Source of the DNA: Ostreococcus lucimarinus
Taxonomy: Eukaryota
Assembly (NCBI GenBank): GCA_000092065.1
Contig: CP000584.1
Direction: 5' to 3' (one strand)
Length of the DNA: 64,000 bases
Shown: positions 1 to 64,000 of the stretch, in pieces
How the letters are laid out: every line of letters starts with the position of its first letter
Position numbering within the stretch: position 1 is the first letter of the stretch
The notes under the pieces: generated by a model
What the model was told of the DNA's origin: nothing
Database searches by the model: none
The model's input: the letters and a program-made list of their open reading frames with translations, nothing else
Program-made: the position numbers and the translations under genes

Positions 1-80
1 TCAATCGAGTCGTCTTCCGGTCTTTTTGGCCATGCTGCTATGTGATTTTGCAAATCGCTAATCGTTGTCTAGTAAAATAC

Positions 81-1823
81 CTATCGTCGATACCTCGATC
101 TCTTGAAGTTGACGTAGAGGTGGAAGATGCCGCGCTCAAAAGTGCATCGGAATCCTCGCTTGTGGCTGTATTCCCATTCCTTGTTCACGATCTTGAACGC
201 GATATCCTCGTACGGTGGGCCCGCGGTGATTTTGAGCAAACACGTTTCGGCATTTGGCGAACCGTCGGGCTCGATTTTGTAAGAAGGCGCCTTGGTGGTG
301 TCGATGAGGTCCGGGTAGAAGATGTTGAACTTGTACCCCTGCACAATCTTTGGAGGCGGATTTGACGAGTCATAGTGCGTTTGGTTGTACTTGTTCCACG
401 AGTAGCCTGTGTGAACGCGATTGAAATACTTAGGCTTGCGTGGACGATATTTATCGTGCCACCAGTACGCCTGAGATTCCAACGCAACCTCGGCGGAGAA
501 GTTTGCGTCGCCGTCTTCCGTGGCGCCCATCATGCGCTCGACCAAGTCTTTCGCTTTCTTATCCGCTTGCTTTTCGATGTCTTTAAAATCAGTCGTTCCA
601 GTGATCAAATTGGCGAGGACACCAGTGTTGTGATGTGCGCCTCCCGCCTTTTTGAATGCGTTGTAAACATCTTCCTCTGTCTTACCTCGAAGCACCCGGT
701 TCTCAGAGGTCACCTTTTTGAAGCGCGACATGCTCTTGATGCGTTCTTCCTCGCGAAAGCGAGTGAGATTGGCTTCTTCTTGGTCAATGTCGATTATTTC
801 GATCCCATCCTCTACCTCTTGCAATCGCATCGGGGATAAAGAAGGATCAAACTCTGCCAACGCCGTGCGCTCCGGCTCGTCACCCGTGTCGTCCCACTCT
901 CCACCATCGCGAGCATCATCGTCCGCTGTATGCTTTCCAAAGTCATCACCGAGCAAATCATCGTCGTCGTCATCTTCTTCAGCTGGTGCGGCGGTGATAA
1001 GCGATCGTGCCCGACCACCGTCTTCAATTTCTTCGCGCTCAAACTTGACCTTGAGCTCTTTGTGCGTCTCCTCGACAATCGCTCGCTTTTTGGCAAGTTT
1101 AACCCGCTGCAAAACCGCACCCCAGTATTCCACTTCACTCGCATCCGGGCCTTCAATTTGCTCGGAGATCTCACTCTCGAGCTCGGCTAATTCCGACGCA
1201 GATTTGCCGCCAACGATTTCTACGACGTCTTCGTCGATGTCGGCGTGCAAGCCCGTCGCCTCCGCGCGTTCGGACGTTTGCCCTCGCACCCGCGCGAGCT
1301 CGATCTCTGCGTTCTTCCGGTGTTCGTTCATCTCTTCCTCCGTCAACCCGATCAAAGCACTCCAAAATTCTCGCCTTTGCGCATTCTTCGTGTCGAGCTC
1401 GCGCAATTCTTCTAACTCCTTCCTCGTCTCCCCGAGCTCGTGCGCCGTCAACCCTTTCAACACCGTGAGCGGGTTCACGAACGCATCGAACTCGACGTAC
1501 GATTCCGCGAACACATTCCTGGAGATTAAATCGATCGCCTTCGCCCGCCCCTCCTTTATTCGTATGTCCGCTCGCACCTTGGCTTGCCGCAGGTGAAACT
1601 CGTTCTCCTTCTCCTCCAGCGCTTTCGCCTCTCCCTCGGCGCGCGATCGCTTGTGCGCGTCCATGGTCGCCAGCACGCTCGGTTGCCGTCTCGTCCAATC
1701 GCCTCCGTCGTCCGACGTCTTGGACTTGCGCCAATCCTCCGCCGTCGACCCCGCCGTCGACGCCCCGGCGCCGAAACGCGGTCGCCCCGCATCGTTCGCG
1801 GGCGGTGGCGGCACATCCTCCAT
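81..1823 (-). CDS. Cactin (spliceosome-associated protein)
   Basis: ORF 81..1985 (-). Very strong match to the conserved cactin C-terminal domain (YRPRKPKYFNRVHTGY.WNKYNQTHYD, NPPPKIVQGYKFNIFYPDLID) and the cactin mid domain (EFHLRQAKVRADIRIKEGRAKAIDL). The track start is TTG; the first in-frame ATG (MEDVPPPP) is at 1823. The 5' end is uncertain and an upstream exon is possible. Confidence 0.8.
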   Translation of the reverse strand: MEDVPPPPANDAGRPRFGAGASTAGSTAEDWRKSKTSDDGGDWTRRQPSVLATMDAHKRSRAEGEAKALEEKENEFHLRQAKVRADIRIKEGRAKAIDLISRNVFAESYVEFDAFVNPLTVLKGLTAHELGETRKELEELRELDTKNAQRREFWSALIGLTEEEMNEHRKNAEIELARVRGQTSERAEATGLHADIDEDVVEIVGGKSASELAELESEISEQIEGPDASEVEYWGAVLQRVKLAKKRAIVEETHKELKVKFEREEIEDGGRARSLITAAPAEEDDDDDDLLGDDFGKHTADDDARDGGEWDDTGDEPERTALAEFDPSLSPMRLQEVEDGIEIIDIDQEEANLTRFREEERIKSMSRFKKVTSENRVLRGKTEEDVYNAFKKAGGAHHNTGVLANLITGTTDFKDIEKQADKKAKDLVERMMGATEDGDANFSAEVALESQAYWWHDKYRPRKPKYFNRVHTGYSWNKYNQTHYDSSNPPPKIVQGYKFNIFYPDLIDTTKAPSYKIEPDGSPNAETCLLKITAGPPYEDIAFKIVNKEWEYSHKRGFRCTFERGIFHLYVNFKRSRYRR

Positions 1824-2119
1824 GCGGCCGACGCGCCACGGGCGCGCGCGGGCTCTGGCTCGGCGCGGGGTCGCGGGGTCGTTGTCGTTGTCGTCGTTTG
1901 TTTCTTTTCTTTTCTCCGCCCCGACCCGGCGGTTTCGTCGCGCGCGCGCGGAGTCCGGGACGCCCAGACGTCGCGCGCGACGCAATCACGTCGCCCCGCC
2001 GCGCGGCGGTCGGGCGGTCGGGCTTTGAACACCCTCCGCGCGCGGGTCGGCACGTCGTCGCGCGTCGCGTCGGCGCGCGAAGTCGGCGCGAAGTCAGCGC
2101 GCGTCTCGCGACGAAACCG

Positions 2120-2166
2120 ATGGCGAGGGAAAGGACGCCGACGCGACGGACGCGACGGACGCGACG

Positions 2167-2208
<42 letters not shown>

Positions 2209-3793
2209 AAGGCGGACGCGATGGGCGGCGTGCGGGGCGATCGGGATTTTGACGTTTTTGACGACGCTCTTGGGGGCGAACGGAGAGCCGGAGTGCCAAG
2301 AACGAAGCGAAACGCGCGCGGTGGACGTAGAACTCGACACCGGGGCGTGGCAAACGATCGTCACGGGAGGGCTTGCGCTGTTCGGGGGGGACGTGGAGGC
2401 GAACGCGACGCTCGGGCCGTGGACGATTGGGGGGGCGAGCGCGGACGCCTACGGATGCGCGATCGGTAGCGTGGGAGACGATTTCACGGGTAAAGATGTC
2501 TTGGTCGTGAAGCGAGGGGAGTGTGAGTTCTACGAGAAGGCTAGGGTGGCGCAAGACGTCGGAGCAAAGGCGGTCTTTGTGGTGAGCGATGGGGAAGACT
2601 TCACCGCGATGACGTGCAACGAGGATCAGAAACTGGATGTCGTGACCGTTTTAGTGACGGGAACGACTGGACAGGCGATCCTCGATGCCACCACGGAAGT
2701 GGGCGCGACGATTACGATCGCACGCTCCGACGCACTGCCGAGACAGTTTGATTTCTTGGCCTCTGCGGCTCTCGTTGCGTTGGCCCTCGCTACCATCGCC
2801 CTCGGTGGAAGGTGGTCGTTGAAGGACAAACGAGCCGTCGTGAGCTCAAAACGTGATGATGATGACATCGACGATAGTAGTGACGGAGGAGAAGCCCATG
2901 AGGGCATCGAGATAAACGAGTACAGCGCGTTTTGGTTCGTCATCATGGCGTCAGCGGTCTTACTCATCTTGTTTTATTCCATGCAACATTGGGTATTCGT
3001 GGTGATGAGACTGGTGTTTTCTTTCGCTTCCTTCCAAGGATTGTACGTGATATGTTTCGAGGCGTTGATGTCGAGACGAAAGTCGACCTCGAGGGATTCA
3101 AGAGTGCTGTTGCCCATCGTCGGCTCAGTTCACCTTTTGGCCATTCCGGCGGCTGTATTCGCTGGCTTAATCGTTGCCACGTGGCTTATATTCCGGCAAG
3201 CCACGTGGGCTTGGATGTTGCAGGATATCATGGGTTTGTCATTCTTGGTAAACGTGTTGCGTTTGGTGCATCTGCCCAACTTCAAGGTGGCCACCATACT
3301 TTTATGTTGCGCGATGTTGTACGACATCTTCTGGGTCTACGTTCAGCCACATTTGTTCGGTAAGAAGAGCGTGATGGTCGCCGTTGCGCGCGGCGGAGAT
3401 GAAGGTGAAAGTTTACCGATGCTATTTTTATTCCCGAGAGCTTCAAGTCCAGGGGATTTCTCCATGCTGGGGTACGGCGACGTCATCCTTCCCGGTTTAC
3501 TCATCGTGCACAACTTGTTGTTTGACAACAGAAAGCGCAATTTTTCGGATACCAGGTACTATTACTTCTTCTGGAGTATGGTTGCATACGTTGTCGGGAT
3601 GTGCTTGACGTTCACGGCGCTTTATTTTGAGGTTGGAGGCCAAGGTGGACAACCAGCGTTGACGTATTTAGTTCCCACCGTCGTCGGGACGACGGGAATT
3701 TTAGCGTGGAAGCACGACGATTTATCAGACATGTGGTACGGTGTCGACGATGATTACTCGGCATTACCATCGGAGTCCCAATCTATATTGTAA
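2120..3793 (+). CDS. Signal peptide peptidase-like protein (SPPL2-type, PA domain, presenilin-family aspartyl protease)
   Basis: Within ORF 1805..3793; first ATG at 2120 (aa 106 of the track ORF). Signal peptide WAACGAIGILTFLTTLLGANG, a PA domain, multiple TM helices, presenilin-family catalytic motifs YDIFWVY and LGYGDVILPGL, and a QPALTYLVP (PAL) motif. Confidence 0.8.
2140..2210. repeat. (GACGCGACG)3 + (ACG)~13 coding microsatellite
   Basis: Direct reading of 2143-2207: gacgcgacg x3 followed by acg x13. It encodes poly-Thr(13) in the SPPL N-terminus and lies in the shared divergent cactin/SPPL 5' region. Confidence 0.85.
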
Positions 3794-3923
3794 AAAGTAA
3801 GATACACGTAGTTGCGTAGAAACAACCGCACCACTCCACGCGCTCGTGAACGCCTCTCGCGCAGAGAACCTGCATTGTGCCGCTCGTTCGTGCCGTAACC
3901 GGGATCTCGCGCGGTAATGCGTG

Positions 3924-4265
3924 ATGAATAGAGACAAAGCGCGACAAGGTCTTAGAGCACCGACTCTGGGCGGTGCGACGAAAGAAGATACCCCCATTGC
4001 GCGTCGCGTCGCGTTCCTCCGCGAAGCCGCCCAAGCGTACGTCGAAGACATTCCCGAATTGTCGGCGTGGTTGAGCATGTCAGCGACTACTTTAGCGCGA
4101 GAAAACGAGCTATCGCGAACGCAAATAAACGCATACGGGTCTTGTCCAGCGTGTGGCTTACCCAAAGACTCTGAAGAGATCAGTTGTCGACTGTGTGGTT
4201 CTCTGCTGAAGAAGAAACAACGCCGTGCGACCAAGGATAGTAGACGAGCGCACGGGAGTAGTTAA
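3924..4265 (+). CDS. Small zinc-ribbon protein, tentatively Rpr2/Rpp21-like (RNase P protein subunit family)
   Basis: ORF 3921..4265 (GTG then ATG at 3924). N-terminal RVAFLREAAQAYV resembles the Rpp21 RLNFLLQAA motif; C-terminal CPAC...CRLCGSLLKKK resembles the Rpp21 zinc ribbon (LCRGCSSLLVPG). It sits in the gap between the SPPL and galactokinase 3' ends. The family call is tentative. Confidence 0.35.
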   Translation: MNRDKARQGLRAPTLGGATKEDTPIARRVAFLREAAQAYVEDIPELSAWLSMSATTLARENELSRTQINAYGSCPACGLPKDSEEISCRLCGSLLKKKQRRATKDSRRAHGSS

Positions 4266-4349
4266 AGTACTTGTTTAGGGACATATGTATGAAAAGTAGA
4301 CGATGCATAGTATCACATATTTCATGTTCGGCACGTATCAAATACCGAT

Positions 4350-5816
4350 CTAAGCGAACGAAACGCCTTTCAAAATTGCCGCACCAGAGCTGGGCAGCGT
4401 TGCGAAGAGCGTCGTCGCCATATTGTCAGCAGAAATAAGGCCCGCAGCGATGCGAGAAGAGTAGAAAGACTCGTGCACCGCTTTCAGAACACTCTCTACC
4501 GCATCCTTGGCGACAATTGCTACGGCACAACCGCCCCAACCAGCACCAGTAAGACGCGCGCCCAGAGCACCCGCCGCTCTAAATGCATCCACGAGTTCAT
4601 CCAGCTCCGCGCAAGAGCACTCGTACAGGGCTCTACAAGATTCGTGGCTACCATTCATGTACACGCCCAGCTCCGTTGGGTCGACCTTCATCGCGCACGC
4701 CGCAGCGAACAAGTGCACACGACCGGCCTCGGAGTAGACGTGCAACGTCCGCGCCAGAAGCTTATATCCCTTCTCGTTGTGACTCAAGACCAACTTCGAC
4801 GCTGGTGAAGAGAAGACGTCCATGAATGCTTCTACTCCTATGAGTTCTTCAATCTCTCTTGCATCGTAGTATCCCTCGTGCAAATGTTCCTCGGCCGCAG
4901 CCTTAGCGGCAGACATGGAGCCGACAAAGTCTTCGATTTCCTTGAGCGTCTCTATTTTTGACGCTTCTTCCGCGTTCATACCTAGCTTTAAACCTAAAAT
5001 AATCGCCGCAAGACGGCACTCTACGACGCGCAAATTATAGCGCTCGTGTGCGGTCTCCGCTTTGTTGCTCACTGCGAGGCAGTTGCCTATGATGAACGCC
5101 GCTTCCTCCGGAAGGTTGACGTCGTTGGTGCTTATGGGATTGAAATCGACCAATTTTGCCACACCAGCTTCGCCCATGATGGAAATAGCTTGATCCATAC
5201 CCCCCGACTGCGTTCCTGAGTATCGTTCGCACTTGCACGTGAAGTCAGCAATTTCACCTTGAGTGAAATTCAATCCTAGCGCGTGCATCACCGCCACCGC
5301 CACGGCGCAGCACAACGCCGAGGACGAACTCAAACCGCTTCCAGTGGGTACCGTGCCGTCGACGATGATGTCCAACCCAACGGGGGCGGGTGATGCCTTA
5401 TCGCTCTCTTTCAAGAAATCGAACACCCCCTTGTAGCCGCACATGACGTAATTCGTCCAGTGCAAAGACGCCGCGTCCACGTCTTGTTCGGGCGAGCTCT
5501 CGAATGTCTTCGGCGTGTACTTTTCGTTCGTGTTCCCGACCGCGATCTTCCCCGAACTCGCATTCACGGAGATGGCGACGATAGTGTCGAGCCCGATCGC
5601 CATCGGCAGCACGGAGTACCCCTCGTAATCGATGTGTTCGCCGATTAAATTCACTCGTCCCGGCGACCTCGCGAACGCGTCCGGCTCGCGTCCGTACGCC
5701 TTCACGAACGCATCGCGCACCGTCGCGTACCGCGCGCGCGTGTGCGTCTCCAGCGACGCGGCGTCATATATCTCTTCTAACGAGCTCACCACTCGCACCT
5801 CATCATCCGTCCCCAT
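4350..5816 (-). CDS. Galactokinase-family GHMP sugar kinase
   Basis: Galactokinase signature PGRVNLIGEHIDYEGY near the N-terminus, a GHMP ATP-binding region GSGLSSSSALCCAVAVA, and a 488 aa length. ATG at 5816 confirmed (cat at 5814-5816). Confidence 0.8.
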   Translation of the reverse strand: MGTDDEVRVVSSLEEIYDAASLETHTRARYATVRDAFVKAYGREPDAFARSPGRVNLIGEHIDYEGYSVLPMAIGLDTIVAISVNASSGKIAVGNTNEKYTPKTFESSPEQDVDAASLHWTNYVMCGYKGVFDFLKESDKASPAPVGLDIIVDGTVPTGSGLSSSSALCCAVAVAVMHALGLNFTQGEIADFTCKCERYSGTQSGGMDQAISIMGEAGVAKLVDFNPISTNDVNLPEEAAFIIGNCLAVSNKAETAHERYNLRVVECRLAAIILGLKLGMNAEEASKIETLKEIEDFVGSMSAAKAAAEEHLHEGYYDAREIEELIGVEAFMDVFSSPASKLVLSHNEKGYKLLARTLHVYSEAGRVHLFAAACAMKVDPTELGVYMNGSHESCRALYECSCAELDELVDAFRAAGALGARLTGAGWGGCAVAIVAKDAVESVLKAVHESFYSSRIAAGLISADNMATTLFATLPSSGAAILKGVSFA

Positions 5817-6467
5817 GCTCGCCGTCTCGCGCGCGCGATTGCGACGGCACGCGGCGCGTCGCGCGCGCTCGGCGCCAACGCGTCCGTCGCGCGCGGTGCC
5901 GTTTTCATTTTTACGTTTGCCGCGTCGGCTGTTTTTTACGCATTCAACGACACGATACCGCCATCAAGCGCACACCAGGGTTCAACCTCGCCCCTCCAGA
6001 TGCGCTGAAAATCCCGCGTCGCCGTCTTCGAATGCCGACCGCCGACCGAGGCGCGGGCGAAACGAGTGACGGAGGACGTTCGAGGCGACGCGACGCGACG
6101 CGACCGCGCGCGCCGCACAGTTGCTCGCACGACCGCGTCGGGCGCACGGAGCGAAGCGATCTGACGCGTGAACGACGAACGCGTCGACGAACGCGAACGG
6201 CGCGAGCGCGGACGATCGAGCGCGAGCGCGATCGTCGTCGAAGCGCGCGCGAATTCGCGCTTGGAACGACTGGATCCCACGCTCGAGCGATCTTGGGGGG
6301 ATTTAAGGCGCGAGTTTGAGGCGCTTTAGGACGCAAATTCACAGCGTCACGGAGGAGGTCGATATCGGTCACGTCGCATCGCGCGCGTTCGCATCGCACG
6401 TCAGTCGCGACCGAACACGGACGTCGGATCGTCAACCGCACATCATCTTGATTTCGGCTCGGCGACC

Positions 6468-7235
6468 ATGGCGAAGAGTGCCGAGGTCGTTCTATCCGCT
6501 CTCGATGAGTCCATCAAGACGGCTAGCGTGAGCGAATTGGCGAAAATGGGCATCACAATCGAGGGTCTGAGCGATGATATGGACGCGAAGGAGCGTGAGA
6601 AACTGTTGAGGATGTACCGACGCAAGATCGCGAATCGCGAGTCTGCCAAGCGTTCAAAGATTAGGAAGAAGGCTGAGGACGCAAAACTGCTCTCCGCCGC
6701 AGAGACTCTGCTGCAGGACAGTGCCAGCATGCGTAAAACGATCACGGACTTGCAGAAGAAGGTCGACACATTGTACGCCGAAAACGTCAAGCTTCGGATG
6801 AAATTGGGCGAGAAAGTTTCGGAAGACACCGGGCCTTCGATGAAACCGGTCAACCTGCCTCCTGAAGTGGAACCACCGAGTCTGGTCATGAAAGAAGCTC
6901 GAAAGAAAAAGCGGGGCATGCTCAAATCAATGTCTGATTCGTCCATCGCCACTACTTTTGAAGAAGAGACTCGCGCTTTGCCCATAGAAGAACCTTCAAA
7001 AGTGACGAAGCGCGCCAAAGGCAAGCGTGCCACCATCAACGAGCCCAACCCTCTATTGACGCAAGACCAACTTAATTACCTCAACCACCCAGATGACTCT
7101 GGATATGTTCTTCAAAGCTTCTTGATGAATGATTCCAATCGTCCTGGAACTGACTCTCCTTTTTTCACAGACAACTATGCGATGTACGACTTTCAAGACG
7201 GCGAAGTTGTCGATGACGGTGTTCCTTTCTTCTGA
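6468..7235 (+). CDS. bZIP transcription factor
   Basis: Basic region REKLLRMYRRKIANRESAKRSKIRKK followed by a heptad leucine zipper (L..L..L) and an acidic C-terminus. ATG at 6468. Confidence 0.65.
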   Translation: MAKSAEVVLSALDESIKTASVSELAKMGITIEGLSDDMDAKEREKLLRMYRRKIANRESAKRSKIRKKAEDAKLLSAAETLLQDSASMRKTITDLQKKVDTLYAENVKLRMKLGEKVSEDTGPSMKPVNLPPEVEPPSLVMKEARKKKRGMLKSMSDSSIATTFEEETRALPIEEPSKVTKRAKGKRATINEPNPLLTQDQLNYLNHPDDSGYVLQSFLMNDSNRPGTDSPFFTDNYAMYDFQDGEVVDDGVPFF

Positions 7236-7685
7236 CGATTGATGAACGAAGACTTCCATCATTCCATGTTATTTCCACGTTTCTGTAAAAAACTACGGGG
7301 AATTCGTCAAATATTCTGAACAAGAGAGAGATTCTGACGCCCCGTGGCAATAAATCTGCTTTGTAAACTAAAACAGTGCACGCCAAAAAATCAAGAGCTC
7401 ACTCGCGTAATTTTTTTTCTTGTCTTTCATAATTTTACATGGCACTACAGGTAAGTGCTAATCCCTCACCGGCTGGGTGGTTCTCGCGCATCCCTCGCCT
7501 CCTTGCATGTCGATACGTATCCCTCGCGCGCGCTTTCGCGTGCGCAAGTGAAAAGGTGTTGACAGGGACCCTGCGCTCGGCGATATGCGGGAGTTGCGCA
7601 CTTTGTGTGTGTATGTTCATTCACAAATTATTTATACTAGATGCGATCGTTCGGGATAAAGACAAGAGACTAAAGTGTGACGGAT

Positions 7686-9257
<1,572 letters not shown>

Positions 9258-9630
9258 TTAGTGCGCGTCTCTGCGACTCGCGTTCGCGGGTTTCTCTCCG
9301 CGCTCGCGCGCAGACGTTGACAAACTCTCCGCTCGCGTGTACGCGCGCGTTGTTCGTGACGCACGGAGCGCGCGTCGACGTGTGCGCCACGATTCGCGCG
9401 CGCCGCCCTAGCCACCCTCGCGCCAGACGAGCCGAGCCGCTGACGCGACATCGCGCGATTAGGGTTGTTCGGCGCGCGGTCGATCTTTTTTTATCGCGAG
9501 TTCGGTGATTTCCATTCGACGGCGTTCGAACGCCGTCGAATGCGTCGTTCGACCGCGAAAATGGAAATCGCCGTCCGAGCGCGGTCGCGAACGTCACGTC
9601 ACCGCACTCGCGCGCGCGGGAACGCGAACG

Positions 9631-9948
9631 ATGTTGACGGTGACGATGAAGACGGCGACGATGCAGACGACGCGAGCGGTGGTGAAACGTGACACCACTC
9701 GTGCTCGCGGTGTCGCGCGAGTGACGAAACGAGGGCGCGACGGCGTGCGCGCGCGGGCGACGCAAGACGGTAAGAACGGGCCGAAGAAGCTCACGAGGGA
9801 GAATGAAAAGGAGGCGTGGTTGAGCGAGATGGAGCGCGAGGGGGCGAATCCGTTGAAGGATCCCATGGCGTTGATTGGGATCGGTGGAATCATGGTGCCG
9901 TTTATCATCTTGGCCATCGCCTCCGCGGCGGGTTTCATCGGGCAGTGA
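9631..9948 (+). CDS. Small presequence-bearing protein with a single C-terminal transmembrane helix (function unknown)
   Basis: Within ORF 9505..9948; ATG at 9631 (MLTVTMKTATMQTTRAVVKRDTTRARG, transit-peptide-like: S/T/R/A-rich, no acidic residues). C-terminal hydrophobic helix LIGIGGIMVPFIILAIASAAGFIGQ. No confident family match. Confidence 0.4.
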   Translation: MLTVTMKTATMQTTRAVVKRDTTRARGVARVTKRGRDGVRARATQDGKNGPKKLTRENEKEAWLSEMEREGANPLKDPMALIGIGGIMVPFIILAIASAAGFIGQ

Positions 9949-10071
9949 GCGAAACGAGAGAGGGTGGATAGAGTGCAAGAGCGAGCGCGTTGTTTTCAAA
10001 CTTGATGTGATACGTACAATTTTTATATTATTATTGATCCGAAGGATGCGATCGCGCGGTACAATTTGGTT

Positions 10072-10623
10072 TTACACGAGGGATGTCTTCGTATCCTCGG
10101 TCTCTGGGGTGAAATCATTCAGGCTTTCAAGCCAGGCGTGGAATTCGAGCGAACCGCGACGCTCAGTCGGCGTCGCGCGTGTCTCCGTTTCTGGCTTCTT
10201 TTTCTCGCCACGTTCACGCGAACGCGCGCTGTCGCCCGCTACTGATACAGTGCATATTGATTCATTTCTGTCGTCGTCGTCGAGGATGATATCGAACAAA
10301 TCAACATCCAAGTAACGGTCGTCGTTCGCGGGCGCCAAGGCGACGTCGTCCCAGCGCGTCGCCAACAGAACCTCTTCGGGAGCGATCCAGTCCACGAACG
10401 CGCGCTCGAGCTCTAACTGTGCGGATAAATCACAATTTTCATCCGCGCGCGCTGGCTCCCCACCCATCGCGTCTTCAAGTCGCTCGTCGTCGCCCCCCGC
10501 CCCTCGTCGCTCGCTCTCCGCGCCAGCCTCCGTCGCGTCCGCGGCGCCTTCAAACATCTCGCTCACGAGGAACTTGGCGCACGCCGCGTTCACGCCCTTT
10601 AATTTCCCATCTCGTTTTCCCAT
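10072..10623 (-). CDS. Candidate hypothetical acidic protein (183 aa)
   Basis: C-terminal part of track ORF 10072..11286 (-), downstream of the eRF3 start. Internal ATG at 10623 (MGKRDGKLKG...). Composition is mixed (W, F, Y, I, L, D, E; e.g. ELERAFVDWIAPEEVLLATRWDDVALAPANDDRYLDVDLFDIIL) rather than the Arg/Ala/Gly pattern typical of spurious ORFs here. It would be divergent from eRF3 with a 168 bp spacer. No homolog recognised. Confidence 0.25.
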   Translation of the reverse strand: MGKRDGKLKGVNAACAKFLVSEMFEGAADATEAGAESERRGAGGDDERLEDAMGGEPARADENCDLSAQLELERAFVDWIAPEEVLLATRWDDVALAPANDDRYLDVDLFDIILDDDDRNESICTVSVAGDSARSRERGEKKKPETETRATPTERRGSLEFHAWLESLNDFTPETEDTKTSLV

Positions 10624-10791
10624 CGCTTCGCCCTCGTCGCCCTCGTCGTCGCGTCCGCGCGTGCGGTCGGCGCGTCGAATTGGTTTACAAAAAATATCAT
10701 CGCGTAACGACGAAAAACGCACGCCCTTCGCGCACGCCACCAATTCGCGCCGTGACGCCGCGATCCGCGCGTCGCCCCGCACTCGGCGACG

Positions 10792-12558
10792 ATGGCGGAC
10801 GAGGGCGACGCCGCGAAGCCTCGGCTCGACGCCTCGGCGGCGAGCTTCAACTTTAACCCGAGCGCGAGCGCGTTCGAGTTCAAACCGCGCACCGTGACCC
10901 CGGTCGCGGGAGACGACGGGCGCGGGCCGACGCCGCCGCCGGGCGCGCCGCCGGCGAAGGCGGCGTCGCTCTCCATCGGCGGACCGGCCAAGGCGGTGAC
11001 GATCGGCGGACCGGCCAAGGCGGTGACGATCGGCGGACCGGCCAAGGCGGTGTCGCTGTCCATCGGCGGACCGGCCAAGGCGGTGACGATCGGAGGACCG
11101 GCGAAGGCGAAGGCGAGCGAAGACGACGCCGAAGGGGACGAGGCGGCGGCGGCGGCGAGCGCGGCCAAGGTTGAAAAGGTCGCGGCGAAAGTCGCGGAGG
11201 TCGTCATCGAGGACGAAGTGGTGGACGATGTCGAAGACGACACGTTCGATCGTCGCGAGCACCTGAACTTGGTGTTCATCGGACACGTCGATGCGGGGAA
11301 ATCGACGATCGGTGGGCAGATCTTGTTCTTATCGGGCATGGTGGACGATCGCGTGATTCAGAAATACGAGCGAGAGGCGAAGGAGAAAAATCGCGACTCG
11401 TGGTACATGGCGTACATCATGGATACCAGCGAAGAAGAGCGTGCGAAAGGGAAGACTGTCGAAGTCGGTCGCGCGCACTTCGAAACGGAAAAGAAGCGTT
11501 ACACGGTTTTGGACGCTCCGGGTCACAAAAACTACGTACCCAACATGATCGCCGGTACGGCGCAAGCCGACGTGGGGGTGCTCGTTATTTCGGCGCGTAA
11601 GGGTGAATTTGAAACTGGTTTCGATAAAGGTGGTCAGACTCGAGAGCATGCGCAGCTTGCAAAGACGTTAGGCGTCACAAAATTAGTCGTCGTCGTGAAC
11701 AAGATGGATGATCCGAGCGTCGAATGGGCGAAGGAACGTTACGACGAGATTGAAAAGAAAATCACGCCATTTTTGAAGCAGTGTGGTTACAAGATTGATG
11801 CAGATGTCACCTTCGTACCGATCTCGGGCTTGACGGGGGCGAACATGCAGAAGAAGGTTGGATCAGACGTGTGCTCGTGGTATGAAGGAAAGTCATTCTT
11901 CGACACGCTCGACGATCTCGAGCCGCTTCCTAGAGACCCGAACGCTCTGGTAAGATTACCGGTTATGGACAAATATAACGAAGCAGGTGCGATGGTCATG
12001 GGTAAGATTGAATCTGGTACCTTGCGTATGGGTCAGACGCTCATGTTGATGCCAAACAAGGCCGGCGTTAAGGTCGCCGCTTTGTTTCGCGACGAAGTGG
12101 AATGCACGAAATGTTTGCCGGGAGAGAACGTACGCTTAAAGTTGACGGGTGTTCAAGAAAGTGATATCCAACCTGGTTTCGTGCTTTGCAGCGTGAAGGA
12201 GCCCATTCACATCTGCGAAGAGATTGAATGCCAGCTTGCGCTCTTGGAACTGCTCGAGCACAACTCCGTCTTCACGAAGGGGTACAAGGCTGTGATTCAC
12301 ATCCACACGGCAACGGAAGAAGTCGAGGTGACAAAGCTAGTCTCAGAAATCGACACGAAACTACGCAAACCGAAGGAAGGCAAGCCGAAATTCCTGAAGA
12401 GTGGTAGCCTCGGTAACGTTCGCCTCCGCTTTGCCCAACCGGTGTGCGTAGAAAAGTTCGCCGACTACGCTCAGCTCGGTCGTTTCACCTTGCGCGACGA
12501 AGGACGAACCATCGCCATCGGTAAAGTGACTCGCCTCAAACCCAAATCGAGCGATTAA
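10792..12558 (+). CDS. Eukaryotic peptide chain release factor GTPase subunit eRF3
   Basis: The GTPase domain nearly matches the eRF3 consensus (VFIGHVDAGKSTIGGQI, KYEREAKEKNR, DTSEEERAKGKTVEVGRAHFETEKK, NKMDDPSV.W). The N-terminus carries a PAM2-like PABP-binding motif (SFNFNPSASAFEFKP) and tandem IGGPAKAVT repeats. Single exon. Confidence 0.9.
   Translation: MADEGDAAKPRLDASAASFNFNPSASAFEFKPRTVTPVAGDDGRGPTPPPGAPPAKAASLSIGGPAKAVTIGGPAKAVTIGGPAKAVSLSIGGPAKAVTIGGPAKAKASEDDAEGDEAAAAASAAKVEKVAAKVAEVVIEDEVVDDVEDDTFDRREHLNLVFIGHVDAGKSTIGGQILFLSGMVDDRVIQKYEREAKEKNRDSWYMAYIMDTSEEERAKGKTVEVGRAHFETEKKRYTVLDAPGHKNYVPNMIAGTAQADVGVLVISARKGEFETGFDKGGQTREHAQLAKTLGVTKLVVVVNKMDDPSVEWAKERYDEIEKKITPFLKQCGYKIDADVTFVPISGLTGANMQKKVGSDVCSWYEGKSFFDTLDDLEPLPRDPNALVRLPVMDKYNEAGAMVMGKIESGTLRMGQTLMLMPNKAGVKVAALFRDEVECTKCLPGENVRLKLTGVQESDIQPGFVLCSVKEPIHICEEIECQLALLELLEHNSVFTKGYKAVIHIHTATEEVEVTKLVSEIDTKLRKPKEGKPKFLKSGSLGNVRLRFAQPVCVEKFADYAQLGRFTLRDEGRTIAIGKVTRLKPKSSD
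10975..11115 (+). repeat. 27-bp tandem repeat array (5 copies) inside the eRF3 coding sequence
   Basis: atcggcggaccggccaaggcggtgacg repeated 5 times (the third copy has a 6-nt insertion and the fifth is degenerate). It encodes IGGPAKAVT x5. Confidence 0.85.
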
Positions 12559-12647
12559 TCATCACCGTCGCGTTCACGCACCTCGTAGACATATTCAATA
12601 AGTACAAAAATCTCACGAAGAGTGACCCTCAGTGCGCGTCGCGCCGC

Positions 12648-13904
12648 ATGCCGTTTATCGTCCACGCACGTCGAGCGTGCGCGCGCGCCGCGCGCGTACT
12701 CACGCAGTATCGGCGCGAATACATAGCTCTCAGCGCCGGGAACGGTGATCACGGTCGTCTAGGTCACGGCTCACCCGACGAAGCCCATGACGGATGGTCA
12801 CCTCGAAGTTCCAACTACTTTCACCCGGTCGAGGGCGTGAGCGATCTCGATGTGCGCGCCGTCGCCGCCGGCGGTGCGCACAGCGTATTTCTCGTCGCCG
12901 GTGGACACGTATTCACGTGCGGGCTGAACGCGGATGGACAGCTGGGACACTCGGCGGGGCTGCCGTTCTCGCCGGAGCCCATGCTGGTGAGACTGGACGT
13001 CGAAGTCGTAAGCGTAGCCGCTGGGAACGGTCACACGCTGTGCGTCGACGTCGACGGCTGCGTCTGGGCATTTGGAAAAAATACTGCGGGGCAGCTCGGG
13101 ACTGGAAACGTCGACGGGACGATTCCACGGAAGATTGGTGCGCTTGCGAAGGAAGCCCGCGTGGCGCAGGTGGCGTGCGGCGCGGAGCATTCTCTCGCCG
13201 TGGCTGACGACGGACGCGTGTACTCATGGGGCTCGAGTACGGATGGTGTGCTTGGGCACGGATCAGAGACCTGGAACGACGGATGGTTTTATCGCACCGC
13301 GAGGGCTGAATTGGCGCCGAGATTGGTGCGTTCGCTCGAGGACAAAAAGGTGGTGGCTGTCGCCGCTGGGCATATGCATTCGGCGTGTATCGACGACCGA
13401 GGGAACTTGTACACGTGGGGTCAAGGAAGATTTAACCAACTTGGATTGAGTGCGAAGCCTTCGGACCACGAGACGACGCCTTCGCCTGTCATGTCGCTTC
13501 GATTTGTACATGAAATCGCGTGCGGCGGTTTACACAGTCTCGCAAACACAAATGCCGGAGTCGTGTCGTGGGGGGCGAATCAACACGGCGAACTCGGGCA
13601 TGGTCACCATTCAGATATCAAGTCAGCTGTCCCGAAACCCATTAAAATGGGCTCACGCGGTTGGTCAAAACTTGCCGCTGGTTGGAAGCACTCTGCTGGT
13701 ATCGCGAATGGCAAGTTGTTCGCGTGGGGATTTGGCGGTTCAATGGGTTCGTACGCGGACGAGAAAATGTCCAGCGGTGGTCAGTTAGGTTTAGGAAATG
13801 AGTTTGACTTTTGGGAACCACACGAAGTTTCTGTTCCAGGTGAAGTCAAAGATGTTTCGTGTGGATTTAATCACACGCTCGCGTTGGTAGATACTCATAG
13901 CTAG
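12648..13904 (+). CDS. RCC1-repeat (regulator of chromosome condensation-like) beta-propeller protein
   Basis: Seven repeats with G.G..GQLG and GxxHS/T motifs (GDHGRLGHG, GAHSVFL, GNGHTLCV, GAEHSLAV, GGLHSLAN, GWKHSAGI, GFNHTLAL). ATG at 12648. Confidence 0.75.
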   Translation: MPFIVHARRACARAARVLTQYRREYIALSAGNGDHGRLGHGSPDEAHDGWSPRSSNYFHPVEGVSDLDVRAVAAGGAHSVFLVAGGHVFTCGLNADGQLGHSAGLPFSPEPMLVRLDVEVVSVAAGNGHTLCVDVDGCVWAFGKNTAGQLGTGNVDGTIPRKIGALAKEARVAQVACGAEHSLAVADDGRVYSWGSSTDGVLGHGSETWNDGWFYRTARAELAPRLVRSLEDKKVVAVAAGHMHSACIDDRGNLYTWGQGRFNQLGLSAKPSDHETTPSPVMSLRFVHEIACGGLHSLANTNAGVVSWGANQHGELGHGHHSDIKSAVPKPIKMGSRGWSKLAAGWKHSAGIANGKLFAWGFGGSMGSYADEKMSSGGQLGLGNEFDFWEPHEVSVPGEVKDVSCGFNHTLALVDTHS

Positions 13905-13924
13905 CTTATTTGAAATTCATACAA

Positions 13925-15337
13925 TTACTTCCTAGTAGATGCTTCCTCATTTTCCATGCGCCGCACTCGCACCAGGCTAATGGCACCTATGCCTACAAAA
14001 CCAGCGAGTACCTTGAACACCGTGTGCCAGCCGTACGTCGAAGCCAATGCGCCGACCAAAATTTGACCGGTACCACTTCCAATAGCACCTGCAGAGTCGA
14101 TCAATCCAGAGATGATACCGATGATACCGCCGCGATCACTATGTATCTTTGCTTTCTTTCCCACTTCCGCGCTCATGACACCCGCGAACAACGCCGCGGC
14201 TGGTCCGATGAGGAATCCAGCCAAGAAGATGCAAGACACTGTCCCGCCCAACGTCTTTGAGTACGGGATCGCCAACAGCGGCACAAGTCCTAAAACTAAA
14301 CTAACTAGGAACAACAAGACCCATCTTCCGATCAATCTATTCAATAATGCCGCGAAGCCCATTCCAAGAATCAACGATAAATCAAAGAATTGCGTCGAAA
14401 CTATGGACGAACTATGCGAATCAAAACGCTCCTCGACGTAATACGGAATCCAAAATAGCAAGGACGTGACCACGACCTTCAGCGCCATGACGGAAAAAGC
14501 GTAATCAAGTACGCCAGGAATTTTCGAAACGTCACTCATGACTCGCCAAAAGCCTGCCTGCGGGGACTCATCTTCAACCGTCTCCGATACCGGCGGCGCG
14601 TCCAACAAGGAGGCTTCCTCCTCGTCCTCGTCCTCCTCATCTCTCACGATGCGCGCTTTGTTCGCTCCGATGCACACCAAGAATAGCACGAGATTCAATA
14701 GCACGAACACGCCCGCGACGAACATGACGTACGGCCAGTGCTCTTCTCCCTCGCGCAACACCGCCTGCGCGATTTGCAAACCGACGATGTCGCCCACGGG
14801 CGACGCCGTCGCCCACACCGTCAACACAGTCGCTCTAAAGTACGGTTCGATACTATCGCTCAAAAGCGCGATAAAATTTGGATACGTCCACCCCTGGACG
14901 AACGCCGAAGCCATCCACAGCGGCACGTGCGCCGTCCACGCCACCGTCCACGCCTCGTCCTCGCTCTTCGGCGCGAGCGCGTACCCAATCACCGCCCCGA
15001 ACGCGATCGACAGCAATCCCGTGAGCAAGAAACTGATCGCGATCGTTTTTCGTACCCCGTATTTACGTCCGAGGTACCCCGCCGTGAACAATCCGCACGC
15101 GTAGCTCGCGCAAAACCCGAAGTCAATCTCCCCCAGCAGCACCGTCGGGTACTTGGCGCGGTCGTGCAGCGTCGATTTACACGCCATGTACCCCTCGCGC
15201 ACGGCGTGGAACGAGGTAAAGTTCACGAACGACACCACCACCGTCATCCACGACGTTCGATCGCGCTTCGACATCGGTCGCACCACCCGCATCGCGCCGA
15301 TGTCTGACGCAACACCCATCGGTGGTGCGGTCCGCAT
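13925..15337 (-). CDS. MFS transporter (sugar-phosphate / glycerol-3-phosphate permease-like)
   Basis: 3' part of track ORF 13925..16033 (-). About 12 TM helices, an MFS signature near TM2-3 (GLFTAGYLGRKYGVRKTI), and an acidic loop (DEEDEDEEE). First plausible ATG at 15337 (alternatives 15319, 15292, 15274). The upstream 230 aa of the track ORF is Arg-rich and antisense to the WD40 gene, so it is treated as spurious. Confidence 0.65.
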   Translation of the reverse strand: MRTAPPMGVASDIGAMRVVRPMSKRDRTSWMTVVVSFVNFTSFHAVREGYMACKSTLHDRAKYPTVLLGEIDFGFCASYACGLFTAGYLGRKYGVRKTIAISFLLTGLLSIAFGAVIGYALAPKSEDEAWTVAWTAHVPLWMASAFVQGWTYPNFIALLSDSIEPYFRATVLTVWATASPVGDIVGLQIAQAVLREGEEHWPYVMFVAGVFVLLNLVLFLVCIGANKARIVRDEEDEDEEEASLLDAPPVSETVEDESPQAGFWRVMSDVSKIPGVLDYAFSVMALKVVVTSLLFWIPYYVEERFDSHSSSIVSTQFFDLSLILGMGFAALLNRLIGRWVLLFLVSLVLGLVPLLAIPYSKTLGGTVSCIFLAGFLIGPAAALFAGVMSAEVGKKAKIHSDRGGIIGIISGLIDSAGAIGSGTGQILVGALASTYGWHTVFKVLAGFVGIGAISLVRVRRMENEEASTRK

Positions 15338-15355
15338 CGCGAGGCGCGACGCGCG

Positions 15356-16732
15356 ATGACGTCGTCGTCGTCGTCGACGCTCGCCGCGCTCGTCGCGACG
15401 TGCGGCGTCGAAGCCGACGGCCGGTCGTCGATCAGGGTGTACGACCCCGAGGCGGGACGCGCGACGCTCGCGGCGTCGCGCGCGCTCGAACGACGCGCCG
15501 AGGGCGACGCGCGATGCGTCGCGTGGTCGCCCTCGAACGGGGCGCTGTGCGCGGGGACGACCGAGGCGGGGTGCGTGCTGATGAAACCCGACCTGAGCGA
15601 TCTCGGACGAGTGCCCGAACGCGCGGTGGCGGGCGAGGGAGAGGTGCACGCGGTGGACTTCTCCGCGGGGTCGCGATACTTGGTCGCTGGCGGGACGGGA
15701 GAGGCTCGGGTGTGGGATTTGAAGCGGAAACGCGAACATCGCGTGTTCTCGGGACACACGGGTGGGGTGGCGACGGTGAAATATGGCATGTTCGGCCGAG
15801 TGGTCGGGAGCGGAGGACACGATGGGACGGTGCTCGTGCGGGACGTCGAGAGCGGGGCGACCAAGGCGAAACTGTCGCCGCCGACGCTGAGCGGAGTGAC
15901 CTCGATAGATTTCTCCGAGTACTCGCCCCAACACTTGGTGTCGGCGTGTGCGGATGGCACGGTCAGACTGTGGGACGCCGAAGTCGGCGAGCTGCAGTCG
16001 ACGCTCACGGTTCGAGGGTCTGAGTGTTATCAAGTTGAATTTTCACCCGTGGCTCCGGGCTTGGTCGGATACGTCAAGAGCGATGGGAGAGTGGTGCTTC
16101 AAGACGTCGCCTCTCCGACGCCGTCAGGCGCGTTGACATTTCGATCGACGCAAGTGACGTGCATGGCTTGGCATTATTCGGGCTTCGGGCTCGTAGTGGG
16201 GACGTCAAACGGTGTCGTGACTTGGCTGGACACGCGAAAGATTAGCGGCGGCGCCGACATCGCCACGTGCAAAATCTACGACGTCAAGGCGCACGAAGGT
16301 GCGGTGAATTCGCTCAGTTGGCAAAAGCCCGTTCCGCACTCGTTTCAAGTCGAAAGCACGCCCGCGCGTGGAGACAACCTGCCGGATTCTCCCATGACGC
16401 CCGTCGCGGAAAAGTCCAATCGCTTGCTCCACGGTCAACGCGCGCACACACCGCCAGCCGCGGCGTTGGCGCGCGAGGAGTTGAAACTCGTCGGCACAAA
16501 TCCCATCCCCACCACCGCGGACGTGTCATCTTTGCTCGACGCCGCCGTGGAGAAGTTCGGCGGCGACCTCTCCGCTCGCGTTCGAGACGTCCATCTCGAA
16601 CTCTTGCGACAGCACCAACTTCAACAAGAGGAAACCGCGCGCATGTTCGCCGACATGCAGCACGCACAGCTGGAGATGGCGGCCGAAATAGCCGCTCTAA
16701 GAATTGCATTAGAAAATAGCCGATCAGCCTGA
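15356..16732 (+). CDS. WD40-repeat protein with C-terminal helical/coiled region
   Basis: Multiple WD repeats (GGHDGTVLVRDV, CADGTVRLWD, VGTSNGVVTWLD) and a C-terminal alpha-helical tail (LELLRQHQLQQEETARMFADMQ...). ATG at 15356. The specific family (NEDD1 or katanin-p80-like) is not resolved. Confidence 0.6.
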   Translation: MTSSSSSTLAALVATCGVEADGRSSIRVYDPEAGRATLAASRALERRAEGDARCVAWSPSNGALCAGTTEAGCVLMKPDLSDLGRVPERAVAGEGEVHAVDFSAGSRYLVAGGTGEARVWDLKRKREHRVFSGHTGGVATVKYGMFGRVVGSGGHDGTVLVRDVESGATKAKLSPPTLSGVTSIDFSEYSPQHLVSACADGTVRLWDAEVGELQSTLTVRGSECYQVEFSPVAPGLVGYVKSDGRVVLQDVASPTPSGALTFRSTQVTCMAWHYSGFGLVVGTSNGVVTWLDTRKISGGADIATCKIYDVKAHEGAVNSLSWQKPVPHSFQVESTPARGDNLPDSPMTPVAEKSNRLLHGQRAHTPPAAALAREELKLVGTNPIPTTADVSSLLDAAVEKFGGDLSARVRDVHLELLRQHQLQQEETARMFADMQHAQLEMAAEIAALRIALENSRSA

Positions 16733-16833
16733 CGTTGTAATGTTGCATAAACGCGCGTAATCTTCAATCTTCAGTCTTGAATCTCCCACGCGATGCCTCA
16801 GCGCGCGCCTCGCGCCTCATCTAAGACGGACGC

Positions 16834-18000
16834 ATGCCGCGCGAGTCGCTGCGTCACGCCATCCCCTCGTCCTACGACGAAGAGATGGAGCAACTCCGCG
16901 TCGCGCTCGAGATATCTGCGCGCGCGTCGACCTCACACGACGTTCACGCGTCGTCCTCGGCGCGAAATTCGCTACGACAATCCGCGGCACCACACGTAAC
17001 GACTTCACCTCGTTTCGTCAACGGGAGCGGCGCGTCGACGCGAACGGCGGGACGAACGGGACGAGTGCTCGTCGATGACGCGCGCGCGCGTCGTCCTGCG
17101 CGCGCGCGCGATGATTTCGCGGACGACGACGATGACGCGCGGGCGACGCTCGCGGAGCGGCTCGAGCGGCGGCACGGCGTCTCGGCGCGAGACGCGCAGC
17201 GCGTGGTGGACGTGCTCGACGGTGACTACGCGCGCGCGGAGGACGTGTGCTTGATCGTAAAAATGGTACCCACGAGTGTGGATCGAGCGATCGCGCATTT
17301 GAGGAACGTGGGATGGGACGTGGATTTGGCGTTGTCGAGGATGTTGGACGCGTCGAAGACGAGCCCGAACGCCGAGACTGAGCGGGAGGAATTGAAGCGG
17401 CGCGCGAGGTCGATGCGACGCCCGGGGGGTGATGGGAAGGCCGACGAAGCGAGGACGGTAAAGCAGAATTTGAACTATACTCCCGGTGCGGGCCATCGCG
17501 AGTCAGAGTCGGGATTTTCGTCGGCGTCGTTTCGCGCGTCTCCCGCCTCGCGAGCGCGCGACGAAGAAACGGAGCGGTATCATCGCGAGCGGTGGGAGAG
17601 CGAAATTTCCGATCGCGCGGCACAAGCGAACAAAGCGAAGTCAAAATGGGACTCATCTCAACCTACCGCGGCATCGACGCCTCGTACGGCGTCGGGATCG
17701 GAGCACGCTCGCGAGACTTTGCGATCCGAACCGCCAAAGCCTTCGCATTCGGCGCCGCGACCCTCTCGCGCGTCCGACCCCCCACTCGCCACCCTCGAGC
17801 GCGAAGGTTTGGTACAAGTTCTCACCGCGCTCGGCGTTGAACCGTCGTCGTCTTCTATCACTGCCGTGCGTTCGGCGTACAGAAAAGCTGCCCTTCGTTT
17901 CCATCCCGACCGTCTCTCCGCCGCCGGCGCGCTCGAGCGCTCCTACAAATCCGACGTCTGGAAGCTTCTCTCGTCCAAGATGGACGCCTACGCCCCCTAG
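16834..18000 (+). CDS. Ubiquitin-interacting-motif protein with C-terminal J-like (HPD) domain
   Basis: N-terminal UIM (YDEEMEQLRVALEISAR), a central UBA/CUE-like helical segment, an acidic/Ser-rich low-complexity middle, and a C-terminal J-domain-like helix II-III with YRKAALRFHPDR. ATG at 16834. Confidence 0.45.
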   Translation: MPRESLRHAIPSSYDEEMEQLRVALEISARASTSHDVHASSSARNSLRQSAAPHVTTSPRFVNGSGASTRTAGRTGRVLVDDARARRPARARDDFADDDDDARATLAERLERRHGVSARDAQRVVDVLDGDYARAEDVCLIVKMVPTSVDRAIAHLRNVGWDVDLALSRMLDASKTSPNAETEREELKRRARSMRRPGGDGKADEARTVKQNLNYTPGAGHRESESGFSSASFRASPASRARDEETERYHRERWESEISDRAAQANKAKSKWDSSQPTAASTPRTASGSEHARETLRSEPPKPSHSAPRPSRASDPPLATLEREGLVQVLTALGVEPSSSSITAVRSAYRKAALRFHPDRLSAAGALERSYKSDVWKLLSSKMDAYAP

Positions 18001-18358
18001 CGATGATGTTGATTCTAATAGTATCTTTAGCATCTTTAGTGTTCTCGTCTCAACTCCTCAGTGTTCTGGTCTCGAGCCTCCATTCACCGCTCGCCGAGGG
18101 CTTCGTTCGCGAAACCTCGCGCGCGCGGCTCTCTCCTCAACGGGCGGTTCCGCGGTTTCGCGCTCGCCTGACCTCGGATCTGCACTCGACGTCGAGCGCG
18201 TCGTCGGCGTTCGCGCGAACGACGCGCGTGCGACGAACGCACGACACGCGCGCGCGTCAAACGCACGCGTCCGCGCGTCGTACGTTGCCGTTTACGCGCG
18301 CGCGCGCGAGCGCGAACGCGCGATTCGATCGCAACGTTTGGTCGCGATCTGAACAAAG

Positions 18359-18376
18359 ATGTTGACGAAGTTCGAG
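18359..18376 (+). CDS. COPA: Coatomer subunit alpha (COPA), exon 1 of 4
   Basis: MLTKFE matches the universally conserved COPA N-terminus MLTKFE; it is followed by a GTACGA donor. Intron 1 is 18377..18461. Confidence 0.85.
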
Positions 18377-18461
18377 GTACGACGCGCGATGTGGCGCCGC
18401 GACGACGCGTGGATCGCGAGAAGTGATCGTCGAGCGGGACTGACGCGCGCGACGACCGCAG

Positions 18462-18651
18462 ACGAAATCGAACCGGGTGAAAGGGTTGGCGTTTCACCCC
18501 AAGCGACCGTGGATTTTGGCGTCGCTGCACAGCGGGGTGATTCAGTTATGGGATTATCGCATGGGAACGCTGATCGATCGATTCGATGAGCACGAGGGTC
18601 CAGTGCGGGGGGTACACTTTCACAGTTCGCAGCCGTTATTCGTGTCAGGAG
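18462..18651 (+). CDS. COPA: Coatomer subunit alpha (COPA), exon 2 of 4
   Basis: [64 protein letters not shown] aligns with human COPA residues 7-69. The exon ends in phase 1 before a GTGCGT donor. Intron 2 is 18652..18783. Confidence 0.85.
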
Positions 18652-18783
18652 GTGCGTGATGATGGGGCGAGGCGAAGAGGGCGACGCGCGCGATCGACCC
18701 GAGACGCGATCGCAAACGCGAGGCGAGGAAAATGCGACGGGGGGAGAAATTGAGACTGACCGCGCGCTATTGCGCTGAAACAG

Positions 18784-20504
18784 GGGATGATTATAAGATC
18801 AAGGTTTGGAGTTACAAGCTCAGACGGTGTATGTTCACGCTTTTGGGTCACTTGGACTACATCAGAACGGTTGAGTTTCACCAAGAGTACCCGTGGATCG
18901 TCTCCGCTTCGGATGATCAGACGATTCGGATCTGGAACTGGCAGAGCAGAAGCTCGATTGCGGTTCTCACGGGACATAATCACTACGTTATGTGCGCGAG
19001 ATTCCATCACAAGGATGACTTGGTGGTTTCGGCGTCATTGGATCAGACGGTGAGAGTTTGGGACATTAGCGGTCTCCGGCGCAAGGCTGTGAGTCCGGCG
19101 GATGAGCTCCGCATGCCGCAAATGAACAACGATCTGTTTGGTGGAGGTGACACTGTGGTGAAGTACATCCTAGAAGGTCACGACCGCGGCGTCAATTGGG
19201 CGGCTTTCCACCCGACGTTGCCGCTGATTGTGTCCGGTGCGGACGATCGTCAAGTGAAGCTTTGGCGCATGAACGACACGAAGGCTTGGGAAGTTGACTC
19301 TCTTCGTGGACACGTCAACAACGTGAGTTGTGTCGCTTTCCATGCCAGGCAGGATGTGATTGTGTCGAACTCAGAGGACAAGTCGATCCGTGTGTGGGAC
19401 ATGTCAAAGCGAGCCGACGCGCAAACCTTCCGACGAGAGAATGATCGGTTCTGGATCTTGGCCGCGCATCCTGAAGTCAATTTGTTAGCCGCAGGCCATG
19501 ACAGTGGTATGATTGTTTTCAAGCTCGAACGTGAACGTCCGGCGTACACCAGCCACCAAGGTAGCTTGTTCTACGTGAAGGATCGCTACTTGCGCCGCTA
19601 TGACTTTCAGTCTCAGCGGGATAATCCGTTGGTGTCCATCCGACGCACCGTTGGAGGTCCCAACTCGAGCCCGAGATCCATGTCATACAACCCAGCGGAG
19701 AATGCGGTGCTCATTACGTACGATGCCGGTGGTGAAAACTACGAGCTTTTCATGTTACCAAAGGATAGCGGCCGAGGCGAAGTCAGTGGCGACTCACGTC
19801 GCGGTAACGGTATTGGCGCGGTCTTCGTGGCCAGAAACCGATTTGCGACACTGGATAAGCAATCGAATAACATCATCATCAAGAACTTGGACAACGAAAT
19901 GACCAAGAAGTGTGCCTGCCCTACCCCGGGCACTGACATGATCTTCTATGCTGGCACAGGATCGCTCTTGTGCCGCTCCGATGAGAAGATGGTGTTGTTT
20001 GATCTCCAACAGCGCGCCGCTATCGCCGAGCTTGCTGCACCACACATCAAGTACGTCGTCTGGGCGTCAGATATGAGCCGTGTTGCTCTGCTGAGTAAGC
20101 ACGCCATCGTTCTCGCGGATCGCAAGCTTGGTCACTCTGTCACGGTGCACGAAACCATTCGCGTAAAGTCGGGAGCCTGGGACGATCACGGTGTCTTCAT
20201 CTACACTACGCTCAACCACATCAAATACGCCTTACCAAATGGTGACTCGGGCATTATTCGCACGTTGGATAACCCCGTGTACCTCACCAAGGTGTTTGGC
20301 AATGTCATTTTCTGTTTGGATCGTGATGGACGTAACCGTCAGCTTCAGTTTGACCCGTCAGAGTACATGTTCAAGCTCGCGCTCAATGCGAAGAGGTTCG
20401 ATCAAGTGCTTTCGATGATCAAAAGTGGACAGCTCTGCGGCCAATCGATCATCGCGTACTTGCAGCAAAAGGGTTACCCGGAGATCGCGCTCCACTTCGT
20501 TCAG
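18784..20504 (+). CDS. COPA: Coatomer subunit alpha (COPA), exon 3 of 4
   Basis: [55 protein letters not shown]... is a near-identical alignment to COPA WD40 repeats. It ends ...ALHFVQ before a GTGAGT donor. Intron 3 is 20505..20723 (relatively AT-rich). Confidence 0.85.
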
Positions 20505-20723
20505 GTGAGTTTCTCGTGCAACTTTTTCGGCGCTTTCTCGACGACCTTTTGGCACACGATGATTATCTACAACCTTACGGATCCTTCCTTGGTGAATGCC
20601 GAGAGTCTATGAAGATTTCTTGTTCGCTATTTTTTTGTATGAGTGTTCCAGCGACACTGCATTTGCTGCTCTTTTTTCGCCGACGGCGGCTTGACTAACG
20701 TCTCTATTCTTTTCATAAAACAG

Positions 20724-22463
20724 GATGAACGCACTCGCTTTGAGTTGGCGTTGGAATGCGGTAACATCGAAGTCGCCCTCACTAGCGCTCAAGAGATCGA
20801 CGACAAAGACACATGGCACAAGCTTGGTGTTGCGGCGTTGAATCAAGGTAACCACCAAATCGTTGAGTTTGCGTACCAAAAGACGAAGAATTTTGAGCGT
20901 CTTTCATTCTTGTACCTCATCACCGGTAACCTCGAAAAGTTGAGTAAGATGTTGAAGATCTCGGAAATGCGCGCCGATGTCATGGGACAGTTCCACAACG
21001 CACTCTACTTGGGTGACGTAGCCGAGCGAGTCAAGGTGCTTGAGAATGTTGGCCACTACCCGCTCGCGTACTTAACCGCCAAGACACATGGATTGGAAGA
21101 CGATGCAGCGCGCATAGCAGAAACATTAAACGAGAACGGTGCCGCTATTCCAGACGTGAGTGGCTTAGGAAAGCTGCTTCAACCGCCCGCTCCCTTGTTT
21201 AGAGGGGATAACTGGCCGTTGTTGCCGGTGTCCAAGGGATTCTTCGAAGGTGTTCTATCTGGCGAGATCGCTGGCGACGAGTACGCTGAAGATGATGTCA
21301 TGGGCATGGGTGGTGTTGGTCTTGGATGGGGTGACGCTGACATTGATATCGGTGACGACGAGCGCGTCGATCCGCTCGCCAAGGCTGGTATTGCGCCCGA
21401 TGTTGAGTTCGACGACGTCGACAATGAAAACGATGGCTGGGGCATGGATGAATTAGAACTACCGGAAGAGTTGATGGGTGGTGCAGTGGATGACACTGGC
21501 GCTGAAACGTTTCATAGCGATGTCTTCATCGCACCAACCGCCGGCGTTCCGCCGTCGCGACGATGGACTGAGAAGAGTGCCGTTGCCGGCGAGCACGTGG
21601 CTGCGGGCGATTTCGATAGCGCCATGAAATTGCTTAGCCGTCAGTTAGGGATCGTCAATTTCGCTCCACTCAAGCAACATTTCGTGGATTTGGCGTATGC
21701 GTCGCATGTGACCCTCGAGGGCATGCCCGCAAGTCCCAAGATACCGATGCCGCTCGGCCGCGGCTGGTCTTCGCGCGCAACGGGTGTTTTGCCGCCTGCG
21801 ATGATCTGTTCTCCGGAAATTCTCCAGGAACGCCTCAAGTCCGCTTTCAAGTTAACTACTGAAGGCAAGTTTGTGGAAGCTTTGAAAGTGTTTGTCGGTA
21901 TCATTCACGCGATCACCTTGTTGAGCGTGGAGGATCCGAGCGAAGTTGAGGACGTGGAACAGCTCTTGAAGGTGGCTCGCGAATACGCGTGTGCGCTGAG
22001 GATTGAGATTGCTAGAAAGGAAGTCAAGGATGACGCGACTCGACAAGCTGAGCTCGCCGCGTATTTTACGCACTCTGAGATGCAGCCGATTCACCTGTCT
22101 CTTTCTCTGCGATCGGCAATGTCAATTTTCTTCAAGCTGAAGAACTATGTCACCGCCGCAACGTTCTGCCGTCGATTACTTGAACTCAACCCGCCTGTCA
22201 AGGTGGCTACGCAAGCGAAACAAGTGTTACAAGCGTGCGAACGAGCACCTAAGGATGAGGTCGAGGTCAACTACGATCCTCACAATCCGTTCGCCGTTTG
22301 CTCTGCTACCTTTGTTCCAATTTACAAGGGGACGAAGGACTGCGTGTGCCCTACGTGTGGTGCGCACTACGTCGTGGAAGAAGCAGGGAACGTTTGCGGT
22401 GTGTGTAACTTAGGCAAAATCGGAGCGGATGCGACGGGACTGGTGTGTTCTGCGGCGCGTTAG
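20724..22463 (+). CDS. COPA: Coatomer subunit alpha (COPA), exon 4 of 4
   Basis: DERTRFELALECGNIEVAL...LSFLYLITGNLEKL...NWPLLPVSKGFFEG... matches the COPA C-terminal half through to the stop. Total about 1222 aa, consistent with COPA. Confidence 0.85.
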   Translation, partial: DERTRFELALECGNIEVALTSAQEIDDKDTWHKLGVAALNQGNHQIVEFAYQKTKNFERLSFLYLITGNLEKLSKMLKISEMRADVMGQFHNALYLGDVAERVKVLENVGHYPLAYLTAKTHGLEDDAARIAETLNENGAAIPDVSGLGKLLQPPAPLFRGDNWPLLPVSKGFFEGVLSGEIAGDEYAEDDVMGMGGVGLGWGDADIDIGDDERVDPLAKAGIAPDVEFDDVDNENDGWGMDELELPEELMGGAVDDTGAETFHSDVFIAPTAGVPPSRRWTEKSAVAGEHVAAGDFDSAMKLLSRQLGIVNFAPLKQHFVDLAYASHVTLEGMPASPKIPMPLGRGWSSRATGVLPPAMICSPEILQERLKSAFKLTTEGKFVEALKVFVGIIHAITLLSVEDPSEVEDVEQLLKVAREYACALRIEIARKEVKDDATRQAELAAYFTHSEMQPIHLSLSLRSAMSIFFKLKNYVTAATFCRRLLELNPPVKVATQAKQVLQACERAPKDEVEVNYDPHNPFAVCSATFVPIYKGTKDCVCPTCGAHYVVEEAGNVCGVCNLGKIGADATGLVCSAAR

Positions 22464-22610
22464 GCCTTAGCTTTTGAATGACAAAGTCTGTGCTTAATTG
22501 ATACACTCGCGGATTGTTGAGGATACGCGCCGTCACTGCGCGCTCAACTCTCCGCCTAATTCTAGTTTGCATTTCGTTTCTACCAAAGAATATCGACGCT
22601 TTTGATAATA

Positions 22611-23339
22611 TCAAAGCGGAGAAGAATCCGAACTCATCGACACTAGCCCTTCGACGGAGGGAGTCGGCGTGATCCGACTGCGTAAGCGTTCTGAGCTTGG
22701 GTACAAGAAAATAAGAACGACCTGTACGATGGAGAGCACAGAACCGAAAAGATTCGGCGCGGCGATCCACCAGTCGTTCAACGCTATGCCATACGTGGTC
22801 CAGCACAGGCCATTGAGTCCGTTGCAAAACACCAGAGGAAAGTGCATGGACTTTGAATCCTTCGTCCTGACGACTTCCGCCATCGTCGACAGCGGCGCCG
22901 AGTAGTACACCACCAGAATCAAGTTTGCCAAGATCCCAGCCACCACAAGGCGCGCGCTCTCGCTCGAATTCTTCATCACACAACTCACTACCATCCCTAT
23001 GAAACTAACCAAGATGATTAATACCGCAACTATGCGTTCCATCGTTCCCCGTATCTTCTCGTCGAGCGCATACGCCACAAAAGAGTAATACGTCCCGCAA
23101 AAGTATCCAGTAAAGTTTGGAATATACACCCAATAGTTCCCACTGATACCACCGTAAATCATCCACGCCGCGCAATTCGCCGCCACGAACGGATACGGCA
23201 GCGCGTTCAGGTGTCCGAGCGAGCGCTTCGTCTTGCACCGCTCGATTTCCGGGAACGGGCTCAGAAACATGACCTGGGCCAACGCGCTCCCCAACGCCGG
23301 CGCGAACCAAAGCGTGAGGGCATCTCGCGTGTCGCCCAT
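22611..23339 (-). CDS. SWEET sugar transporter (MtN3/saliva family)
   Basis: Seven-TM protein with two MtN3 repeats (PLSTMAEVVRTKDSKSMHFPLVFCNGLNGLCWTTYG). The track start is GTG at 23360; first ATG at 23339 (MGDTRDALTLWFAPALG). Confidence 0.8.
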   Translation of the reverse strand: MGDTRDALTLWFAPALGSALAQVMFLSPFPEIERCKTKRSLGHLNALPYPFVAANCAAWMIYGGISGNYWVYIPNFTGYFCGTYYSFVAYALDEKIRGTMERIVAVLIILVSFIGMVVSCVMKNSSESARLVVAGILANLILVVYYSAPLSTMAEVVRTKDSKSMHFPLVFCNGLNGLCWTTYGIALNDWWIAAPNLFGSVLSIVQVVLIFLYPSSERLRSRITPTPSVEGLVSMSSDSSPL

Positions 23340-23508
23340 GACGCGCGACGTGTGACGCACGTACGCTTACGTCGCGCACCTCGTCCTCGTGACCGTGCGA
23401 ACGCGCTGATGCGCGGCAACGCGGCGCACTTTGACGTCCGACGCGTTTGTCCCGCTCGAGACACTTTTTTGCCCGCACGCTCGGGACACCGCGACGCGCG
23501 TGTCGGCG

Positions 23509-23748
23509 ATGCACCCGCCGCTGACGCTGGACAAGCACCCGATCTGCCGCGAAGCCGTCATCGCTCTCAAGCGCTGTCACGCCGAAAACGCCCTGGGCAA
23601 GTTCCTCGGGAAGTGCAACGAAGAAAAGTGGACGCTCGACGCGTGCCTGAAGGAGCAAAAGCTGTGGAAGAGTCGAAGAAACTTGAAGCTCGCGCGCGAG
23701 TCCAAGGCGCGATTGGCGAAAAAACTCGAGGAAGAGCGAGCGAAGTGA
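23509..23748 (+). CDS. CMC2: COX assembly mitochondrial protein 2 homolog (CMC2, twin Cx9C)
   Basis: 79 aa, the same length as human CMC2. MHPPLTLDKHPICREAVIALKRCHAENALGKFLGKCNEEKWTLDACLKEQ aligns with human [51 protein letters not shown]. Two Cx9C motifs present. ATG at 23509 (aa 27 of track ORF 23431..23748). Confidence 0.8.
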   Translation: MHPPLTLDKHPICREAVIALKRCHAENALGKFLGKCNEEKWTLDACLKEQKLWKSRRNLKLARESKARLAKKLEEERAK

Positions 23749-23759
23749 GACCTCGAGCG

Positions 23760-24332
23760 ATGACGAGGGTTCTCATCGGAGTGTCAGGATCCGTGGCGGC
23801 GATCAAGTTCGACGAGCTCGCGCGCGAGCGGTGGAGCGCGAGCGGCGAGTGTGAGGTTCGGTTCGTGTTCACAGATAACGCGTTGAAGTTCATCGATGCG
23901 GAAGATATCGCACGAGCGGAAGAAAATAACATAAAAACTTTCACCGATCACGACGAGTGGCGTGAATGGGGCGAAAAGGGCGATCCCGTGATGCATATCG
24001 AGTTGGTCAAGTGGGCTGACGTCTTCGTCTTGGCGCCACTCAGCGCAAACACCCTGGCTAAAATCGCCAACGGGTTGTGTGATAATCTCCTCACGTGTGT
24101 ATTTCGCGCGTGGGATTTTAAAGACCCCGCCAAACGCGTGTTCATAGCGCCCGCGATGAACACAAAGATGTGGGAGAGCCCGTTCACCGAGCGACATTTG
24201 CGCTCGGCGCGCGAGCTCGGCGTCGTCGTCGTTCCGCCGATCGAGAAGCACCTCGCGTGCGGTGACTTTGGCGTCGGCGCCATGGCGGAGGTCTCCACCA
24301 TCGCCGAAGTCGTGCGGTCGCCTCCGGCGTAA
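23760..24332 (+). CDS. Phosphopantothenoylcysteine decarboxylase (HAL3/PPCDC flavoprotein)
   Basis: 190 aa. Motifs LIGVSGSVAAIK, VFVLAPLSANTLAKIANGLCDNLLTCV and PAMNTKMW match PPCDC/HAL3. ATG at 23760, 11 nt after the CMC2 stop and in a different frame. The upstream 180 aa of track ORF 23211..24332 is Arg-rich noise. Confidence 0.85.
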   Translation: MTRVLIGVSGSVAAIKFDELARERWSASGECEVRFVFTDNALKFIDAEDIARAEENNIKTFTDHDEWREWGEKGDPVMHIELVKWADVFVLAPLSANTLAKIANGLCDNLLTCVFRAWDFKDPAKRVFIAPAMNTKMWESPFTERHLRSARELGVVVVPPIEKHLACGDFGVGAMAEVSTIAEVVRSPPA

Positions 24333-24494
24333 CCCGTCCTAGCTCATCATTGTTTCCCCGCGCGTCGTGTGTTGTGCAATAGAGATAGAAAAAAGCGAAA
24401 AAAACCCGACGGCTCGACGTCACCACCATAGCTCGTGCGCCTCGCGACGCCACACCGCGCTCGTCGACGATCGACGTCGCGCCGGACGCGCGCG

Positions 24495-26030
24495 ATGCAC
24501 AGAACATTCGTCAGGTCGGCCATGCACCGCCGCGTCGTCGCCGCCGCCGCCGCGCGCACGCGCACGACGTCATCCTCGTCCTCGTCCTCGCCGCTCGCCG
24601 CGAGCGTCGTCGCGCGACGTTGGACGCCCGGACGTCCCGCGCAGCGCGCGACGCTCGCCACGCGAGCGAGCGCAACGAGCGAAGCGCCCGCGTTGAATGC
24701 GTCGGGGGAGACGAACAAGGCGCTGGCGTGGAAGGCGGCGATCGATTTCAAGTTTGTGCGGGACAACGCCGAGTTGGTGCAAAAGAACGCGACGACGAGA
24801 AAGGTGGACGTGGATGTGCAGGAAATCATCGCGAAATACGAGGCGTTGAACGCGTTGAACTTTAAGTGCGATGAACTTCGCGAGCGTCGAAACGCGAACG
24901 CGAAGAGCATGAAGGGGAAGATGGATAAAGAGGTTCGGGACGGGTTGATTGCCGAGGGCAAGGCGATTAAGGACGAGCTCGCGGCGCTCGAAGGCGATCT
25001 CGCCGGACTCGAGAGCGAGTTACAAACCATGGCGCAGAGGTTGCCAAACTTGACACACCCGGATGTGCCGATCGGCAGCGAAGAAAATACGGTGACTCGG
25101 GCGACGGTGGGTGAGCAGCGCGCGTTTACGTTTCCAGTGCAAAATCACGTCGACGTCGGCGAAAAGCTTGGGATGTTCGACTTCGAGACTGGAAGCAAGG
25201 TGAGTGGTAGTCGTTTCGTCTACCTCACCGGTGTTGGAGCTATGCTTGAGTTAGCTCTGATCAACTGGGCGTTCGCCAAGGTTTTGAGCAAAGGTTTCAA
25301 GCCCATGATGGTGCCAGACATGGTGCGTAGCAGCGTGGTGGAGAAGTGCGGATTCCAGCCGCGGGCAGAGAACACGCAAGTGTATAGCATTGAAAACTCC
25401 GATCTCTGTATGGCGGGTACGGCTGAACTATTATTGGGTGGAGTATACATGGATGAAGTTGTGGAAGAATCGCAACTCCCTATCAAAATGGCGGCCTTCA
25501 GTCATTGTTTCCGCACTGAAGCCGGCGCCGCCGGCGCGCAGACTCGGGGCATGTATCGTTTGCATCAGTTTAGCAAGGTGGAGATGTTCGTCGTGGCCAC
25601 GCCTGAGCAATCTGACGCACTTCACGAGGAGCTCATCGGCATCGAGACTGAAATGTTTGCAGAGCTCGGCTTCCACTTCAAAGTTTTGGACATGCCCACG
25701 GAGGACTTAGGCGCACCGGCATATCGCAAATTCGACGTCGAAGCGTGGATGCCCGCGCTCGAACGGTACGGCGAAATTTCGAGTGCCTCGAACTGCACGG
25801 ATTATCAAGCGAGGCGGCTGAATATAAAGTACAGACCGAATGCCGTCGATGGCAAGAAGCAGCCGCTTATGCACTGCCACACTCTCAACGCGACGGCGTG
25901 CGCGATTCCTCGTATGATCGTCACCATCCTCGAAAATTTCCAGCAAGAAGATGGAAGCGTCGTCGTACCCGAGCCGTTGCGACCGTACCTCGGTGGCATG
26001 GATGTTTTGCGTCCGGAAGAGGGGAAATAG
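24495..26030 (+). CDS. Seryl-tRNA synthetase, organellar
   Basis: Class II aaRS motifs (GSRFVYLTGVGAMLELALINWA, FSHCFRTEAGAAGAQTRGMYRLHQFSKVEMF, GEISSASNCTDYQARRLNIKY) and an N-terminal Ser/Arg/Ala-rich transit peptide. The track start is GTG at 24435; first ATG at 24495. Confidence 0.85.
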   Translation: MHRTFVRSAMHRRVVAAAAARTRTTSSSSSSSPLAASVVARRWTPGRPAQRATLATRASATSEAPALNASGETNKALAWKAAIDFKFVRDNAELVQKNATTRKVDVDVQEIIAKYEALNALNFKCDELRERRNANAKSMKGKMDKEVRDGLIAEGKAIKDELAALEGDLAGLESELQTMAQRLPNLTHPDVPIGSEENTVTRATVGEQRAFTFPVQNHVDVGEKLGMFDFETGSKVSGSRFVYLTGVGAMLELALINWAFAKVLSKGFKPMMVPDMVRSSVVEKCGFQPRAENTQVYSIENSDLCMAGTAELLLGGVYMDEVVEESQLPIKMAAFSHCFRTEAGAAGAQTRGMYRLHQFSKVEMFVVATPEQSDALHEELIGIETEMFAELGFHFKVLDMPTEDLGAPAYRKFDVEAWMPALERYGEISSASNCTDYQARRLNIKYRPNAVDGKKQPLMHCHTLNATACAIPRMIVTILENFQQEDGSVVVPEPLRPYLGGMDVLRPEEGK

Positions 26031-26107
26031 GCAGCTGCAGCATATATTTCGTGTGATAATATAAGAGTTATTGATGAATTGACCGATTTACATCGAGCGC
26101 GTTGCGA

Positions 26108-27160
26108 TTAATTGTTCTTCCAGTTCTCGATCCACGCTTGTGCCTCATCAGCCTTAGTGGCAGACTTGGTCGGCTTGGCTGGAGCGCTGGCCACGGTTTT
26201 CGCCGGGGTGCTAGACACTGTGGTAGTCTTCGTCGCCGCCGTCGATACGGACGGTTGACCCTCTCTGCGGTTTGAGTATGCGAACAGACCGAGACCGAGA
26301 CCGGTGGCAATGATGGAGAGCGGGTTCACGCGGCTCACCTTCTTCGGGCGCGGAGCCGGCTTGGCCGCCTTCTTCACCGCCGGCTTGGCAACCTTCTTCG
26401 TGACGGACTTGACCGGTCGGGTAACCTTCTTGGTAGATTTGGTCTTCGCCTTCGCCGCCGCCGGCTTGGTGGTCGTCGCCGTTGCCGCCGCCGGCGTCGT
26501 GGTCTTGATCGGCGTCGTCACCGGCTTTGCCGCCGCCGGCGTGGTGGTCGCCGCCTTGGCCGGCTTGGCGGTCGCCGCCGCCTTGGTCGCCGCCGGCGTC
26601 TTTGTCGCCGCCGCCTTGGTCGCCGCCGGCGTCTTTGTCGCCGGGGCAGCCTTCGGCGCCGGGGCCGTCACAGTCGGGGCCGACTTCTTGGCCGCCGCCG
26701 GCTTTTTCGTCGTCGGCTTCTTGGTCGCAGCGCCCGCCGCTGCCGCCGCCTTCGTTTGGGCCGGAGTCTTCGTCTTCTTCACTTCTGCGGCAGACTTAAG
26801 TGCAGTTCCCTTCAATCGGTTCGGTTCCGCGCGCTTCGGCGCAACCTTTTGGTATCGCGCCGCAGCCGCTTGCTCCAACTCCTTGCGTTGCTTCGGAGTG
26901 AGCGTCGCCTTGGCCGACGTGCGCTTCACCTTGATTTGCACATCCGGCGCAACCTTAGCTTTCGTGGACTTCACCTTTGCCGCAGACTGAACGCCCTCTC
27001 TTCGCGCCGCCGGCGACGTCGCCGTCGTGGCCAACGCCGGCTCCACGGACGTCGTCGCGAGCGTCAGCGCGAGCGCCGCCGCGAACGCCTTCCCCGCTGC
27101 GCCTTCTTCGCTCGCACTCGCGCGCACGACCACCGCGCTTCGCGCGTTGGAACGTCGAAC
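26108..27160 (-). CDS. Lys/Ala/Pro/Thr-rich low-complexity protein, paralog 1, exon 2
   Basis: ORF 26108..27133 extended 9 codons upstream to a TAG| acceptor. The exon opens with a transit-peptide-like stretch, then a hydrophobic segment AAALALTLATTSVEPALA, then about 250 aa of AKP/TKP-type basic repeats (histone-H1-tail-like or mucin-like), then a predicted TM helix (VNPLSIIATGLGLGLFAYS) and a 50 aa tail. Confidence 0.55.
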   Translation of the reverse strand, partial: VRRSNARSAVVVRASASEEGAAGKAFAAALALTLATTSVEPALATTATSPAARREGVQSAAKVKSTKAKVAPDVQIKVKRTSAKATLTPKQRKELEQAAAARYQKVAPKRAEPNRLKGTALKSAAEVKKTKTPAQTKAAAAAGAATKKPTTKKPAAAKKSAPTVTAPAPKAAPATKTPAATKAAATKTPAATKAAATAKPAKAATTTPAAAKPVTTPIKTTTPAAATATTTKPAAAKAKTKSTKKVTRPVKSVTKKVAKPAVKKAAKPAPRPKKVSRVNPLSIIATGLGLGLFAYSNRREGQPSVSTAATKTTTVSSTPAKTVASAPAKPTKSATKADEAQAWIENWKNN

Positions 27161-27343
27161 CTACGCGTGTAATAGTTATCTTCGCCGTCAGTCGTCCGTC
27201 TCGCGCGTCTTCGCTCGCGACGCGTCGCAAATCGCCGATAAAGTCGCGACGCGTCCCGATAGATCGTCTTCGCCTCGAAACAACCATCGGCAACGCTCGC
27301 GCGCGTTCTCGAGCGCGATGCGGGCGCGCGCGCGCGCGCGTAC

Positions 27344-27400
27344 CTTGACAACCTTCGTGGGCGTCACTCGCGCGGTGAGCGCGTTCATCGAGGCCAACAT
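27344..27400 (-). CDS. Lys/Ala/Pro/Thr-rich protein, paralog 1, exon 1 (mini-exon)
   Basis: ATG at 27400 within track ORF 27188..27532 (-). It encodes MLASMNALTARVTPTKVVK followed by a GTACGC donor. The peptide is conserved with paralog 2 exon 1 (M.xSMxALxARVxxK). The intron is about 183 bp and begins with a (GC)n run. Confidence 0.5.
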
Positions 27401-27759
27401 GATCGTCTGAGCGTCGAGAAATAGCGAAAGCCATGACGTCATGCCGACGTCGATCCCCAGCCTCGCCGGCACGCGGGCGCTTTTTGGTCTTTGCGGGACG
27501 CTCGCGGGAAGACGGAGCGAGCGATGGAGCATCGGGACGCTCGAATCGAGAAAAGCGAGCGAACGGCGCGCGCGGTGATCGTAGATAGAGGATATGGACA
27601 GAATGCGTATTGAGAAAGTACTCTCGAGTTCGCCAGTCGACGAGGCGCCGCGGGCGCTAGCGCCCCGGCGAGTCGAGAGAATTCAGAGCCACATTTGCCA
27701 TTTATGCACGCGCGATCAAATATCGACAGCGCGCAATTGAGAGATCACACGCGTATAGC

Positions 27760-28251
27760 TTACTTTCTGCGTTGCGCCGGGGAAGTCGTCTTGGACTTCT
27801 TCGCCGCGACGGGGGCAGTCTTGGAGGACTTGCGAACGGTCTTGACCGGCTTGCGCGCGGACTTGACGGTGCGCTTGACGGTCTTGCGCGCGGCCGGGGC
27901 GGCGGCGGTGCTCGTCTTGGAGCGAACGCGCTTCGTCGTGCGCTTCTTGGTCGTCGCAACCGGGGTGGTCTTCTTCGCCTTGTACGCGGTGGCCTTCTTA
28001 GCCTTCACCCCCGGGGCCGCCGCCGGAGCCGGCTTCGCCGTCTTCGGGGACACCGCCGCGGCCGAGCGCTTGCCCGATCGTCGCGCCGCCGGGGACGTCG
28101 TGGACGTCGCGAACGACGGTTCGACCGACGTCGCGGAGAGCGTCAACGCGAGCGCCGCCGAGAACGCGGCCCGCGCGAAGGACGCGCCTTGAGTTTCGCC
28201 CTCCTCCTTCGCGGCGCGCACCGCGAAGCTCTTCGCCTGCGTCTTGCGTCC
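27760..28251 (-). CDS. Lys/Ala/Pro/Thr-rich low-complexity protein, paralog 2, exon 2
   Basis: ORF 27760..28281 (-). The N-terminal region AAFSAALALTLSATSVEPSFATSTTSPAARR is paralogous to paralog 1 and is followed by K/A/T/P/R-rich basic low complexity. The exon start (acceptor after CAG at about 28252 or 28237) is approximate. Confidence 0.5.
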   Translation of the reverse strand, partial: GRKTQAKSFAVRAAKEEGETQGASFARAAFSAALALTLSATSVEPSFATSTTSPAARRSGKRSAAAVSPKTAKPAPAAAPGVKAKKATAYKAKKTTPVATTKKRTTKRVRSKTSTAAAPAARKTVKRTVKSARKPVKTVRKSSKTAPVAAKKSKTTSPAQRRK

Positions 28252-28483
28252 CTGTTCGCGTCGCGTTCGCGTTTCGCCCATCGTCAGTCCTCTCGCGGGT
28301 GTTTCTCTCGCGTCTCGCGGGTGTTTCTCTCGCCCGTCCCGTCTCGCTCGCGGTCCCGTCTCGCTCGCGCCTCGTGGATAGGGTCCGCGACGATCGCGCG
28401 CTCGCGCGTCGTCCCTCGCCGCGTCTCGGGTCCGCGCGTCCCCCCTGCGCGACGCGGTCTCCGGTTCGCGTTCGGGCGCGCAC

Positions 28484-28537
28484 CTGCGCGGACTTGGTCG
28501 CGACGCGCGCCCTGAGCGCCGTCATCGAGGTGGACAT
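28484..28537 (-). CDS. Lys/Ala/Pro/Thr-rich protein, paralog 2, exon 1 (mini-exon)
   Basis: Within track ORF 27998..28546 (-). ATG at 28537 gives MSTSMTALRARVATKSAQ followed by a GTGCGC donor. It aligns with paralog 1 exon 1. Confidence 0.45.
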
Positions 28538-28895
28538 GGTGAACATCGTGCGAGCGTGCTTGCGTGCGGGAAGTGCGGATTCGGATTATTCGGCGGCGGG
28601 ATTCGATGCGCGGCGGGCGATCGCGGGGGGGTCACGACGAGTCACGAACGGTCGATGACGATTTTCGTTCGTTTTCGACCTCGAAAAAGCGCGCCGCGCG
28701 AAAAGACGCGCGGGTCCGGCGATCGATCGGATCGATCGCGCGCGCGATCGACGCCCGCGCGCGGTCGAACTTCGAACGGCGCGCGGCGATGGATGCGGCG
28801 ATGGATGCGCGCGTGGAACGATGCGGATGCGCGCGCGGATGACGGCGTGACGACGGGAGACGACGACGGCGCGACCGGGCGTCGCGTCGGTCGAC

Positions 28896-31800
28896 ATGGC
28901 GCCCGAGCGCGGCGCGCGCGGTGGACGCGGACGCGGGACGACGACGACGACGGGGGCGCGATGCGACGGCGAGGGACGACGCGCGACGACGCGCGGACGG
29001 GGACGGGGACGGGGACGCGGGCGAGGCGGGGGCGCGAGCGCGAGCGCGAGCGCGGAGGCGCTGACGGAGGGTGAGAAAGAGGCGGCGCTGGCGCGGTCGA
29101 GGGCGCGCGAGGAAGCGCAAGCGGCGAAGAGGGCGGCGGAGGAGGCGACGAGGACGGAGGCGGCGGCGGCGAAGGCGCGCGCGGAGCTCGAGGCGAAGCG
29201 ACGGGAGATCGAGCGGGCGCGAGAGACGCGAGCGAAGGCGCGCGAGGGGAACGCGTCGCCGTCGAGGCCGGACGAACAAGCGCTCAAGGGGAGAGATTCG
29301 AGCATTAAGAAGAACACGACGCTGATTAAAAAGTTGAGGACGATTACGGAGGAGAACGGGGCGGCGCTCGCGCAAGAGTTGAGCAGGGTGAACGTGAGTA
29401 AGTACGTCACCGAGGCCGCGACGGCGTGCGTGGAGGGTAAGATGAAGAGCTCGGACGTCAACGCGGCGGTGGAGATCATTTCTTGCATGCACCAGACGTA
29501 CGCGGATTTCGCGGCGCCGCTCATCGCGGCGTTGAGCGCGTACGTATTGCCGCCCAAGCCCGAGACGTTGTTGAAGATGGCAGAGGGCGAGGTAGAGGCG
29601 TTGCCGTCGCCGTTGCAGCGTCGAACCAAATTACGATTGTTCATGGAGCTTCATCTCGTCGGTGTGTGCCCCGAAGTAAAGCCCGTGCTCGACGCCGTGA
29701 AGGAGCTGGCGCGCTTGGAGTACAAGACGGCGCCGGATTTATACCAACACTCGCTCAGCACGCTGGCAAGTTTCGCCAAGACATTTGCCGTGGAGATGCT
29801 CGGTGCCGAACCCGAGGTCGAGATGGCGTCCAACGATTTTATCCTGGCGCCAGATGTGCAAAAGGCGTTTCGGACGACGCTGAATGAGTATTGCGACAGA
29901 CTCTTCTTCGTGCTCATGGAGGCGTTTTCAGCCGTCACAGCGCAAGAACGCGAGATGTCGCGGTTATTAGAACGCACGGGTGCTATTAGTGAGGCAGCAT
30001 CGGTGGAGTTTGCGGCTCTCACAAAGGTGTTTGATGGGTTGTTGAAGGGGGCAACGACGCTCGCAGAAGCGCTCAGTCGCGAGCTTCCAGAGATGAAGAA
30101 GCAAGTGGAAGAGAAGGTCGCACGAGGAGGCACGATGGAGCTGCATCGTGGAGGTGTGAAATCGTCGGGCGAGCGCAGCGATATGTGGGAAGACGAGGAA
30201 CAGCAGCACTTTTACGAGACACTTCCAGATTTGCGAGCCTCGATTCCCGCGGTGCTCCTGGTGAACGCGACGAACGAAAACGAAACGGAAGCCGAGCGTC
30301 TGAAACGCGAGAGGGAAGAAAACGCAGAAGGGCGAAGCGCAAAAGTCGAAGGTTTAATCATGCGTTTGTCCGATTCGCTGTCGAAAGACAAGGCTGATAC
30401 GATTTGTACCGACTTCTGTTACATCGCCGCTCGAGGAGGACGAAGACGGTTGATTCAAGAATTTTTGAGCGTACACCGCTCGGAGGTAGATCGCATTCCA
30501 TTCTATGGTAGAATAATAGCCACACTCGCGAATGTGTTCGATGACATCGCGCCCGCCGTTTCCGAACCGCTGAAGAATGAGTTCTATAATTTGGTCAAGA
30601 AGGGCAAACGAGCAAATCTAAGCGAGCGCTTGAAGAATATCAAATTCATCGGCGAGCTCATCAAGTTCAAAGTTTTCGACGATTTGGCGGTGTTTGAGAT
30701 CGTGAAAAGTCTTTTAGATGATTTTCATGGTGACAATGTCGACGTTCTTTGCTGTTTATTTGACGTAGCGGGCTATTACTTGACTCGAACGCCGTCGACG
30801 TCGAAACGTATGGGAAGCATTTTGGACATCTTCCTGCGCCTAAAAGCTGTGAGCAAGTTGGACTCTCGGCAGTGTGCTTTGGTGGATAGCGCTTATTATA
30901 AATGTAGGCCAGTGCAGAGGGTCGTAGTGGAAAAGATACGACCACCATTGCACGAATATATTCGAGAGCTCATCTATTTACAGTTGTCAAAGCACACGCT
31001 CGACAAAGTGGCGACGCAACTTCGTAAACTTCCTTGGGATGAAACTGAACCTTACTTGTTGAAAAGACTCCTCAAAGTGAGTAAAGGGAGATACGCATCC
31101 GTACCACTCGTCGCAGCGTTGATTGCGAGATTGTCACAATACTACCCGACTCTCGCAGTGCGAGCGCTTGATACATTGCTAGAGGATATTCGATTTGGTT
31201 TAGAGACAAACGAAACGTGGATGCATCAGCGCCGTGTTGCGAACATGAGACTCCTCGCACTTCTGTACAAAGAGCGCGTCGCGCTCTTCCGTGAGCTTAT
31301 GGATACGCTCTACTTGATAATTTCTATCGGCTACGACGGACGCGAAGCGCCTGACTATCTGACGGATACGATTCGTTTGCGCATGGTTTGTACGCTTTTG
31401 GAAACCGCGTTCAAGGGAAGAGGAGCCATTAGTTACGCGCAGAAGAAAGAAATCGACAGGTTCTTGATCTTTTTTCAGCGATACGCGTTGACAAAAGATG
31501 TGGCGTTAGATATATCTAACGACGTCATGGAGTTGTTGTCCTCGATGAATCCGCGAATGAAAATTTGCGAGACGTACGAAGAGGCGAACGGTGAGTGCCA
31601 AAAGCTTCTTGAAAAGCCGAGCATTACCCCTGGTGGCATGGAACCAGTGATGGAGGAGGAGGAAGAAGAAGAAGAAGAAGAAGAAGAAATGGACGTCTGC
31701 GAAGAGAGCGAAGAGAGCGAAGAGAGCGAAGAGAGCGAAGAAGAACACGAAGATGAAGATATGGACGATGTGTCGTCGGATGAATCAGAAGACGAATCTA

Positions 31801-32300
31801 CGGATGGCGAATCCTCGACCGAAGTGGACGTCGACGATGATGACTCCACTGACTCCGGATCCGAGACTTCCGAGCAAGACGAAGAAGTCAAAGTTCGTGC
31901 GAAGCTTTCTCGAGCATCTTTGCAAGAACAGCGAGAGTTTGATCGCGAGATGAACAAGTTCCTCGGTGCCTCTGCGACGTCGATGCTGGGAAGTCGCGGC
32001 ATACGAAATCACTCAAGCGCAAATCCTTCAAGGAACAACACTGGGGGGACGATAGCGTTTAAGATGCTGGTAAAGAACCAAGGTAAACAAACGATAAAAG
32101 AACTCAATGTCCCGGAACGCGCAGAGTTCGTCGCCAACGTCAAAGAGGCTTTGAAGGCTGAAGAAGCCGAGCTCGCCGAAGTCAAGCGAAAAATTCTTAC
32201 GTCTACGTATCACGACGATGACGCGCCGGCGATCCCGGGGCCCAGAGGATGGAGACCGAACAATCGCCGCTCAGAACATAACATATCGAGACGGCTGTAG
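28896..32300 (+). CDS. UPF2: Nonsense-mediated mRNA decay factor UPF2-like (three MIF4G domains, acidic region)
   Basis: 1134 aa. N-terminal RG-rich and coiled-coil region, then MIF4G-like helical repeats (NTTLIKKLRTITEENGAALAQELSRVNVSKYVTEAATACVEGKMKSSDVNAAVEIISCMHQTY resembles UPF2 MIF4G-1). An acidic Glu/Ser block (E12, EES x4) precedes a C-terminal UPF1-binding-like tail. The architecture and size fit UPF2. ATG at 28896. Confidence 0.6.
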   Translation: MAPERGARGGRGRGTTTTTGARCDGEGRRATTRGRGRGRGRGRGGGASASASAEALTEGEKEAALARSRAREEAQAAKRAAEEATRTEAAAAKARAELEAKRREIERARETRAKAREGNASPSRPDEQALKGRDSSIKKNTTLIKKLRTITEENGAALAQELSRVNVSKYVTEAATACVEGKMKSSDVNAAVEIISCMHQTYADFAAPLIAALSAYVLPPKPETLLKMAEGEVEALPSPLQRRTKLRLFMELHLVGVCPEVKPVLDAVKELARLEYKTAPDLYQHSLSTLASFAKTFAVEMLGAEPEVEMASNDFILAPDVQKAFRTTLNEYCDRLFFVLMEAFSAVTAQEREMSRLLERTGAISEAASVEFAALTKVFDGLLKGATTLAEALSRELPEMKKQVEEKVARGGTMELHRGGVKSSGERSDMWEDEEQQHFYETLPDLRASIPAVLLVNATNENETEAERLKREREENAEGRSAKVEGLIMRLSDSLSKDKADTICTDFCYIAARGGRRRLIQEFLSVHRSEVDRIPFYGRIIATLANVFDDIAPAVSEPLKNEFYNLVKKGKRANLSERLKNIKFIGELIKFKVFDDLAVFEIVKSLLDDFHGDNVDVLCCLFDVAGYYLTRTPSTSKRMGSILDIFLRLKAVSKLDSRQCALVDSAYYKCRPVQRVVVEKIRPPLHEYIRELIYLQLSKHTLDKVATQLRKLPWDETEPYLLKRLLKVSKGRYASVPLVAALIARLSQYYPTLAVRALDTLLEDIRFGLETNETWMHQRRVANMRLLALLYKERVALFRELMDTLYLIISIGYDGREAPDYLTDTIRLRMVCTLLETAFKGRGAISYAQKKEIDRFLIFFQRYALTKDVALDISNDVMELLSSMNPRMKICETYEEANGECQKLLEKPSITPGGMEPVMEEEEEEEEEEEEMDVCEESEESEESEESEEEHEDEDMDDVSSDESEDESTDGESSTEVDVDDDDSTDSGSETSEQDEEVKVRAKLSRASLQEQREFDREMNKFLGASATSMLGSRGIRNHSSANPSRNNTGGTIAFKMLVKNQGKQTIKELNVPERAEFVANVKEALKAEEAELAEVKRKILTSTYHDDDAPAIPGPRGWRPNNRRSEHNISRRL

Positions 32301-32358
32301 CTTATTAGATTTTAGGAATGTGAATTGAATGCGTTTGGTTTCTATAGTGCTAATTTTT

Positions 32359-35300
32359 TCATCCCAAGAGCATATTTGCGACTCCGGCGGCGAGGTCCTC
32401 ATCAGACGTGACAACAAATTCAAAAGCTGGGGCGCCAGGCGTGGCGTCGTCCGCCTTTGAACCCGCGTTTTCACCAGTTGTGTAGCAAATGGTAAGAGTC
32501 GATAGACTTAATGCACGCTTGATAAAGTCAATGTTCTCCTTCAAGACGTCCATTTCGTCAAAGATGATCTTCGTGTTTAACGCTGATGCGCCGGCAACGT
32601 TGGCCTCATCCATTTTGAACTTGATGAACGGCATGACCATTTTCATCACGTTCTTGAAATTAGCGTCTGCGGAAAGCTCGCTGCTTTTGACCTTGGCCAA
32701 AATATCCGGCACGGGAGGAAAAGTCTTGGACTTGGTGTCGTACGATTCCGCTAAGATGCTCAGACACACCGCTCGCCAACCCACAAACTCAGACGCCACG
32801 ACAATAGTTCCCTCTTTGGCAACCTTAGGAGGGCCCTTCGGGCCTTTCTTCGGGGGTGCCGTGCACTTTGCGATGCCCTTACGCATGTTCGTGATGAGAT
32901 CAGCCAAGTACTTGTTCGCCGCGGTGAGAGCGACATCCTCTACCTCGCCGCTCGGGAAACCTGCGCTGGTGACGCTGCCCTCCTTCTTGAGAATAGTGCC
33001 GTAGATATGCTCGCACGTATGCGGGCAAATCGGCGCGAGCAAGAGCGTTTGAACTTCAATGAATCGCTTAGTTAGATCTGCGTGCATCCCACCCTCTTCA
33101 GCGCTCATAAGACGGTACGCGTCTCTCGCCGACTGCAAGTCATAGAAACCACTCTTGAGCGCTTCGCGGAACATCATATTCTCGTAATGCTCTTGAGTCT
33201 GTGCGATGGCCGTGTTCATCGCGTTCGTGAAGACACGGTCGATAAATTTATTCGGCTCGGTCGTGCGCAGATTACCTGCTTCGATTTCAGCCATTTGCTC
33301 TTCGTACCACGTGATTTCCTTGGTCAAACGTAAAATGGCAGCGTTCGCGGTGTCGTCGACATAGTTCGCGTCTTCAACCGTGTCTCCCGCATCAGCCAAT
33401 GTGAAACGCATCGCATCAGCACTGAATTCTTCGATGGCTTGCTTAAGCGTCTTAAAGTTACCAGTAGACTTACTCATCTTTTCGTTGTTCAGCAGCAAGT
33501 GGCCGTTCGTTCTGAACGAACGCGGCCACATCTTTTCGTCTTCCCAAATCGCGGTGTGATTGTAAATCGCAAAAGTCAGGTGATTTTGGATCAGATCCTT
33601 GCCCGAAACGCGAAGATCGAACGGATACCAGAAGTTGAATTCGTTGATCATGCGATCTAACAAGTCACGCGGGAAGTCATCCTCAGAAGGCTTCGCGGTG
33701 CCCAAGAAGATAGCGTCCCAAACTTCATCCGTCAATTTGCTCGGATCCACTGACGGGCGGGCTTCACCGTACATGTCACCGCCTTGAAGCAAGTGAGCAA
33801 CGGTGTAGTACGCCATATAAATGGTAGAGTCCGACAACGATTCAATCAAATATTGCTCATCCCACGGCATGCGCGTACCCAGGCCAAAGGATCGGCTGCA
33901 AGCCCACTGCCGTAACCAACCGAGAGTGTGCTCAAATGAGTGTCGAGCTTCGTCGTGGTAGCAGTTCATGTTCTCGAGGCACTTCTCGGCCTTTGCCTTC
34001 CAAGCCTCTTCGCCATACTCGAGGTACCACTGATCGGTGAGGGCAACGACACACTCGCCACCAGAGCGCGACATGACGGTGCGCTCAGGTTCGCTATACA
34101 CCATACCCGTGTTGTCGTCGATCATCTCTTGTCTGATCAATGGCTTGGCTTCCTTCACAGGCTTACCCTTATGATTGCCAAGAATCATAACGCCTTCCGT
34201 GAAACCCTTCAAGTACGTCCGATGCTTGGCTTCATCAAGCTTCACACGGTCATTTTGTGACTGAATCTTGAGTTCAGCGCAAACCATCGGCGCGCACGCG
34301 TCGCCGAATTCGGGAATGTGCACGCAAGGGACGACTTCAAAAGGCATTACCCATTCGTCTTTGACACCAAACTTTTCTCGCAACGCAGGCTTGGCCTTCA
34401 AATCACTGAGCGCCATGAAATCATCCGGAGAATCAGACGGAACGGAGGTAACAACGCCCGTGCCCTTGTTCATGAGAATTGTCATCATGGGCAAGCAGTA
34501 AATCTTCTCGAGCTCAGCTCGCGGAGATTTGACCGCGCAACCGATCAAGGATTGACCCTTGAACGTAAGCAGGCACTTGGGTTTACCTTCTTCCGCGAAC
34601 TGTTCTTGGTAAGACAGGTTCAAAGCAGCGCGCTCACACATGACTACGACTTCACCGTTGGCGAGCTCGTACGCGCCATAGTCGCCGTCGGGCAAAATCC
34701 AGCAGTTTGTCTGACCGTACATCGTTTCCGGACGCAAAGTCGCGGCAGCCAAAAATACCTTCTTACCGGCCAAAGGTGCAAGATCACCAGTGAGGCATTC
34801 ATCGTACACAGCCATCTTAATGAGCAAATATTCTTGCGGTCCGACGCCTTCACCCGAAGCTCTGTCGTGGTCGGCGCACGGCTGTCCATCGATCGGCGAG
34901 TACACGGCGAAACGCTTCGCCTTCACAATCTTACCAATCTTCTTAAGCGTATTGAACTGCCAGCGAACGAACGCATCGTAGAACGGATTCGCGTCGGTGG
35001 TGATGAACGAACGTCTCCAGTCGACTTGACATCCCATGGCGATGACGTCGCGCTTCGCCAGCGGCGGAAAATAATTCAACCAATGCATAGATTCCGCGAA
35101 GCTCGGAATTTCCTCATCTGGGATCCCACTCGCTTGCATGATCGCCCACTGCGTCGCCTGCGTCCCCTTCTTCGCCGTCGCCTTCGATTTCTTCGCCACA
35201 AACTTTGTCGGGTCCGCCGGCCCCGCGTTCGCCGCCTCCGCCTTCGCCTTTGCCTCCGCCTCCGCCTCCATCACGCTCGCGTCGGGAAACACGGGTGGAT

Positions 35301-35643
35301 TCCCATACGCCGCAATCTCCTTCGCAATCTTATCCGCGCACGCCTTGATCGGCATCCCCGTGCAGTGAAACGCAAACGGAAACAGCGTCCGATCGCCCTT
35401 CAGCCTGTGATACGCGCTCGCAAACTCCAGCTTGCTCAGCGAGAACGCGTGTCCGAGATGCAGCAGCCCGTTCATGTACGGATACGGAAAGTTTCCAAAA
35501 AACTTATCCCTCCCTCCCTCGCCATCGCTCGCCTTCGGCGCGTCCACCTCGAACGTTTTCTCCCGCGCCCACTTCCCCTGCGCGCGACGCTGCAGCTCCA
35601 GCAACAGGTCGCGTCGCGCCGTGTTCTTTCCCGTCTCCGCCAT
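32359..35643 (-). CDS. Leucyl-tRNA synthetase, cytoplasmic type
   Basis: HIGH-region motif (FPYPYMNGLLHLGHAFS) and KMSKS (EKMSKSTGNF); full-length alignment to eukaryotic cytosolic LeuRS (about 1094 aa). The first 139 codons of track ORF 32359..36060 are Arg-rich upstream noise; the ATG (MAETGKNTARRDLLLELQ) is at 35643. Confidence 0.9.
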   Translation of the reverse strand: MAETGKNTARRDLLLELQRRAQGKWAREKTFEVDAPKASDGEGGRDKFFGNFPYPYMNGLLHLGHAFSLSKLEFASAYHRLKGDRTLFPFAFHCTGMPIKACADKIAKEIAAYGNPPVFPDASVMEAEAEAKAKAEAANAGPADPTKFVAKKSKATAKKGTQATQWAIMQASGIPDEEIPSFAESMHWLNYFPPLAKRDVIAMGCQVDWRRSFITTDANPFYDAFVRWQFNTLKKIGKIVKAKRFAVYSPIDGQPCADHDRASGEGVGPQEYLLIKMAVYDECLTGDLAPLAGKKVFLAAATLRPETMYGQTNCWILPDGDYGAYELANGEVVVMCERAALNLSYQEQFAEEGKPKCLLTFKGQSLIGCAVKSPRAELEKIYCLPMMTILMNKGTGVVTSVPSDSPDDFMALSDLKAKPALREKFGVKDEWVMPFEVVPCVHIPEFGDACAPMVCAELKIQSQNDRVKLDEAKHRTYLKGFTEGVMILGNHKGKPVKEAKPLIRQEMIDDNTGMVYSEPERTVMSRSGGECVVALTDQWYLEYGEEAWKAKAEKCLENMNCYHDEARHSFEHTLGWLRQWACSRSFGLGTRMPWDEQYLIESLSDSTIYMAYYTVAHLLQGGDMYGEARPSVDPSKLTDEVWDAIFLGTAKPSEDDFPRDLLDRMINEFNFWYPFDLRVSGKDLIQNHLTFAIYNHTAIWEDEKMWPRSFRTNGHLLLNNEKMSKSTGNFKTLKQAIEEFSADAMRFTLADAGDTVEDANYVDDTANAAILRLTKEITWYEEQMAEIEAGNLRTTEPNKFIDRVFTNAMNTAIAQTQEHYENMMFREALKSGFYDLQSARDAYRLMSAEEGGMHADLTKRFIEVQTLLLAPICPHTCEHIYGTILKKEGSVTSAGFPSGEVEDVALTAANKYLADLITNMRKGIAKCTAPPKKGPKGPPKVAKEGTIVVASEFVGWRAVCLSILAESYDTKSKTFPPVPDILAKVKSSELSADANFKNVMKMVMPFIKFKMDEANVAGASALNTKIIFDEMDVLKENIDFIKRALSLSTLTICYTTGENAGSKADDATPGAPAFEFVVTSDEDLAAGVANMLLG

Positions 35644-35736
35644 CGCTCGCTCGCTCGCTCGCGCGCGCTCGTTCGTCCGCGTCCGCGTCGATTCGTCCGC
35701 GTCGCCGCGCGTCGCGTCGTGCGTCGTCGCGATCGT

Positions 35737-35767
<31 letters not shown>
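35737..35767. repeat. (CGT)n microsatellite
   Basis: About 10 CGT units in the divergent LeuRS/PRP38 promoter region. Confidence 0.8.
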
Positions 35768-35955
35768 GGATAATCAATCGAATCCACCGTCGCGCGCCGC
35801 CGGGAAACACGGACCGTCGGACCGTCGCGACGGGTCGGGACTCGTCGCGACCCCCCAGACCGACGTTCGAGACGGGTTCGGAACGATGGGTCCATCGATG
35901 CGTCCATTGGCGCGATTGGATTGGCTCGAGCGCGGCGCACACGGCGACGCGCGCG

Positions 35956-36900
35956 ATGCCGAGCGACGTCGAAAACCACGGACACGCGATATGGACCCCG
36001 TTCGGGAACGCGGCGAAGACGACGGGACGGACGCACGGCGTCGAGGCGGTGCTGCGACAAAACGTGGTGAATTCAGAGTACTATCGAAAGCTGTGCCGGA
36101 GCGCGACGGGGACGGTGGACGGCGAAGGGATGGACTTCATGTCGCTCGTGGACGAGATATACGAACTGGTCGATCACGTCGAGCCGTGGATGTCGGGAAA
36201 CGCGCGAGGGGCGTCGACGGGGTTTTGCATACTGTTTCGGTTTTGCGAGAAGGAACTGAGCGATAAAGAGATTTGGCACCTGCTGAGGCACGGAGATTCG
36301 CCGTACATACGGGCGATCGGGTTTCTGTACGTGCGATACGTGAAGAATGGTCGGGAGCTGTTGAGGTGGTGCGAGGAATTTTTCGATGACGCGGAAAAGT
36401 TCTCGCCGTCGCCGGGCGGGAAGGAGGTGACGATGGGGACGTACGTGCGAGACTTGTTGCTCGAGCAACATTATTTCGAAACCATCTTTCCTAGGATTCC
36501 CGAGGTCGCCCGCCGAGAGATGGTGCAGCGAATAAAAGATTTAGGGTACTCCGACAGAGGATTAGGGTGCGGTGGTCAAGGGGGTACTCGAAGGAACGAC
36601 TCGAGCAACGGGCGACCGCAGTCGGTGAAGCACTCGCTTTCGATGCAAGTGGGACGAAAGGCGCACGGTGGTGGCGACGGCGGCGGCGATAGACCCCGGG
36701 ATGATCGCGATCGTCACCGCGATCGTCGCGATGATAGAGACGGTAGGCCCAGGGGACGAGATGATGCTAGATATAGAGACCGCTCGCGCTCGCGCGACCG
36801 CGACAGGCGACGCTCTCGAAGCCGTGAGAGAGACTCGTACAAACCGTATAGACGTGACGACAAGTACGACAAGTACGACAAGTATGATCGCCGGTACTAG
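35956..36900 (+). CDS. Pre-mRNA splicing factor PRP38 family with C-terminal RS/RD domain
   Basis: PRP38 domain (HGHAIW...LVDEIYELVDHVEPWMSGNARGASTGFCILFRFCEKELSDKEIWHLL...YIRAIGFLYVRYV) followed by RDRHRDRRDDRDGR...RSRSRDRDRRRSRSRER. ATG at 35956 (track ORF 34318..36900; upstream part is antisense to LeuRS). Confidence 0.8.
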   Translation: MPSDVENHGHAIWTPFGNAAKTTGRTHGVEAVLRQNVVNSEYYRKLCRSATGTVDGEGMDFMSLVDEIYELVDHVEPWMSGNARGASTGFCILFRFCEKELSDKEIWHLLRHGDSPYIRAIGFLYVRYVKNGRELLRWCEEFFDDAEKFSPSPGGKEVTMGTYVRDLLLEQHYFETIFPRIPEVARREMVQRIKDLGYSDRGLGCGGQGGTRRNDSSNGRPQSVKHSLSMQVGRKAHGGGDGGGDRPRDDRDRHRDRRDDRDGRPRGRDDARYRDRSRSRDRDRRRSRSRERDSYKPYRRDDKYDKYDKYDRRY

Positions 36901-36934
36901 AATGAATTGTGAATCAAATTGCATAAAACAGTTG

Positions 36935-38812
36935 TCAACTGAGCCAAGGATGTTGAAGCGCTTCGCTCGCACTCAAACGGGCCTCCGGGTCGACGACTAG
37001 TAACTTTTCCAAAAAATCAATGAAGACATCGTCCTTAGCGCCGAGTCTCGTTTTCAAACACGTACGCTTTGGTCGTAAAATACTCATAGTCCCGCTCATT
37101 TCCTCGATTTCGTGCAGGAATCCTTGCTTAGTAAAGTACTTGTGACTCTGCGTACCTCTGGCGAGAAGTTTGGTGTCGAAGGGCCCTCTGATGCTCACCA
37201 TGCGTGCCAGCAGCGAGGGCACGGAACTATTTCTAAACAACATACGTCCGCTATAAAGTTCGGCAAGAATGCATCCGAGCGACCAAACATCAATCTTTTG
37301 TGAATACTTGGCTCCGATGATGACTTCGGGCGCCCTGTATGCGCGCGACTGCGCGTAACTGGTCAGGGTATCCGTGGTGAAGCACGAGCTGCCAAAGTCG
37401 ATGAGCTTCACGCTACAATCGGCGTAAGACTTCATCAGAATATTTTCGGGCTTCAAGTCACAGTGAATCAGATCCAGGCTGTGCAAGAAAGTGAGTGATT
37501 CGAGGACTTGCTTCGCGATGCAACGCACGCGCGAGAGAGTGAAATACGGTGTCTCGGCGGTCTCCGCGTTGTACTTTTGGAATTCATACAGATTCGCTCG
37601 CAAAAGTTCGCTGACGATGAACAAATGCTCCTTGAAATAGAAAAAATCGAACATTCGCAGCAGTCCGTGCGTGTCGTTCGGATCCTTGGCGTTTATCAAT
37701 CGCAACAGCTTGATCTCGTCTAGTCCCTGGTCCACGTGGTCCTTGTTATTGCTCACGATCTTCAGGCACACGGGTGTGTTCGTCTGAAGATCGTGCGCTC
37801 GCACGGTTTTACTAAACGCCGCACGACCGATGCCTTCGATTATTTTGTACCTATTTGCCACCACATCGCCGTGTTTCACGATGAAATCTTTCGAGTCTTG
37901 GAAGCCAGTTTTTTTGCCTTGGTGAAACACCTTCAAGTGAAAAGCTTCAAACGCGTTGCTCGCCGCATCGCGCTCAGAATCGACCCAACCTTGTGGTATT
38001 GGAGTTTCTAGTCCATCATCTGCGTCTACCGCGGGAACGTCGCCAAACGTGAAACTTTCGCCGCGATCGAGCACTCGCGTCTTCTTCTCAGCGCTCGTCG
38101 TCTGCTCCGCGTTCGCCTTCATGTCTGGCGAAAACTGCACGTGTCCATCGACGCACTCGCCACCCGCTTCCTCCCCCCCACAGTCATCCACTACAAAAGT
38201 GTCCACCAAATGTCTCCTCACCTCGTGTCTGGGCACGTAATACCGATCGAATCCCTCATCCTCTTCATCGACGTATTCGCACGCCGTTTCCGCCTTTCTT
38301 CGCCAGTCTTCCAAGACCTCTTCGTACGACGACGCGTTCTCCAGCAAGTCGTACGGCAAGATCGCCGACACCGACCGCACGTGCGTGCGCACCTTCTCTT
38401 CTGCTTCCTCTTTCGGCACCATCGCCGCCATGGCGCCTCCGTTTACGCTCACGCTCTGCAGCCGCCGCAACAGCGACGGTTGCCAACTGGCACTGCTTTC
38501 ACCTTCGTCCTCGCTCTCATCCTCGCTCTCGTCCGCGTCACCCGCGAGACGCGCACTGACGCCCTTCGCCATCCTCTGCCCGCGTTCGTCGTCGTCGTCG
38601 GCTTCGTCGGCTTCGTCGTCGTCGTCGCCGCCGCCGCCGCCCATTCTCTCGTTCAACTCCTTCGCGAGCGCGCGCTCGCTTCCTCGCAGCTCGTGCCTGC
38701 GCAGAAACTCCAGCGCGCGTCGAAGCTCGTCCGAGTCGCTCTCTAGCGTCACCGCGCGCGTCATCGCGTCGCGTCTCGTCGCACCGCCGCGTCGTCGTCT
38801 GCGGCCGCTCAT
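36935..38812 (-). CDS. DYRK-family dual-specificity protein kinase (DYRKP/YAK-like)
   Basis: Kinase subdomains (IGRAAFSKTVRAHD, HCDLKPENIL, DFGSS, YAQSRAYRAPEV) and a DYRK-homology box upstream (DSKDFIVKHGDVVANRYKI). Acidic N-terminus. The track start is GTG at 38842; first ATG at 38812 (alternative 38764). Confidence 0.8.
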   Translation of the reverse strand: MSGRRRRRGGATRRDAMTRAVTLESDSDELRRALEFLRRHELRGSERALAKELNERMGGGGGDDDDEADEADDDDERGQRMAKGVSARLAGDADESEDESEDEGESSASWQPSLLRRLQSVSVNGGAMAAMVPKEEAEEKVRTHVRSVSAILPYDLLENASSYEEVLEDWRRKAETACEYVDEEDEGFDRYYVPRHEVRRHLVDTFVVDDCGGEEAGGECVDGHVQFSPDMKANAEQTTSAEKKTRVLDRGESFTFGDVPAVDADDGLETPIPQGWVDSERDAASNAFEAFHLKVFHQGKKTGFQDSKDFIVKHGDVVANRYKIIEGIGRAAFSKTVRAHDLQTNTPVCLKIVSNNKDHVDQGLDEIKLLRLINAKDPNDTHGLLRMFDFFYFKEHLFIVSELLRANLYEFQKYNAETAETPYFTLSRVRCIAKQVLESLTFLHSLDLIHCDLKPENILMKSYADCSVKLIDFGSSCFTTDTLTSYAQSRAYRAPEVIIGAKYSQKIDVWSLGCILAELYSGRMLFRNSSVPSLLARMVSIRGPFDTKLLARGTQSHKYFTKQGFLHEIEEMSGTMSILRPKRTCLKTRLGAKDDVFIDFLEKLLVVDPEARLSASEALQHPWLS

Positions 38813-38871
38813 CGTTCGTCGCGACGCGAGCGTCCCGCACACGCGGTCGCGACGGGCGTCGACACGACGCG

Positions 38872-39396
38872 ATGACCACGGTGCGCCCGTTCGCGTGCGC
38901 GGACTTGTTCGCGTACAACGACGTCAACGTCGACGCGTTGACGGAGACGTACGGGCTGGCGTTTTACCTGCAGTACCTCGCGACGTGGCCCGAGTATTTC
39001 AGCGCCGCGACGTCGACGTTCGGTGACGTGTGCGGGTACGTCATGGGGAAGTGCGAGGGCGAGGGCGAGTTGTTTCACGGACACGTGTCCGCGGTGACGG
39101 TGGCGCCGGGATACCGAAGACAAGGGCTGGCGAAGACGCTGATGAGGGAGCTGGAGCTGGTGACGGAGACGGCGCACGACGCGTACTTTGTGGATTTGTT
39201 CGTCAGGGTGTCCAACGCGCTGGCGATAGGGATGTATGAAAAGTTTGGGTACACGGTGTACAGACGAGTGCTAGATTATTACAGCGGGGACGAGGACGCG
39301 TACGACATGCGAAAGGCGATGCGACGGGACGTCGCGAAGAAATCCGTCGTTCCTTCTAAGAAGGATTGGCATCCTTGGGAGCTCGAATGGACGTGA
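38872..39396 (+). CDS. NAA20: N-alpha-acetyltransferase 20 (NatB catalytic subunit)
   Basis: Near-collinear match to human NAA20 (MTTVRPFACADLFAYNDVNVDALTETYGLAFYLQYLATWPEYF...FVDLFVRVSN..AIGMYEKFGYTVYRRVLDYYSGDEDAYDMRKA). 174 aa, ATG at 38872. Confidence 0.9.
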   Translation: MTTVRPFACADLFAYNDVNVDALTETYGLAFYLQYLATWPEYFSAATSTFGDVCGYVMGKCEGEGELFHGHVSAVTVAPGYRRQGLAKTLMRELELVTETAHDAYFVDLFVRVSNALAIGMYEKFGYTVYRRVLDYYSGDEDAYDMRKAMRRDVAKKSVVPSKKDWHPWELEWT

Positions 39397-39486
39397 GGCG
39401 CGCGCCGTGAATGAAACAACTCGAGTGAATATTATAGACACGCACCAATAGCCGTGGTGCGATAGCGCGCGCGTTGAAAAAGTAAT

Positions 39487-40206
39487 TCATCGAGCCCAAA
39501 ACTTGAACGAGGCCCGCCCACTCGTGGCGTTGGCGAGCCGCTCCTTCAACGTCTCCGCGACTTCTTCCTCGCACTCGATCTGTATGTGCACAGAACCATC
39601 ATCGGAGTACTCTTCGTCGATCTTCTCCGCCGCGAATTCGTCCAAGGCTAGAAATATTTTCCCCAAATCCCCCGGCGCGGCGTTGACGACGGCGTCGACT
39701 TTCGCTCGCACCTCGGTCGCTTCCTTTGCCGCCAACTCCAGAGCTGATTGCGCGGCACCTCCATACGCACGTATCAGGCCTCCCGTGCCCAATTGCGTGC
39801 CACCGTAATATCGCGTCACTAACACGACACAATGGTCCAGACCGCTCGCCGTCACGGCGTTCAGAATGGGCTGTCCGGCTGTCCCGCCTGGCTCACCATC
39901 GTCGCTAAATCTGTACTGCGCCTCCCCGTAGCGGAAAGCCCAACAATTATGACTAGCGCTGAGGTCACTTCGCTCCTTAACGAACCGCAACGCGTCGTCC
40001 GCGCTCGCACACGGCGCGGCGAGCGCGACGAAGCGCGACTTCTTTACTTCCGTCTCAACACGGCAGACGTCGCTCGGCGTGCGGTACGAGGACGCGCGCG
40101 GCGGCGCGGGGGCGCGACGCGACGCGAGCGAGCGACGGAAAATGCTTGAGCGCGATGGGACGAGGTTGAGGTTCTCACCGATCGCTCGCAAGGTTGATGA
40201 CAGCAT
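39487..40206 (-). CDS. YigZ/IMPACT-family (UPF0029) protein with N-terminal organellar presequence
   Basis: UPF0029 motifs KSRFVALAAP...ASHNCWAFRYG...SDDGEPGGTAGQPILNAV. Ser/Arg-rich N-terminus. ATG at 40206. Confidence 0.7.
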   Translation of the reverse strand: MLSSTLRAIGENLNLVPSRSSIFRRSLASRRAPAPPRASSYRTPSDVCRVETEVKKSRFVALAAPCASADDALRFVKERSDLSASHNCWAFRYGEAQYRFSDDGEPGGTAGQPILNAVTASGLDHCVVLVTRYYGGTQLGTGGLIRAYGGAAQSALELAAKEATEVRAKVDAVVNAAPGDLGKIFLALDEFAAEKIDEEYSDDGSVHIQIECEEEVAETLKERLANATSGRASFKFWAR

Positions 40207-40292
40207 GTCGCGCTGTGCGGTTGGCCCGGTCTACTGTCTACGGACAACATTTCTAATGTTTGCTAATCGTACCTACTGCGTGCGTGAGCTAG

Positions 40293-42710
40293 TTAAATCC
40301 AATCATCTAATTCTTGATTGTCGCCCTGAGATGGCGTGCGCGCTGAGGCGTTGTTATGCGTCGCGAACAGCGTGTTGAGTTTGTCGTTGCCGTCGGGGCG
40401 CTTTTCACTCTTGGTGCGCGGAGAGTTTTGCTTGTAATCTGCATACCCGAACTGCGTCTCGTGCTTATTATCCATTTGAGACAGTTGGAGACTGGACGCG
40501 CCCATCGCATTCTTTACCGTCCTCGTGACGGTAGAGCGATTCACGGGCGTCGGAAAACCGAGCGGTTTAGGCATATCGGTGTTTTCATCCCTGGGTTCCA
40601 TATTTTGCATCACCTGATCGAACAGCGCCTCCGTTTGCTCGCCCGCGCTCGGTCGCCCGGTCAGCGTTTTCAGTCGTTTACTTCCAGGCGTCACGCCCGA
40701 TGCGGTGCGTGAGAGCGGTGTTTTCCCACGAGAACCAGTCGACTTGGGCATTCTACTGTCGCCGCTTGGGCTGCTCTTCGCGATCGTACTCGGCGTGGAA
40801 GGTTTCGTCGTATGCAGCGGAGATGCAGAGGGTTGTAATAACCCGGAAAGATCTTTTCCAACGACTTGAGGCGCGAAAGCTTTCTTTGCAGCCGCTTGAA
40901 TCTCCGCGTGAGTTTCACCGGCTGCAGGTTCCGCATTCGATTCGCCAGACTTTGGCTTAAATTCGGACTCGTCCACAAGCTTTCCAGATTTGATGCACGT
41001 TTCCAACCATTCGCGAGTGGCAACTTTAAGACCCCAGTTCATCGCAGCTTCATACTTCTTACCGGAAGCTACCGGTGACAATAGATGGGTGTTTTTCGCT
41101 CGACTCAGTTGGTCTGAATACTTCGCGTCAACGAGCACACACATCATGCGAATCTCACGCTTTGTATCCTCGGTATAGTTTGACGTGCTCATACGAATAC
41201 TACCCCCACTCAAACCTGGGATCGGTACGTCGCACGGAAGTGGTTTGAAAGCCACCGAATTTTCGGGAGAAAGAATGCAGCTTTGCTTCAGGCATTCGTC
41301 CAACCAAAAGCACGTCACAAGTTCCATCTTGCCCAGCGCCATCTTCCTGAGCGTCCTTCGCTCATCCGCGCTCGGCATTGATGGGCACACCATGTAGTCA
41401 GCGTTCATGAACTCTCTACCAGTACGCGAGTCAATTACTGACCCCCCACCTTGACCGATGTAATCACGTGCCGCCGAAGCCTCATCTTCTTGCAAAAGAG
41501 GAGACAACGCGATTCGCTTACCGACGAACGGAATACTATCTGACGTCGGCTGGCCAGACTCGTCCTGTCTATCGAAACGAATCGGTTCCGTCGCAGGCAG
41601 CTCTGTTCCTGTCATTTTAGACGTCTCAGGCACTTGAACTCGAGATAAATTCTCGCGCGCGAGCGGATTTTGATCTCTCGTCACGATCTCGGGTTGTCGA
41701 ATATCTTGCTTCGCGCCCGGATTCAATCGACTCGTTCGGTTACCTCGGTTACCTTCTTCGATCTCATCACGACGTTCGCTCGATAGCGACCTGGTAGATT
41801 GTATCCCTGAATCGGTTCGTCGATTTGATATGGTTTTGTTGACATTCTCCTCCCAGATTTTGTCTTCAATCAAGTAATCTTCCATCGGTAAGCACTTGCT
41901 CTCGCGTGCGCACGCCACAAGCCACGCTGCCGTCACGCAGCGATCTCGCTCCATGCGGACCCGATAATAATCAACCGCACTCGCATGCTCACTAATGACT
42001 ATGTGAGTCGCCTTGTTCATGTCTTTTGTGGTGATCCCCGCCCCTTGACGAACTAGTTTCATCTTTTCAAACGTATCCTCGTGCATGAGATTCTTCTTCT
42101 CTTGATTTCTCGTCTCTCGTTCGTGTGCGTCAAAACCGACCATGTAAAGACGACAACCGAATAGATGATTTGAGTCCCAAGGCGTGTCGTCTTCTAACAA
42201 TTGAGGAGGCACCCACTTAACCACTTCCGGTGCAACAACTCTCTGCTGCACCACCGGGTAACACGCTTCGCCGACGTTTGCCTTCGCTCTCACGCAGTCG
42301 TCCAACCATTTTTGACTCACGATTCTTATGCCCCACTTCAGTGCACTTTTATACTTGCCACCCTCCGGTTTCAACGCGATCAAATGTGTGCACTTTCCCT
42401 GGACTAAATCTGGCGAAAACGTTCCGCCGTTCTGCTCCACCTCCAACTTCAATCGCTCTCGATGCGTCAGGTCCATAAATCCCGTGATCGACACGACACA
42501 TCCCAAGAACGGTGGTACCATGAAACGATCTAGCGCTACCAACCTTTTTCCTTGCGCGCTCGCTCGCAACCAACCCACCGTGACGACCGGTTTCCTCAGC
42601 TGTCTCGCCACGTCGTACTTGAGCGTCGTCGTCGCCGCCGCCAGACACACGTCGAAGTGCGACCCGGGACGATATCCACGATCGATCGTCACGTCCAGCG
42701 CCTGCGCCAG
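40293..42710 (-). CDS. BRCT-repeat protein (TopBP1/Dpb11-like), downstream exon
   Basis: ORF 40293..42692 (GTG start, no in-frame ATG before a stop), so this exon must be preceded by an intron. It holds several BRCT-like modules (VVSITGFMDLTHRERLKLEVEQNGGTF...THLIA...KYKSALKWGIRIVSQKWLDDC; a second pair later). The acceptor CAG|CTG at about 42710 is inferred. Confidence 0.6.
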   Translation of the reverse strand: MAQALDVTIDRGYRPGSHFDVCLAAATTTLKYDVARQLRKPVVTVGWLRASAQGKRLVALDRFMVPPFLGCVVSITGFMDLTHRERLKLEVEQNGGTFSPDLVQGKCTHLIALKPEGGKYKSALKWGIRIVSQKWLDDCVRAKANVGEACYPVVQQRVVAPEVVKWVPPQLLEDDTPWDSNHLFGCRLYMVGFDAHERETRNQEKKNLMHEDTFEKMKLVRQGAGITTKDMNKATHIVISEHASAVDYYRVRMERDRCVTAAWLVACARESKCLPMEDYLIEDKIWEENVNKTISNRRTDSGIQSTRSLSSERRDEIEEGNRGNRTSRLNPGAKQDIRQPEIVTRDQNPLARENLSRVQVPETSKMTGTELPATEPIRFDRQDESGQPTSDSIPFVGKRIALSPLLQEDEASAARDYIGQGGGSVIDSRTGREFMNADYMVCPSMPSADERRTLRKMALGKMELVTCFWLDECLKQSCILSPENSVAFKPLPCDVPIPGLSGGSIRMSTSNYTEDTKREIRMMCVLVDAKYSDQLSRAKNTHLLSPVASGKKYEAAMNWGLKVATREWLETCIKSGKLVDESEFKPKSGESNAEPAAGETHAEIQAAAKKAFAPQVVGKDLSGLLQPSASPLHTTKPSTPSTIAKSSPSGDSRMPKSTGSRGKTPLSRTASGVTPGSKRLKTLTGRPSAGEQTEALFDQVMQNMEPRDENTDMPKPLGFPTPVNRSTVTRTVKNAMGASSLQLSQMDNKHETQFGYADYKQNSPRTKSEKRPDGNDKLNTLFATHNNASARTPSQGDNQELDDWI

Positions 42711-42827
42711 CTGCTCGATCTCATCCTACGTCATCACACTCGTCGTTCGTGCGCACCGTCAGTCTCTCGAGGTCGTCGTCGTCGCGATGATCGTCGGCTG
42801 TCTTCTCGGATTCAAATCTCGACGCAC

Positions 42828-43028
42828 CGTTTGCTCATCCGTGAAACCGGTGATGATGACCACGGTGGACATCACGCGCGGCTCGAGACGCGTCTTACGT
42901 GTCGATCTCGGTTTGAGGCCGCACGTGCGCGCGAAGACGCGCGAGGCGCGATGTGGTGCGTTGCGATGTGGCAACTTCACCGGTTGAGGGACGTTTTTCA
43001 GACTGCGGTGCCAGATTTCGATTTCCAT
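42828..43028 (-). CDS. BRCT-repeat protein, putative 5' exon
   Basis: Track ORF 42759..43028 (-), ATG at 43028. It ends ...MSTVVIITGFTDEQT, then a GTGCGT donor. Splicing to 42710 continues a BRCT module in phase 0 (TGFTDEQT|LAQALDVTIDRGY...). Read-through hits a stop 22 codons later. Which start codon is used is uncertain. Confidence 0.4.
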
Positions 43029-43123
43029 CGATTGTTTCGAAGCATGCGAGCGGGATGATGGGAATCAGCGGACAAGAAATGTTCTAGTTTTCTGAACTTT
43101 TACATGATGCGCGGCGCGCGGGG

Positions 43124-44230
43124 CTATTGCTTGGCAATTTGCGCGAACGATTGCCGTAAGCCGTCGACGGTTTTGCGAAACGAAGCGAGCTCGGCAGATT
43201 GCTTCTTTACCGTCGCTTCGAGGTCCTTGACGCGCGACTCCAGCTTGGTGATGTGAGATTTAGACCCCACATGGCTTTTGTCGAGTTCTGCATGCTTGGT
43301 TTCGAGGGTGAGAAGGGCGGTGTCGATCGCGCGAAGGCCTTCGCGCCTGTGCTCGTCGTCATCGACGACGGCTTGCGCCCACCTCTCGAGCGCGCTCACA
43401 CGCGTCGATACCTTGGTCTCGGCGGTATAAAGCATGCGCAAATGATTTTCAGCATTCTCAAACAGATGTTCAGACATTTTCCCTAGTCTGACGGGATGCT
43501 GGCATCCCAACTCAGCGTAAGGGCATTCCACTTCTCGCATGGCGCAGTCGCCTGCTGCGTGGGCTTCCATCTCTCCTCGGGCGATTTGCCGCCCACACTC
43601 CAGTCTGCAGTCGATGAGCTTGTAAGAGCATCGGTTGTCGTGTTTTTCTTGAGAATGCTTGCTGAAACTCGCGGGGCATCCTTCGTTCGAACACGAAACC
43701 GGAAGAAATTTACAGCTTATCTTGTGCTCAAACAACGCATCCTCATCCACACAAGATTTTCGACAATGCGCCTGAAAGTCCGTGTCGTAATAATCTCTTA
43801 CCAACCTAATGGCTAACTTGTGACGCTCCGCCTCGGGCCACGCGTCATCATTATCAAGAAGCAGTGTTGTCGTCGCCGCTACGCCATCCTCTGTAGAGGA
43901 AAACACACCACTCATAAGCCCTTTCTTCCCCGCCGTCCACGCGTTGATGGCGTTCGACAGGTCGACAAGCGTTCTGTTGCTCCCTTTCGCGCCTCTCACG
44001 AGCGCTTCTTCGAGTTCTTTCGCGCATTCCGTCGCACTTTTGAGTTTGGACGAAGTGGACGACAAAACGCTCGATTGAAACACAACGGCTCGAACGACGG
44101 CGTTGAACAGCGCGCTGGCGACATTGTTCGACGTAGAACAACACACGTGGTCGCACGTTAACCGTGACTCGGGCGCGGTTGACTCGAGCGCGCGAGAGGG
44201 AAGTTCGGACTCGGACGTGTCGTCGCTCAT
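43124..44230 (-). CDS. TRAF-type zinc-finger protein with C-terminal coiled coil
   Basis: Cys/His-rich TRAF-type zinc fingers (CRKSCVDEDALFEHKISCKFLPVSCSNEGCPASFSKHSQEKHDNRCSYKLIDCRLECGRQIARGEMEAHAAGDC...ECPYAELGC) followed by a coiled coil. ATG at 44230. Confidence 0.65.
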   Translation of the reverse strand: MSDDTSESELPSRALESTAPESRLTCDHVCCSTSNNVASALFNAVVRAVVFQSSVLSSTSSKLKSATECAKELEEALVRGAKGSNRTLVDLSNAINAWTAGKKGLMSGVFSSTEDGVAATTTLLLDNDDAWPEAERHKLAIRLVRDYYDTDFQAHCRKSCVDEDALFEHKISCKFLPVSCSNEGCPASFSKHSQEKHDNRCSYKLIDCRLECGRQIARGEMEAHAAGDCAMREVECPYAELGCQHPVRLGKMSEHLFENAENHLRMLYTAETKVSTRVSALERWAQAVVDDDEHRREGLRAIDTALLTLETKHAELDKSHVGSKSHITKLESRVKDLEATVKKQSAELASFRKTVDGLRQSFAQIAKQ

Positions 44231-44429
44231 GGTGAGCGTCGCGTCGACGAATGTGGTTGGTGGTTGGCTTTTGCCGTTCAGAAGTGCGGTCGATATTAAA
44301 ATTAAAAAACATACCGTGCATTATTATCTACGTATTGTCTACGTGCGTGCGTGTCGTGTGTCGTGTGTCGCGTATCCGGAAATTCGGGTAATATACAGTG
44401 GCGTCGGCGCAGACCTGACAGCGCGTTGA

Positions 44430-45356
44430 CTAAACTCGGAGGATCTGGAGGCTGTTTCGGAAAGCTATCGAGATCCAATCCGGTTGCGACGCGCTCCACT
44501 GTAACTGATTGATTTCTGCTCCAGCAGAGTAAGCGAGAATAGGGTCGAGACCGCCTTCGGGTGGTTGATTCATGGACGACAAATCCCAAATCAACGCCTG
44601 ACTGTCGTCGCCCGCCGTGCACATGTGGCTTGAGCTGTGTGGCGCCCACGCCAATGTATTCACGCTCGCTCTGTGACTCTGAAGTTCTGCGACCGGCAAC
44701 GTCGGGAAGCGAATATCGAGAATGATCACCGGACTATCCATGCAAATGGTGGCCATGTATCTCGGATCCTGCTTGTTCCACCCCAAACGCAGCAGCGGCG
44801 TGTCTGGAGTTTGACTCTCGTAAATGATCGTACTGTGATCCTTGTCTCTCAAGTCGAAAACTCGCACACTTCCATCCGCACTTACGCTAGCGAAAACCTC
44901 TGGACCACCCCACGCGATGTCGTACACCTCCTTATCATGCGCGATGAGCTGCGTGTCCACGCACTCGCGCTCGATGTCCCAAATCGTACACGTCGTGTCG
45001 ATCGACGACGTCCCCACTCGCTGAAGCTTGGTCTCGTTCCAATCAAAGCTCGTCAGCGGTGCGCAAAATTCGCTGCTCTTGTTATTATTCAGTAAAGATT
45101 TCATCTGCACCGTGTTATCATCCTGCACTTGCCAGATTCGCAAGTAGTCCCCCGTCGTCGCTAACAAATCCTCCTTCGTGCACTCCTTGTCCGGAATGAA
45201 CAAAATTTTCGTGCAAGGATACGGATGCGTGAACGAACACTGCGCCTCCTTCGGAAACTCCCCGGTTTCCTCGTCCAAGGTGATGATCTCAACCTTGTTG
45301 CTATACTCCTCCACGAACGAACCCAAGGCGAGGCGGAAGCGTTTATCTTGTCGAAC
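44430..45356 (-). CDS. DCAF7: DCAF7/WDR68/TTG1-AN11 family WD40 protein, exon 2
   Basis: [22 protein letters not shown]...DYLRIWQV...[19 protein letters not shown]...[15 protein letters not shown]...[13 protein letters not shown]...[23 protein letters not shown]...[17 protein letters not shown]...[46 protein letters not shown]...[22 protein letters not shown] is collinear with human DCAF7 to the C-terminus. Confidence 0.85.
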
Positions 45357-45543
45357 CTGTCGCGTTCAATTCGACGTCGTCAGTCCACGCCATTCGCGTC
45401 TTCACTCGCGCGTCTCCATTTTTAATCTCCGATCGACCGTTCGCGCGCGTCCCCGAGTCTCCTCCGTCGCGTCTCCTCCGTCGCCCCTCGCGATTCAATT
45501 CTCCCGCGCTCGCCCCCAATCCATCGCCTCGCTCGCCACGCAC

Positions 45544-45615
45544 GCTCCAATTGCACGCGTAGATCATCCACGGCGCCTCATAGGTGTATATTTCCGCCCT
45601 CTTCTCCGCGTTCAT
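45544..45615 (-). CDS. DCAF7: DCAF7/WDR68/TTG1-AN11 family WD40 protein, exon 1
   Basis: ATG at 45615. MNAEKRAEIYTYEAPWMIYACNWS matches human KRKEIYKYEAPWTVYAMNWS. It is followed by a GTGCGT donor. The 187 bp intron (45357..45543) ends CAG| before VRQDKRF, and the spliced junction NWS|[14 protein letters not shown] matches human [17 protein letters not shown]. Confidence 0.8.
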
Positions 45616-45653
45616 CGTTCGCGCGCGCCTTCCTCGTCTTTCGTCGCGCGCCT

Positions 45654-45860
45654 TCACCGCCCGTCGGGTCCCGCGTTCGCGCTCGACGCCTTCGCGTTCG
45701 CGTCCGACGCCTTCGCGTCGCTCGAAGCGCGCGCCTCGCTCGCGTCGACCGCGTCGAGCGCGTCGACCGCGTCGAGCGCGTTCGCGTCGTCGTGTGCCGC
45801 GCGTCGTTCGCGCCGTCGTCGAATCCATCCATCGAATCCATCGATCGATGCGTCCGTCGA
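45654..45860. repeat. Short direct repeats in the DCAF7 / hypothetical-gene divergent spacer
   Basis: acgccttcgcgt x2, gcgtcgaccgcgtcgagc x2 and gaatccatc(c)atcga x2, read directly from the sequence between DCAF7 exon 1 (-) and the 45902 (+) start. Confidence 0.6.
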
Positions 45861-45901
45861 TCGCGCGCGGCGCCGTTCGCGGCGGCGCACCCGCGCGCGC
45901 G

Positions 45902-46633
45902 ATGGACGCCGGCGCGACGTCGCGCGCGCGCACGATGCTCGACGCGTGCGAACGCCTCGGAACGTTCGCCGGCGTCGCGGGCGACGCGCGCGCGGACGGG
46001 ACGGCGCGCGACGGACGGGACGTCGTCGCGGACGTCGTCATCCTCGGCGCGGACCGCGCCGAGGGGACGAGCCCGCGGGAGACGGCGACGATGTTCGCGA
46101 GCGTGCGCGCGCGGGCGAGAGCGTGCGGCGTGGACACGGTGCGAGTGCTGTGCGTCGGGCCGAACGTGCGCGTGGGCGAGGCGTACGAGCTGGGGAGGGA
46201 GTACGACGCGGGCGAGAGGACGCGGGACGAGGCGGCGCTGCGGGTGGAGTTTCGAGCGGGATTGTATCACGAGGAAACGGTCGAGAGAACGGCGGACGTG
46301 GCGTTCGCGTTTAACGCGGGAGTGTGGGGGTACGATCCGAGCGATTGGCATCCGACGATCGAACGAGTGGTGGTGCGAGAGCGAACGCCGCTCGTGCTGA
46401 CGTCGTATAGCTTGCGAGAGGCGGAGAGCGACGAGGACGCGATGCGGGCGAGCCTGAGTGGGTTCGAGAACGTGATGTGGGAGTGGGAGGCGGAGAAAAA
46501 CGCGTCGTGCTCGAGCGAGGTGCGAGAGTTGGGATTTGATCGAACCGAGTACATGAAGAAGGACGCGAGCGGCGAGTCGTCGCAGGACGTATTGCGAGAA
46601 AATTTCGCGTGGCAATGCGTCGCCGTGAATTGA
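45902..46633 (+). CDS. Conserved-looking hypothetical protein (possibly MSS51-C-terminal-like fold)
   Basis: 3' 243 codons of track ORF 45584..46633. ATG at 45902 (alternative 45968). Non-repetitive sequence with patterns VLCVGPNVRVGEAYELG...AFAFNAGVWGYDPSDWHPTIERVV...TSYSLREAESDEDAM. Upstream track codons overlap DCAF7 exon 1 on the other strand and are discounted. The family assignment is weak. Confidence 0.4.
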   Translation: MDAGATSRARTMLDACERLGTFAGVAGDARADGTARDGRDVVADVVILGADRAEGTSPRETATMFASVRARARACGVDTVRVLCVGPNVRVGEAYELGREYDAGERTRDEAALRVEFRAGLYHEETVERTADVAFAFNAGVWGYDPSDWHPTIERVVVRERTPLVLTSYSLREAESDEDAMRASLSGFENVMWEWEAEKNASCSSEVRELGFDRTEYMKKDASGESSQDVLRENFAWQCVAVN

Positions 46634-46707
46634 AAATTTGTCGAGTTGTCGAGTTGTTGAGTAGGTTTTGTAACACGAATGATTTTGATTCTTTCTTTCG
46701 AAAGCGC

Positions 46708-48021
46708 TCACGCGGATGAACAGAAATTTTTTGTGCCCGTGATGGCGTTCATTCGCTTCGCGTGTCGTCGCACGAGATCGAAAGTTGTCTCGTCACTGTG
46801 AATGCCATACGAAGACGTAAGCCCGACGCCTCGGTCATACCAGTGCCAAAATATTGTACCAGAGAGCTTACCGTCTCGCGCAGCGCTCTCCGCAAGGTCG
46901 AATGCAGCGGCAAAGTACTTGTCGCGTTCTGCAAATCCTGTCGCGCCTTCATTTCGATCGACCTTTTTGCCAAACTCTTCCAGTACGAACGGTTTCCCGA
47001 TGCGTTCCGCGATGTTGATGCGCGATTTGATGAACTTTTGCTGTAACTCGACAGATTGCGTCGGAAACCAGTTGTCAGGCCAGACGTGAATACTGACGTA
47101 ATCGATGGAATCCATCCGCGAGTGTCGAGCCCATGATTGACCTTCACGCGAAGCCCAGTCGCTGCCTTCGCCTGGATTTGTCGCCTGCCTCTCCGCGGGG
47201 TCGTCGGAATGGAAAAACCCCTCGTATCCGAGACCAACGAGCTGATTCGGTGCGAATGATTTCAAATAAGTCGCCATTTCATCGATCCATTTCCCGATAG
47301 TGCTCGCGGGGCAATTCTGGCACCTCGCTTCGTTGACAAGATTGTAAGACATGATCGTAGCGTCGTCGCCGTATCGAACACCATTAATTGTATTCCGCCG
47401 TGTGGTGATGGTTTTTATCATGTCTTTGAAGATGCGCTTCGAATTCGAATCAGTAAAGAAATCTTGGTGTTTATCCGCCGTTTGACTCCAGGCGACGTAC
47501 TGGTCGACGCCGCCCACGGGATACCAGTTATCTGCCAACACGAGGCAGACTTTGACGTCTCGCTTTCTGGCTTCATCAAGGAAAAAATCAAGCCCACGCA
47601 GAGCATCTTCGTCCCAGACGCCTGGACGACTCTGAACCTCATTTCCTTTCGAAATTGTGTGCGCCCAAACGCGAACGACTTTCAAACCTTCCGCGACGCC
47701 CTCGTTGAGCAAACGCTGTATGTGTTCTCTGCCTGGAAGTGGCAAGTGGCGCGCCGGCGGTCCAGCTCCAGTCGCCGCCTCCATCATCTCCCACTGGTTC
47801 CATCCGGCAAAGATGAATTCTTTGCCACCGAGCTCAAACTTGTTTCCATTCACGCGAACGAAAGCATCCTTGGGTAAACACGTCGTCGCTTGTGTAGGAG
47901 AACCGACTTCCAGAGCGCCGTGTCGTCCGGCCTCAGTGGTTCGAAACCAATTCGCGTCGTGATCGGCGAGTACGCACGAAGGTAAGAGGGCGAGAATTAT
48001 TTGCAGCGTGAAGAAGCGCAT
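46708..48021 (-). CDS. Secreted glycoside hydrolase family 5 endo-beta-1,4-mannanase
   Basis: Signal peptide MRFFTLQIILALLPSCVLA, then a GH5 mannanase fold (FVRVNGNKFELGGKEFIFAGWNQWE..., GLKVVRVWAH, VLADNWYPVGGVDQY, NEARC catalytic acid region, GYEGFF nucleophile region). The track start is GTG at 48054; ATG at 48021. Confidence 0.8.
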   Translation of the reverse strand: MRFFTLQIILALLPSCVLADHDANWFRTTEAGRHGALEVGSPTQATTCLPKDAFVRVNGNKFELGGKEFIFAGWNQWEMMEAATGAGPPARHLPLPGREHIQRLLNEGVAEGLKVVRVWAHTISKGNEVQSRPGVWDEDALRGLDFFLDEARKRDVKVCLVLADNWYPVGGVDQYVAWSQTADKHQDFFTDSNSKRIFKDMIKTITTRRNTINGVRYGDDATIMSYNLVNEARCQNCPASTIGKWIDEMATYLKSFAPNQLVGLGYEGFFHSDDPAERQATNPGEGSDWASREGQSWARHSRMDSIDYVSIHVWPDNWFPTQSVELQQKFIKSRINIAERIGKPFVLEEFGKKVDRNEGATGFAERDKYFAAAFDLAESAARDGKLSGTIFWHWYDRGVGLTSSYGIHSDETTFDLVRRHAKRMNAITGTKNFCSSA

Positions 48022-48188
48022 GTGGAGGCGAGAAGTGACACATGGCGGCGACACATGGCGGCGTTGTTGTTCCGATGTTTCAATAGTGTGAATACCGCGC
48101 CTCGCTGGCTATATCGAACACAATTTCGAATTCCGTCGAAGAGCGGGATATAACAATGGATCAATGTTGTACTAGTATGCTGATGATA

Positions 48189-49079
48189 TTACATGATGTT
48201 CATTGGCGTCAGGTCTAGTTGTGCATTGTGTCCCGTTCTCGCCTTCGTGGCGAGCGCGATAGCTTTGAGCTCTGCCAAGAGTTCAGGGAAGTGACGAAGA
48301 GGCCACTGCGTGGGGCCGTCCACAGGGGATGAGTTCGGATCATTGTGAACCTCCATAAAAAGTCCATCGACACCAGCCGCGACGCACGATCGAGCGATGG
48401 TTGGGATGAGCTCGCGCGAGCCGCCCGAAGCCACCGCGCCATCCGCGCCCGCCAAGCCCGCTGGTTGTTGGAGCGAGTGCGTAACGTCGGCGACGATCGG
48501 GCAACCTGCGTCGCGCATCAATGGAATATTTCTCATGTCTACGACCAAATCGGAGTACCCAAAAGTGCTCCCACGCTCGCATAGTAACACGTTCTCGTTT
48601 CCGGTTGAGAACACCTTCTTCGCCGAATTTCTCATCACGCTCGGCGCACAGAATTGCCCCTTCTTAATGTTAATCACTCGACCGGTCCTCCCGGCTGCGA
48701 GCAACAAATCCGTTTGTCGACACAAAAACGCCGGAATCTGCATCACATCCGCCACCGCGCTCACCGGTTCCGCCTGCTCCTCGGTGTGAATGTCCGTCAC
48801 GATCGGTACGTCGAACGTCGTCTTCACCGCCTGCAGAATCCGTAAACCGTCGTCGATTCCAGGGCCACGGAACGACGTGATGCTCGTTCTGTTTGCCTTG
48901 TCGAAGCTCGACTTGAAGATGAACGGCACGTCGAGCTCGTCGGTGACGCGCTTCAGCTCTCGACACATGGCGAAGATGTGCTCTTCGGATTGAATGACGT
49001 TCGGTCCTGCCATTAAAAAGAACGGTTGGGAGGACTTTAAGTCACCAAACAAAGCGTTACCGGCGGCGAGGTGCGCCAT
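48189..49079 (-). CDS. kdsA: 3-deoxy-8-phosphooctulonate (KDO8P) synthase
   Basis: Collinear with KdsA/DAHP-synthase-I family (FFLMAGPNVIQSEEH...PFIFKSSFDKANRTS...GPG...GLRILQ...PIVTDIHT..Q...VADVMQIPAFLCRQTDLL.AAG.TGR.INIKKGQF...NVLLCERGSTFGY..LVVDMR...M...PIVADVTHSLQQP). 296 aa, ATG at 49079. Confidence 0.85.
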   Translation of the reverse strand: MAHLAAGNALFGDLKSSQPFFLMAGPNVIQSEEHIFAMCRELKRVTDELDVPFIFKSSFDKANRTSITSFRGPGIDDGLRILQAVKTTFDVPIVTDIHTEEQAEPVSAVADVMQIPAFLCRQTDLLLAAGRTGRVINIKKGQFCAPSVMRNSAKKVFSTGNENVLLCERGSTFGYSDLVVDMRNIPLMRDAGCPIVADVTHSLQQPAGLAGADGAVASGGSRELIPTIARSCVAAGVDGLFMEVHNDPNSSPVDGPTQWPLRHFPELLAELKAIALATKARTGHNAQLDLTPMNIM

Positions 49080-49145
49080 GTCGATCGTGGTGGTTTGACG
49101 CGTCGTGATGTCCGGGCGGTGTGCGCGCGCGCTGATGTTACAAAG

Positions 49146-50615
49146 CTATGTGTCGCTAGGTGGCGTCGACTCGGTGACTAGACTGTGCCGTTCTCGCTTG
49201 ACCTTCCTCACCAAAGGCTCTAGAAGTTTGAAATGACTCAATAAAATGTCTTGCTGAAGCTGTCCCATCTCCGCGATGATGTTCGCAGCGACATCTTGGT
49301 CGAGACGCCGAATGACTTCCTTTTGCGCCGTGACGCCGAGTTCGGCGAGAACTACGGCGGCGTCGTGAGGTGGTTGAGACGTCAATTGACGGGTTCGCAT
49401 TCGTAATGTCTCATGAGAATTGTTACCGCGACCGGTCGCCCGCGGACCTCGTAGGCGTCGCGATTCCATTCGTCTGAAGCTGCCATCCCTCCGAAACGAG
49501 AAGGAGCCCAAGAATTCATGCTCTTCTTCCGAACTTGGTTTCATTATTTTTTCCCCACGCAGCAGTCTACTGATCTGCGCAATCTCTGCTATCGTTTGCT
49601 CGTCTAGACGATGACTATCTTCTTTGCTATCGTTACGGTGAAGTTTCTTCGCCCAGTGCCATGTGCCCTTTGCCTCCTCTTGCGCGAGGCGAGTGTGCAC
49701 CAAGAGCTCGATTGTTTGCTTCTGGAGGTTTTCAACGTCATCTATCCCATCGTGCAGCTCGCAAATGAGCTTCAAGCATCGTGGAATAGTCTTGCAGAGC
49801 TTCTTGTTCATAAAAACGGCAACCTCGAAGAGTTCTGGGTACTCGTGGTAAACTTTTGCAACGTCCTCAATCTTCAACTTTGGCGGACACTGACGAGAAA
49901 TGTAAAGAATGGCACTCCTGACACGCGCGCGCACAGGACGAAGGAACTCTCTGCGATCTGCACGTTGTTGAGCAATGTATTTCTCCGTCGCCGTCACCTC
50001 TAACCCTAAATTCGCATCCATCGCCGAAAAATTCACCACCGGTAGGCGTTTCAATTTTCCAAACTGGCGCTCCTTCGTTCGCTGCCACTCCCAAAGCACC
50101 GGCGCTAACTCCCCGCGGTTCAACTCACCATCGCCATCGAGATCCAAAAGAGCGACTATGAAAAACACCTCTTTCGGAATTCTGTGTCCTCGCCCGTGTC
50201 CACTCGCGTACTTGTCCACTCGCGCGCCGAGTATCCCGAGTGTGGAAATGAACTCTTCAAAGCTCACTTGGGCATCGCCATCCGTGTCGAAAAAGTCCAG
50301 CAGCTTTCGCGTCCAAAGGCTCCGACGGTCGATACCGACGACCGCGCACAGCTCCTCGCGGTCGATCGTCCCCGATCTATCGATGTCGAACTTTACAAAC
50401 TGCTTTCGAATTTTTTTCAGCATTCTGGACTTCACCACCGCGTGCTCGAAACGGCTCAAAACCGGACGTTTGGGCATGTGTTTGCGGACGAATGCGATGA
50501 AACCAGCGATGCGACCGCGTGGGGCATCGACGGCGCGTTGACCGTCCTCGGGCGGGGAATCATCGGGCGGGACGACTGCCGCGTCGGGCGGGACGACCGC
50601 CTCGGCGTCAGCCAT
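49146..50615 (-). CDS. EF-hand calcium-binding protein
   Basis: At least three canonical EF loops (DIDRSGTIDREEL, DTDGDAQVSFEEF, DLDGDGELNRGEL) in the N-terminal half; a helical C-terminal half of unknown function. ATG at 50615. Confidence 0.65.
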   Translation of the reverse strand: MADAEAVVPPDAAVVPPDDSPPEDGQRAVDAPRGRIAGFIAFVRKHMPKRPVLSRFEHAVVKSRMLKKIRKQFVKFDIDRSGTIDREELCAVVGIDRRSLWTRKLLDFFDTDGDAQVSFEEFISTLGILGARVDKYASGHGRGHRIPKEVFFIVALLDLDGDGELNRGELAPVLWEWQRTKERQFGKLKRLPVVNFSAMDANLGLEVTATEKYIAQQRADRREFLRPVRARVRSAILYISRQCPPKLKIEDVAKVYHEYPELFEVAVFMNKKLCKTIPRCLKLICELHDGIDDVENLQKQTIELLVHTRLAQEEAKGTWHWAKKLHRNDSKEDSHRLDEQTIAEIAQISRLLRGEKIMKPSSEEEHEFLGSFSFRRDGSFRRMESRRLRGPRATGRGNNSHETLRMRTRQLTSQPPHDAAVVLAELGVTAQKEVIRRLDQDVAANIIAEMGQLQQDILLSHFKLLEPLVRKVKRERHSLVTESTPPSDT

Positions 50616-50819
50616 GGGAGGCGAGAAGTGACGGTGTTCGCCGTTCCGCGAGCTACGAGCGAGAAGCGAGCGAGCGAGCGAGCGAGCGAGCGAGCGAGTG
50701 GAGGCGCGTGATGCAGAATGTTTTTGAGTGAGCCAATCCGCTCAATTACACCCTCTAAGTTATCGCCAAGTGGAGAAGTCCCTCTAACAACCCCCACAAC
50801 GCACCACCACAAATCCTCT

Positions 50820-51395
50820 TTAACCTTCGGTTTCGATGGTGCCCTTCTCGCTAACGTAGATGCCATCAAGGAACTTTCTAATATCCTTTTTCTTCACCAA
50901 GCACGCCATGTGGATGAGGGCCGCCGACTTGGACACGTTGTCGATGTCGTTGCCTTCGAGGACGATGCAATCCTTCACAGACTCATCGCGGTACGACTTG
51001 ACACCTTCGAGCATGTTGCACACGCGAGTACGCTTTTCGCCAAGGAAGTTGCGGATTTCAACAACCGTCCCGTTCTTCTCAATGTTGATGTTCACGGGGA
51101 AGTGAGCGTACACAGCGCGCATCTTGTAGCGGAAACCCTTGGTGACACCGTCAAACAAGTTCGAGATGTGGCTAACGGTCGTGCGCAAGCTACCGGACAA
51201 CTTGTTGCTCGCGAACCACATCGTCGCAACGACTTCATTCTCTTCGTTGAGCGTGAGGTCGAGCTTCGGGATGTGGTGGAAGTCGCGGTGAAGCGAACCG
51301 CGCGGGCCAGTCACGCTGATCTTGCGCGCCTTGCACGCGGTCACCGTGACGCCTTCCGGCACGGCGATCTTGATCTCTCTCTTGATAAGTCTCAT
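50820..51395 (-). CDS. RPL9: 60S ribosomal protein L9 (uL6)
   Basis: Collinear with human RPL9 (GFRYKMRAVYAHFPVNINIEKNGTVVEIRNFLGEK, LEGNDIDNVSKSAALI, KDIRKFLDGIYVSEKGTI). 191 aa, ATG at 51395. Confidence 0.95.
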   Translation of the reverse strand: MRLIKREIKIAVPEGVTVTACKARKISVTGPRGSLHRDFHHIPKLDLTLNEENEVVATMWFASNKLSGSLRTTVSHISNLFDGVTKGFRYKMRAVYAHFPVNINIEKNGTVVEIRNFLGEKRTRVCNMLEGVKSYRDESVKDCIVLEGNDIDNVSKSAALIHMACLVKKKDIRKFLDGIYVSEKGTIETEG

Positions 51396-51969
51396 CTCGA
51401 GTCTATTTCACGCGAAAACGTCATCGACACGTCAGTCTCTCGCACGCTCAATCGCCGCTCGTTCTTCGTCGCGCGCGCTCGCGCGTCCCGCCTCCCTTTG
51501 GGGTTTCTCCTTCATCCCATCGCCCCGCGTTTTCGCTTCCTCCCGCGCGCCCACGCCCACACCGCGTTCATAATCCACAACCACAATCAGCATTCAACCT
51601 TTCCTCGCCATCGCGCCCGCCCGCGATCGATCGCGCGCGTCCCGCGAGCTCCCATCGCGCGCGCGCGATCGGCCAACTAGGGCTTGCGCGCGCGGTCGAC
51701 CCGCGTGCCGTTCGCGCGCGTCGTCCCGCCCGCCGCCCTCGCGCGTCGCCGGCGCATCGTGCGTTATATCTTCCATCGCGTTCGCGCGCGCGCGCGCGTC
51801 GTCGCGTCGATCGTACCTCAGAAGCGCGTCTTGAAGAGACGGATGCCGTCGCGCCCGGCGCGGCGTCGCGCGCGCGAGACCATCGCCTCGTCGATTGACT
51901 CGTCGATTGACTCGAGACGTGGGACTCTACGTATTCAACGTCCGAAATGCGGATCATCACGGAGTGAAA

Positions 51970-54798
51970 ATGAAAATCACACCGCGCGCGGCGCTTTTTC
52001 GAAGCGCAGCCGCCGGCGCGCGCGACGCCGCGGTCACCTCGCGACGCGCGATGGATCGCCGGACGTCGCGCGCGAGCGCCGGACCGACGGGTCGCGACGT
52101 CGACGATGCCTCGCTCGAGCGCGCGGGAGAGGAGGACGGTGATGCGGCGCCGTCGAGCCGGTTGTGCGTGAAGAATGTGCCGAAACATTTGAAGGATGAC
52201 AGACTGCGCGAACACTTCGCGGCGATGGGGGAGGTGACGGACGTGAAGATCGTGCGCACGGCGGACGGGACGTCGAGACAGATGGCGTTCGTTGGGTACA
52301 AGACGGAGGCGATGGCGACGAAGGCATTGAAGTACTTTGATAAGACGTTCATCGATACGTCGCGGGTGGAGGTGCAGTACGCGCGGAGCGTGCACAGCGC
52401 GCAGATACCGCGACCGTGGTCGAAGTATAGCGCGGGAAGCTCGGCGAATAAGGAAAAAGAGACGATAAAGAGTGGGCACGGGGGAAAGGGCGAGGCGGAG
52501 GCGGATGGTGAGGGTGAAAGATGGATCGGCGCGCGAGAGGCGAAAAAGTTGGCCAAGCAAAAAGCTCGCGAGCTGCACGATCCGAGGTACAAGGCGGAGC
52601 AGCTCATGAAGGTTGATCCAAAATTTCGCGAGTTCATGGAGCTCATGGTTCCCGCGAAACAAAAGTTTTGGAGCGATGGGTTCTTCGAGGATCAAGACAA
52701 GTTGGAGGGTTATAGGAAGGATTCCGAAAAAGCGCTTCGCGAAGACGGAGACGCCGGGAGCAGCGACGACGAGTATCAAGACTTGGACGAGTCAGAAGAC
52801 GAAGAACAGGAGGAAGAATCGGACAAATCAGGGTCGGAGTCAGACTCGGAGTCTGAGTCTGAAAGCGACAAGGTGGCGAATGACGATAAAGTGTCGGACA
52901 TGGATTACTTCAAATCGAAACAATCGACGTGGAAAGACGACGAGGACGATAGCGAGGACTCCGATTCTGATGACTCCGAATCTTCTTCCGACGACGAGCA
53001 AAGCCAAAGCCCTGATGCGTCTGATGATGAAGAGAAGAGTTCTGATTCAGACGCCTCCGATGATCCAGACACACTAGAGAAGGAAGAGACAGACGCCGCG
53101 GAACCAGAATCGAAAGACGTCAACGCGGCCGACATGGAGGCGTTGTCCGAAACCGGTCGAATTTTCGTGCGCAATTTGCCTTATACTGCGACGGAAGAAG
53201 AAGTGGCGGAGTTGTTCGAACAGTTTGGCAAGCTCACCGCGGTTCACATTCTCGTCGATCGCAGTACAAAGCGTAGCAAAGGTTTGGCGTACGTGACTTT
53301 TGTCATACCCGAGGATGGCGTCAAGGCGATGGAAGCGGTGGACGGCTCAATCTTTCAAGGTCGTTTGATCCACTTACTTCCCGCCAAACGCGCGCCACAG
53401 CTTGATTCTACGATGGGTGGCGTTGGACGCACAGGTGAAGGCGAAGACGACAAGAAGGATTCCTTCAAGACGGAACGCGACGCCGAGCGCAAAGCCGACG
53501 CGGGCAACACAAAGGCGTGGAACTCTTTATTCATGCGTCAAGATACCGTGGCCGCGGCGATCGCGGCACACTACGGCGTCACGAAAGCCGAACTCCTCGA
53601 CTCTGGTGCGGATGATCTCGCAGTGCGCATGGCGCTCGGCGAAGCGCACGTCATCGCGACGACGAAGCAACAACTCGGCGAAGCTGGCATTGACGCGGAA
53701 TCGCTCGAGCAGTCTGCGGCTTCGAGTGGGGCGAAAAGTGCGAGCCGAGTCAAGCGCAGTAATTGCGTGTTATTGTTGAAAAACTTACCCTACGAAGCCG
53801 AGGAGGATGAGCTTAGAGAACTCTGCGAAAAGTTTGGCGGCGTGGCGAGATTCATCTTACCCGATACGCACACCATCGCCGTCGTGGAGTTCCTTGAAGC
53901 CTCCGAAGCGCGCCGCGCGTTCACGGGTTTGGCGTACAAACGCTATCGACATGTACCACTTTATTTAGAATGGGCGCCCGAGAATATTTTTGCCTCGACT
54001 TCAAAGGTCGACATCAAGGGCGCCAAGGCGCTAGCCGTCGCCGACGCGTCGAGCGATTTAGCCAAGGAGGCGCGAGACAAGACAAAGGCGAAAGTGGACG
54101 CGGCGAATGATCTCGCCGGTAAAACCGTCAGCGACGACGCGGTGTCGATATTCGTCAAAGGTCTGGATTTCGGTACCACCGACAAAAAATTGCGTTCGCA
54201 TTTCGCCGCGGCGGCGCAACGCGTCTCTGGCCAAATCATCGCCGCTCGCGTCGTCACCCATCGCGGGCCCGGAGGCAAGATGCTCAGTCGAGGCTTTGGC
54301 TTTGTAGAGTTTGACACTCCCATGGTCGCAAAGTCGGTTTTGACCGCTCTTCAAGGATCGTCGCTCGACGGTAAGACGCTCAAGCTGGAGTTGAGCTCGC
54401 AAGGAGGCGGCGAACGCGATGACGACAAGGCTGGGAAAGTTCCGAAGGGCTTTAGCGCGACGAAAATTGTCGTCAGAAACGTCGCATTTGAAGCGACGAA
54501 GCGCGACATTCAGAAGCTGTTCAACCCGTTCGGACAACTCAAGCAAGTCCGATTGCCGAAAAAGTTCGACGGCGCGCACCGAGGTTTCGCATTCGTCGAG
54601 TTCAACACGCGACGAGAGACGCAAGCCGCCATGGATGCGCTCCGAGGCACGCACTTGTACGGCAGACACATCATCATAGAACGCGCCGCGGAAGAGGAAG
54701 ACGGAGAGGAAGACATAGAGGCGATTCGAAAGAAAACGACGTCGAGATTCGAAGCGAACGAGAACGCGTCCAAGCGCACGCGCTTGAACTCCTACTAG
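51970..54798 (+). CDS. Multiple-RRM nucleolar protein RBM19/Mrd1
   Basis: Five to six RRMs (e.g. RLCVKNVPKHLKDDRLREHFAAMGEVTDVKIV; GRIFVRNLPYTATEEEVAELFEQFGKL; CVLLLKNLPYEAEEDELRELCEKFG; IFVKGLDFGTTDKKLRSHF; KIVVRNVAFEATKRDIQKLFNPFGQLKQVRLP) separated by an acidic Asp/Glu/Ser linker, as in Mrd1/RBM19. The track start is TTG at 51895; first ATG at 51970 (alternative 52051). Confidence 0.8.
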   Translation: MKITPRAALFRSAAAGARDAAVTSRRAMDRRTSRASAGPTGRDVDDASLERAGEEDGDAAPSSRLCVKNVPKHLKDDRLREHFAAMGEVTDVKIVRTADGTSRQMAFVGYKTEAMATKALKYFDKTFIDTSRVEVQYARSVHSAQIPRPWSKYSAGSSANKEKETIKSGHGGKGEAEADGEGERWIGAREAKKLAKQKARELHDPRYKAEQLMKVDPKFREFMELMVPAKQKFWSDGFFEDQDKLEGYRKDSEKALREDGDAGSSDDEYQDLDESEDEEQEEESDKSGSESDSESESESDKVANDDKVSDMDYFKSKQSTWKDDEDDSEDSDSDDSESSSDDEQSQSPDASDDEEKSSDSDASDDPDTLEKEETDAAEPESKDVNAADMEALSETGRIFVRNLPYTATEEEVAELFEQFGKLTAVHILVDRSTKRSKGLAYVTFVIPEDGVKAMEAVDGSIFQGRLIHLLPAKRAPQLDSTMGGVGRTGEGEDDKKDSFKTERDAERKADAGNTKAWNSLFMRQDTVAAAIAAHYGVTKAELLDSGADDLAVRMALGEAHVIATTKQQLGEAGIDAESLEQSAASSGAKSASRVKRSNCVLLLKNLPYEAEEDELRELCEKFGGVARFILPDTHTIAVVEFLEASEARRAFTGLAYKRYRHVPLYLEWAPENIFASTSKVDIKGAKALAVADASSDLAKEARDKTKAKVDAANDLAGKTVSDDAVSIFVKGLDFGTTDKKLRSHFAAAAQRVSGQIIAARVVTHRGPGGKMLSRGFGFVEFDTPMVAKSVLTALQGSSLDGKTLKLELSSQGGGERDDDKAGKVPKGFSATKIVVRNVAFEATKRDIQKLFNPFGQLKQVRLPKKFDGAHRGFAFVEFNTRRETQAAMDALRGTHLYGRHIIIERAAEEEDGEEDIEAIRKKTTSRFEANENASKRTRLNSY

Positions 54799-54818
54799 AA
54801 ATTTAATCACAATAGCCC

Positions 54819-55496
54819 TCACGCGAGCCGCTTTGAAAGAATGAGATAGTGCGAGCTCCCTTCGTCCACGCTCTCGTCCGGGCTGAGTTCGTCCACGACG
54901 TAGCCCATCTTCTTCGTGTAGAACTCGTACGCCCCGACGTTCGTCTTGAGCACGGTCAACACCACGGCCTCCATCCCCAGTTTCTTCGAAACCGTCTCCA
55001 CCGTTCGCACGAGCGTCTCCCCGAGCGCCCGTCGCTGGTGCGCCGCTTCGCACTGCAACTCGTACACGTACCCCACCGGATTATCCACATCCTCGTCCTC
55101 CCTCTCGAATCTAAAGTGCACAAACGCCACCGGACGTCCACTCTCGCGCGATCGCACCAGCACAAACCTCGCCGCGCCGTTATTCAACTCCCTCCGCTTC
55201 TCCGTCGCGTCCCATCCCCACGTGCGCTCGTACGCCGCGCGCATGTTCGCCTCCGTCACCTCGAAGCACCAATCCCGATCGCTCGTCGACATCTCCCGCG
55301 CCGACGCGTAGAATTCAAACCCATACCCCTCCCGCGTCGCCCTCGCGCGCGAATCCCTCGCGCTCCGCACCGCCAGGCACGCGTCCGCGGCGCGCGGCAC
55401 CATCCGCTCGAGCGTCCCCGTCGCCGTCTCGCGCGCGTTCGCGCGTCGCAGGATCGTCGCCGTCGCCGTCGCCGTCCCGTCGCCGTCGCGGTCCAT
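54819..55496 (-). CDS. NAA40: N-alpha-acetyltransferase 40 (NatD, histone H4/H2A N-terminal acetyltransferase)
   Basis: C-terminal GNAT region VGYVYELQCEAAHQRRALGETLV...MEAVVLTVLKTNVGAYEFYTKKMGYVVDELSPDES...YLILSKRL matches human NAA40 ([21 protein letters not shown]...VMLTVFKHNHGAYQFF...FEIDDSSP...YEILSRR). The track start is GTG at 55502; ATG at 55496. The N-terminal 30 aa may be a presequence, or the start may be at M34. Confidence 0.8.
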   Translation of the reverse strand: MDRDGDGTATATATILRRANARETATGTLERMVPRAADACLAVRSARDSRARATREGYGFEFYASAREMSTSDRDWCFEVTEANMRAAYERTWGWDATEKRRELNNGAARFVLVRSRESGRPVAFVHFRFEREDEDVDNPVGYVYELQCEAAHQRRALGETLVRTVETVSKKLGMEAVVLTVLKTNVGAYEFYTKKMGYVVDELSPDESVDEGSSHYLILSKRLA

Positions 55497-55497
55497 C

Positions 55498-55584
55498 GTC
55501 ACCGTCCCGTCACCGTCCCGTCACCGTCCCGCGTCGCCGTCTCGCGCGTCGCACGCGTCGCGTCGAAATCAAATCAAATCAAAA
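55498..55584. promoter_or_regulatory. Short tandem repeats in the divergent NAA40/PsaF promoter
   Basis: tcaccgtcccg x3 (55498-55531) and (aaatc)3-4 (55566-55584) in the 388 bp spacer between NAA40 (-) and PsaF exon 1 (+). A regulatory role is inferred only from position. Confidence 0.3.
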
Positions 55585-55883
55585 CCACGTCGCGGCGTCG
55601 CGCGCGCGCGTCGACGACGCGAACCGGCGCTGGGCGTGATTCGACGGTTCGCGACCCATCGCGAGGGGGTCCCCGCGCGCCCCGCCCGAGATTTACCCCT
55701 CGCTCGAAACCCGAAAACGCGCGCGCGCGGGTCGTACGATCACCACCGAATCGCCCATCACCGCGAACGCGCGCGCGCGATCGAATCCGATCCGCGCGCG
55801 CGTCGTATCTTTCGCCGCGCGCGGCGTCGCGCGCGTCGCGCGCGCCGCACTTCGCGTCGCGACGCGCACGGGACTCGCGCACG

Positions 55884-55901
55884 ATGAACGCGCTCGCTCA
55901 G
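55884..55901 (+). CDS. psaF: Photosystem I subunit III (PsaF) precursor, exon 1 (6 codons)
   Basis: ATG at 55884 (aa 346 of track ORF 54849..56366) encodes MNALAQ followed by a GTACGC donor. It is needed because exon 2 has no in-frame ATG (the track start is GTG). The spliced presequence MNALAQ|[25 protein letters not shown]... is a typical chloroplast transit peptide. Confidence 0.6.
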
Positions 55902-56395
55902 GTACGCGTCGGTTCGCGCGTCGTCGGCGCGCGCGACGCGACGCGACGACGCGCGCGCGCGACGCGAGGGACGGCGCGCGCGCGATCGGCGTTCGAAACG
56001 ATCGGTCGATCGCGCGCTCGTCGCGTCGTCGCGTCGCGCGCGCGATGGACGCGCGGCGGCGATCGGGCGTCGGGTGGGGGCCGACGCGCGATCGCGCGGG
56101 CCGCGCGCGGCGCGGCGCGGACGCGCGCGAGACGCGGCGTCGATCGAGGGCGGACGCGCGCGATCGGTGGATCGCCACCGCGGGGCGTCGAGCGGGACGA
56201 CGGAGGCGGCGCGGGCGCGGGCGCGAGGCGGATTCGGGCGGCGCGCGCGACGCGAGAGGGCGCGGACGCGGTGGCGCGCGAGGTCGGGAGGGCGGGGCGC
56301 GCGGGCGAAAGGGCGCGCGCGACGACGAAGGCGAGCGCGGGGACGAGGGCGAGGCGCGAAGACTGACCTAGAACGGATTCGACGCGTCGACGCAG

Positions 56396-57076
56396 GTTCA
56401 ACTCTCCAGCAAGGTGACCGTTTCTGGTCTCAAGCAAACCGCGCGCGTGAACGCGCGCACGGTGAAGACCGCCGCGCACTGCTCCGCCGCCGATGTGACG
56501 CGCAAGGCGGCGTCCTTGGCCGTCGCCGCCGCCGTCGCGGCGACGCCGTTGGTCGTCGTCGAAGAAGCCTTCGCGCGCGACGTGCAACCGTACGCCGGTT
56601 TGACCCCGTGCAAGACGTCCAAGGCGTTCGCAAAGCGTCAAAAGACCGAAATTAAGGCGCTCCAAAAGCGTCTCAAGAAGTACGACCCGGAATCCGCCCC
56701 GGCGCTCGCCCTCAACGCGACGATCGAAAAGACGAAGACGCGATTCGCCAACTACGGCGAAGCCGGTCTCCTCTGCGGTAAGGATGGTCTCCCGCACTTG
56801 ATTGTTGATGGTAACCTCGAGCACCTTGGCGAGTTCGCCGTGCCGGGCTTGGGTTTCCTCTACGTGGCGGGCTGGATTGGCTACGCGGGCCGCTCCTACG
56901 TTCAAATGAACAAGGAAACCGCCGCCAAGCCGACGCAAGGTGAAATCATCATCGATGTCCCGAAGGCGCTCGGCTTGATGTTCCAAGCGGGTGCGTGGCC
57001 GCTCCTCGCCGGTCTTGAGCTCAAGAACGGTACGCTCACGGCGCCGGAGAGCGAGATCACCGTCTCCCCGAGATAA
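56396..57076 (+). CDS. psaF: Photosystem I subunit III (PsaF) precursor, exon 2
   Basis: Strong collinear match to Chlamydomonas/plant PsaF ([29 protein letters not shown]...[36 protein letters not shown]...[15 protein letters not shown]...PT..EIIIDVP.A......GAGWPL.A..EL..GTL...E..ITVSPR), preceded by a lumen-targeting hydrophobic domain ([24 protein letters not shown]). The acceptor CAG| is at 56395. Confidence 0.9.
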
Positions 57077-57309
57077 GCGACATAGTAGAAACTCTCGAGC
57101 GCTTGCTGTACGATCACGAGGACCTTCCTTTATTAGTCAGAAGAAACGCGATTTGTGATTGCCAAACATAATGCTTCTTTAATCGTACACTTGTGCTTTA
57201 CATCGACGGAACGCTCGTTCCTCTGCGCCGCTATTTGTTCTTCTACGTTGCTACCGCTACTCGCTTGCGGAGGACTTCCGAGCGCCGACGCTAAGATTGT
57301 TCGCGTTTC

Positions 57310-58131
57310 CTACGCGCCGTTCGGACTCGCAGGCATGGCGAGTCGCGTCACCACGAGATCATCGCTGGTCGTCGATTCTTCCACCAAATACTCGATGAGC
57401 ATGATTGCGAAGAACGTCAGGCAAATTGCGATTCCGACGCCGACGCGCAGAAACTTTGACTGCGGTTGAACGCCGACGTTCGCACCCACCTCGGCGGCTT
57501 CCTCCGCCATGGATGCGAGCGCGGAATCAATCTGTAACAGAACCTCCTCGCGACGTTTCTTTCCAACCTCGCGTCGCTCGTCGTCACCGTTCCCCGCCGC
57601 CGCCCCTCCTCTTTTGGGCTGCGGAAACCGACGCTCCAACTCCGCGAGCGCGAGACGATTCCTCGTCTCGGCCTCGGCCTCGACCTCGGCCATCGCCCCG
57701 ACGCGTCGCGAAGACACTTCGACGACCCCCATCCCCGGTTGTTTCCCCAGTCTCCCCATCGTTCGCCGCTCGCGCCGATTTTCCTCCGCGGCCTCCGCCC
57801 ACGCGTCGAGTTCTCGCAGCGCCTCCCTCGCCTTCGTCTCCTTCGCGTCGCTCGCGCTCCCGAGCTGCAGATCCCACACCGCGCGTTCGCCCAATTCCAT
57901 CGCCCCCTGCGCGGCGTCCCGCACCGCGTCCAGCGCCTCGCGCGAGATTTTCGCCGCGCTCGCCCCCGCGAGCGCTCGGCTCGAGCGTTCGACCGCGTCG
58001 AGCGCGCTCGTGAGCTCATCCACGCTCGACGCCCTCGCGCGCACCGCCTCGCGAAGCGCCGCGCATCGCTCGTACACCTCGCTCACCGCGTCGCCGAACG
58101 GCGACGGCGGCGCGCGCGCGGGCGTCATCGT
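57310..58131 (-). CDS. Coiled-coil protein with a near-C-terminal transmembrane segment (SNARE-like/tail-anchored candidate)
   Basis: ORF 57310..58152; first ATG at about 58131 (MTPARAPP...). Long Ala/Glu/Arg-rich helices, then EVLLQIDSALASMAEEAAEVGANVG, then a TM helix FLRVGVGIAICLTFFAIMLIEYLV, then about 30 aa. No confident family match. Confidence 0.4.
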   Translation of the reverse strand, partial: TMTPARAPPSPFGDAVSEVYERCAALREAVRARASSVDELTSALDAVERSSRALAGASAAKISREALDAVRDAAQGAMELGERAVWDLQLGSASDAKETKAREALRELDAWAEAAEENRRERRTMGRLGKQPGMGVVEVSSRRVGAMAEVEAEAETRNRLALAELERRFPQPKRGGAAAGNGDDERREVGKKRREEVLLQIDSALASMAEEAAEVGANVGVQPQSKFLRVGVGIAICLTFFAIMLIEYLVEESTTSDDLVVTRLAMPASPNGA

Positions 58132-58382
58132 GTGGCGCGCCCGCGGTCGCACTCGAAGACGCGACGCCGAGATGTCGACGAAAAAGGTGCGCGAGCGCGC
58201 GCGACGCGCACCGCGGTCGACGCGTCGCGACGCGCGCGCGCGCGGCGACGCGGCGACGCGCGCGCGATCGATGACGCGCGATTGATTACGCCGGCCCGTT
58301 TGCGATTCGATTTGGTGTTGACGGATTGAATTCGAATTTGAACGACGACCGGCGCGTGACTGACGATCGTCGACGCGTGTCG

Positions 58383-58432
58383 ATGCGCGCGCAGCGTACT
58401 CTGCTCAAGGTGATCATCCTTGGGGACTCGGG
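58383..58432 (+). CDS. RAB7: Rab7 small GTPase, exon 1
   Basis: ATG at about 58383 encodes MRAQRTLLKVIILGDSG (P-loop start) and ends in phase 2 before a GTGAGT donor. The coordinates come from direct reading, so the uncertainty is 1-2 nt. Confidence 0.7.
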
Positions 58433-58526
58433 GTGAGTAACGCGCGCACGGCGAGGCGAAGGCGCTCGAACGAATGAACGCTCGCTCGGGACGCGACTGA
58501 CGCGACGACGATCGTCCGCGATGTAG

Positions 58527-59100
58527 GGTTGGGAAGACGTCGTTGATGGCGCAATACGTAAATAATAAGTTCTCCAAGCAGTACAAGGCGACGATCGGGG
58601 CGGATTTCATGACGAAGGAAATCGTCATCGACGACACGGTGGTGACGTTGCAAATTTGGGATACGGCTGGACAGGAGCGATTTCAGTCGCTCGGCGTGTC
58701 GTTTTATCGCGGTGCGGATTGCGTGATGTGCGTGTACGACGTCAACTCGGCGAAATCGTTCGAGTCGCTCGAGAACTGGCGAAACGAGTTTCTCGTGCAG
58801 GCGTCGCCGAGCGACCCAGAGAAATTTCCCGTCGTCGTCGTGGGGAATAAAATCGACGTAGAGGACGGCAAGGACAGCAAGAGGGTGATCAGCGAGAAGA
58901 AGGCAAAATCGTGGTGCACGTCAAAGGGTGGTTTGATGCACTTCGAGTGCAGCGCGAAGGAAGATATCAACGTCGACGCCGCTTTTGAAGCCGTCGCGAG
59001 GTTCGCCGTGCAAAACGAAGACGCCGAGGAGGACGTGTACTTGCCGGACACCGTTAGCATCGACACGCGCGGCGCCGCACCCTCCAGCGGGTGCTGCTGA
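58527..59100 (+). CDS. RAB7: Rab7 small GTPase, exon 2
   Basis: After a TAG| acceptor: (G)[70 protein letters not shown]...[13 protein letters not shown]...[15 protein letters not shown]...SGCC matches Rab7 including the C-terminal CC prenylation motif. The spliced product is about 207 aa. Confidence 0.9.
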
Positions 59101-59277
59101 CGACTTTTACGACTTGTCACGCGCGCACGCAACCATTCAACACCTTTCGTCGTTCCCATTCGCCAACTCGCTCGTCTCGCGTTCCGCGTCCCGCTCCGTG
59201 GATAAAGCGCGCGGCTGAGATTACTCATCATCCTCCATCGTCTGTCTCCACGCCACACCTCGCCGCGCGCGCGTCCG

Positions 59278-60237
59278 ATGGCCATGCTCGCCACGTCCCG
59301 CGCGTACGCTCTCGCGCACGCTCGCCCTCGCCTCGCCTCGCCGTACCGTCATCGCGCGTCGTCGTCGCACCGCGCGGTCGCGGTCGAATCGACGTCGACG
59401 ACGGCGAGCGATCTCGGCGCGCTCGGTGACGGACGATTCTCCAAGCTCCTCGGCGCGCTGGACGTCGCGGAATTGACGTCCGTGATCGCAGGAAGCGACG
59501 AAGCGCTGACGGTGTTCGCGCCGACGGACGAGGCGTTCGAGCGGTGCGCGCGGGACAGGGCGCTGGCGTTCGAGGAACTCGCCGAACGCGAAAACTTGGA
59601 CGAGATATTGAAGTATCACGTCGTGAGCGGCGCGGTGAAGTCGAGCGATTTGAAGAGTGGACAAGTGAAGACGCTGAATGGACGCTCTGTGAAGGTTGAC
59701 GTCGCTGGGGGTGAGGTGAAGGTCGACGGCGTCAAGGTGACGGAGGCGGATAAGGCGGCGTTCGGGGGCAACGTCGTCGTGCACGTCGTGGACGAGGTTG
59801 TTTTTCCGGCGTTTTCGATCAACGCCAAAGTGCAAACGCCGCAAGAAATTCTTGCGTTCGAGGGATGGGCGCCGGAGGTGATTAACGGACGCGTCGCCAT
59901 GCTTGGGTTCGTGCTGGCGCTGACGGGCGAAATCGCCACGGGGGAGTCGTTCACGACGCAGGCGGCGAACAACTTTGGCGAGCTCACGCGCACGATGTTC
60001 GTGTGGAGCTTGGCGTCTCTTTTCCCGGCGTTCAGTTCGAACGAGGGGTACGAGGCGAACCCGTTCAAGATGGCTGACAGTAAGGAATGGGAATTTGTTT
60101 TCCGCGGTTGCCCGCCGTGGCTCGCGGTGAAGGATGTCTTTTCGCCCGAGGTTGAACAGCTGAACGGCCGCGCCGCCATGATTGGCTGCGCTTCGATGAT
60201 CGTTCTTGAAACGCTCCTGGGACACGCGCTCTTCTAG
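59278..60237 (+). CDS. Fasciclin (FAS1) domain fused to a two-helix chlorophyll a/b-binding-like (LIL/SEP-type) domain, plastid-targeted
   Basis: N-terminal transit-peptide-like region. FAS1 motifs (LTVFAPTDEAF, ILKYHVVSG, VKVDGVKVTEADKAAFGGNVVVHVVDEV). Then two LHC-motif helices: EVINGRVAMLGFVLALTGEIATGES and EVEQLNGRAAMIGCASMIVLE (the ExxNGRxAMxG signature). ATG at 59278. Confidence 0.7.
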   Translation: MAMLATSRAYALAHARPRLASPYRHRASSSHRAVAVESTSTTASDLGALGDGRFSKLLGALDVAELTSVIAGSDEALTVFAPTDEAFERCARDRALAFEELAERENLDEILKYHVVSGAVKSSDLKSGQVKTLNGRSVKVDVAGGEVKVDGVKVTEADKAAFGGNVVVHVVDEVVFPAFSINAKVQTPQEILAFEGWAPEVINGRVAMLGFVLALTGEIATGESFTTQAANNFGELTRTMFVWSLASLFPAFSSNEGYEANPFKMADSKEWEFVFRGCPPWLAVKDVFSPEVEQLNGRAAMIGCASMIVLETLLGHALF

Positions 60238-60364
60238 TGCGTCTTCGCGGACTCGCGCGACTTTTGTCTTTTCTTTTGTTTGGAGAGAGGCAGTGTTCGT
60301 TGGAATGTGGCGATGTTTTTTCGTTACGATCGGTAATTTTTTAGACAAATGAAGATTGTTTTAA

Positions 60365-63300
60365 TCAAAGTCGAAATCGTCGATTCTCCGCCGTCGTCTT
60401 CGAAGGCATGACTTCATCAGAGTCGGAGAAGATCGATTCGTACTCATCGTCCGAATCGCTTTCTACAATGGTCGCTTTTCTCGCTCGTGACGACCTTGGG
60501 AGCTCTAAATCAGGCGCGGCGTTGACCAACCTGTCCGAAGCGCGCGTCGCCTTGTTCCATTTGAAAGCTCGGCGAAGCGCTATGAGATGGAGACGAAGGC
60601 AACGTGCATCACTCTTTTCGTTCGATCTGTGCGAGCAGCGAAGTAGAGGAGCCATCCAGCTCCACGGCAACCAGCCAGGCTGGAGCCAATCGCTTTCGAT
60701 CGCACGCTGAAAGACGATGATCGCCGCCGCGAGCGCAGAAAGCGTTTGAGCCGACCCGGCAAGGTTTCGCCACATCGCTCGGCGCGTCTCGCTCCCGAGC
60801 ACAGAGTTAAAGGCAACGTCGGGAATTTCGCTTTCCAAGGTCAAGAATGCGGATCGAACGCGAGAAATGCCTTCGACATCATCGCTCACTCCGCTCGTCG
60901 CCCATTCGCCATCGTCAGGCCGAGAAGGCAATGCATCGACATCCTTCAAGGCTGCTTGATCCGCGCCGTATCGACGTTGCAACGAGCGCCAAAGATCACC
61001 TTCTTTTCTTCCTTTCGGATTTATGTTGTCGATCAAAACCTTAGTTTCGCTCAACGTCATAATTCCATACTCCGGCTCGACGTCATGATGCTCGTTATCC
61101 TTCGCCGCTTGCACGATGACTTCGCCCCAATTGCCCAATGCCCAGTATTTTTGTCTATGACGATCCGAGCCCAAAGGCTCCCGTCGCGGTGCGGTTTGCA
61201 GCTGGGGCACTTCGACTTCGTGCCACTTGCTTTGCCATCGCACGCGAGCTTGCGCGAGTTCTTCTTCCGTCGGCACTTTTTGTTGCTTTGTTTGCTGGGG
61301 TGCCTTTGCCTTCTTTTCCTTCTTCTCCTCGGGCTTCACCTCTTCGGCGGGCGACGCTTGCGCTTCATCAACATCCATCGGTTGGGTTTCATCCTTAGCC
61401 TTGGCTTCCTCGGCCGCTTTCGCCTCCTCGGCTGCTTTCGCTTCCTCAGCGTCACGCGCCTCACCCTTGCCATCTTCACGATCTAACCGATATTCGCTCC
61501 AAGCTTTGATGTGCTGTCTGATATCCTTCTTGGTTTCGTTGGCCAAGTTCACTCCGTTGTCAATCGAGGTTCGCAACGCGACAGAATCTAACGCTACCGT
61601 CATCAACGTCCGCAACAAAGTGACGCGAGCCTGAGGAGACAAACCATCAAAGCCGACAGCGTCGATATCGCGCGCCAGCGATCTCAATCGTCGCGCAAAG
61701 GCTCCACGGCAACCGCCTGTGTATACGGCGTCTTCGGCGGCGTTGTCGACTTTCTCCATCATGGCGTCTCGTGCGATAATCATCTCGCCCGTGGATGCTT
61801 TGTGCAACGTAGTGCCTTCGAAGGATTTGCAACAACTCACATTGGGCGCATCGTTGTTTTCCTTCTCGCGCACGCAAGTTGGGCAGAACCATTCACCTTC
61901 TGGTTCGGCGAGCAATGGAGGGTCGAGGCACTTTGCGTGGTACTCCCCATCGCAAGAATCGCACAAAAGCACAGTTCCGGCCATGACATCTAATCCGCAC
62001 ACGGAGCAGCCTTCATCCCAAGGGGTCTTCGGAAGTTCGTCGGATCCCGCCTTGGTTTGCTTGAGCGCACCTTCGACAGCCGCGATTAACTCCTTCTTTG
62101 CCTTGGCACCGTTGCCATTAGTGAGACTGGCCATGTTTGTGGCCGCTTCGAGTACGTCTGCTTTGATGAGTTCGTCCATCTCGTCTGCGTTGCTCGTCGA
62201 ATGCGCCGCTGCAGCGTACACGCCCGCGCCGAGGCGAGCGTCGAGGAGACGAATGTCCAAGCCTCTTGGATGTTGTCCCTTCACAGCAGCGCCGTCACCG
62301 CGAAGGCACACTTGGCTCATCGAATGCTGGCACGCCATGTTCCTCAGTGCACATCGAACAGCGTGAATGTGTTGCGACGATTTCGCTTCGGCAACTGCAC
62401 TCTTAGCTTTTTGTCGACGAGACTCAACGACGCGCGAAGAGGAGTCATCAGAGACGCCAGAGCCCAGTGCGTACATCTCAATCTCGGCTGCCGCCAAAGC
62501 TTCGGCGTCACTCAACGCGCAAAGAGCAGGGGAGACTCGAGCGCTGTACTTTTCGACTGCATGACCATGCCAAACTGCACCTTCCGCGTATGAAAGCGGA
62601 TCGATGCCAGCATCACCTGAACACATGTAACGAGTGAAGACATCCGCGGCTTCAGGGAGAATCGGCGGGGCATCTTTCAAGTACGGCTCGTACGCGGGCA
62701 TATCGTGGATCACAGAAGCAGCGTACAAAAATCGACGCACAAGTTCTTGCCACACACCTTTCGTATCCGAGATATGCGAATGCGCATCTGGAAGGAGCTG
62801 CAATGCGCTTGCGCTGGACTTATCCACAGACGCGGCAGCGTCAGCCACGCACGGAGCGATGAGAGCCAAGTGCAAAGAAGCCATGAACTCTTCTGATTCC
62901 TTGGGATTCGACAGCACGCGCGCCAAGGCTTGAACCGTAGGGGGTGATTTCACATCGGCGGCGGATCCAAAGAGTTCACGCTTGAAGCGATCGAGAAACA
63001 TCCAAATTTCCATGATGTCGCCCAACTCTGACTTTTCTTTGAAATCTGGTTCGATCTTCAAGTTTGGCGACATCACAGGCGGCGAGTAAGTCGTATCGGC
63101 GCTATCCGATTCGCGTTCACTCATACCAACGAGCCACTCCTTCTGTTTGTTCTCGAGTTCGTTCATCATTTTGGCGCGTTCTGCATCACGCTTCTTCTTC
63201 TCCTCGGCCTCTTTCGCACGTTTTGCCTTGTTTATCTCCTTTTGCGCTTCGCGTTCGATCGCTGCCTTGGCCTTCGCCGCTTCTCGAACAACCTTCTCCG

Positions 63301-64000
63301 CTTCCCTTTGAGCTTCTTTCTGCATTTTAGCTGCTTGCTTCGCCGCTTCCTTCTCTGCTTTGGCAGCCTCCCGCAAAGAGTCGCGATGCTGCTTCATCAT
63401 GTCCGCGAGCGTTCTTTTCGCGTCCAAACGCTCCTCTCTTTGCTTCGCACGCGTCGCAGCGCTGTCAACGCGCGATATGAGACGCTCAATCAGCTTGCTA
63501 ATGGACTTCTCGACCCTGCTCTGTGCCGACTTTTCGGTCTTTTCCTTCTTCGTCATCTCGCGAATCTTGGCGAGAATTTCCTTGGAATCGCAGAGACGCG
63601 ATTTGGAGCGGCGAACTCGTTCTTCAAACCACCCCTCACGCTCTTCGACAAATTGGTACTTGGCAGCCGCGTCAGATCCTGGCAAACTTTCGATTGCACG
63701 AACGACGCGAACATCATCAAACGAAAAGTGGTCGTGGATCCCAATGGAAACCATGGGGCCGATGGTTTCGCACATCTCAAGCCAAGCACCGAGCGGAGAA
63801 GCCGAGCACACACTCACAGTAGAACCGTCTTTTTCCGTCGACACGACGAATTCAGGCGCATTATCGGAAGCTTTCGTGACTTCACTCGTAAACGTCACGC
63901 CAGAGTCGTTCTTCCAAATCGTCTTGTAACCAAGTGGCCAAATGTGCACGTCATCGTGAAACTCATCGTTATCGCCAAGAACTTGGCCGAAACTCTCCAC
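60365..64000 (-). CDS. DDT-domain / PHD-finger chromatin protein (BAZ/RLT-like), 5'-truncated by window edge
   Basis: The ORF runs off the window end, so the N-terminus is outside. PHD finger (CSVCGLDVMAGTVLLCDSCDGEYHAKCLDPPLLAEPEGEWFCPTC), a DDT-like motif (LGDIMEIWMFLDRFKRELF), a Lys/Glu-rich coiled-coil region (KEAAKQAAKMQKEAQREAEK...) and WHIM-like C-terminal helices. Introns are not excluded. Confidence 0.55.
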   Translation of the reverse strand: MESFGQVLGDNDEFHDDVHIWPLGYKTIWKNDSGVTFTSEVTKASDNAPEFVVSTEKDGSTVSVCSASPLGAWLEMCETIGPMVSIGIHDHFSFDDVRVVRAIESLPGSDAAAKYQFVEEREGWFEERVRRSKSRLCDSKEILAKIREMTKKEKTEKSAQSRVEKSISKLIERLISRVDSAATRAKQREERLDAKRTLADMMKQHRDSLREAAKAEKEAAKQAAKMQKEAQREAEKVVREAAKAKAAIEREAQKEINKAKRAKEAEEKKKRDAERAKMMNELENKQKEWLVGMSERESDSADTTYSPPVMSPNLKIEPDFKEKSELGDIMEIWMFLDRFKRELFGSAADVKSPPTVQALARVLSNPKESEEFMASLHLALIAPCVADAAASVDKSSASALQLLPDAHSHISDTKGVWQELVRRFLYAASVIHDMPAYEPYLKDAPPILPEAADVFTRYMCSGDAGIDPLSYAEGAVWHGHAVEKYSARVSPALCALSDAEALAAAEIEMYALGSGVSDDSSSRVVESRRQKAKSAVAEAKSSQHIHAVRCALRNMACQHSMSQVCLRGDGAAVKGQHPRGLDIRLLDARLGAGVYAAAAHSTSNADEMDELIKADVLEAATNMASLTNGNGAKAKKELIAAVEGALKQTKAGSDELPKTPWDEGCSVCGLDVMAGTVLLCDSCDGEYHAKCLDPPLLAEPEGEWFCPTCVREKENNDAPNVSCCKSFEGTTLHKASTGEMIIARDAMMEKVDNAAEDAVYTGGCRGAFARRLRSLARDIDAVGFDGLSPQARVTLLRTLMTVALDSVALRTSIDNGVNLANETKKDIRQHIKAWSEYRLDREDGKGEARDAEEAKAAEEAKAAEEAKAKDETQPMDVDEAQASPAEEVKPEEKKEKKAKAPQQTKQQKVPTEEELAQARVRWQSKWHEVEVPQLQTAPRREPLGSDRHRQKYWALGNWGEVIVQAAKDNEHHDVEPEYGIMTLSETKVLIDNINPKGRKEGDLWRSLQRRYGADQAALKDVDALPSRPDDGEWATSGVSDDVEGISRVRSAFLTLESEIPDVAFNSVLGSETRRAMWRNLAGSAQTLSALAAAIIVFQRAIESDWLQPGWLPWSWMAPLLRCSHRSNEKSDARCLRLHLIALRRAFKWNKATRASDRLVNAAPDLELPRSSRARKATIVESDSDDEYESIFSDSDEVMPSKTTAENRRFRL

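Follow-up and report, generated by a model that had tools for sequence, protein, structure and literature searches.

The CMC2-PPCDC locus of Ostreococcus lucimarinus

The window, i.e. the whole stretch of 64,000 nt from Ostreococcus lucimarinus contig CP000584.1 that was analysed, contains two open reading frames (ORFs) that follow each other closely on the plus strand. ORF1 (23509-23748), which starts with an ATG at 23509 and ends with a TGA stop codon (23746-23748), encodes a CMC2-like twin-Cx9C cytochrome c oxidase assembly protein of 79 aa, and ORF2 (23760-24332), which runs from an ATG at 23760 to a TAA stop codon (24330-24332), encodes a phosphopantothenoylcysteine decarboxylase (PPCDC/HAL3/CoaC) of 190 aa. 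ORF1 is the shorter of the two (240 nt vs. 573 nt). The ORFs are separated by a spacer of 11 nt (plus strand, 23749-23759; GACCTCGAGCG) that lacks an ATG, and as the offset of their start codons, (23760-23509) mod 3, is 2, they are read in different frames. In the annotation of O. lucimarinus CCE9901 they are listed as separate genes, with the products XP_001417204.1 (ORF1) and XP_001417205.1 (ORF2).

Upstream, ORF1 is flanked by a divergent SWEET gene on the minus strand, the ATG of which is located at 23339 (ORF map, Pfam). The 169 nt between the SWEET and the ORF1 start codons (23340-23508) are the upper bound for the CMC2 5' UTR, the nearest upstream ATG being 100 nt away, and would comprise a promoter shared by SWEET and CMC2 as well as a short 5' leader of a bicistronic mRNA, with the transcription start site (TSS) presumably located in this region. 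Downstream, 162 nt (24333-24494) lie between ORF2 and the ATG of the SerRS gene (24495). This region harbors an A-rich tract (~24378-24404) and may provide the bicistronic mRNA with its 3' UTR and poly(A) region. On a crude gene map of the window, where 23 tandem gaps have a median length of ~130 nt, the same-strand gap of 11 nt is found at the extreme low end; the gaps flanking the locus are the 169 nt and 162 nt just described. Three other tiny tandem gaps occur in the window, and in a Pfam scan two of these pairs showed no domains, and the pair at 16834/18003 resembles a split DnaJ gene.

ORF1 matches Pfam family Cmc1 (PF08583; 2.9e-17) over profile positions 1-69 of 70, and its translation contains the twin Cx9C motif (C13-x9-C23 and C36-x9-C46), the four Cys residues of which are conserved without exception among the aligned relatives. 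Human CMC2 also has a length of 79 aa. The UniRef name is "COX assembly mitochondrial protein", and the assignment of ORF1 to CMC2, not CMC1, follows the names given in the sources and is thus putative. ORF2 matches Pfam family Flavoprotein (PF02441; 3.9e-32) and can be aligned end-to-end with HAL3a/PPCDC from Arabidopsis (PDB 1e20; E=3e-62) as well as with human PPCDC (1qzu; 7e-48), the alignment spanning 3-186 vs. 21-194. All PPCDC motifs looked for are found, i.e. the catalytic His in "HIEL", "APAMNTKMW" (PAMNT.MW / PxMNxxMW) and "LACGD" (ACGD), which includes the Cys of the clamp; these residues presumably play the roles described for AtHAL3a. Values of dN/dS against relatives are about 0.1-0.3 for both ORFs (ORF1: 0.09-0.29), i.e. 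both are under purifying selection and are real genes. This selection, seen across many lineages, serves as a proxy for the translation of both ORFs. The first-pass annotation had described two complete ORFs on the same strand, 11 nt apart and in different frames, a layout that sequence and ORF list confirm, and had named them as a 79-aa twin-Cx9C CMC2 homolog and a 190-aa HAL3/PPCDC. Both identifications hold, with the PF08583 match and both Cx9C motifs for ORF1 as a complete Cmc1/CMC2-type protein, and the matches to 1e20 and 1qzu and the motifs for ORF2 as a complete PPCDC.

Conservation of the gene pair

A metagenome scan with the CMC2 alignment yielded 79 loci. In every Mamiellophyceae-like locus that is long enough, be it Ostreococcus-, Micromonas- or Bathycoccus-like, PPCDC comes next on the same strand; one of the locus types is Micromonas pusilla CCMP1545. 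The check for CMC2-PPCDC synteny in other Mamiellophyceae that the first-pass annotation had proposed thus gave the same order and the same strand in all loci recovered. The SerRS gene lies downstream and on the plus strand in Ostreococcus, and upstream and on the minus strand in Micromonas-like loci, i.e. adjacency and colinearity of CMC2 and PPCDC survive the rearrangement that flips SerRS between Ostreococcus and Micromonas.

The junction itself is variable. CMC2-PPCDC spacers across relatives include -20, -4, -1, 0, 5, 11, 15 and 22 nt and extend up to 134 nt, spacers of 80-134 nt being found in Micromonas- and Bathycoccus-like loci, and frame offsets of 0, 1, and 2 all occur among the related loci. 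The closest junctions comprise an ATGA overlap (L042), TGATG (L049/L058), TAAATG (L026), and a distance of 5 nt (L084/L086). The variable spacer and the occurrence of all three offsets exclude both a fusion protein and a fixed RNA element. One Logan contig (L032; 981 nt) covers exactly both ORFs and lacks a poly(A) stretch, and may be derived from RNA or DNA; another (L132; 1426 nt) terminates within PPCDC. Poly(A) or poly(T) ends were not found among the short metagenome contigs.

Transcripts covering both genes are seen in a moss. At least nine independent RNA-seq contigs of Physcomitrium patens are spliced and lack the CMC2 introns, and run on through a spacer of 78 nt into PPCDC; these contigs are short-read assemblies, in which overlapping transcripts could in principle have been merged. 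PPCDC and the last CMC2 exon form one exon, and in the mRNA of a paralogous P. patens PPCDC a decayed CMC2 persists as a spliced leader. As there are three internal ATGs in the moss ORF1, leaky scanning cannot be the full explanation in every lineage.

Start codons at and between the two initiation sites

ORF1 of O. lucimarinus contains no internal ATG in any frame, and, counting all frames, the ORF1 ATG is next followed by that of PPCDC (23760), i.e. there are 0 ATGs in the 251 nt from the one start codon to the other vs. about 2.6-4.4 expected. For O. lucimarinus alone this lack of ATGs is only slightly out of the ordinary: among coding windows of 248 nt, 3.8% contain no ATG, and in 3 of 29 genes of the window the next ATG is at least 251 nt away. 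Across relatives, 13 of 14 diverged lineages have no ATG in any frame in the 242-422 nt between the two starts; in the Mamiellophyceae-like loci the next ATG 3' of the ORF1 start is the one in the PPCDC frame, at a distance of 242-425 nt. The exception (L025/L067) has an internal ATG in the PPCDC frame, with that frame open. The expected number of ATGs in the ORF1 span ranges from 1.2 to 6.4, corresponding to a Poisson probability of finding none of 0.002-0.30 per lineage, and upon synonymous recoding the probability of obtaining no out-of-frame ATG is 0.001-0.37 per lineage. As synonymous sites are saturated between the lineages (dS>1), the absence of ATGs has been maintained independently. 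In all lineages the ATG-free zone has the ORF1 AUG as its exact starting point. ORF2 of the same locus contains 6-15 internal ATGs, with a median distance of 81 nt from the ORF2 ATG to the following one. Start codons are thus depleted between the starts of ORF1 and ORF2, as is characteristic of green-algal bicistrons translated by leaky scanning.

The start-codon contexts of the two O. lucimarinus ORFs (ORF1, gcgATGc vs. ORF2, gcgATGa) share the nucleotide at -3 and neither has a G at +4; in the rough consensus of the window a purine is present at -3 in 19 of 29 genes and a G at +4 in 13 of 29. As both contexts are nearly alike, a contrast between a weak ORF1 and a strong ORF2 start is not evident in O. 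lucimarinus and becomes visible only across relatives. Among 21 loci, position -3 of ORF1 is G in 10, T in 6 and C in 5, i.e. a pyrimidine in 11 and never an A, and position +4 is C in all 21, whereas 17 of the 21 carry a purine at -3 of ORF2.

The open frame of PPCDC extends from 23211 to 24332 and includes the sole upstream ATG on the plus strand of the 169-nt region (23409-23411). In L042, a 97%-identical strain, this ATG is missing and the PPCDC frame contains a stop codon; in other species the frame is closed. Judged from these comparisons, the ATG at 23409 is probably a chance feature, located 5' of the real leader or ignored by it. An N-terminally extended PPCDC isoform starting at 23409 was rejected as it is not conserved even in L042. 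An MMETSP-derived ORF of 143 aa (P0227) from a sister species suggests that some assembled transcripts of that species reach at least 189 nt 5' of the CMC2 AUG; with an extension of this size upstream AUGs would fall in the leader.

Discussion

The first-pass annotation had proposed that CMC2 and PPCDC are expressed from a bicistronic mRNA of the type known from green algae, and had regarded the pair as a concrete example. The former is strongly, although indirectly, supported, as all indirect tests that were run are in line with it, i.e. the corresponding locus in Auxenochlorella and C. sorokiniana, the linkage that persists through rearrangement, the ATG-free zone and the spliced moss contigs. 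As an example, however, the pair is not new, since it has been listed before for Trebouxiophyceae, and the two O. lucimarinus ORFs were already annotated. Dataset S02 of Duenas et al. (PMC11291117 / PMC11892635; PNAS 2025) includes UTEX250_A10.26400/26395, "CMC2/COAC1", among the bicistronic loci of A. protothecoides, and the pair is colinear in Prototheca, Chlorella vulgaris, Nannochloris, and Coccomyxa and labeled "PACBIO" in C. sorokiniana. According to Dataset S01 of the same study the A. protothecoides locus has a 5' UTR of 37 nt, an ORF1 of 276 nt and an inter-ORF distance of 2 nt, with zero start codons in UTR, ORF1, and spacer. A literature search for CMC2/PPCDC as a bicistronic or uORF pair in plants and mosses returned only these supplementary tables.

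The locus in A. protothecoides UTEX 250 and the one described here have much in common: the Cmc1-like protein comes first and PPCDC second, the ORFs are only 2 nt and 11 nt apart, respectively, ORF1 has about 80-90 codons, and no ATG precedes the one of ORF2. They differ in that the former belongs to the Trebouxiophyceae and is backed by long reads and manual curation, whereas the O. lucimarinus pair belongs to the Mamiellophyceae and is known from sequence; the published conservation search for CMC2/COAC1 covered Trebouxiophyceae and Chlamydomonas, with Ostreococcus outside its range. The O. lucimarinus locus is the Mamiellophyceae ortholog of "CMC2/COAC1". The arrangement is old, being present in Ostreococcus, Micromonas, Bathycoccus-like algae, Trebouxiophyceae (as reported in the literature), and mosses, and the pair is older than the split between prasinophytes and core chlorophytes and probably also older than the one between chlorophytes and streptophytes. 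In Arabidopsis, CMC2 and PPCDC appear to be separate genes.

Based on these findings we propose, with a probability of about 0.7, that CMC2 and PPCDC of O. lucimarinus share one mRNA on which PPCDC is reached by leaky scanning. Both genes would be the cistrons of a single capped and polyadenylated nuclear mRNA that is transcribed from the promoter region in common with the divergent SWEET gene and ends within the 162 nt that follow ORF2. Of the scanning 40S subunits, enough would initiate at the first AUG (23509) to supply CMC2, and a fraction would scan past it; as no further AUG follows in any frame for 251 nt, these subunits would start at the PPCDC AUG (23760). A dependence of this kind was observed in Auxenochlorella, where mutations weakening the ORF1 context resulted in more ORF2 product and an added upstream ATG abolished ORF2 output (PMC11291117 / PMC11892635).

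The very short or overlapping junctions (11 nt here; ATGA, TGATG, TAAATG, or 5 nt in relatives) would also suit a single bicistronic mRNA from which PPCDC is produced mainly by termination-reinitiation after the CMC2 stop codon, and such a mechanism could cope with the moss ORF1, which is part of a two-ORF mRNA in spite of its internal ATGs. Reinitiation, however, does not require an ATG-free ORF1, yet the absence of ATGs is the most conserved feature of the locus, and it is not easily reconciled with the 80-134 nt spacers of the Micromonas- and Bathycoccus-like loci. Moreover, at about 80-95 codons ORF1 is long for eukaryotic ribosomes to reinitiate efficiently. Finally, ORF2 output in Auxenochlorella is inversely, not positively, related to the strength of ORF1 initiation (PMC11291117 / PMC11892635), and we regard reinitiation as the main route to PPCDC as unlikely.

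The start of the ATG-free zone also bears on the question whether there are in fact two separate, overlapping mRNAs, with a PPCDC promoter and TSS within the CMC2 coding region, a CMC2 mRNA that ends inside or after PPCDC, and a tight spacing that merely reflects genome compaction. Ostreococcus is extremely gene-dense, other tandem pairs in the window have tiny gaps as well, and the genome annotation has two genes, all of which would fit. A TSS inside CMC2 would, however, require avoidance of ATGs only 3' of that TSS, whereas the zone starts at the ORF1 AUG. The linkage is also kept in genomes that are not compact, i.e. in Trebouxiophyceae with long-read support and in the intron-bearing moss, where PPCDC even shares an exon with the end of CMC2, and the pair stays intact despite local rearrangement, rendering separate mRNAs very unlikely. 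A CMC2-PPCDC fusion (through a frameshift, readthrough, or a cryptic intron) or a long PPCDC that starts at 23409 and overlaps CMC2 is a negligible option: the ATG at 23409 lies in the PPCDC frame, which is already open at 23211, and in L026 both ORFs are in one frame with only a TAA in between, but the variety of offsets (0, 1, and 2) and of spacer lengths (-20 to +134 nt) is incompatible with a conserved fusion, the ATG at 23409 and the open frame are gone in the 97%-identical strain and in other species, and both proteins are full-length homologs of proteins that stand alone elsewhere. A fusion by frameshift, readthrough, or intron was thus rejected as frame and spacing vary, and an IRES or structured RNA was rejected as the spacer has only 11 nt and is not conserved and no Rfam family matched in 22500-25000.

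The preferred reading, one mRNA translated by leaky scanning, places the locus next to several known systems. In the parts of Gallaher et al. (PNAS 2021) drawn on here, green-algal polycistronic loci, e.g. TOM22/SDHAF3, likewise combine a short ORF1, often coding for a small mitochondrial protein, with a longer conserved ORF, the paired proteins are functionally unrelated, and the loci are conserved across chlorophytes; in contrast to the present pair, Iso-Seq in Chlamydomonas and Chromochloris was the basis for defining these loci, and in these parts O. lucimarinus is only a target of the colinearity search, with few of its loci in the tables. CDC26-TTM3, as cited in PMC11892635 from Lorenzo-Orts et al. 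(2019), similarly has a small upstream ORF and a metabolic enzyme on one mRNA and is conserved from green algae to land plants, but involves other proteins, and its conservation in land plants is already published, whereas the moss CMC2-PPCDC mRNA did not come up in the literature searched. The dicistronic stoned and Snapin mRNAs of Drosophila, as cited by Duenas et al., have an AUG-poor ORF1 with a non-consensus start and use leaky scanning; as these are animal genes for unrelated proteins, the likeness is one of mechanism only.

If our model is correct, the smallest free-living eukaryotes join the organisms with a bicistronic nuclear mRNA for CMC2-PPCDC, and the Mamiellophyceae offer a clean comparative test of leaky scanning, in which spacer, frame, and stop-start overlap drift and the absence of ATGs is held. 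We consider it slightly more probable than its opposite that CMC2-PPCDC is an ancestral bicistronic unit of all Viridiplantae that has been kept for about a billion years in prasinophytes, trebouxiophytes, and mosses. It would then be the second bicistron, beside CDC26-TTM3, to extend from land plants to algae, would imply a selected translational coupling of a mitochondrial cytochrome oxidase assembly factor with coenzyme A synthesis, and would turn the Mamiellophyceae loci, with spacers from -20 to +134 nt and throughout free of ATGs, into a natural mutagenesis series. Homologous recombination is available for modifying Ostreococcus tauri, a species in which the model can thus be tested directly. 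For genome annotation, our findings mean that the paired gene models in Ostreococcus and Micromonas probably represent one promoter and one mRNA.

Results

The CMC2 ORF (ORF1; 23509-23748, plus strand; 79 aa) and the PPCDC ORF (ORF2; 23760-24332, plus strand; 190 aa) are 11 nt apart and lie in different frames. By exact-sequence look-up they correspond to XP_001417204.1 (A4RVT2, 'COX assembly mitochondrial protein') and XP_001417205.1 (A4RVT3, phosphopantothenoylcysteine decarboxylase), respectively. ORF1 contains the whole Pfam Cmc1 domain (2.9e-17) with two Cx9C motifs, C13/C23 and C36/C46. ORF2 matches Pfam Flavoprotein (3.9e-32) and aligns end to end with Arabidopsis HAL3a (1e20, 3e-62) and human PPCDC (1qzu), the structure alignment placing the His, PxMNxxMW and ACGD motifs all in register. 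Thus, the two ORFs, their lengths and the 11-nt gap had been described correctly in the first-pass annotation in every detail tested.

Exact-sequence look-up also assigns both flanking genes to the same genome, that of O. lucimarinus CCE9901: a SWEET transporter gene, divergent from ORF1 and separated from it by 169 nt of intergenic DNA (ATG at 23339), and a seryl-tRNA synthetase (SerRS) gene downstream of ORF2, whose start at 24495 lies 162 nt beyond the ORF2 stop. The median gap between tandem same-strand genes in the window is ~130 nt according to a crude gene map, and 11 nt are too short to accommodate both a 3' end and a promoter. The PPCDC frame is open over 373 codons (23211-24332, plus strand), overlapping the entire CMC2 ORF, which is read in another frame, and holds an ATG at 23409, 100 nt before the start of CMC2. 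This ATG is not conserved, being missing in a 97%-identical strain, and other species have stops in that frame; both features probably arose by chance in GC-rich DNA.

In several Ostreococcus-like species, contigs with close relatives of CMC2 or PPCDC have a Flavoprotein ORF after the Cmc1 ORF. When a CMC2 protein alignment was used to scan metagenomes, 79 loci emerged. Wherever a locus is long enough and its base composition resembles that of Ostreococcus (GC 0.54-0.57), Micromonas (GC 0.59-0.70) or Bathycoccus (GC 0.48-0.50), CMC2 is followed by PPCDC on the same strand; one linked locus type is Micromonas pusilla CCMP1545 (XP_003058003.1). More distant CMC2 homologs from the same scan (L105-L107, L109) have no PPCDC nearby, so the scan was not bound to find linkage. 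As the SerRS gene, which follows the pair on its own strand in Ostreococcus, precedes it on the other strand in Micromonas-like loci, the pair has outlived local rearrangement. In both ORFs dN/dS is mostly 0.1-0.3, i.e. both are under purifying selection, and synonymous sites are saturated between the main lineages (dS>1).

Some loci show peculiarities of their own. Between close Micromonas-like relatives CMC2 dS is several-fold below that of the adjacent PPCDC (0.04-0.07 vs 0.28-0.38 for L069/L077/L098; 0.29 vs 0.81 for L084/L086), and the PPCDC protein also evolves much faster; the low CMC2 dS could reflect an additional nucleotide-level constraint on ORF1, the counts being small. In one GC-rich Micromonas-like lineage (L068, 3043-4437) the PPCDC ORF has 465 aa, with a C-terminal extension of Gly/Arg-rich repeats and two C2H2 zinc-finger-like motifs (FQCGECGRSFDSAKGLKRHAHVH). 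In an Ostreococcus-like contig (L025, Logan ERR14822400) a TAA at 799-801 replaces a Leu codon of relatives and shortens CMC2 to 58 aa, the old frame running on to the usual stop, whereas the 98%-identical L067 (3001-3237) encodes a full 78-aa CMC2; the TAA may be polymorphic, result from a sequencing error or mark a recent truncation.

The junction itself varies widely. Inter-ORF distances are -20 (L082), -4 (the 97%-identical strain L042), -1 (TGATG; L049, L058), 0 (TAAATG; L026), 5, 11, 15, 22, 24, 38, 40, 43, 58, 80 and 82 nt, reaching 125-134 nt in Bathycoccus-like loci, and the frame offset takes all three values among relatives. This variability rules out a fusion protein, programmed frameshifting, readthrough and a conserved spacer element; Rfam has no match in 22500-25000. 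Since the ORF1 protein always begins with MH, position +4 is C, and position -3 is G, T or C (10, 6 and 5 loci), never A, whereas for ORF2 that position is a purine in 17 of 21 loci. In O. lucimarinus both starts read gcgATG, and a 'weak then strong' contrast is therefore invisible there.

No further ATG occurs in any frame between the ORF1 and ORF2 ATGs of the window (251 nt). Taken alone, this is only mildly unusual: ATGs occur at 0.015 per nt in coding DNA of the window, 3.8% of the 248-nt coding windows are ATG-free, and the distance from start to next ATG is at least 251 nt in three of 29 genes. In Mamiellophyceae-like loci, however, the PPCDC-frame start is the first ATG of any frame after the CMC2 ATG, 242-425 nt away; in the seemingly deviant L049-L058, which have stop/start overlaps, the in-frame ATG lies 1-2 codons inside the tblastn match. 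An internal ATG occurs in one lineage only (L025/L067), in the open PPCDC frame, where its effect would be only a longer PPCDC. No Mamiellophyceae CMC2 has an internal Met. By contrast, ORF2, serving as internal control in the same loci, has 6-15 internal ATGs, with a median of 81 nt from its own ATG to the next. For the ORF1-to-ORF2 span 1.2-6.4 ATGs are expected (per-lineage Poisson P(0) 0.002-0.30), and resampling synonymous codons of each CMC2 gives a probability of 0.001-0.37 per lineage for no out-of-frame ATG. The naive product of these probabilities is vanishingly small, although it overstates the independence of close relatives; about a dozen lineages are nevertheless separated by dS>1. 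The weight for ATG depletion rests on this comparative picture.

Among the scan results, two short contigs without introns (L095, L096) contain CMC2 and a PPCDC that is 80-83% identical to that of the moss Physcomitrium patens. On P. patens chromosome CM009319.2 CMC2 has three coding exons, the last of which also holds the start of PPCDC (239 aa), 78 nt past the CMC2 stop. Both CMC2 introns are absent from at least nine independent RNA-seq assemblies of 1.5-1.7 kb, which run on through PPCDC into a 3' UTR. Short-read assemblies may merge overlapping transcripts, and these contigs are thus strong evidence for one mRNA, short of final proof. A paralogous PPCDC on CM009328.2 (L112; mRNAs L113-L121) is expressed behind a spliced leader of 460-580 nt, which has the same exon layout and contains a decayed CMC2 ('MHRRL...' vs 'MHPPL...') plus a 28-residue exon 2 relic. 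It is a bicistron that lost its first cistron and kept its transcript architecture, and PPCDC was therefore still transcribed from the CMC2 promoter after ORF1 had died. This degenerate leader has eight upstream ATGs.

Discussion

The pair is not new in kind and has already been recorded as bicistronic in another green-algal class. CMC2/COAC1 belongs to the bicistronic loci curated by hand in Auxenochlorella protothecoides, with colinear copies in Prototheca cutis, Chlorella vulgaris, Nannochloris and Coccomyxa, 'PACBIO' evidence in Chlorella sorokiniana and an empty Chlamydomonas column (Duenas et al., PMC11291117 / PMC11892635). The first-pass proposal of a concrete example of a green-algal bicistron is supported as an interpretation, but this exact pair had been published. 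The conservation search of Duenas et al. for CMC2/COAC1 covered Trebouxiophyceae and Chlamydomonas, O. lucimarinus being searched with Chlamydomonas queries only. In the published tables covered here, leaving aside the Chromochloris-based list of Gallaher et al. 2021 (Dataset S4), we found no report of the Ostreococcus locus. What seems new is the occurrence of the pair throughout Mamiellophyceae, the unusually clean comparative signature, and the spliced two-ORF mRNA in moss, which places the arrangement closer to the root of the green lineage.

In O. lucimarinus CMC2 and PPCDC very likely share a transcript. We further suggest, with a probability of roughly 0.7 for the whole statement, that CMC2 would be translated from the first AUG of this single mRNA and that subunits scanning past it would translate PPCDC, leaky scanning being the main route to ORF2. 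The ATG-free zone of Mamiellophyceae is the same signature as that tied to leaky scanning by experiment, where a single added upstream ATG abolished ORF2 expression and a weakened ORF1 context increased it (Duenas et al.). In A. protothecoides the 5' UTR (37 nt), ORF1 (276 nt) and spacer (2 nt) of CMC2/COAC1 likewise contain zero start codons (Dataset S01). The main rival for the mechanism is termination-reinitiation, which would suit the overlapping stop/start junctions of some lineages, but leaves both the ATG-free state of the whole ORF1 and the 80-134-nt spacers unexplained. Separate overlapping mRNAs for the two genes are a less likely arrangement, which fits poorly with the distribution of ATGs, the structure of the moss gene and the Trebouxiophyceae long-read data. 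As moss ORF1 has three internal ATGs, the mechanism in P. patens may differ from leaky scanning. A functional link between the two proteins is not evident, as for the partners of most algal bicistrons (Duenas et al.).

Other contigs and ORF pairs

MMETSP Transcript_3555, from another Ostreococcus type, begins at least 189 nt before the CMC2 AUG, and its 'complete' 143-aa ORF (P0227) comprises CMC2 plus 63 upstream in-frame codons; the extension could stem from a merged divergent transcript (unstranded library) or a long leader. A 981-nt contig of a 98%-identical strain (L032, Logan ERR9769283) corresponds to ~23363-24343 and holds just the two ORFs, starting 146 nt before the CMC2 ATG and ending 11 nt past the PPCDC stop with no poly(A); it could derive from RNA or DNA. 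Elsewhere in the window, minus-strand ORF pairs at 36562-38812 (gap 10 nt; a protein kinase, then a 120-aa ORF without domain) and 57310-58628 (gap -4, ATGA overlap; no domains) may represent additional bicistron candidates or spurious ORFs. In the plus-strand pair at 16834-18365 (gap 2 nt) the junction interrupts a DnaJ domain, so both ORFs probably belong to a single gene that an intron or frameshift divides. Coatomer alpha (COPA; 18732-22463, plus strand) is represented by two long ORFs, 18732-20612 (WD40 part) and 20643/20949-22463 (C-terminal part), suggesting an intron or frame change in between.

What the first reader, a model, noticed from the sequence alone, without database searches (positions are those of the whole stretch)
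26108..28537. Tandem paralogous Lys/Ala/Pro/Thr-rich genes sharing a conserved 18-19-codon first exon and bipartite N-terminus
Two adjacent minus-strand genes are extremely basic and low in complexity (AKP/TKP/KKP repeats like a histone H1 tail or mucin/AGP-like). Each is preceded about 180-250 bp upstream by a mini-exon with the same peptide (MLASMNALTARVTPTKVVK versus MSTSMTALRARVATKSAQ). One ends on a GTACGC donor, the other on GTGCGC. Exon 2 of both starts with a Ser/Arg/Ala stretch and a conserved hydrophobic segment (AAALALTLATTSVEPALA versus AAFSAALALTLSATSVEPSFA), which resembles a transit peptide plus lumen or signal-anchor domain. Paralog 1 also has a predicted TM helix near its C-terminus. 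The function is unknown; possibilities are a membrane-tethered nucleoid or DNA-binding protein or a glycosylated surface protein. Conservation of the mini-exon across paralogs argues that it is real and functional, as a targeting signal or regulatory uORF-like start.
Basis: seen in the sequence. Interest (0 to 1): 0.6.

Follow-up and report, generated by a model that had tools for sequence, protein, structure and literature searches.

The report
Thylakoid proteins carrying a portable docking helix
Two adjacent, apparently unannotated genes of the tiny marine alga Ostreococcus lucimarinus encode very basic, disordered chloroplast proteins, and the longer one ends in a short tryptophan helix almost identical to the one that, in another green alga, holds the photosynthetic enzyme FNR on the thylakoid membrane.

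Summary
Two minus-strand genes lie between SerRS and Upf2 in Ostreococcus lucimarinus. P1 is 369 aa (27400..26108) and P2 is 184 aa (28546..27760). Each has a 19-21-codon first exon, a phase-0 intron (GTRCGC...ACTGAC...YAG) and a basic, disordered body.

The mini-exon and intron recur at the same position in five further genes from three other Ostreococcus lineages. In the closest lineage pair, exon 1 is better conserved than the intron. All P1 methionines lie in exon 1.

The N-terminus is a chloroplast transit peptide plus a thylakoid-transfer signal. Its best solved-structure matches are PsaF, PsbQ and PsbW precursors, and a distant relative has a twin-arginine signal.

P1 belongs to an unnamed green-algal family with this layout: signal, basic spacer, one TM helix, then a tail with 1-3 copies of A-x-A-Q-x-W-I-D-x-W-K. 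The only significant solved-structure match of that motif is the Chlamydomonas Lhca4 N-terminal helix. A 2026 preprint reports that this helix binds ferredoxin-NADP+ reductase with Kd about 126 nM.

The same helix sits on at least six unrelated chloroplast scaffolds in aquatic metagenomes. My best reading, inferred only, is that P1 is a thylakoid tether for FNR. P2 is a truncated Ostreococcus-specific duplicate. The histone, nucleoid and glycoprotein ideas are not supported.

The parts
28484..28546 (-).
   Evidence: The orthologue in L003 has MFTMSTSLTTLKAQVAAKAVA followed by GTACGT.
28252..28483 (-). P2 intron, 232 nt, phase 0, GTGCGC...CAG; ACTGAC branch-like motif at 28288..28283
   Evidence: The length is not a multiple of 3, so read-through changes frame. 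It varies from 232 to 238 nt in natural populations while the exons keep frame.
27760..28251 (-). P2 exon 2 (includes the stop codon)
   Evidence: The C-terminal KSKTTSPA... is conserved in L003 and L016. dN/dS is 0.48 against L003.
28108..28170 (-). P2 thylakoid-transfer-type hydrophobic domain ending in S-F-A (AAFSAALALTLSATSVEPSFA)
27763..28050 (-). P2 K/T/A/S/R-rich disordered tail. The region after the A-x-A site is 115 aa with net charge +36. It has no TM helix and no Trp.
27344..27400 (-). P1 exon 1 (MLASMNALTARVTPTKVVK). It holds the only two Met codons of the whole protein.
   Evidence: Orthologous exon 1 sequences are in L003, L016 and L017.
27161..27343 (-). P1 intron, 183 nt, phase 0, GTACGC(GC)n...TAG; ACTGAC at 27192..27187, whose TGA stops read-through
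26108..27160 (-). P1 exon 2 (includes the stop codon)
   Evidence: Homologues were found.
27029..27088 (-). P1 thylakoid-transfer-type hydrophobic domain ending in A-L-A (AFAAALALTLATTSVEPALA)
26798..26902 (-). Conserved segment LTPKQRKELEQAAAARYQKVAPKRAEPNRLKGTAL: a predicted helix plus the family motif Y-x-K-V-x-P-x-R-x4-5-[RL][FL]-x-G-T. It is lumenal in the favoured topology.
   Evidence: helix at exon-2 residues 89-104, pLDDT up to 83
26324..26773 (-). K/A/P/T-rich basic spacer. The whole segment between the A-x-A site and the TM helix is 236 aa with net charge +51. It is length-polymorphic in the wild.
26273..26323 (-). P1 transmembrane helix (PLSIIATGLGLGLFAYS)
   Evidence: (helix at exon-2 residues 280-296)
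26111..26152 (-). C-terminal Trp helix ADEAQAWIENWKNN, the family motif A-x-A-Q-x-W-I-[DE]-x-W-K. It is the putative stromal FNR-docking helix.
   Evidence: Searches show the invariant A, W, I, W. One search shows the only significant PDB hits are CrLhca4 (E 0.004). In one search this is the best-predicted helix (pLDDT up to 88). One search shows it is the only such motif in all six frames of the window.

Best explanation
P1 and P2 are real, spliced nuclear genes for chloroplast proteins. Exon 1 plus the start of exon 2 encode a stromal transit peptide. The following short hydrophobic stretch, ending in a small-x-small site, is a thylakoid-transfer signal.

P1 is a single-pass thylakoid membrane protein. 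Its basic disordered N-terminal part probably faces the lumen, and its 55-residue C-tail faces the stroma. The tail ends in an amphipathic Trp helix (EAQAWIENWK) of the same type as the N-terminal helix of Chlamydomonas Lhca4, which binds ferredoxin-NADP+ reductase. P1 would therefore hold FNR on a flexible leash at the thylakoid surface. That would be a prasinophyte counterpart of TROL/Tic62, using the Lhca4-type helix on a dedicated scaffold.

P2 is an Ostreococcus-specific tandem duplicate. It kept the targeting sequence and a basic tail but lost the anchor and the helix. Its role is unknown (a soluble polycation in the favoured topology).

Shown here: gene structure, paralogy, the family and its architecture, the motif identity and its portability.

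Inferred: thylakoid location, topology, and FNR as the partner.
For: Gene model:
- Six genes in four Ostreococcus lineages share a 19-22-codon exon 1, a phase-0 intron, a GTRNGN donor, and ACTGAC 26-37 nt before YAG.
- Between L003 and L016, exon 1 is 98.5 % identical against 82.5 % for the intron.
- P1 has Met only at residues 1 and 5. Unspliced P1 hits a stop and unspliced P2 shifts frame.
- Synteny Upf2 - gene - SerRS holds in all of them, and gene - SerRS holds in the Micromonas-like L019.

Targeting:
- An N-terminal profile against the PDB gave 8 hits. Six are precursors with bipartite thylakoid presequences: PsaF three times (E 0.005, 0.68, 3.6), PsbQ 0.03, PsbW 0.03 and PRF2 2.2. The three alignments printed (PsaF, PsbQ, PsbW) run up to the end of the hydrophobic domain.
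- The P0045/P0057 clade has a canonical LGRRDVFG...A-x-A twin-arginine signal.

Family:
- An exhaustive HMMER search found relatives with the same order of elements and 2-3 copies of the helix.

Motif:
- A 21-copy motif profile hits only CrLhca4 significantly in the PDB (E 0.004; the next hit is at E 0.5).
- The L003 copy NAAEAQEWIDNWK matches the Lhca4 peptide NVKEAREWIDAWK at 9 of 13 positions, read directly from the sequences.
- The Lhca4 peptide SAVPENVKEAREWIDAWKSKSGG binds FNR 1:1 with Kd ~126 nM, and a charge-swap mutant binds weakly (bioRxiv 10.64898/2026.04.07.716946).
- AF2 predicts the P1 motif as its most confident helix.

Stromal side:
- The motif directly follows a plain transit peptide in Lhca4, P0049, DUF2854, Mpv17 and fibrillin proteins.

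Need for another carrier:
- O. tauri PSI lacks the outer LHCI belt in which CrLhca4 sits (PMC10097422).
- No Tic62/TROL/LIR1 orthologues had been identified in the unicellular alga Chlamydomonas (PMC5683061).
- Tic62 also carries tandem C-terminal FNR-binding repeats (established knowledge).
Against: - No binding, localisation or expression data exist for P1.
- The FNR link rests on one non-peer-reviewed preprint and an 11-residue motif. The window copy itself matches the Lhca4 core at only 6 of 13 identical positions.
- The TM helix is preceded by a dense positive cluster (KKAAKPAPRPKKVSR). By the positive-inside rule that cluster should stay in the stroma, which would put the helix in the lumen.
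- Moving a +51 segment into the lumen is energetically awkward.
- The motif also sits on a soluble sugar kinase and a fibrillin. That looks more like a general localisation tag than an FNR tether.
- Multi-copy scaffolds with 5 helices would also suit a multivalent hub such as Rubisco.
- Within-species differences are almost all non-synonymous, so constraint on most of the protein is weak.
Confidence: 0.45

Rival explanations
1. The Trp helix is a portable localisation tag for a different stromal hub. Candidates are Rubisco in a pyrenoid-like body, PSI, or a membrane domain. It would work like the Chlamydomonas Rubisco-binding motif system, and P1 would be one of many tagged membrane tethers.
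For: - The motif occurs on at least six unrelated scaffolds, including a soluble pfkB-like kinase and a fibrillin.
- It occurs in 2-5 tandem copies on giant disordered proteins. That matches the EPYC1 / RBMP / SAGA pattern described in PMC7673724.
- The core [DN]-W-K resembles the core of that motif.
Against: - The scoring rules of the Chlamydomonas motif are not met. There is no aliphatic residue at +4, no Pro at -3/-2, and no R/K at -8..-6 (compared with the sequences).
- The Micromonas pyrenoid has no traversing membranes (PMC10473226).
- Ostreococcus is, to my knowledge, pyrenoid-less, yet it keeps the system.
- The only experimentally tested copy of this exact helix binds FNR.
Confidence: 0.25
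2. P1 is the prasinophyte orthologue of PETO (cytochrome b6f subunit V), the algal-specific single-pass thylakoid phosphoprotein needed for cyclic electron flow. This does not exclude the best explanation. It would place the FNR-docking helices on b6f.
For: From the literature:
- PETO is green-algal-specific and loosely bound to b6f, and it crosslinks to the stromal N-terminus of PetD.
- FNR co-distributes with PetO on gradients, and the authors proposed that FNR binds a membrane complex containing PetO (PMC3709502; PMC5683061).

From the sequences:
- The Micromonas-like family member P0043 would give a mature protein of about 155 aa. That is close to the 15.2 kDa I recall for PETO (own memory).
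Against: - The PETO sequence could not be obtained with these tools.
- The AlphaFold-database library was not available.
- No named protein appeared in any search.
- The resemblance is therefore in architecture only.
Confidence: 0.3
3. The topology is the opposite one. The basic K/A/P/T domain stays in the stroma and binds nucleoid DNA, RNA or acidic membrane surfaces. The hydrophobic N-terminal stretch would be an anchor rather than a cleaved signal.
For: - The positive-inside rule favours it. The N-flank of the TM helix carries about +7 and the C-flank about +1 (sequence).
- SPKK-like S/T-P-x-K motifs and an H1-like composition are present.
- An automatic annotation called a homologue 'histone H1/5'.
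- Known plant analogues exist (PEND, MFP1; own knowledge).
Against: - The hydrophobic stretch has only ~14 residues and ends in P-x-small-x-small, like cleaved lumen signals. It matches PsaF, PsbQ and PsbW presequences.
- Relatives have a twin-arginine export signal.
- This topology would put the Trp helix in the lumen, whereas the same helix is stromal in every other context.
- There is no linker-histone domain.
- The spacer shrinks to about 25 residues in P0057, so its bulk is not essential to the family.
Confidence: 0.12
4. These are not genes. They are chance low-complexity ORFs in GC-rich DNA, or secreted AGP/mucin-like glycoproteins.
For: - Mirror ORFs exist on the opposite strand, and gene callers pick the antisense ORF for P2.
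- No annotated protein matches.
Against: - Frame-specific conservation holds across four lineages, with dN/dS about 0.45.
- Splice signals and synteny are conserved.
- Distant relatives were found by profile search.
- About 40 residues rich in S, T, R and A precede the hydrophobic domain, which is not the form of an ER signal peptide.
Confidence: 0.03

Closest known systems
N-terminal FNR-binding helix of Chlamydomonas reinhardtii Lhca4 (bioRxiv 10.64898/2026.04.07.716946)
   Same: - Nearly the same helix: Lhca4 KEAREWIDAWK, the family consensus AEAQeWIDaWK, and window P1 DEAQAWIENWK.
- Green-algal thylakoid protein.
- The helix sits at a free, flexible end of the protein.
- Predicted alpha-helix.
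   Different: - P1 is not an LHC protein (no chlorophyll-binding fold).
- The helix is at the C-terminus after a TM helix, not at the N-terminus.
- Relatives carry 1-5 copies.
- Binding to FNR has not been tested for P1.
Tic62 and TROL (land-plant thylakoid FNR tethers)
   Same: - Membrane-associated scaffolds that present short FNR-binding peptides on flexible stromal tails rich in Pro, Ser and Ala.
- Tic62 has tandem C-terminal repeats, as P1 relatives do.
   Different: - Their motif is a Ser/Pro-rich polyproline-II peptide, unrelated in sequence.
- No rhodanese or dehydrogenase domain is present here.
- No homology.
PETO, cytochrome b6f subunit V of Chlamydomonas
   Same: - Green-algal-specific.
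- Single TM helix.
- Stromal tail.
- Small size in the short family members.
- Co-fractionates with FNR.
   Different: Sequence relationship untested. The association of P1 with b6f is unknown.
PsaF (photosystem I subunit III)
   Same: - Bipartite presequence of the same style (E 0.005).
- A Lys-rich lumenal N-terminal part, one TM helix and a stromal C-terminus.
   Different: - No similarity in the mature protein.
- PsaF is folded and conserved, whereas P1 is disordered and fast-evolving.
Rubisco-binding motif system of the Chlamydomonas pyrenoid (EPYC1, RBMP1/2, SAGA1/2)
   Same: The logic is the same: one short Trp-Lys/Arg motif, often C-terminal and in several copies, is placed on many unrelated scaffolds, including TM proteins.
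   Different: - The motif definition is not met.
- The partner is probably different.
- The host genera mostly lack traversed pyrenoids.
Histone H1 C-terminal tails / bacterial AlgP-type KPAA repeats
   Same: K/A/P-rich composition and S/T-P-x-K motifs.
   Different: - No globular H1 domain.
- Organelle export signal at the N-terminus.
- The resemblance is in composition only.

Membership tests
Lhca4-type FNR-binding helix | Sequence core E-A-[RQ]-E-W-I-D-A-W-K | tested here: met
   A motif profile from 21 family copies hits only CrLhca4 significantly in the PDB (E 0.004). The window copy is EAQAWIENWK.
Lhca4-type FNR-binding helix | Alpha-helical conformation | tested here: met
   The AF2 helix at exon-2 residues 334-349 has the highest pLDDT block of the model (88). 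The three copies in P0057 are each helical but at low confidence.
Lhca4-type FNR-binding helix | Located on the stromal side | tested here: inconclusive
   Signal-type N-terminus, a twin-arginine signal in relatives and other contexts of the motif all say stroma. The positive-inside rule says lumen.
Lhca4-type FNR-binding helix | Carried by an LHCI antenna protein | tested here: not met
   No Pfam domain was found. None of the 121 motif-bearing metagenome ORFs had LHC signatures. P1 is therefore a different carrier of the same helix, not an Lhca.
Lhca4-type FNR-binding helix | Binds FNR at nanomolar affinity | not testable with these tools
   This needs ITC, pull-down or a multimer prediction. 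Only single-chain prediction of window sequences was available.
Bipartite chloroplast/thylakoid presequence | A hydroxylated, basic, acid-poor transit peptide, then a short hydrophobic domain ending in small-x-small | tested here: met
   Sequence. Six of eight PDB hits of the N-terminal profile are PsaF, PsbQ, PsbW and PRF2 precursors.
PETO (b6f subunit V) | Sequence homology to Cre12.g558900 | not testable with these tools
   The sequence is not retrievable and afdb50 is unavailable.
PETO (b6f subunit V) | Green-algal single-pass thylakoid protein with a stromal tail | tested here: inconclusive
   The architecture is compatible. Location and topology are only inferred.
Tic62 / TROL | Ser/Pro-rich FNR-binding repeat, with a dehydrogenase or rhodanese domain | tested here: not met
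   No Pfam domains were found. The preprint itself finds the two motif types distinct.
Linker histone H1 | Globular winged-helix domain (Pfam Linker_histone) | tested here: not met
   hmmscan at E<=1 returned nothing.
Chlamydomonas Rubisco-binding motif | [D/N]-W-[R/K]-x-x-[L/I/V/A] followed by D/E or the C-terminus, with Pro at -3/-2 and R/K at -8..-6 | tested here: not met
   The rules are from PMC7673724. In NWKNN*, NWKPSG and NWKKSQK only the D/N at -1 and the W-K core fit.

The most novel reading that the evidence does not exclude
The P1 family is the PETO family, and PETO-type proteins carry 1-3 FNR-docking helices on their stromal tail. The helix would then be a general, portable FNR tag that green algae have placed on Lhca4, on b6f-associated PETO, and on DUF2854, Mpv17, fibrillin and giant scaffold proteins. 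This would give a physical explanation for how FNR is brought to cytochrome b6f and to the cyclic-electron-flow supercomplex.
Probability: 0.2. Interest if true: 0.85.

Novelty: new variant of a known kind. Interest (0 to 1): 0.65.

Why it matters
How FNR is held on thylakoids decides how electrons are split between NADPH production and cyclic flow. Plants use Tic62/TROL, and cyanobacteria use a domain of FNR itself. For green algae the only proposal is the Lhca4 helix of Chlamydomonas, published in 2026 and sought only in Lhca proteins.

This work finds the same helix on a dedicated, unannotated membrane-protein family in Ostreococcus, Micromonas-like and other green algae, and on at least five further scaffolds. 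That turns a single-protein observation into a testable general mechanism in the ocean's most abundant picoeukaryotes.

It also shows that reference annotations and metagenome gene callers miss this gene class. The causes are the mini-exon, the low complexity, and calls made on the wrong strand.

Tried and rejected
- Pyrenoid / Rubisco-binding motif. This was my first idea from the C-terminal NWK. I rejected it as a membership claim after reading the scoring rules and the note that the Micromonas pyrenoid has no traversing membranes. It is kept only as a weak rival.
- Histone H1, TonB or AGP readings. The resemblance is compositional only, and there are no domains.
- Apparent 220-aa deletion alleles of P1 in L008 and L013. 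These are runs of N from scaffolding, not biology.
- Full-length P1 as a search query. It was swamped by low-complexity candidates and missed even near-identical fragments. Trimming the spacer fixed this.
- In-frame ATG inside the P2 intron (28281) as an alternative start. It is not in frame in the L003 orthologue, so I did not favour it.
- PETO sequence. Seven literature routes, including one supplement, and two direct look-ups all failed.
- AlphaFold-database fold search. The library was unavailable, and the models were too disordered anyway (mean pLDDT 52 and 39).
- Naming relatives through cluster look-ups. All relatives are unnamed metagenome proteins.
- L017. I first took it for Bathycoccus, but its SerRS clusters with O. 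tauri.
Full report
**What is there**

The minus strand of 26108..28546 holds two genes in tandem. They lie between a convergent seryl-tRNA synthetase gene (24435..26030, +) and a divergent Upf2 gene (28896..32300, +).

The gene structures are as follows:

| Gene | Exon 1 | Intron | Exon 2 | Product |
|---|---|---|---|---|
| P1 | 27400..27344 | 27343..27161 (183 nt) | 27160..26108 | 369 aa, pI 11.4; A 25.5, K 15.2, T 14.9, P 8.7 % |
| P2 | 28546..28484 | 28483..28252 (232 nt) | 28251..27760 | 184 aa, pI 12.0 |

BLASTP aligns only the first ~88 residues of the two proteins (56 % identity, E 1e-11). The SerRS ORF is 100 % identical to XP_001417206.1 of Ostreococcus lucimarinus CCE9901. Window GC is 57.6 %. 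The window is therefore O. lucimarinus.

**Are the mini-exons real?**

P1 relatives recovered from metagenomes sit in the same Upf2 - gene - SerRS context. I read the DNA upstream of each one.

- In a second Ostreococcus lineage (L003), both paralogues are present in the same order.
- A third lineage (L016) and an O. tauri-like lineage (L017, whose SerRS clusters with XP_003078690.1) supply further P1 orthologues.
- All six genes have a 19-22-codon first exon and a phase-0 intron of 126-261 nt. The donor is GT[AG]NGN, and ACTGAC lies 26-37 nt before the 3' YAG.
- Between the two closest lineages, exon 1 is 98.5 % identical. The intron is 82.5 % identical and the start of exon 2 is 92.3 %.
- Within O. 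lucimarinus populations the P2 intron varies from 232 to 238 nt, while the exons keep their length and frame.
- P1 contains methionine only at residues 1 and 5, both in exon 1.
- Unspliced P1 meets the TGA of ACTGAC. Unspliced P2 changes frame.
- Between lineages dN/dS is about 0.45 in the proposed frames.

I regard the gene models as established short of RNA evidence. P2 more likely starts at 28546 (MFTMSTS...), which is conserved in L003, than at 28537.

**What the N-terminus is**

About 40 residues rich in Ser, Thr, Ala and Arg, ending in V-R-A, are followed by a ~14-residue Ala/Leu/Thr stretch. That stretch ends in E-P-x-[LF]-A.

I built a profile of nine such N-termini and searched it against all PDB chain sequences. 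It returned eight hits. Six are precursors of proteins whose N-terminus is exported into the thylakoid lumen: PsaF three times (E 0.005, 0.68, 3.6), PsbQ (0.03), PsbW (0.03) and PRF2 (2.2). The three printed alignments (PsaF, PsbQ, PsbW) run to the end of the hydrophobic domain.

A distant clade of the family (P0045, P0057) has a textbook twin-arginine signal at this place, LGRRDVFGAVAAG...PASA. The mini-exon encodes the first half of the transit peptide.

**The family**

Pfam finds nothing in any member.

An exhaustive HMMER search of 1.84 billion representatives, using a profile that excludes the low-complexity insert, found 12 proteins. Those that are not fragments share one architecture:

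- a signal-type N-terminus;
- a short motif, Y-x-K-V-x-P-x-R-x4-5-R-F-x-G-T-E;
- a basic Ala/Pro/Lys/Ser spacer of very variable length (about 25 to about 190 aa);
- one TM helix;
- a tail with one to three copies of A-x-A-Q-x-W-I-[DE]-x-W-K.

In the nine-sequence alignment the invariant columns are almost all in that last motif.

The copy number of the helix differs between lineages:

- O. lucimarinus P1 has one copy at its very end (its only two Trp residues) and has lost the first copy.
- L003 has two copies.
- In L016 the first copy has decayed.
- The O. tauri-like (L017) and Micromonas-like (L019, GC 68 %, gene - SerRS neighbourhood kept) orthologues have two copies and are single-copy genes.

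P2 is therefore an Ostreococcus-clade-specific partial duplicate.

AF2 predicts P1 as disordered (mean pLDDT 52) except for three helices: the segment before the Y-K-V motif, the TM helix, and the Trp motif. The Trp motif has the highest confidence, with a block mean of 88.

**What the Trp helix is**

A profile of 21 copies of the motif, searched against the PDB, gives three significant hits. All three are Chlamydomonas Lhca4 (E 0.004). The next hit has E 0.5.

The matched stretch, KEAREWIDAWKSKSG, lies in the N-terminal extension of mature Lhca4. A preprint of April 2026 (10.64898/2026.04.07.716946) reports three things:

- cryo-EM density for FNR above Lhca4;
- an AlphaFold interface centred on this helix;
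- ITC in which the peptide SAVPENVKEAREWIDAWKSKSGG binds FNR 1:1 with Kd about 126 nM, while a charge-swapped peptide binds weakly.

The authors searched only Lhca proteins. They do not mention PETO or prasinophytes.

Two further points from the literature bear on this. O. tauri PSI has no outer LHCI belt, which is where CrLhca4 sits. No Tic62/TROL/LIR1 orthologues had been identified in the unicellular alga studied.

**The helix is portable**

I ran an exact DNA-pattern scan of the metagenome collection for A-Q-x-W-I-D-x-W-K. It stopped at its 120-locus limit. About 100 of the 121 ORFs carry the extended algal consensus (NA-x-[ED]-A-Q-x-W-I-D-x-W-K). About 15-20 look like chance or bacterial matches.

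The motif occurs in these contexts:

| Position | Scaffold | Loci / evidence |
|---|---|---|
| C-terminal tail | P1-like proteins with a TM helix just upstream | 30 loci |
| C-terminal, 2-5 copies | giant Lys/Ala/Glu/Pro-rich proteins | L021, L026, L042, L049, L052, L102 |
| Directly after a plain transit peptide | DUF2854 proteins | 11 loci, PF11016 E 1e-47 |
| Directly after a plain transit peptide | Mpv17/PMP22 proteins | 10 loci, PF04117 E 2e-20 |
| Directly after a plain transit peptide | fibrillins | PF04755 E 2e-28 |
| Directly after a plain transit peptide | a pfkB-like kinase (identified by eye) | L063, L101, L120, L131 |
| N-terminal part | coiled-coil protein with a C-terminal TM helix | L076, L095, L134 |

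P0049 is a further case, with a transit peptide, two helices and a C-terminal TM helix. None of the ORFs had LHC signatures.

Two conclusions follow. The helix is exposed in the stroma wherever its side can be read from the architecture. It also behaves as a transferable docking tag.

**Topology**

If the tail is stromal, the part of P1 between the signal and the TM helix (236 aa, net charge +51) must be lumenal. This agrees with the export-type signal and the twin-arginine relatives.

Against this, the TM helix is preceded by a dense positive cluster (KKAAKPAPRPKKVSR) and followed only by NRRE. By the positive-inside rule that arrangement favours the opposite orientation. Exporting so much positive charge is also unusual.

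I favour N-terminus in the lumen and C-terminus in the stroma at roughly 70 %.

**Mechanism proposed**

P1 is anchored in the thylakoid by one helix. It presents, on a ~40-residue flexible stromal leash, one Lhca4-type helix that captures FNR. Relatives with two to five helices would cluster several FNR molecules, as the tandem repeats of plant Tic62 do (established knowledge).

The function of the lumenal basic spacer and of the Y-K-V motif is unknown. So is the function of P2, which would be a soluble +36 polycation after cleavage.

Every step from 'the helix matches Lhca4' to 'P1 binds FNR in Ostreococcus' is inference.

**Rivals**

(a) The tag recruits to another hub. Its spread over enzymes, fibrillin and multi-copy scaffolds recalls the Chlamydomonas Rubisco-binding motif system. 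However, that motif's rules are not met, and the system is present in genera that, to my knowledge, lack pyrenoids.

(b) P1 is the PETO orthologue. PETO is an algal-specific, single-pass thylakoid phosphoprotein that co-fractionates with FNR. I could not obtain its sequence, so this remains an untested lead. It is compatible with the main explanation.

(c) The topology is the opposite one, with a stromal nucleic-acid-binding domain. It is contradicted by the signal-type N-terminus and by the stromal position of the helix elsewhere.

(d) The region is an artefact or encodes a secreted glycoprotein. This is excluded by conservation and by the form of the presequence.

**Annotation status**

Neither the spliced proteins nor the exon-2 ORFs are in the 15-billion-protein collection. 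No relative from NCBI, UniRef or EukProt appeared in any search, although the neighbouring SerRS is there from all these sources.

Metagenome gene callers start P1 at an internal GTG. For P2 they call the antisense ORF. The genes therefore appear to be missing from the reference proteomes held in this collection.

**Verdict**

The functional guesses are replaced by a specific, testable one. Novelty is a new variant of a known kind: an FNR-type docking helix on a new, dedicated scaffold, and evidently a portable motif.

Confidence in the separate claims:

| Claim | Confidence |
|---|---|
| Gene models | about 0.9 |
| Chloroplast/thylakoid targeting | about 0.8 |
| The Trp helix is a stromal docking motif | about 0.75 |
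| FNR is its partner, with the topology given | about 0.45 |

Noticed in passing
Metagenome loci L021-L140, e.g. L043 10384-11421 (+), L032 3110-4324 (-), L029 4819-6471 (+), L063 2-1348 (-), L052 5443-8625 (+): The helix A-Q-x-W-I-D-x-W-K sits directly after transit peptides of DUF2854, Mpv17/PMP22, PAP_fibrillin and pfkB-like kinase proteins. It also occurs in 2-5 C-terminal copies on giant Lys/Ala/Glu/Pro-rich proteins with FSFGAKK-type repeats. It is a portable motif on at least six scaffolds in aquatic green algae.
   Followed up: partly
window 26324-26773 (-); loci L009-L015: The P1 basic spacer is length-polymorphic in natural O. lucimarinus populations (369, 380 and 384 aa). The changes are gains of an 11-aa unit (ATKTPAATKAA) or a 15-aa unit. 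Within-species differences are almost all non-synonymous: 11 of 12 in P1 and 6 of 6-7 in P2.
   Followed up: partly
window 27695-28192 (+) and 26304-26990 (+): Long mirror ORFs lie antisense to P2 and P1. Metagenome gene callers consistently call the antisense 162-165-aa ORF instead of P2. P1, P2 and all relatives lack any NCBI, UniRef or EukProt entry in the collection.
   Followed up: partly
L017 5001-5693 (P0042), P0048, L100: The O. tauri-like and some other orthologues end in an extra aromatic tail after the last helix (KKGFFSW, KKSAWFSW, KKKDAWWSW). O. lucimarinus lacks it. Its meaning is unknown.
   Followed up: no
window 27323-27343 (-): A (GC)n microsatellite lies directly after the P1 splice donor (GTACGCGCGCGCGCGCGCGCC). 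The P1 intron is 214 nt instead of 183 nt in one population variant, L011.
   Followed up: no
window 28051-28107 and 26972-27028 (-): The segment T-S-P-A-A-[RQK]-R-x-G-x-x-S-A-A-x-V, just after the predicted signal cleavage site, is shared by P1 and P2 and by the L003 and L016 lineages. It is absent from the O. tauri-like and Micromonas-like orthologues. P2 also keeps a conserved C-terminal KSKTTSPA. These are possible Ser/Thr-Pro phosphorylation or binding sites.
   Followed up: no
L008 and L013 (P1 region), L010: P1 looks about 660 bp shorter in two metagenome scaffolds. This is caused by runs of N across the repetitive spacer, so the locus breaks short-read assemblies.
   Followed up: yes
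L019 100-180 (+): The Micromonas-like orthologue also has ACTGAC...CCAG just upstream of its exon that encodes the hydrophobic domain. An intron is therefore probably present there too. Exon 1 is cut off by the contig end.
   Followed up: no
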